From positions 110,754 through 130,753 of the forward strand of contig CAYTYR010000001.1 in NCBI GenBank assembly GCA_964441745.1: a stretch of DNA of 20,000 nt, given 5' to 3'. The notes below the pieces were generated by a model, which had not been told where the DNA came from, made no database searches, and was given only the letters and a program-made list of their open reading frames with translations. Positions within the stretch are counted from its first letter, which is position 1. Each line of letters opens with the position of its first letter. The translations under genes and the position numbers were made by a program. Of this stretch, positions 1 through 20,000 are shown in pieces. Source of the DNA: an uncultured Clostridia bacterium (GTDB lineage Bacteria; CAYTYR01; UBA6262).

Positions 1-1
1 T

Positions 2-250
2 CTTTTTACCAATACCCGGGGCGAGATTACCGAGGGCGCCAGATCCAACATCTTCATTAAAAATGGTTCCAGGTTTTACACACCCCCTGTGCGGTGCGGA
101 TTATTACCCGGAGTATACCGTGAATATTTTATGCGGCGGCAGAAGAGTTCAGTAAAAGAAAAAATACTCTACTTAGAAGACCTGTATTCCGCCAACGCGA
201 TCTTTCTTACTAATGCCGTTCGTGGTCTGGTACAAGTAACAATTGACTGA
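2..250 (+). CDS. 3' end (partial) of a PLP-dependent class IV aminotransferase domain (4-amino-4-deoxychorismate lyase-like, possibly a PabB-PabC fusion)
   Basis: Frame +2 is open from the window edge: LFTNTRGEITEGARSNIFIK...YTPPVRCGLLPGVYRE...IFLTNAVRGLVQVTID*, TGA at 248-250. EG.RSNIF, GLLPG..R and FLTN..RG are fold-type IV motifs. Missing from the ORF track. Confidence 0.88.
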   Translation, partial: LFTNTRGEITEGARSNIFIKNGSRFYTPPVRCGLLPGVYREYFMRRQKSSVKEKILYLEDLYSANAIFLTNAVRGLVQVTID

Positions 251-301
251 TATATGCCTCTGATCTTATTTTAACTTCATACATTTATAATGCCTCAGTA
301 A

Positions 302-517
302 ACACCGCAGATAAAAAATGACTGGATCGCGATGTACCGCAAACCCAGTCAGCTCTCATCTTATATCTTATTTGACTTAAAAATAACTCGGCAGTTCAGT
401 CCAAATTGGACAGCTTACTTTTCTGGCACAAACTTGCTGAATACCTGCTATGAAGAAATTCCCGGCCTTCCCCGCCCCGGCCGCTGGCTCCTCGCCGGAG
501 TGCAATATGAGCTTTAA
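302..517 (+). pseudogene. C-terminal remnant of a TonB-dependent (BtuB-like) outer-membrane receptor
   Basis: LFDLKITRQF...YFSGTNLLNTCYEEIPGLPRPGRWLLAGVQYEL* matches the TBDR C-terminal pattern NL...Y...PGR...G..Y.(F/L). In-frame stops lie upstream; there is no RBS, signal peptide or plug domain. Confidence 0.7.
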
Positions 518-536
518 ATCAATATGTTTTGTTTTT

Positions 537-570
537 AATCGGTGTAATCTTTCTTGTAATCTGTGTAATC
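537..570. repeat. Right half of the GATTACAC(A/C)GATT repeat element: AATCGGTGTAATC-N8-AATCTGTGTAATC
   Basis: 13-mers at 537-549 and 558-570 with a 21-bp period, the same arrangement as 6075-6108. Confidence 0.85.
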
Positions 571-577
571 GTACTTA

Positions 578-1738
578 TTAAAAGCTTGGCTCTATACAGA
601 AGATCCGATATTTGAACTTGCTCATTCCCTGCCAGACGCCTCTCATGAAATGCCAATTGGATAAATATTTAATCTTGAACCAGTATAATAACTTGCTTTT
701 GGGCTCCCAAAAGAAGCACCAGTAGAAGAACCGGTAAGCAAAAAATACAAATAATAGTAATAGGATCATCAACCAGCCGCCACCGGCCCAAGTCGCTGTT
801 CCAGCAAATAATTTCACGATCAAACTGATCAAGGCAATGATCGTGGCCAGGCCGGCAATATGCATCATCTGGAAATTGCCAAAATAAACGAATCCTTTAA
901 TGGGAAAAGGTATCTTGATCCGCGGACAGGATTTTAGGAATTGGAATACCAGTTCAAAATGATTGGTAGCGTATTTATCCAGCAGGGCTAAATGCCCCTT
1001 GGAATAACTGGCCCAAACTTTATACAGGGCCGCATCTGTGGCCCGGTGCATATGATCCACGCTGGCTTTTGGCGCAAAGAAAGCTTTCCAGCCGTCTTTT
1101 TTGATCTTTAAGCCGAATTCTATATCTTCGCCAGTCGGCAGATCCCAAAAGCGAGCTTTGGCGCGTTCTACAGCTACCCGGCGGAAGGCCACGTTGGCCG
1201 TAACCATGAAGTAAGCCCGGTGGCCGCATATTTCGGTGGGAGACCTATCTGACATCGGCGGGAAATAACTTTCCCCGATGCCGCCATAACGCCAACTGAC
1301 ATTGTTAAAACCAAAATATTCACAAAAAGCTTCTACTAAATTATCTTTTTCTACCCGGATCGTCTTGATTTCCCCGCCGACAATGCCTATTTCCGGATCC
1401 TCGCGGAAATGCTTAAGCATTTCATGGATCCAATTTTTGGTCGGCGCACAGTCCCCGTCAGTGAAGAACAGGTATTCGCCCTGCGCCACATCCAGGGCTT
1501 TATTGCGGGCATATCCAGGAGAAGGGCAATTCGGGACATCCACTAATTTAATAAAGGGATATTTTTTTTGCCAGGTCTTAATGATCTCCACGGTTTTATC
1601 AGTACTGCCGCCGTCGGCAATAACTATCTCCATCCGCTCCCGGGGATAGTCCACGCCAAAAAGATATTCGAAAGTCTTTTCCAGTGTTCTTTCCGCGTTC
1701 TTCACCGGAATAATGATGGAAATCATCGGATCTTTCAT
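578..1738 (-). CDS. Glycosyltransferase family 2 (GT-A fold) with C-terminal transmembrane segments
   Basis: ISIIIPVKN, IVIADGGSTD, YARNKAL, FFTDGDC (DxD), TANVAFRR and GED motifs; hydrophobic C-terminus; GAGGAGG RBS upstream. Confidence 0.92.
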   Translation of the reverse strand: MKDPMISIIIPVKNAERTLEKTFEYLFGVDYPRERMEIVIADGGSTDKTVEIIKTWQKKYPFIKLVDVPNCPSPGYARNKALDVAQGEYLFFTDGDCAPTKNWIHEMLKHFREDPEIGIVGGEIKTIRVEKDNLVEAFCEYFGFNNVSWRYGGIGESYFPPMSDRSPTEICGHRAYFMVTANVAFRRVAVERAKARFWDLPTGEDIEFGLKIKKDGWKAFFAPKASVDHMHRATDAALYKVWASYSKGHLALLDKYATNHFELVFQFLKSCPRIKIPFPIKGFVYFGNFQMMHIAGLATIIALISLIVKLFAGTATWAGGGWLMILLLLFVFFAYRFFYWCFFWEPKSKLLYWFKIKYLSNWHFMRGVWQGMSKFKYRIFCIEPSF

Positions 1739-1750
1739 TACTACCTCCTC

Positions 1751-1789
1751 TAAAATGACTGCCAGGATTTTAAAAGAAGATTACACAGA
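1751..1789. repeat. Degenerate left half of the GATTACACAGATT repeat element
   Basis: taaaatgactgccaggattttaaaagaagattacacaga aligns with 6021-6058 taaaatgattacacagattttaaagaagattacacaga. Confidence 0.8.
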
Positions 1790-1802
1790 GGGAACCAAGC
1801 TT

Positions 1803-1831
1803 ATATTATCAAAATAGGCCTCAGTAGTCAA
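1803..1831 (-). promoter_or_regulatory. Putative sigma70 promoter for the GT2 gene
   Basis: TTGACT (1831-1826), 17 nt spacer, TAATAT (1808-1803). Confidence 0.5.
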
Positions 1832-1861
1832 CCAATTTAGTACTGACAACAACTAACCGGG

Positions 1862-1914
1862 AAAACAAAACCGGGTACAAAATTACATTTATATTGTAAC
1901 TTTTGTACCCGGTT
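1862..1914 (-). terminator. Intrinsic terminator of the rrf2 / glycyl-loop / SOR operon
   Basis: Long stem aaccgggtacaaaa-ttaca...tgtaa-c-ttttgtacccggtt (1869-1914) running into TTTTGTTTT on the minus strand. Confidence 0.8.
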
Positions 1915-1959
1915 AATATTAGTTTGTTCTCTACCACTTTATCACTCTATCACTAGTGC

Positions 1960-2397
1960 CTATAACTGTACTTCGGCCATCCATTTCCCATGGACATTGC
2001 AATTTTCAATAGCCGTGACCTGGCCAGCGCCTGATTTAAAATGAATACTGACGACAGGATTAATCTTTTCTGCCGCCAGATGGTACCTGGCCACCCATTT
2101 ATAATCCTGGTAAACATCGATCCACATGATCCAGTGTTTGGCCTCCATCACATGCAGGATTTCTCCTATTTTAATGTTAACATCCACACACCCCGGCGCC
2201 AAGCTGCATTGTTTATTTACGGTAAATACCGGGACATGTTTCTTATCCCCTTCAGTCAAATTCTTCGGGTCAGCTGGTTTTTTCAACGCATTGGCATCTT
2301 CTGTAAAAGCTTTTTTAGGCGCTCCGCAGACCGGGCATTTTTCCGGCGCCTCGCCAAATTCTATATGCCCGCACATCCCACAGACAAACATCTTCAT
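1960..2397 (-). CDS. sor: Superoxide reductase (neelaredoxin/desulfoferrodoxin catalytic domain) with an N-terminal rubredoxin-like domain
   Basis: N-terminal CGMC...CPVC of the rubrerythrin C-terminal rubredoxin type; SOR ligands KHVP, HVM..KHWIMWI and CNVHG. Confidence 0.9.
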   Translation of the reverse strand: MKMFVCGMCGHIEFGEAPEKCPVCGAPKKAFTEDANALKKPADPKNLTEGDKKHVPVFTVNKQCSLAPGCVDVNIKIGEILHVMEAKHWIMWIDVYQDYKWVARYHLAAEKINPVVSIHFKSGAGQVTAIENCNVHGKWMAEVQL

Positions 2398-2409
2398 ACC
2401 ATCCCCCTC

Positions 2410-2730
2410 TTATTTAACCGCGTAATCACCTTTACGCCGGTCGTCAAGTTCTCCCAGTTTGGATTTATTCCAATTGCTGGTTTTGCTGTAGTATCCGACG
2501 ATCCTGGTAATATGGTCTATGACCCTGGCTTCTCCGCCATCTAAGACCCGCTTCAAATTAAGCCAGTCATAATTCAAAATACTATCAACGGCAATCTTAT
2601 ACTTTTGGCTATCCTTGGTATTGAGTACCACCACATAGTCATCTTTGCTGGCCCCGCTGTGATCCTCGGCTACGAGTTGTAAATATCCGCTCTTCTCGAT
2701 TTCATCGACAAAGTTCTGGATATCCTGCAT
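2410..2730 (-). CDS. Small protein carrying only the C-terminal glycyl-radical segment of class III ribonucleotide reductase (NrdD-like)
   Basis: HITRIVGYYSKTSNWNKSKLGELDDRR matches the NrdD tail R(I/V)xGY....WN..K..E..DR. Strong RBS (AAGGGGGTG); 106 aa with no cysteines. Confidence 0.85.
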   Translation of the reverse strand: MQDIQNFVDEIEKSGYLQLVAEDHSGASKDDYVVVLNTKDSQKYKIAVDSILNYDWLNLKRVLDGGEARVIDHITRIVGYYSKTSNWNKSKLGELDDRRKGDYAVK

Positions 2731-2760
2731 GTTTTCACCCCCTTTTAAATTTTATTTAAA

Positions 2761-3186
2761 TTATTCTTCTGCCTGGACCCGGGCTTTAACTAATGCCGCC
2801 AGAGTCACCTTATGAAGAGCCTGATCGATATTCTTTTGTACCTGGCGCAACTGCTTATGGATCGGGCACTGCCTAATCCGGGAACAGCGTCCATGTTCGA
2901 TAAAACAACGGTTAACCGCAAACCCGCCCTGGGCTATTTCCATTATTTCCCCTAAAGATAATTTATTCATTTCCCGGTGCAGTGAATACCCGCCGCCAAA
3001 ACGGCCGCGGTGTGATTTAATTATATCCCGGCGCTGCAGCTTCTGCAGGATCTTATGTAAATAAACTAAAGGCACATCTTCACTAGCCGCCAAATCCTTG
3101 GCGAAAATTATATGGCCCTTTTTATACTGGCCCATTAAGGTCAGGACCCGCAGGGCATAATCCGTATTTCTCCTGATCAGTTCCAT
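2761..3186 (-). CDS. Rrf2-family transcriptional regulator with three C-terminal Cys (probable Fe-S cluster)
   Basis: TDYALRVL, YLHKILQKL, SHRGRFGGGYSL wing and C-x6-C-x5-C (NRCFIEHGRCSRIRQCPIH). Confidence 0.93.
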   Translation of the reverse strand: MELIRRNTDYALRVLTLMGQYKKGHIIFAKDLAASEDVPLVYLHKILQKLQRRDIIKSHRGRFGGGYSLHREMNKLSLGEIMEIAQGGFAVNRCFIEHGRCSRIRQCPIHKQLRQVQKNIDQALHKVTLAALVKARVQAEE

Positions 3187-3218
3187 TTATTCCTTTCTGC
3201 CTTGTCTTATACAGGACT

Positions 3219-3247
3219 ATAATAATCTTATATAAAAAAATTGTCAA
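3219..3247 (-). promoter_or_regulatory. Sigma70 promoter of the rrf2 operon
   Basis: TTGACA (3247-3242), 17 nt spacer, TATTAT (3224-3219). An imperfect palindrome GTCCTGTATAAGAC lies just downstream (3217-3204). Confidence 0.75.
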
Positions 3248-3255
3248 GTAAAATC

Positions 3256-4443
3256 TTATTTATTCTTAAAATACTTCTCCAGAACCCTGCTTAATTTCTG
3301 GTTTTTAACAAAGTTCTCTGTTTGCCAGGAAACAGCCATCTCTTTTTTCCGTTTGGGCCATTCTGTGGCAAATGTTTCCACTCCCGTGGTCTTACTCCAA
3401 CGGTTGATCCACGACGGATTATCCAAGTATTGGTAAATACCATCAGGGAAAAGTCCCCCGGCCACCGCCTTATAGGTCCAATAGGTATAATGGATCCCGT
3501 ATTTTTTGAAGATCTCAAGCACATCCCTGACCCAGGCCAGTTCCGTGCCGCAATCAGGACAGCGTGAATTAACCCCGAATTCACCGCAGTATATCGGGAT
3601 CCGATATTTTTGCTGAAATTTAACATAACGCCGCAAGATATTTTCCATTTTATTACGGTTCCAGAGTTCACCGTTTATTTTTCCCGGATAACGCAAATTA
3701 CGGACACAATTAAAGGTAAAATCGCCGGGCAGGTAATAATGAAAACTAAAACCCATTTGACTGTCCCAGGGCTGTCCCAGGAAATCAAATTCCTGCGACC
3801 AGTTATGGCCTTCGACCAAGATAATATGCTGGTCCCCGGCCGCCCTGATGGCTTGAGTGATCTTGACATATGTTTCTTTAATCATCGGCAAGTCAGCGCC
3901 AACAGCTTCGTTTAAGATATCATAAGCGGCAATGACCGGCTCATGCTTATACCGTTGAGCGATCTGGGACCAGAGCTGATAGGTCTGTTCCCGATATTTT
4001 CTCTTTTCCCAAAGGAGAGCTTTACCTTTAGAATCGCTGTGCCAGTCGCCATTCTGCGATCCCGGGGCAGCATGCAGATCCAGAATAATATAGATTTTAT
4101 GCTCTTTGGCCCAAAACAGCGCTTGGTCCAGGAAATGCCACTGTTTTTCTTTTACGATCTTATAATGAAACGGCAGCCTGATACAAGTAGCGCCAAGGTT
4201 ATGAATATGATCAAAATCCTCTTCCTGGATAAAACTACCGCGAAAGGCTTTTTCAAACTGGTCCAGAGCTTTCTTGCCGCTGGCTTTGGCTATCGCCGCT
4301 TTAAAAATATGCTCGGATATATGACGGCCCCCTAAAATATATCCTTCCATCATGAGCCAGCCGCCAAGGTTCACCCCGCGCAGGTTAACCGGCTGGTTTG
4401 CGCGATCAATTATTTTGCCATCCTTAATGCTTAAAAAATCCAT
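3256..4443 (-). CDS. Glycoside hydrolase family 5, 395 aa, no signal peptide (start revised from 4539 to 4443)
   Basis: LRGVNLGGWL, IRLPF, ILDLHAAPGSQ, ILNEA (acid/base), FHYY, CGEFG (nucleophile) and YWTYK. GGAG RBS precedes ATG 4443. The longer ORF start runs through a promoter and a terminator. Confidence 0.92.
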   Translation of the reverse strand: MDFLSIKDGKIIDRANQPVNLRGVNLGGWLMMEGYILGGRHISEHIFKAAIAKASGKKALDQFEKAFRGSFIQEEDFDHIHNLGATCIRLPFHYKIVKEKQWHFLDQALFWAKEHKIYIILDLHAAPGSQNGDWHSDSKGKALLWEKRKYREQTYQLWSQIAQRYKHEPVIAAYDILNEAVGADLPMIKETYVKITQAIRAAGDQHIILVEGHNWSQEFDFLGQPWDSQMGFSFHYYLPGDFTFNCVRNLRYPGKINGELWNRNKMENILRRYVKFQQKYRIPIYCGEFGVNSRCPDCGTELAWVRDVLEIFKKYGIHYTYWTYKAVAGGLFPDGIYQYLDNPSWINRWSKTTGVETFATEWPKRKKEMAVSWQTENFVKNQKLSRVLEKYFKNK

Positions 4444-4479
4444 AGCTGCTCCAGAGGTAATTAGTATGATCATCATTAT

Positions 4480-4509
4480 ATTGTATTGCTTTGCTTTGCT
4501 TCTTGTCAA
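4480..4509 (-). promoter_or_regulatory. Sigma70 promoter of the GH5 gene
   Basis: TTGACA (4509-4504), 18 nt spacer, TACAAT (4485-4480); an overlapping TATAAT sits at 4480-4475. Confidence 0.65.
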
Positions 4510-4554
4510 CAAAAGAAAGACCCATCTAGCTATTTTCATAGCTTAATGGGTCTT
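4510..4554 (-). terminator. Intrinsic terminator downstream of the 55-aa gene
   Basis: Hairpin aagacccat..agctat-tttc-atagct..atgggtctt (4517-4554) followed by TCTTTTG on the minus strand. Confidence 0.75.
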
Positions 4555-4575
4555 GAAAGAGAACATTAATACTTA

Positions 4576-4743
4576 TTATTTCTTTCTTCTGGCAATGGGC
4601 AAACCGGTCTTTTGATTTTCAATTACTTCGAATTCAGCCGGGATCTCTATTGCGCCGTTAGCATCCTTACTAAAATATTGCAAATGCCCTTTCTTGTGAA
4701 AGTAATACGTCACCCCTTTTGAATTGGTGTGAGAATTAGCCAT
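4576..4743 (-). CDS. Small basic hypothetical protein, 55 aa (not in the ORF track)
   Basis: Manual translation: MANSHTNSKGVTYYFHKKGHLQYFSKDANGAIEIPAEFEVIENQKTGLPIARRKK*. It has an AGAGGTG RBS, tandem TAA TAA stops, and its own promoter and terminator. Confidence 0.85.
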   Translation of the reverse strand: MANSHTNSKGVTYYFHKKGHLQYFSKDANGAIEIPAEFEVIENQKTGLPIARRKK

Positions 4744-4789
4744 TGATTTCACCTCTTTTCCCAGTTTTTTTAATATTTACAGCGTTTTT

Positions 4790-4818
4790 ATCATACTCTT
4801 ATGAGGTCTTATTGTCAA
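4790..4818 (-). promoter_or_regulatory. Near-consensus sigma70 promoter of the 55-aa gene
   Basis: TTGACA (4818-4813), 17 nt spacer, TATGAT (4795-4790). Confidence 0.8.
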
Positions 4819-4826
4819 GAATTAAG

Positions 4827-6020
4827 TTAGTCCCGCCAGCCGCGGGAAAATACAGCGCTGGCCAATAGGCAAACGCCCCCTCCCAAACCAACGGCTATGG
4901 GCACGCCGAACCATTCAGCTAAAAGGCCAGCCAGGAAGCTTCCCACAGGGACCATACCCAGGAACATCAGGGTGTAAAATCCCATGACCCGGCCGCGTAA
5001 TTCATCAGGAGTATCTTTTTGCAACAGGTTGTTGATAGTAGCGGTTTGTGTGATCAACCCCCAACCTACACCTACCAGCGCCAATAAAGAGAGCGGAACA
5101 TACTTGGAAAACGCAAAAATTAGCAAGCTGCCACCCAGCGCCATACCGCCCAGTGAAACAAAGCGGCTGCTTTTCGGAGAGTGACTGACGGAGGTCAGGG
5201 AAAGCGCGGCCAGCAATGCTCCACAACCTATCGCCGCTAAAAGCATGCCCAGTCCCTTGGGCCCAATCCGCAGCACATCCCTGGCAAACACAGGCATTAA
5301 TACCATATAACTCATGCCAAACAAACTGGATACGGCAATAAGAACGATCAGGTTCCTTATCTCTTTATTCCGCCAGACATAGCGCGCGCCAGCTAAGGTG
5401 CTTTCTTTGAGTGAATCATGATGTTGGTTCTTTGAAGAAAAATCGCCGCGCATCAGCCATAATCCAGCGATAACTGCCAAAAAGCTGATTCCGTTTAAAT
5501 AAAAACAGGCGGCTACTCCCAGCGCTCCCACAATAAATCCCGCTATTATCGGGCCCACGATCCTGGCGGAATTAAAAATAAGAGAATTCAAGGCTATGGC
5601 ATTGCTCAGATCATCTTTACCTACCATTTCAATGATAAAAGACTGCCTGGCTGGCGAGTCTAAAGCATTAGTTAAACCTGCGGCTCCCGCAATAATAATG
5701 ATCTGCCATAAAGCGACCATTTTTGTGGAAATAAGCACACCCATGGTGAAAGCCAATAACATTTGCACAGTTTGGGTTAAGATTATAAGATTGCGTTTAT
5801 TCAGGCGGTCAGAAATAACTCCGCCAATTAGGGAGAAGAGCAGGATTGGCAAGGAAGCAACCGCATTGACAATACCCATGATAAATGGAGAGTTGGTGAT
5901 TTGCAGTACTAGCCAGCCCTGGGCAATATTTTGCATCCAGGTGCCGGTCAGTGAGACCATTTGTCCAGAAAAGAATAACCGGTAATTATAATGCTTGAGA
6001 GACGAAAAGTATTTCCTCAT
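4827..6020 (-). CDS. MFS transporter (MFS_3 / EntS-like, about 12 TM)
   Basis: NYRLFFSGQMVSLTGTWMQ, GGVISDRLNKR (motif A), FNSARIVGP and PDELRGRVM. Confidence 0.92.
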   Translation of the reverse strand: MRKYFSSLKHYNYRLFFSGQMVSLTGTWMQNIAQGWLVLQITNSPFIMGIVNAVASLPILLFSLIGGVISDRLNKRNLIILTQTVQMLLAFTMGVLISTKMVALWQIIIIAGAAGLTNALDSPARQSFIIEMVGKDDLSNAIALNSLIFNSARIVGPIIAGFIVGALGVAACFYLNGISFLAVIAGLWLMRGDFSSKNQHHDSLKESTLAGARYVWRNKEIRNLIVLIAVSSLFGMSYMVLMPVFARDVLRIGPKGLGMLLAAIGCGALLAALSLTSVSHSPKSSRFVSLGGMALGGSLLIFAFSKYVPLSLLALVGVGWGLITQTATINNLLQKDTPDELRGRVMGFYTLMFLGMVPVGSFLAGLLAEWFGVPIAVGLGGGVCLLASAVFSRGWRD

Positions 6021-6108
6021 TAAAATGATTACACAGATTTTAAAGAAGATTACACAGATTTTTTAAAGGATTATAATCGGTGTAATCTCTTTCGTAATCG
6101 GTGTAATC
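6021..6108. repeat. Intact palindromic intergenic repeat element (REP-like)
   Basis: GATTACACAGATT at 6027-6039 and 6048-6060; inverted AATCGGTGTAATC at 6075-6087 and 6096-6108. Both arms have a 21-bp period, and the element fills nearly the whole intergenic space. Confidence 0.9.
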
Positions 6109-6113
6109 TGCTC

Positions 6114-9100
6114 CTAACAATAGATATCGATCTGTTTGGCTTCCTGGGACCTGATCCTGATAGCCGCATTATGGCCGATAATACTGCCTGTGATCACTTC
6201 TTTAGTACCATCGAGCCAGATGATGGCCATGTTTGCTATCTTAAAGTCACTGGCAAAAGTATCAATATGCTTACTATTGTGATACACCAACTGAGTAGTA
6301 CCCAGGAACTTACAGCTGAATATACCCTCCCTGGTAAAATAACTTTTTGGCAGCGCGGGTTTAAATTCCAGGGTCAGTTCACCCTGGTTATTTAACTTAA
6401 ATGGTTTCCCGCCCACAGTCATCAGTATCCACATCTCCAGAAATTCAGCAGTAGAACCGCTCAAACGTGCTACGCAGCCGCGGCCCCACATCCGGCTGTC
6501 CGGGAAAGCGCTGGAAACGATAAAAGACGAGTTTTCCAGTATGCTCCGCCCATAAATCGAAGCTTTTTGGAAACAGACACCGGCTTTTTCAAATTCAGCA
6601 AAAAATTCTTCATATAAACCGCCATTGAGCAGTTCTAATAAGTATTTATATTCCATATGCAGCCAGATCGATTCGTTTTCCAGCCAGCCGGGAGAAAAAA
6701 CCGTGCACCGGCCAAAATCCGCCGGTTCTTTGGCCAAGGAAGCGTTGACCTTATACATTCCTAATTCCTGGTCATATAATGGGCTTCTCTTCATAGCTTC
6801 ATATAGCTGCTTAACCTTATTATGGCTTTTTTCTGTTTTCAAGTAATGAACTTCTGCTTCCAGGAATAAAGGTAATGGCCGCTTGCTGAATTTCTTGATT
6901 TCAACACAAGGCCAGCCTTTATGATTGTGTTTTTTACCTTTTTTATCCTTGATATAACTGAATTTTTCCGCTTTATGGGTATAATAGGTATAGTACAATC
7001 CAGAATTAGGATCAAGAGCTTTGGCCAGGCCAGCATCAATTTTCTGCAAACATAATTCCAGAAATTTCATATAGGCAGGCCCAAGGACTGGCTTTTCCTT
7101 GCCGCTGATACCAAACTTAGTTTCTTCGCGGTATTTTTCCTTCAGGCTGGTAGCTTTATCCCAAAAAGAATAAGCAGAAATTTTATCTGCGGAGGCCACT
7201 AAAGCCTGTAACCCCAGGAAAAACCGCTGCATTTCTTCAGGCAGGTTGATCTTGTAACCATTCTGGACACCAATTTTACCTAAATGGCTTTGCAGGAACT
7301 GGATCATTCTCTTTAATTCAAAGGTTTCCGGGACAGAGGAACCGAATACTCCTGACAAACCATTGAGCGCGTCATACCAGCTAGGCTTATCCGCTTCCAT
7401 TTCCATGCCAATGCCATCAGGATCCAGGGTGGCTAATTTATTGAGCAAGAGGCAAGTCATCTTAACCAGTAGATTGGTTCTGTAAATATCGCCTTTCCCT
7501 TTTTTATCCCTGACAATATGGGCTTGACTGGCACGGTCCTTAAGCAGCTCTACTTTCTCCGGGCTGATGATGACTGCGCCGAATTGCCGGATCAGGCCGT
7601 TAGCGTCAACATATTTTTCATGCCGTGGCAGGACGATGTGGGCATTATCGTAAAAAGTAAACTCTTTTTTCTCGAGCAATATCTCCTGTTCTTTTTCCGG
7701 ATAAACAGCCAGATATGTTTCTAACAAATCTAAATTATAGGTCCAATGGTCGGTCCAGAAACCTTCGCCATGCTCAGCTTCCCTGAGCCGCTGGGCTCGT
7801 CCGAAAATCTCCCGGAGCAGCTGTTCTTCGGAAACTTTCAGGGTAATCTTATTCTGTTCGATAAAAAGAAGCAAACTGCCAGGTTCAAATTGCTTGGCAA
7901 AAAACCGGGCCAGCAGTTCCTGGCCTTTTTTGTCCGTGATCCTGGCCAGCGCTTTCTTGTTTCCCGCGCTCCCGGCCTTAAAAATAAAATAGGTCCCCTT
8001 AACCAATAATGGGTTATAACCATCCAATTGGACCAGGTTATAAAAAGTCACGACATTAGTATCAACCGTTTTCGGATCAAAGAAAATATCACAGCGTTTG
8101 TTCTGGTTAATATCGCGGAAATTACCATCGCCCTGCGAATAATAAGTCGGAGAGATCAGATAATTATTATAGTCACGCTCCAGGTCACCATGCTTGCGGG
8201 CAAAAACAAAAAAGGGGATACTGCTCTCCCCGGCTGGCAGCTTAACCGGCATGCCCCCGCGCAAAACATTATCCAGGTAAGTCTGCCGGCAATATAAATT
8301 GAATTCCCGTCGGCTGGATTGGGTCTGGATCGGCTCGGAAATATCCTGGATAATCTGTTTATTCTCATCCCGTTTACGGTTGAAATAGCCGACATCCCTG
8401 GCTTTCTCGAAATGATCATTCAGTTGTTGTTCACTGTCCACATGCCCGGTCATCGAGTAGATGGTCTGAGCCTGCCCGGCAGCCAAGGCGCATTTAAAGA
8501 AACTCATCGCCGCCGGATATTTATTGTCACCAAATTGTTTCACTGGCAGGATAAAATCCTGTTGCTTAATAAAGGCCGCTGGATAATTATAATCAGTGAC
8601 TTCGCCAAAGATCAATTCCGGGTCAATGATCATCTGTGTTGGGTGTAATTCCCCGTTAAGATTTTCCAGGGTAAAATAGAAGTTTCCCTCTTTCAGCGCA
8701 TGTACTTCTGGCCGGTCACTGATTTCAACCTTTAATTGGTAAAAAGGCAGGCCGGTCTTTTCAAAATTAGTTACTTTGGCCCAAGCTTGGGCCGTGTGGC
8801 TCATATATTTCAGCACATCATTGCTTGTCCAATAGGGAATTATTTTTGGCAAGCCATCAATTACTTCCAGCTCAAGTTCATTATTACCGGTATTGATTAC
8901 TTCGACGATACGCACTAGCGCTGCTATTGGCTCCTGCGGCAGGGTAAAGTACTTGACGATGATCTTGAGGCCAATAGTTTCATTAGTCTCTTCTAATATC
9001 AATTCGGCCGGATGAATGAACATTTTCTGAGTGGTTTTATAAGCATTATTAGCGTTATTGTTCTGGAAAGGTTCATAAAACCGAACCTGATCTTGGTGTT

Positions 9101-9386
9101 TTATCTTAATAAAGGTGCGGAAGCCAATATTAGGAGTGAGTCCATACGACCGGTTGGCTGGCTGGTACTCCATAATGGAATAATTCTTGCCTTTAATGCC
9201 AAAAGAGGCGATGCTTTGTCCCCGGTTGACGTAAAACAGCCACATCGGAATACCTTTAAGGCCGGCAATCCCCGGGAAAAAACTGGAAAAGGTCCTGGCC
9301 AGGTTGTAATTATCTATTTCAAAGGTACCATCGTCATGTAACTGGTATTTTACTTCATCTTCTTCTTTCACATACGCGCTAACCAT
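6114..9386 (-). CDS. Large glycoside phosphorylase, most likely GH161 (beta-1,3-glucan phosphorylase; often annotated as cellobiose phosphorylase)
   Basis: 1090 aa. FSSFFPGIAG..GIPMW.FYVNRGQ, RKHGDLERDYN, G.GNFRDINQN, GEGFWTDHWTYNLDL, MEADKPSWYDALNGL, WLENESIWLHMEYKY and ARLSGSTAEF. AAGGAG RBS. Confidence 0.8.
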   Translation of the reverse strand: MVSAYVKEEDEVKYQLHDDGTFEIDNYNLARTFSSFFPGIAGLKGIPMWLFYVNRGQSIASFGIKGKNYSIMEYQPANRSYGLTPNIGFRTFIKIKHQDQVRFYEPFQNNNANNAYKTTQKMFIHPAELILEETNETIGLKIIVKYFTLPQEPIAALVRIVEVINTGNNELELEVIDGLPKIIPYWTSNDVLKYMSHTAQAWAKVTNFEKTGLPFYQLKVEISDRPEVHALKEGNFYFTLENLNGELHPTQMIIDPELIFGEVTDYNYPAAFIKQQDFILPVKQFGDNKYPAAMSFFKCALAAGQAQTIYSMTGHVDSEQQLNDHFEKARDVGYFNRKRDENKQIIQDISEPIQTQSSRREFNLYCRQTYLDNVLRGGMPVKLPAGESSIPFFVFARKHGDLERDYNNYLISPTYYSQGDGNFRDINQNKRCDIFFDPKTVDTNVVTFYNLVQLDGYNPLLVKGTYFIFKAGSAGNKKALARITDKKGQELLARFFAKQFEPGSLLLFIEQNKITLKVSEEQLLREIFGRAQRLREAEHGEGFWTDHWTYNLDLLETYLAVYPEKEQEILLEKKEFTFYDNAHIVLPRHEKYVDANGLIRQFGAVIISPEKVELLKDRASQAHIVRDKKGKGDIYRTNLLVKMTCLLLNKLATLDPDGIGMEMEADKPSWYDALNGLSGVFGSSVPETFELKRMIQFLQSHLGKIGVQNGYKINLPEEMQRFFLGLQALVASADKISAYSFWDKATSLKEKYREETKFGISGKEKPVLGPAYMKFLELCLQKIDAGLAKALDPNSGLYYTYYTHKAEKFSYIKDKKGKKHNHKGWPCVEIKKFSKRPLPLFLEAEVHYLKTEKSHNKVKQLYEAMKRSPLYDQELGMYKVNASLAKEPADFGRCTVFSPGWLENESIWLHMEYKYLLELLNGGLYEEFFAEFEKAGVCFQKASIYGRSILENSSFIVSSAFPDSRMWGRGCVARLSGSTAEFLEMWILMTVGGKPFKLNNQGELTLEFKPALPKSYFTREGIFSCKFLGTTQLVYHNSKHIDTFASDFKIANMAIIWLDGTKEVITGSIIGHNAAIRIRSQEAKQIDIYC

Positions 9387-9405
9387 TTCATTCTCTCCTT
9401 AGTTC

Positions 9406-9440
9406 AATAAAAATAAAAAAAAGACTCTCTCCGAGTCCTT
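9406..9440 (-). terminator. Intrinsic terminator-like hairpin between the oxidoreductase and phosphorylase genes
   Basis: Minus strand reads AAGGACTC-GGAGA-GAGTCTTT followed by TTTTTATTTTTATT. Confidence 0.65.
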
Positions 9441-9499
9441 ATATATATACCCCAAAAGGGGGGTACAAATCAAGCAAATTATTGGCGCATGTCAATCCC

Positions 9500-10621
9500 C
9501 TATAATAATGGTTTTACCAAGCCAGCCACGATCCTGGCTATAGCTAAAGAGCCGGTTAGCCCGGGAGATTCTATCCCGATCAGGTTAATTAATCCCGGAC
9601 AACCCCTGTTTTCTTCATGCCTGATCACAAAATCCCTGAATTCTTCACCAGGACCTTGCAGTTTAGGCCTGATCCCTGAGGTATCAGGAGTGATTTCTTC
9701 TCTGCTCACGCCGGGGAAAAAATTGTTAATACTGGCGCAAAACGCCGCGGCCTTGGCTGGATCAACATTATAATCGATCTTCTGCACGTATTCATCATCC
9801 GGGCCAAGCCGGACAGAACCACCCAAGTCCGGAGTAAGATGGATGCCCAATCCGCCACTACTGGGTTTCGGTACCGGGTAAACCAAATGATTGATCAGGG
9901 CAGATGTGGCCGGAGCTAGCCGGAAATAATCCCCTTTGCAGAACTTGAGCCGGTATTCCTCCAAGCTTAGGCCAGCCATCGCCGCTACCTTATCTGAATG
10001 CAGTCCGGCACAGTTGATAATTATTTTTGTGTCAAAAGTAAAACTTTCCTGACTATCATCAGTAACTGTAAGTTCATACCCGCTGTTTATTTTAGTTATT
10101 TTTGTCAATTCGGTATTATAGGCAATCTCGCCACCGTCTTTTTTAAAAGAAGCGGCTAATTGTTTCATATAACTGTGGGTATCAAAGATGCCAGTGGACG
10201 GTGAAAATAATCCTGCTACCGCCAGAAGATGAGGTTCCAATGACTGCAACCTGGCTTTAGTTAACTGCTCCAGGTCTTCTACCCCATTTTCCCGGCCACG
10301 CTGGAAAAGCCTATCCAGGTCTTCTTCCTCATCCTGATTAGCGGCAATAATTAATTTACCTAAACGCTTAAAGGGAATATTATGGCTTTGGCAAAAATCA
10401 TATAAAAGCCTATTTCCTTCCAGACAGGTTTTTAATTTCAGCGTATCTAAAGGGTAATAAATACCGGCGTGAATGACTTCACTGTTCCGGGAGCTTGTTT
10501 CCTGGCCAAAAGAGGGATATTTTTCCACAACAAAAATATCTTGCTGCTGGCGGGCCAGTTCCGCGGCCACGCTTAATCCTATCACCCCTGCCCCGATTAT
10601 CGTGATCTTTACTTTTTCCAT
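9500..10621 (-). CDS. FAD-dependent oxidoreductase, L-2-hydroxyglutarate oxidase (LhgO)/DAO family
   Basis: IIGAGVIG, ETSSRNSEVIHAGIYY, INCAGLHSD, LVYPVP, GLGIHLT.DL.G..RLGPD, SGIRPKL and GIESPGLT. Confidence 0.9.
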   Translation of the reverse strand: MEKVKITIIGAGVIGLSVAAELARQQQDIFVVEKYPSFGQETSSRNSEVIHAGIYYPLDTLKLKTCLEGNRLLYDFCQSHNIPFKRLGKLIIAANQDEEEDLDRLFQRGRENGVEDLEQLTKARLQSLEPHLLAVAGLFSPSTGIFDTHSYMKQLAASFKKDGGEIAYNTELTKITKINSGYELTVTDDSQESFTFDTKIIINCAGLHSDKVAAMAGLSLEEYRLKFCKGDYFRLAPATSALINHLVYPVPKPSSGGLGIHLTPDLGGSVRLGPDDEYVQKIDYNVDPAKAAAFCASINNFFPGVSREEITPDTSGIRPKLQGPGEEFRDFVIRHEENRGCPGLINLIGIESPGLTGSLAIARIVAGLVKPLL

Positions 10622-10666
10622 TGTTTATTGTTTCTGCCTTTATTTATTTTAGTTTGCCTCCGGTGT

Positions 10667-10675
10667 ATTATAACA
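10667..10675 (-). promoter_or_regulatory. Putative extended -10 promoter for the oxidoreductase gene
   Basis: TGTTATAAT (TGn-TATAAT) about 45 nt upstream of the ATG. Confidence 0.45.
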
Positions 10676-10693
10676 TAGTCCTGGCTCTTTTTT

Positions 10694-11752
10694 CTACTGT
10701 TTCACTTGCGGAAACCAGTGGCGGGTTTTATTGGAAAATTTAACCAAACTGAGCATGATCGGTACTTCCGTGAGTACACCGACCACAGTTGCCAGCGCCG
10801 CTCCGCTCTTTAAGCCAAAAAGAGAAATTGCTACTGCCACTGATAATTCAAAAAAATTGCTTGCTCCGATCAGGGCGGCAGGAGACGCAATATCATGGGG
10901 CAAATGCCATTTTTTAGACCACCAATAGCCGATAAAGAAAATGAAATAGGTCTGGATAGTCAGGGGGACAGCAATGAGCAGGATATGCAAAGGATTCCCG
11001 AGTATAATATTCCCCTGGAACGCAAAAAGGATAATCAGGGTCAATAATAACCCTATCACGGTAATTGGTTTAAGAGCCTTTAAAAACACCTGTTCAAACC
11101 ACTCGGCTCCTTTTCTCTTCAATAAATATACCCTGGAAAGATAACCCCCGGTCAAAGGCACAACTACAAAAAGAATAGTAGAATAGATCAAGGTATCATA
11201 CGGCACGGTTATCTGGTTCACGCCTAATAAAAACTTAACGATCGGAACAAAGGCTATTAAGATCACCAGGTCGTTAACCGCTACCTGCACCAGAGTATGG
11301 GCTGGATTGCCTTTAGTTAAATAGCTCCAGACAAAGACCATAGCTGTACAAGGCGCGGCTCCCAATAGTATAGCGCCGGCTATATACTCTTTCGCTAAGG
11401 CCGGATCAATAAAGGCCGCAAACAAATACTTTAAGAAGATCACGGCAAAAACAGCCATGGTAAATGGCTTGATCAGCCAGTTAACCACCAGGGTGACAGC
11501 CAATCCTTTTGGTTTTTTCCCGACTTTAACAATACTGGAAAAATCGATCTGCACCATCATCGGATAGATCATCAGCCAGATCAGGACCGCTACCGGTATA
11601 TTCACCTGGGAAATTTCCAAAGTACTTAAGAAATTCACTCCCGCGGGAAATATCTTACCGATAATTATCCCGGCCATGATACAAAAAATAACCCAGAGCG
11701 AAAGATATCTCTCAAAAAAGGGCAGCTTAACAACGCTGTCAGCTTCTGTCAT
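10694..11752 (-). CDS. acr3: ACR3-family arsenite efflux transporter
   Basis: FERYLSLWV, LIWLMIYPMM, NWLIKPF, GAAPCTAMVFVW, VAVND, GASNFFELSVAVAI and GVLTEVPIML. Confidence 0.96.
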   Translation of the reverse strand: MTEADSVVKLPFFERYLSLWVIFCIMAGIIIGKIFPAGVNFLSTLEISQVNIPVAVLIWLMIYPMMVQIDFSSIVKVGKKPKGLAVTLVVNWLIKPFTMAVFAVIFLKYLFAAFIDPALAKEYIAGAILLGAAPCTAMVFVWSYLTKGNPAHTLVQVAVNDLVILIAFVPIVKFLLGVNQITVPYDTLIYSTILFVVVPLTGGYLSRVYLLKRKGAEWFEQVFLKALKPITVIGLLLTLIILFAFQGNIILGNPLHILLIAVPLTIQTYFIFFIGYWWSKKWHLPHDIASPAALIGASNFFELSVAVAISLFGLKSGAALATVVGVLTEVPIMLSLVKFSNKTRHWFPQVKQ

Positions 11753-11765
11753 GAATAAAGTCTCC

Positions 11766-12068
11766 TTATTTTTCCACTAAGTATTTTTCAAACAATTCTT
11801 TATCCCAATTAAGCTGGGTCCCGGCAGCCTGCAATGAGGAAAGAAGAATAGCTTCTGCTACTTCCTGCTTGGTGGCTCCTGCGGCCAAGGCATCTTTAAT
11901 ATGATGCTCAGTGCAATGCGGGCACCTAAAGACTGAAGCCACTGCCAGCCGGATCAATTCCTTGGTTTTTGCATCAAGCACGGTCCCTTGTTTTGCCGCG
12001 TTCGAAAAATGCTGATACGCTGCTCCCAGTTGGGATTGTTTCAAATACCACGGTGTTTCATTTGCCAT
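11766..12068 (-). CDS. Carboxymuconolactone decarboxylase / AhpD-like protein with CxxC
   Basis: LDAKTKELIRLAVA...RCPHCTEHH...ALAAGATKQEVAEAI; AAGGAGG RBS. Confidence 0.9.
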   Translation of the reverse strand: MANETPWYLKQSQLGAAYQHFSNAAKQGTVLDAKTKELIRLAVASVFRCPHCTEHHIKDALAAGATKQEVAEAILLSSLQAAGTQLNWDKELFEKYLVEK

Positions 12069-12096
12069 ATTGCGCCTCCTTTAATAATATTTGTGC

Positions 12097-12807
12097 CTAC
12101 ATTTGCTTAGCCGTATATATAAGGTAAATACCTCCTAATAAGACCAACACCCCGCAGATTTTCTTCACTATGACCGCGTCTTTTGATCTTTCAGTCCAGT
12201 TAAGATATCCCTGTACTACCTCAGTGAAGGTGCCAGCCAGTACGATCACCGAGATATGCCCAAGAGCATAAGACAGGACCAGGATTACTGCCAGCAAGAG
12301 GTTACTAGCTCCTACGGTAAACGCTACTCCCAGCATTGGCGCCATATAAGCGAAGGTACAAGGGCCAAGAGCGATACCGAAAATTAATCCCAGTATGAAT
12401 GCTGCTGCTAATCCCTTTTTCTGGTATGCCGGCTGGCCAGATTTCCCTAAAAAAGGCAAGGGGATTATACCGAGCAGGTGCAAACCGACCACCAAGAATA
12501 TTATCGCGACAAAATAATTACCCCAGGATCCGACATCACCCATGATCCGGCCCAGCAGGCCGGTAATTACTCCTATAAGTGCAATCGTGATCAGGATACC
12601 GGATGAAAATAAGGTAGAGAGTAAAAACGCGTGTTTTGTAGAAATACGCCCCTGTTCATCAATAAAGCCAATGATTAAGGGGATGCTGGCCAAATGGCAT
12701 GGGCTCAAAATAATACTTAGCACACCCCAAATAAAAGAAGCAGTTATGGCTATGAACGGATTGGCATAAAGAGCATTACTAAGCCAGGTGAAGAGACTAA
12801 CCAGCAT
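12097..12807 (-). CDS. ccdA: CcdA / DsbD-transmembrane-type electron transporter
   Basis: About 6 TM with the two redox Cys motifs ILSPCHLASIP and LGPCT; overlaps the upstream stop (TAATG). Confidence 0.9.
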   Translation of the reverse strand: MLVSLFTWLSNALYANPFIAITASFIWGVLSIILSPCHLASIPLIIGFIDEQGRISTKHAFLLSTLFSSGILITIALIGVITGLLGRIMGDVGSWGNYFVAIIFLVVGLHLLGIIPLPFLGKSGQPAYQKKGLAAAFILGLIFGIALGPCTFAYMAPMLGVAFTVGASNLLLAVILVLSYALGHISVIVLAGTFTEVVQGYLNWTERSKDAVIVKKICGVLVLLGGIYLIYTAKQM

Positions 12808-13196
12808 TATTTAACTCCCTGCTGTTTTAGTACTTTCACTACTTCCTCTTTAGGGAAAAAACCCAGATGACGGAAGTATTCCTTACCATCCTTGTCCAAA
12901 AAAACCTGGGTAGGAATAGCGCGTATTTGGTATTTCTCACCATATGGCCGGCCAGCCGCAGTCCACACATCATAAAAAACTACTTCTACCTGTCCTTGGT
13001 ATTCTTTTTTAATGTCTTCTATAATGGGCTGCATCATCTTGCAAGGAACACATTTAACCGAACCTAATTCAATAAACGTCACTTTTATAGTTTTTTGTTT
13101 TTTCTGGTGGTTGGTTTCCTTTGATGCGCCATAGATATCAATCAGGCTCATGATCAATACCGCGCTTACCAGGACCACATATTTTAAATACTTCAT
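12807..13196 (-). CDS. Exported thioredoxin-family protein
   Basis: N-terminal signal or anchor, CVPC active site and the cis-Pro motif IRAIPTQ. Confidence 0.9.
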   Translation of the reverse strand: MKYLKYVVLVSAVLIMSLIDIYGASKETNHQKKQKTIKVTFIELGSVKCVPCKMMQPIIEDIKKEYQGQVEVVFYDVWTAAGRPYGEKYQIRAIPTQVFLDKDGKEYFRHLGFFPKEEVVKVLKQQGVK

Positions 13197-13214
13197 TCAT
13201 TGACTCTCCTGTAG

Positions 13215-14009
13215 TTATTTTAAAGCAGGTTTTATTCCCGATACGCGAATACTGGTAACTATCTTAGTCAAATCGCTGGCCGCCCCAACCACATTTTCTA
13301 CGGCCAAAGCAGGCTCAGCGGCTGTTTTAACCTCACGGAAGCCGACAGCTTTAATCAGGTTGAGATATTCTTCTTTCAGTATTGCCCCGGCAATACAGGC
13401 GACATAGGCTTCAAATGAACGCTTCAGCTCAGCAGACAATTCTTTAAGCAATACCATGTCTGACACCATGATCCGGCCGCCTGGTTTCAATACCCGAAAA
13501 ACTTCCTGGAATACTTTCTTTTTATCCGGGGAAAGATTAATAACACAATTGGAGATGACCACATCAACTGAATTATCCGCTACCGGCAGGTTTTCAATCT
13601 CGCCTAACTTGAACTCTACATTTCGGTAATTTCCTTTTTCCGCATTTTGACGTGCTTTCTTGATCATTTCCGGGGTCATATCAACGCCAATGACCTGGCC
13701 TTTTTCTCCTACTTTGCGCGCGGACATAAAACAATCTATGCCCGCGCCAGAGCCCAGGTCAAGAACAGTTTCGCCTTCCCGCAAAGAAGCAAACGCAGTG
13801 GGATTACCGCAGCCAAGTCCAAGATTAGCATCTTTGGGTATATTAGCCAGGTCTTCAGCATTATAGCCTAGTTTCTGGCTGGCCTCAGCCGCGGAACGCG
13901 TCCCGCCACAGCATGAGCTTGAAGAGCCGCAGCAGCATGACCCATTAGTCTCGGCAATTTTCCCATAACTGTCCTGCACTATCTTTTTAATATCCTTTGG
14001 CTTTTCCAT
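13215..14009 (-). CDS. arsM: Arsenite S-adenosylmethionine methyltransferase (start probably 14009)
   Basis: Cys-rich N-terminus (CCC...CC), [27 protein letters not shown] and VACIAGA. The AGGAG RBS spacing favours the second ATG. Confidence 0.95.
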
Positions 14010-14018
14010 TTTCATCTC

Positions 14019-14264
14019 CTATTTTGTCTGCTTTTCTAAGATCCACTTTTTTATCTCTTCTTTAGATGGGATCCTGCCGGCTACCACCACTTTGGCATCA
14101 ATAACCAAAGCCGGAGTGATCATCACTCCATAATTCATAATGTCGCTGATTTGATCTACCTTTACTATTTCCGCAGGGATTCCAAGTTCCTTCACAGTTT
14201 CAGTAACTATTCCCGTTAGTTTTTTGCATTTCGGGCAACCCATACCCAAAATCTCAATTTTCAT
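14019..14264 (-). CDS. Small redox-active disulfide protein (MTH895/TM0996-type thioredoxin)
   Basis: KIEILGMGCPKC...IMNYGVMITPALVID...GRIPS. Confidence 0.92.
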   Translation of the reverse strand: MKIEILGMGCPKCKKLTGIVTETVKELGIPAEIVKVDQISDIMNYGVMITPALVIDAKVVVAGRIPSKEEIKKWILEKQTK

Positions 14265-14272
14265 CGTTCCCC

Positions 14273-15226
14273 CTATTTCATTATTATATTAAACAAGTAT
14301 CCGGTAAACATAATTCCTAAGCCAACGATCCCGGCAAAAATCAGTATTAGTTTAACTTTCATTACCTTCTTCAAGATCAAGAATTCTGGCAAGGAAAGAC
14401 CGGTGACTGCCATCATGAACGCCAGGGCCGTACCCAGCCCTACTCCTTTTTCTACCAAGGCTTTAACCATCGGGATAACACCTGCGGCATTGGAATAAAG
14501 GGGTATGCCGATCAAAGTGGCTAAGGGGACAGCGAACCATTTGTCTTTACCGGCATATTGTGCCAGGAAATCAGCTGGGACATACCCATGGATCCAAGCT
14601 CCCAAACCAATACCTATTAATACATAAAGGCCTATTCTTTTTAAAATATCCCGGGTATAGCTTTTAGCAAACTCCACTCTCTCACGGAAGCTGGTTTTCC
14701 CGGGGACTGCGGAACAACAGGTCTGCGTCTTATGAACAATAGTTTCTACCAAGTTTTCTACTTTTAACATGCCAATGATTAATCCTGAAATTATGGCGAT
14801 CACCAAGCCGCTAAAAATATAGATTACCGCTATTTTCCAGCCAAACATACCCCAGAGCATAACTAAAGCTACTTCATTGATCATGGGAGATGATACCAGG
14901 AAAGAAAAAGTCACACCCAAGGGGACTCCGGCTTCAACAAAACCCAGGAACAAAGGTATAGCGCTGCAAGTACAAAATGGGGTAACAATACCCAGTAAGG
15001 CAGCTAAAATATTACCGATATAGGTGTGTTTATGGCTTAAAATAGCCCTGGTTCTTTCTGGCGGAAAGAAAGTGCGGATAAAAGAAACCATAAAGATGAT
15101 GGTGACCAGCAAAAAGAAGATCTTGATCGTATCATAGACAAAAAAGTGGACGGCCGAGCCAAACAGGGTGCTGGCGGACAAGCCTAGTATCTTAAATACC
15201 AGCCAATCAGCGAATGTAATGATCAT
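14273..15226 (-). CDS. ArsP / DUF318-family permease
   Basis: FFVYDTIKI, TPFCTCSAIPLF, SFLVSSPMINE, GIPLYSNAAG and LSLPE; overlaps the arsR stop (ATGA). Confidence 0.9.
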   Translation of the reverse strand: MIITFADWLVFKILGLSASTLFGSAVHFFVYDTIKIFFLLVTIIFMVSFIRTFFPPERTRAILSHKHTYIGNILAALLGIVTPFCTCSAIPLFLGFVEAGVPLGVTFSFLVSSPMINEVALVMLWGMFGWKIAVIYIFSGLVIAIISGLIIGMLKVENLVETIVHKTQTCCSAVPGKTSFRERVEFAKSYTRDILKRIGLYVLIGIGLGAWIHGYVPADFLAQYAGKDKWFAVPLATLIGIPLYSNAAGVIPMVKALVEKGVGLGTALAFMMAVTGLSLPEFLILKKVMKVKLILIFAGIVGLGIMFTGYLFNIIMK

Positions 15227-15582
15227 TTACCTCTCCCCTTTCCGGGACAGCAAAGTTTGGCACGGTCAACATTCCGGGCTTTGCGCAAATCATTTTGTAT
15301 TATTTCATCCTTCCCCAGCCAGCCTTTGACCAGCCCGGTTAATGAGCGGGCATAATCGTTTTGGGAATTTAGATAGTAGTTTGTCCATAGGCCCTTTTGG
15401 TCATCTTCAATGATCCCGGCTTCTTTTAAGATCTTCAGGTGTTTAGACACGGTAGGCTGCGCTAATCCTAAAACCTCCCGTATCTCGCAGACGCACATTT
15501 CCCGTTGCTGCAACATTTTAAAAATACGCAATCGATTTTTATCAGCCAGGGCTTTAAAGATTTTCTCTGCCGCTTTGAGCAT
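15223..15582 (-). CDS. arsR: ArsR/SmtB-family repressor
   Basis: FKALAD.NRLRI, MCVCEI (alpha3 site), QPTVSKHLKIL and a C-terminal CC pair; GGAGG RBS. Confidence 0.95.
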   Translation of the reverse strand: MLKAAEKIFKALADKNRLRIFKMLQQREMCVCEIREVLGLAQPTVSKHLKILKEAGIIEDDQKGLWTNYYLNSQNDYARSLTGLVKGWLGKDEIIQNDLRKARNVDRAKLCCPGKGRGK

Positions 15583-15598
15583 ACTGCCTCCATATTGC

Positions 15599-15620
15599 TA
15601 TATTGCTATTTAGCTATATA
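15599..15620. promoter_or_regulatory. Putative ArsR operator
   Basis: Inverted repeat TATATTGCTA-TT-TAGCTATATA (one mismatch) overlapping the -10/+1 region; a further half-site atattgcta at 15592-15600. Confidence 0.75.
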
Positions 15621-15646
15621 ATAGATCATAATAAATACCCTGTCAA
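15618..15646 (-). promoter_or_regulatory. Sigma70 promoter of the ars operon
   Basis: TTGACA (15646-15641), 17 nt spacer, TATTAT (15623-15618). Confidence 0.8.
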
Positions 15647-15711
15647 GTAAAATATAACAGGGCAAGAATCTTTATATTCCCCCTTAATAGCCCGTCATCA
15701 GGAAGAAGTTG

Positions 15712-16527
15712 TTATCGGTTATGTTTATTTATCAAAAACCGTATGGCGCTTATAAAAATAAATCCTAAACACATAACAACAACATTTGTTGTCCCGCTCG
15801 GCAGATCGGCTATAAAAGAAATATATATGCCAATAATAGTTGAGACCAGCGCCACTGACATAGAAACAATAAAGATTGTCTTCATCTTTTCACTTACCAG
15901 GAGAGCGGTCATTGCCGGGATAGTCAAATAAGCAAATGACAAAAGCACGCCTGTTGTTCTTACGCTCATAGATATCATAATGCCCATAATAAAATAAAAC
16001 AAGAAATTCCAGAAATTTGTATTGATCCCCTGGGTTTTTGCGGTTTCGCTGTCAAAAAAGGCAAATATAAATCTTCTATAAAACACAATATGCGCCAGAG
16101 ACAATAAAAAAACCAAGGCAATGACCGTATAAACTTCTTTTGTGGTAATAGTGAGGATATTACCTGAAAACATATCTAGCAGACTGCCCTCACCCTCATG
16201 AGATTTGGCAATAAATATAATGCCAAGAGACGAAAACAGGGCATACATAAAACCTATGAATGCTTCCCTGGTTATTCTTCTTTCTTGAGCGTGAAACGAA
16301 AAAACAATAACTCCGGCCATGGTAAATAGTAATGAATAAAATGATGAATTAAATCCCATTAACAAACCAAAGGCAAATCCACAAGCAGCCAGTTGGGAAA
16401 GGGCTATACTAACAAATACTATTCTCCTTAAGACCACATACACCCCAATAAAAGAAAAAAACACTCCTATTAGTGAACTTACCAAAAGCGCTTTCTGTAT
16501 AAACGGAATAGACAACATTTCAAGCAT
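15712..16527 (-). CDS. znuB: Metal ABC transporter permease (ZnuB/MntB, ABC-3 family)
   Basis: GVYVVLRRIVF, F.GNIL, FD.E.A...G, GVLL....L.IP and ADLPSG; multi-TM. The transported metal is uncertain. Confidence 0.88.
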   Translation of the reverse strand: MLEMLSIPFIQKALLVSSLIGVFFSFIGVYVVLRRIVFVSIALSQLAACGFAFGLLMGFNSSFYSLLFTMAGVIVFSFHAQERRITREAFIGFMYALFSSLGIIFIAKSHEGEGSLLDMFSGNILTITTKEVYTVIALVFLLSLAHIVFYRRFIFAFFDSETAKTQGINTNFWNFLFYFIMGIMISMSVRTTGVLLSFAYLTIPAMTALLVSEKMKTIFIVSMSVALVSTIIGIYISFIADLPSGTTNVVVMCLGFIFISAIRFLINKHNR

Positions 16528-16536
16528 AGCTTTCTC

Positions 16537-17280
16537 CTATCCAGGAATAACGATTTTTTTGCCAAAAATAGAGCCAATATGCACTTGCGCATGATAAGTT
16601 CTCCAAAACTCTTTTTCGCTTAAAGCTGTTTCAATGGGAAGAATTTCGAATTTATCAGAGCCAATAAACCCTATTTTTTCAACATAATTGATAACGACAT
16701 TAATAAGGTGGCTTACCATTATGACTGTTATTTTCCCATTATTATGCAGGATTTGAATAAGGTCCATTATCGCTTTCTCGCTTGAGATATCGAGGTCGTT
16801 AGTCGGCTCATCAAGGATCAGAACATCCGGCTTACTTACTAAAGCCCTGGCCATAAGCACCCGTTGTTTTAAACCGCCGGATAAATTCCTGTAAGGGATA
16901 GAGGCATACGCCTCTATCCCAATCTGGTTTAGTACAAGGTTTATTCTAGCCTTATTTGCATTGTTAAATGGCTGCAACATTGGCATTTTAGCATGCAAAC
17001 CCATTTTTACTATTTCAAATACTGTAAAAGGAAAAATATCGTCAATGGTGTTTGACTGTGGGACATAACCATATACCAGTGAATCTTGGCTTGTAATTTC
17101 ACCAGACAGTGGATTAATGAGCCGGAGAATACCCTTTAATATAGTTGTTTTTCCAGATCCGTTAGTCCCGACTATGCCGATAAAATCACCTCTATTTAAA
17201 GAAAAAGACAAGCCAGCCAACACTGTTTTATTATTATACCCTAAGCTCACGTTTTTAAACTGAATTAAGGGATCTTCCAT
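16537..17280 (-). CDS. znuC: Metal ABC transporter ATP-binding protein
   Basis: Walker A GTNGSGKT, GYVPQ, LSGG.KQR, Walker B LILDEPT and VSH switch. Confidence 0.9.
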   Translation of the reverse strand: MEDPLIQFKNVSLGYNNKTVLAGLSFSLNRGDFIGIVGTNGSGKTTILKGILRLINPLSGEITSQDSLVYGYVPQSNTIDDIFPFTVFEIVKMGLHAKMPMLQPFNNANKARINLVLNQIGIEAYASIPYRNLSGGLKQRVLMARALVSKPDVLILDEPTNDLDISSEKAIMDLIQILHNNGKITVIMVSHLINVVINYVEKIGFIGSDKFEILPIETALSEKEFWRTYHAQVHIGSIFGKKIVIPG

Positions 17281-17281
17281 T

Positions 17282-18187
17282 CTAGTCCTCCGTTATTTGT
17301 GAAATGATATAATCAAAAAGACCAATATAGTTTTTGACTGTACCTCTCATCCCGCCTGTAGCAATAGGAAGAATAACTATCTTTGCTCCCGTCTCTTTAG
17401 CGACCAGCGCAGAAGATTTAACAGAATAAATATTTTCATGGAGAATAATCAATCCCCCCAGAGGCTTAAGCTGCTGTATTAAGTGGTTTAAATAGGCCGC
17501 TGATGGCGGGATGCCTGGTTTCGGTTCTATAGTTGCTGTTATCGCCAAGCCAAACCTTCGAGCAAAATACTCCCAGGATTTGTGATAAGAAACAATCTTT
17601 CTCCCTTTATATGGTTCTAATTTCATGCTCCATTCTTTCATTTTATCATCCAGTTTCCTGGCAAATAACTCTTTATTGCGCGTAAAATATTCTTTGTTTT
17701 CCGGCGTTATACGTATAAGACCGGCTAAGATATTCTCCGCTATGACCCGGCCATTTCCCGGGTCAAGCCAATAATGGGGATTACCATAAATATGGACATG
17801 TCCCATACCAGCGTCAACTTTACCGCGGGGAACTTCCAGGCGTTCAATGCCGATAGAAACATCAAGATATCCTGGAGCGCCAAATACTATCCTGGAATTC
17901 CTGGCAGCATCTATGAGGCTGTCTGCCCAGGAGTCATAAGCCATACCGATACGAACGAACAAATCCGCTTTTCTTAAACCCATAACCATACTTGGCCGCG
18001 GCTCAACCGAATTGCAGCCAGATTGGTCCCCATGGGACAGGCTTATAACTTCAATTTTGTCTTGGCCGATCTCCTTGGCAATATCCGCGAGATCGGTAGT
18101 CGTGGTAACAACTTGCAGTTTGGCTTCTGTAGCATATAAAGGAACTGTAAATAATATTATAAATAGCACTGTTTTAAATAATTTCAT
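17282..18187 (-). CDS. znuA: Cluster A-I metal-binding protein (ZnuA/TroA family); start revised to 18187
   Basis: Signal peptide MKLFKTVLFIILFTVPLYA, VVTTTTDLADIA, GNPHYWLDP, YHKSW and IEPKPGIPPS. GAGGAGG RBS precedes ATG 18187. Confidence 0.9.
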   Translation of the reverse strand: MKLFKTVLFIILFTVPLYATEAKLQVVTTTTDLADIAKEIGQDKIEVISLSHGDQSGCNSVEPRPSMVMGLRKADLFVRIGMAYDSWADSLIDAARNSRIVFGAPGYLDVSIGIERLEVPRGKVDAGMGHVHIYGNPHYWLDPGNGRVIAENILAGLIRITPENKEYFTRNKELFARKLDDKMKEWSMKLEPYKGRKIVSYHKSWEYFARRFGLAITATIEPKPGIPPSAAYLNHLIQQLKPLGGLIILHENIYSVKSSALVAKETGAKIVILPIATGGMRGTVKNYIGLFDYIISQITED

Positions 18188-18246
18188 TATCCCCTCCTCA
18201 TATTTGTTCGCATTGCTCAACTGCCAATACCGGGTTGTTAATAGCC

Positions 18247-19458
18247 CTATTCCAGCGGATGGCTGTGTGGCCCGATGCCGAATGACATCTGTAAAAACGC
18301 TTCAAATCTGCCTTCCGGCTCACTGTAATATTTATATTGACCTCTTAAATAAGTGGTTTCGGTCAGGTTTCTCGTGATAATTACTGACTGGGCTCTTGTG
18401 TCCTGGCTTACATCTACGCTAGTAATACCTGATGCGTCTTCATGAGGGAAAGCGTCTTGGGTTTGGTCATAACGCGTGCCAAAACTCCAATACTGGTTTA
18501 GTTTATAGCCAAGATAACTGTAAAACCCGTTTCTTTTAATTGTGCCAATGGGTACTTCGCGGTTTAGCATAAAGTATTCATTCTGCCAGACAATCTTTGA
18601 AAAAGCTGATGGAAATAATTTAAAGGTTATATCTACTCCGGAAACCTGCGTTTTATCTTTGTGCTCTAAATAATGAGCTCCCATTCCTTTTACATAGCTT
18701 ATCCCGCTTACCATTTCAGAATCCCTGCTTATAGGAAACGAAAGTTTAAGTCTCCCTATTGAAACTTGGTCGGCCAGCGAAAATTCTGCATGTTCGTGCT
18801 CTTGATGCAAGTCAACCGTTATGGTATTTCCGCTTGTATCAACAACATCAGCTGTATCTGATTCTTCGGTTGAATGATGATGTCCGGCCGGCGCATGTCC
18901 CCATCCTGCTTCTATTTCCGCAAAAAAGGGCAGCGGAAGAAGATAATTCAAAGACGCTCCTTCCAGCATAAGTCCGTGGTCTCCCATAAAGTTTTTGTGA
19001 ACATCCGGTTGGTCAACAAAAGGCAGATGATGCGGATGAAAACTGTTTACTATACCAAAATTGCCCAGCATTTTACCCGCTTTTAAGCTGAAAGCATTAA
19101 ATAAATTAGTAAAAATAACGTTTGCCTCTTCTATATCAGATTCAATGTTTCCCTCGTGTTTATGAAAGGCAAGAATAACATTGGCTTTCATTTCCGGATA
19201 AATATAGCCTTGATACGCAAACTCCACGCTACGTAGCTGGAGTCTGTCCTTATCTATATCTCCATCTATATTGCACGCTTTACCCACAATTTCTCCGACG
19301 ACGCTTATATCCGGCAAATCTGTGGATACCCCTCTCATCCCTGCCGGTTTTGCCGGTTCCTGCATGACCGCCGTACCACCATAGATGTTCTCCCGGGATT
19401 GCGCAAAAACATTAAATGCTGAAAAGATAAAAATAGAAATTAGCAGAAATAGCCGCAT
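18247..19458 (-). CDS. His-rich outer-membrane beta-barrel (porin-like) of the type found next to Zn-type ABC operons; start revised to 19458
   Basis: Signal peptide ending VFA, PDISVV, IEEA, AGK...FG..N..HPHHLPFVD.P, amphipathic strands, a His-rich loop and C-terminal GPHSHPLE. AGGAGG RBS. Confidence 0.75.
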   Translation of the reverse strand: MRLFLLISIFIFSAFNVFAQSRENIYGGTAVMQEPAKPAGMRGVSTDLPDISVVGEIVGKACNIDGDIDKDRLQLRSVEFAYQGYIYPEMKANVILAFHKHEGNIESDIEEANVIFTNLFNAFSLKAGKMLGNFGIVNSFHPHHLPFVDQPDVHKNFMGDHGLMLEGASLNYLLPLPFFAEIEAGWGHAPAGHHHSTEESDTADVVDTSGNTITVDLHQEHEHAEFSLADQVSIGRLKLSFPISRDSEMVSGISYVKGMGAHYLEHKDKTQVSGVDITFKLFPSAFSKIVWQNEYFMLNREVPIGTIKRNGFYSYLGYKLNQYWSFGTRYDQTQDAFPHEDASGITSVDVSQDTRAQSVIITRNLTETTYLRGQYKYYSEPEGRFEAFLQMSFGIGPHSHPLE

Positions 19459-19476
19459 AACAATTTTCCTCCTATT

Positions 19477-19516
19477 TAAAATAAACTGAAAACCTGGCCT
19501 TAAAATAATAAAGCCA
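19477..19516 (-). terminator. Terminator/attenuator-like hairpin between the leader ORF and the porin gene
   Basis: Minus strand TGGCTTTA-TTATTT-TAAGGCCA followed by GGTTTTCAGTTTATTTT. Confidence 0.4.
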
Positions 19517-19549
19517 TGTTTATAAAGCACTTATATGCTTTTAGTATGC

Positions 19550-19825
19550 TTAGGAATGAACAGGTGGGCTGTGATTGGGAAAGCCGAAGACAGGTTTTGT
19601 TGAATTGGCCAGACAATAAAACAATATCATAAAAAAGAAAACGAGTGGTGTTTCAATAATAATGTTCTCTGGCAGGAGAATAGAATTGAAAATAGCCGCG
19701 AGCAAACAGATAACACAATCTTTGTGATCCTTCTCATCATTATGATAATGAAAAACCATTATCATTGATAAAACAATGAATAAGAAAAGCATTATAGTAA
19801 TAATTAGTTTAGCAACTATTTTCAT
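19550..19825 (-). CDS. DUF2946-like small membrane protein / putative regulatory leader peptide
   Basis: N-terminal TM, then HYH...H..CVIC, a second hydrophobic stretch and C-terminal HSPP (RAPP-like). AAAGGA RBS. Confidence 0.75.
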   Translation of the reverse strand: MKIVAKLIITIMLFLFIVLSMIMVFHYHNDEKDHKDCVICLLAAIFNSILLPENIIIETPLVFFFMILFYCLANSTKPVFGFPNHSPPVHS

Positions 19826-19893
19826 TTTGATCCTTTATTCACAAACAACAAGGTGAAGGCTATATCGCTGACACAACCTGGCAGCCAATAGCC

Positions 19894-20000
19894 TTATAGT
19901 ATTAAATTAAGAATTACCCCTATCGATATAGCTACCAGTACCATAATACAAGCAGCCTTTAACATATCTTTTATTCCTAATTCCCGAATTAAAACCGCAA
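19894..20000 (-). CDS. 3' end (partial) of a FeoB C-terminal / nucleoside-recognition (Gate) membrane protein
   Basis: Manual translation from 19998: AVLIRELGIKDMLKAACIMVLVAISIGVILNLIL*. Resembles the FeoB tail that follows the PC.AT motif (..RELG + final TM). Confidence 0.65.
   Translation of the reverse strand, partial: AVLIRELGIKDMLKAACIMVLVAISIGVILNLIL

Follow-up and report, generated by a model that had tools for sequence, protein, structure and literature searches.

A candidate spare glycyl-radical domain for class III ribonucleotide reductase in an Rrf2–superoxide reductase operon of an uncultured Clostridia bacterium

All glycyl-radical enzymes are cut by O2 at the radical glycine. 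[quoted passage not shown] A 106-aa protein encoded in the window (the whole 20,000-nucleotide stretch analyzed here) shares with GrcA/YfiD a small stand-alone form (approximately 100–130 aa), a C-terminal copy of the glycyl-radical loop of a large enzyme whose gene lies elsewhere in the genome, an extra N-terminal part, a cognate activase and a proposed use in replacing the loop after O2 cleavage. Unlike GrcA/YfiD, its loop is of the type found in NrdD, the class III ribonucleotide reductase (RNR) (PF13597), and not of the PFL type (PF01228), and its N-terminal part is predicted to fold into an alpha-beta3-alpha2 domain, whereas the review describes the YfiD counterpart as disordered (PMC13450708). 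Its family also supplies the sole loop carrier in genomes with a loop-less NrdD, and no such state of PFL is reported in the accessible parts of PMC13450708 and PMC8683613. Phage-borne members of the family recall Y06I of phage T4, a PFL-type spare part that is reportedly likewise a stand-alone glycyl-radical protein whose large enzyme is not on the phage. The split class II RNR NrdJa/NrdJb of Pseudomonas aeruginosa also has a C-terminal functional module as a separate polypeptide, but that system is of class II (cobalamin), and its separate part bears redox cysteines together with a Zn finger instead of the radical site (PMC9669993, PMC4520616). We found no prior description in print of a spare part or detachable loop for NrdD; the supplements of RNR surveys may list loop-less NrdD.

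The small gene is the second of three genes arranged on the minus strand between one promoter and one terminator, as the preliminary description had proposed. The sigma-70-type promoter (3219..3247; TTGACA-17-TATTAT) matches the consensus at 11 of 12 positions, and the block from −35 to approximately +10 is near-invariant in five of five aligned relatives, with diverged flanks. A candidate Rrf2 operator is predicted to overlap its −10 element. The first gene (2761..3186) encodes a 141-aa Rrf2-family transcription regulator (PF02082, 4.9e-29; TIGR00738, 94.3 bits against a cut-off of 73.3) that has both the winged-helix domain and a three-Cys cluster site with the spacing Cx6Cx5C, in agreement with the earlier reading of a 3-Cys regulator; the equivalog models for IscR, NsrR, RirA, and CymR all scored below their cut-offs for this gene. 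After a gap of 30 nt comes the gene for the 106-aa protein (2410..2730), preceded by a purine-rich ribosome-binding site read from the sequence (AAAAGGGGGTGA, 2735..2746, 4 nt before the ATG). The third gene follows after 12 nt (1960..2397) and encodes a 145-aa superoxide reductase (SOR) with an N-terminal rubredoxin-like domain (PF21349, 4.8e-10) and the desulfoferrodoxin ferrous-iron domain (PF01880, 1.3e-18; 67.8 bits against a cut-off of 22.2), which bears out the earlier identification; the NCBIfam domain and equivalog models scored below their cut-offs for this gene. The intrinsic terminator (1861..1914), a long hairpin followed by a U-run, was missed by a consensus terminator scan and detected by folding of the RNA from 1850 to 1925 (−27.5 kcal/mol, z = −5.43, with 0 of 200 shuffles equally stable). 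Among the ORFs of at least 120 aa in the window, neither nrdD nor nrdG was found, again as first described.

The glycyl-radical signature of the small protein is confined to its C-terminal part. Residues 69–100 match positions 532–561 of the 562 positions of the NrdD profile PF13597 with 26.2 bits, which is exactly the cut-off, and positions 550–580 of the 581 positions of TIGR02487 with 22.6 bits, against a cut-off of 326. This segment contains R76-I-V-G79-Y80, a C-terminal RxxGY glycyl-radical loop of the NrdD type, and in the loop region 21 of 28 residues are identical to those of the NrdD of the same genome. The match covers only the end of the profile, and the ten-stranded NrdD barrel with its finger-loop cysteine(s) is not in this ORF. 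The protein contains no Cys, hence the four-Cys Zn ribbon of NrdD is also not present, and a Pfam scan at E ≤ 0.1 gave PF13597 alone, with no match to PF01228. Residues 1–68 matched no profile. In the AlphaFold2 model (pLDDT 84.8), residues 1–66 are predicted to form the alpha-beta3-alpha2 domain, Gly79 lies at the tip of a hairpin, and residues 84–100 form a C-terminal helix. Foldseek gave no match to the N-terminal domain in the PDB at E ≤ 0.001, and the best hit of a wide VIA-align search was a HicA-like alpha-beta3-alpha structure with Z = 5.5, a level that the tool rates as common; no fold was assigned to this part, which the preliminary description had likewise left unassigned. For residues 1–68, the nearest clusters in the ESM Atlas (0.77–0.80, lead level) were “hypothetical” proteins of approximately 100–130 aa, some of them viral.

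By sequence comparison, the ORF belongs to an unnamed protein family that comprises 625 representative clusters at E ≤ 1e-10. A homologue search returned 260 matches of 58–186 aa, and 149 of the best 150 representatives were 74–221 aa long. In 118 aligned members, R76, V78, G79, Y80, N86, W87, N88, S90, K91, E94, L95, R98, G101, and Y103 were invariant, and position 77 alone varied in the RIVGY loop. The expectation that homologues would remain small and keep RxxGY with its glycine was thus borne out. The sole match of the family to solved structures was the loop of Prevotella copri NrdD (PDB 8p23, chain residues 705–735, E = 0.031), with which it shares the loop motif and the helix after it; unlike that enzyme, the small protein lacks both the barrel and the Zn-ribbon cysteines, and it is encoded by a separate gene. 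For one relative (P0093), the precomputed Pfam annotation was PF27822, and a Pfam scan of the relative gave PF13597 only. The C-terminal extensions of two others (P0209 and P0249) looked glutaredoxin-like, and this had no Pfam support at E ≤ 0.01.

These data bear on whether the ORF is a functionless remnant, either a decayed fragment of NrdD or the leftover of an ancestral split gene. A profile–profile alignment from residue 26 onward is collinear with NrdD 718–773, the region upstream of the loop, with low per-column confidence, and this is the pattern that a fragment would leave. However, dN/dS over the whole ORF is 0.017–0.081 in the clade of the window, where every NrdD is intact, indicating strong purifying selection; the gene also has its own ribosome-binding site and a position in an operon, its fold is predicted with confidence, and it has hundreds of full-length relatives. 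The conservation data already contradict decay, and we regard this explanation as having almost no chance of being correct.

The source genome (98.3% complete) encodes a single, full-length NrdD (841 aa) that carries an RIVGY loop of its own (G780) and a Zn ribbon whose cysteines, C750, C753, C764, and C767, are invariant in 32 sequences. The nrdD gene and one nrdG gene lie on contig 17, and a second nrdG is located approximately 13 kb past the end of the window; the two NrdG2 activases score 195 and 193 bits against a cut-off of 131. The genome therefore has the intact partner genes that the preliminary description had asked to be sought outside the window, and its NrdD is not constitutively split. 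No match to any class I or class II RNR family, and none to the PFL-type Gly_radical domain PF01228, was found in this genome, so NrdD appears to be its only RNR and the only candidate partner of the small protein, and no other glycyl-radical enzyme was found there. A second NrdG2 occurs in only two further family-bearing genomes (G002 and G003), and the idea that it is a dedicated activase throughout the family was dropped.

We consider it probable, at roughly 60%, that the 106-aa protein is a stress-induced spare, a detachable glycyl-radical domain for NrdD. A spare-part role in this genome is suggested because NrdD is equipped with a loop and the small gene is apparently co-transcribed with an Fe–S-type Rrf2 regulator and SOR. 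The foundation is comparative: a conserved family, the operon, the presence of intact NrdD and NrdG genes, and natural split systems in other genomes. From it we infer the radical on Gly79, the docking, the induction, and the rescue. In the proposed sequence of events, the small protein would most likely be made under oxidative (or nitrosative) stress, and one of the two NrdG activases would take a hydrogen from Gly79. The Gly79 hairpin would then enter the NrdD barrel beside the finger-loop cysteines, replacing the C-terminal loop of NrdD itself. Once activated NrdD had been cleaved by O2 at G780, the small protein could restore the only RNR of the cell with no need to synthesize a new 841-aa enzyme; the rescue step assumes that the cleaved NrdD gives up its own remnant strand. 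If this is correct, it would be the first spare-part system outside PFL. NrdD would be the sole source of DNA precursors here, and its cheap revival after a pulse of O2 would bear on how strict anaerobes survive aeration.

Modeling of the small protein with NrdD truncated at its C-terminus (residues 120–779), as had been suggested, favored such docking. The ipSAE scores of three runs were 0.71, 0.88, and 0.68 (median 0.71), compared with 0.00 for the best of three controls; in calibration, 58 of 80 solved complexes and 2 of 110 mismatched pairs scored at or above the ipSAE mark. At least 45% of contacts were common to the runs, and the partner pLDDT was at least 67. In the model, the glycyl loop lies inside the truncated NrdD barrel, and the interface involves residues 67–82 of the small protein and residues 482–483 (by the invariant Cys pair 481/482), 430–435, and 742–752 of NrdD. 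The modeled contacts pair residues 67–82 with NrdD 482–483 and residues 71–75 with NrdD 746–751. The conserved N-terminal domain of the small protein is also predicted to contact NrdD. The score may reflect the memory that the model has of solved NrdD structures, in which the loop lies in the barrel of its own chain.

The small protein might instead act on the activase, as the preliminary description had allowed, by absorbing NrdG or its radicals under stress and thereby sparing NrdD from activation and O2 cleavage. Its complete activase-recognition loop, the presence of two NrdG2 paralogues in the genome, and its co-transcription with a stress regulator would suit a decoy of this kind. On the other hand, the complex model places the loop inside the barrel of NrdD, at the Cys pair, and a sink would have no need of the conserved N-terminal domain, which in the model contacts NrdD. 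Moreover, genomes whose NrdD has no loop and that have no other loop carrier or RNR would need a productive partner and not a sink, and the loop and helix residues of the small proteins are the same in the intact-NrdD and loop-less-NrdD groups. This alternative is thus weakened, and we judge it improbable.

Such loop-less systems were common. The C-terminus of NrdD was readable in 37 of 43 family-bearing genomes; three genomes in which NrdD was cut at a contig end (G008, G012, and G023) and three in which no NrdD was found (G017, G027, and G035) were left out of these counts. NrdD was intact in 15 of the 37, including the source genome, and its loop was absent or decayed in the other 22. In six cases, the loop-less NrdD ends just past the Zn ribbon or enters an unrelated tail, and the small gene lies directly downstream, with nrdG also adjacent in four (G006, G030, G041, and G042). 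In Brocadiales, remnants of the NrdD loop persist with the glycine replaced (RLDSY, RVDDY, and RTDSY). NrdG2 was kept in 20 of the 22 genomes with a loop-less or decayed NrdD. No class I or II RNR was seen in 14 of these 22 genomes, which are metagenome-assembled genomes (MAGs) of unstated completeness except for G038 and G040, whose records are titled whole chromosomes. Going by these sequences, class III RNR is most likely split in the 22 genomes, with the small protein as its radical-bearing subunit. Judged by gene content, the family is therefore an obligate subunit at least as often as a spare. If true, this would be the first glycyl-radical enzyme found in this analysis to have its radical site normally on a separate small subunit. 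The loop-less genomes amount, on sequence grounds, to a natural trans-complementation experiment; their nrdD genes offer ready positive controls for trans-complementation, among them those of L035 and L011, where a 98-aa protein is encoded downstream and nrdG is adjacent, and the split systems a simple two-piece setup for studying activase access to the glycine and loop docking.

Because the family appears to be an obligate subunit in 22 of 37 genomes, the copy in the window could be an alternative subunit and not a repair subunit. It would then be a routine second radical carrier used despite an intact NrdD, perhaps holding radicals in reserve or allowing NrdG to load them at a distance from the large enzyme, and its co-transcription with SOR would reflect shared anaerobic housekeeping. 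Routine use does seem common, since the family is the sole loop carrier in those 22 genomes, and the modes appear to interconvert easily, since the loop state of NrdD changed at least four times on the tree. Furthermore, the nearest outgroup in the clade of the window (L010, 75% identity, NrdD intact) keeps the small gene with Ldh upstream and with no adjoining Rrf2 or SOR gene. However, a routine subunit would be expected next to nrdD and nrdG, as in the split systems, whereas in 13 of the 15 intact-NrdD genomes the small gene lies within three genes of Rrf2, a PerR-like Fur, SOR, rubrerythrin, Hcp, or Rex, which extends the clustering with rrf2, sor, and rubrerythrin that had been anticipated. 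These redox-stress regulators and detoxifying enzymes represent five different gene types in Elusimicrobiota-like, Clostridia, Omnitrophota, and Planctomycetota genomes, and such neighbors were present in only 1 of the 22 loop-less-NrdD genomes. The raw 2 × 2 comparison gave a Fisher value of 4e-7, which is inflated by kinship, and phylogenetic contrasts between context and NrdD state numbered two on supported branches and four on all branches (sign test p = 0.5, not significant). We consider a constitutive subunit unlikely, and the spare-part interpretation for NrdD draws support from the small conserved homologues, the stress context, and the intact NrdD and NrdG of the genome.

The neighborhoods also raised a role unrelated to RNR, in which another radical-SAM system, such as AmmeMemoRadiSam, would have the small protein as its substrate or partner. 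An AmmeMemoRadiSam radical-SAM enzyme (TIGR04337, 327–336 bits, cut-off 220) is encoded in or near the nrdD–small gene cluster of three loci (L035, L076, and L031), its partner Memo (TIGR04336) is encoded close to the small gene in loci of Brocadiales, and the source genome also encodes the radical-SAM enzyme. Nevertheless, the loop is of the NrdD type, NrdG2 is kept in 35 of 42 genomes, no gene of this type is present in the window, and the adjacency in two lineages may be due to chance. We regard this role as very improbable.

Taken across genomes, class III RNR might be modular, with the radical loop as a detachable family put to three uses, a view to which we give about even odds. The loop may be an obligate subunit of a split RNR in Auribacterota/UBP3, an Elusimicrobiota MAG, and many Planctomycetota, including the anammox Brocadiales, organisms of engineering interest. 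It may be a stress-regulated spare beside an intact NrdD in the source genome and in Clostridia, Omnitrophota, and Planctomycetia MAGs. Finally, it may be a phage part that plugs into the NrdD of the host and sustains the dNTP supply during infection. The phage-borne proteins would differ from T4 Y06I in serving NrdD instead of PFL, and they are uncharacterized; eight small proteins with the N-terminal domain, six of them viral, gave no match to PHROG families. Of 80 viral loci, 75 had the small ORF, and the NrdD core was present in 2 of the 50 of these records that were searched whole. All 10 viral records that were at least 90% complete had the small ORF and were without the NrdD core, so the phage copies would have to act on the NrdD of the host, and they suggest a new kind of auxiliary gene.

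The preliminary description had proposed a three-gene operon containing a glycyl-loop ORF, and its account was correct: the genes, promoter, terminator, ribosome-binding site (RBS), Cys-less ORF and NrdD-type C-terminus are all present. On the (-) strand, a promoter (TTGACA-17-TATTAT, 3247-3219, matching at 11 of 12 positions) is followed by genes for an Rrf2 regulator with three Cys residues (Cx6Cx5C; 2761-3186; PF02082, 4.9e-29), the small protein of 106 aa (2410-2730; purine-rich RBS, no Cys) and a superoxide reductase (SOR) with an N-terminal rubredoxin-like domain (1960-2397; PF01880, 1.3e-18; PF21349, 4.8e-10). The intergenic gaps are 30 and 12 nt, and the terminator is a long hairpin followed by a U-run (-27.5 kcal/mol, z -5.4 on folding). 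The promoter block is near-invariant in five of five relatives, and the sequence on either side has diverged. A GH5 cellulase-family gene upstream (3256-4539, (-)) and a GT2 glycosyltransferase gene downstream (578-1738, (-)) keep their positions in the close relatives (loci L006-L010), so the neighborhood is stable and lies on no obvious mobile element. The window also contains an apparently arsenic-related cluster (10694-15226, (-)) with genes for an SBF/Acr3-type carrier, a DsbD-like membrane protein, a thioredoxin, a SAM methyltransferase and an ArsP permease; genes for a ZnuABC-type transporter come next (15712-18220). Two (-) strand ORFs matched no Pfam family at E ≤ 1e-8 (6114-9386, 1090 aa; 18247-19530, 427 aa).

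Residues 69-100 of the small protein aligned with the final 30 NrdD profile positions (26.2 bits, at the cut-off), and no profile matched outside these residues. A word-indexed search returned 260 proteins of 58-186 aa, mostly with 95-100% query coverage, and all those named by their source were labeled hypothetical. When 1.84 billion representatives were searched with a profile, 974 clusters matched at E ≤ 0.001, 625 of them at E ≤ 1e-10, and 149 of the best 150 representatives were 74-221 aa long. By sequence, the small protein thus belongs to a large unnamed family, in which 14 residues are invariant among 118 aligned members (R76, V78, G79, Y80, N86, W87, N88, S90, K91, E94, L95, R98, G101 and Y103). 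In the AlphaFold2 model (pLDDT 84.8), residues 1-66 form an N-terminal alpha-beta3-alpha2 domain, Gly79 sits at the tip of a hairpin and residues 84-100 form a helix; for the N-terminal domain, structure searches gave no convincing relative, and no Pfam or PHROG family matched. Profile-profile comparison with NrdD was confident for the loop and helix only. With low confidence, the alignment ran on in collinear order to cover NrdD 718-773, upstream of the loop, and it is therefore possible that the small protein was derived from the NrdD C-terminus. A decaying fragment was ruled out by the dN/dS of the gene (0.017-0.081 in the window's clade). Some members carry additional sequence: P0167 (802 aa), probably viral, continues C-terminally into a family-A DNA polymerase that has a 3'-5' exonuclease domain, a fusion that could be a gene-call artifact, and P0209 and P0249 have a C-terminal extension of ∼100 aa with a CxxC motif and no Pfam match at E ≤ 0.01.

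We analyzed the state of the NrdD loop in genomes carrying the small protein. Scanning a single genome for each species gave 80 loci, of which 38 were the C-terminus of a full-length NrdD and 42 were stand-alone small ORFs. NrdD was sought in these 42 genomes, and each C-terminus was read past the conserved SPEF-CxxC-CxxC landmark. With the window's own genome included, 37 of 43 were readable; three were cut at contig ends, and in three no NrdD was found. An intact R[IV][IV]GY loop was present in 15 of the 37 (own genome, G001-5, G007, G021, G024, G025, G031-33, G036 and G039), and the other 22 had none. In six of the 22 (an Elusimicrobiota MAG and Auribacterota/UBP3-like MAGs), NrdD ends just past the Zn ribbon or enters an unrelated tail, in one case ending precisely one position before the Gly, and the small gene lies downstream with its own RBS. 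The Auribacterota/UBP3-type clusters whose flanks are long enough (L035, L046, L076 and L078) have the upstream order dCMP deaminase-nrdR-nrdD-small; nrdG lies downstream of the small gene in L035, L076 and L078, and the L046 sequence extends no further than the small gene. The nrdG gene precedes nrdD in L011, and the L031 locus is truncated. The L011 spacer between nrdD and the small gene (4140-4281) contains two copies of a ∼57-nt repeat, each with a GC-rich palindrome. In six Brocadiales genomes a loop remnant is recognizable, with the Gly replaced in five (RLDSY, RVDDY, RTDSY) and retained in G020 (RTDGY); in ten further Planctomycetota-like genomes the remnant is more decayed.

The loop-less NrdD cores are well conserved (E about 1e-112 to 1e-122, no stops), and NrdG2 is kept in 20 of the 22 genomes, usually adjoining nrdD. 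No class I/II RNR was seen in 14 of the 22, including two records titled whole chromosomes, and in the loop-less genomes no protein other than the small one has an NrdD-type loop. Neither a conserved core nor its activase would be of use in the absence of a loop, so the simplest reading of these gene complements is a naturally split class III RNR, in which the small protein would supply the radical in trans. In the parts of the literature consulted (PMC13450708, PMC8683613, PMC9669993, bioRxiv 10.1101/2022.04.23.489257), a 2026 review gives spare parts for formate lyases only (PMC13450708), and the RNR surveys describe a split enzyme for class II only; the main texts searched contained no description of a stand-alone NrdD loop protein or a split class III RNR. 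We consider it very probable (about 0.85) that the small protein provides NrdD with a glycyl-radical part in trans.

Docking was modeled with NrdD 120-779, the product expected from cleavage at G780, and the small protein, both as alignments. The ipSAE values were 0.71, 0.88 and 0.68 (median 0.71) vs. 0.00 in the best of three controls. Of 80 solved complexes, 58 reach this mark, as do 2 of 110 mismatched pairs. At least 45% of contacts were shared between runs, with a partner pLDDT of at least 67. The confident interface of the predicted complex includes residues 67-82 (hairpin) and 88-106 of the small protein and, in NrdD, residues 482-483 (beside the invariant Cys pair 481/482), 430-435, 643-652 and a strand and Zn-ribbon region (742-752). 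The model supports binding of the small protein to NrdD, although this result may mirror the known likeness, because in solved NrdD structures the loop lies within the barrel of its own chain.

The own-genome assembly (2.07 Mb, 39 contigs, 98.3% complete) encodes a single NrdD of 841 aa on contig 17, with an ATP cone, a Zn ribbon (C750, C753, C764 and C767), its own RIVGY loop (G780) and an adjoining NrdG2. Neither class I/II RNR families nor the PFL-type Gly_radical family had any match in this genome, and NrdD is therefore the sole RNR and the sole glycyl-radical enzyme detected. A second NrdG2 (L003:1075-1770; 193 bits, cut-off 131) lies on contig 1, ∼13 kb past the window end, beside a CoA-disulfide-reductase/NADH-oxidase-like gene and an Mrp/MinD-like Fe-S ATPase gene; among the 42 other genomes, a second copy was seen in G002 and G003 only. 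Among the enzymes detected, the candidate substrates for the two activases are NrdD and the small protein only. That the small protein instead acts as an activase decoy is improbable.

We also compared the NrdD state with stress genes (Rrf2, PerR-like Fur, SOR, rubrerythrin, Hcp and Rex) lying no more than three genes away from the small gene. Such a neighbor occurred in 13 of 15 loci with an intact NrdD, the exceptions being L010, the nearest outgroup in the window's clade (75% identity), and the short archaeal contig L012, and in 1 of 22 with a loop-less NrdD (L016). In the other loop-less loci, the small gene lies beside nrdD, ValRS, RecG-ThiD, SerA or ClpP. The raw table gave Fisher p = 4e-7 with kinship ignored; on the small-protein tree there were two independent contrasts on supported branches and four on all branches, too few for a sign test to reach significance. 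The intact state changed five times on the careful tree, at least four of these forced by supported branches, so the two modes interconverted several times. A stress-induced spare part for NrdD is the best-supported reading in the own genome, and we favor it with some reserve; it rests on the three-gene operon, an intact NrdD as the only RNR detected, strong constraint on the small gene and recurring redox-stress neighbors at loci with an intact NrdD. We infer four steps: the small protein would be induced, form a radical, dock on NrdD and rescue it. A second radical carrier in routine use is a distinctly less probable role.

Genes of another system were observed near the family in two lineages, each with a different part. 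The AmmeMemoRadiSam radical-SAM enzyme (TIGR04337, 327-339 bits, cut-off 220) is encoded just downstream of nrdG in L035 (5188-6195) and L076 (7485-8486), near the small gene in L031 (2168-3244), and in the own genome (L005:1264-2265). Its Memo partner (TIGR04336) is encoded near the small gene in Brocadiales (L015:8686-9915, L017:5686-6906). The system is unexplained, and this proximity could reflect chance or a functional link.

A family-profile search of IMG/VR gave 80 loci, 75 of them small open frames (53-265 aa) and five full-length NrdD. No NrdD core lay within 5 kb of any viral small ORF. When 50 of the 75 records were searched whole, a core was found in two, both loop-less or interrupted, and all 10 records rated ≥ 90% complete by CheckV (seven with terminal repeats) had the small ORF and no core. 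Viral members are interspersed among cellular clades on the tree. These gene contents imply that the phage small proteins would act on the host NrdD. T4 Y06I is a parallel for PFL, as a phage-borne radical part without the large enzyme; here the putative part is NrdD-type. Some phage NrdD genes (viral records G048 (L123) and G090 (L191); loci L146, L195 and L197) have open frames of 1585-1676 aa that matched the profile in pieces, as expected from inteins. G090 encodes a 682-aa core (profile 1-518) and a 53-aa ORF with half a Zn ribbon plus the loop, ∼6 kb apart on the same strand.
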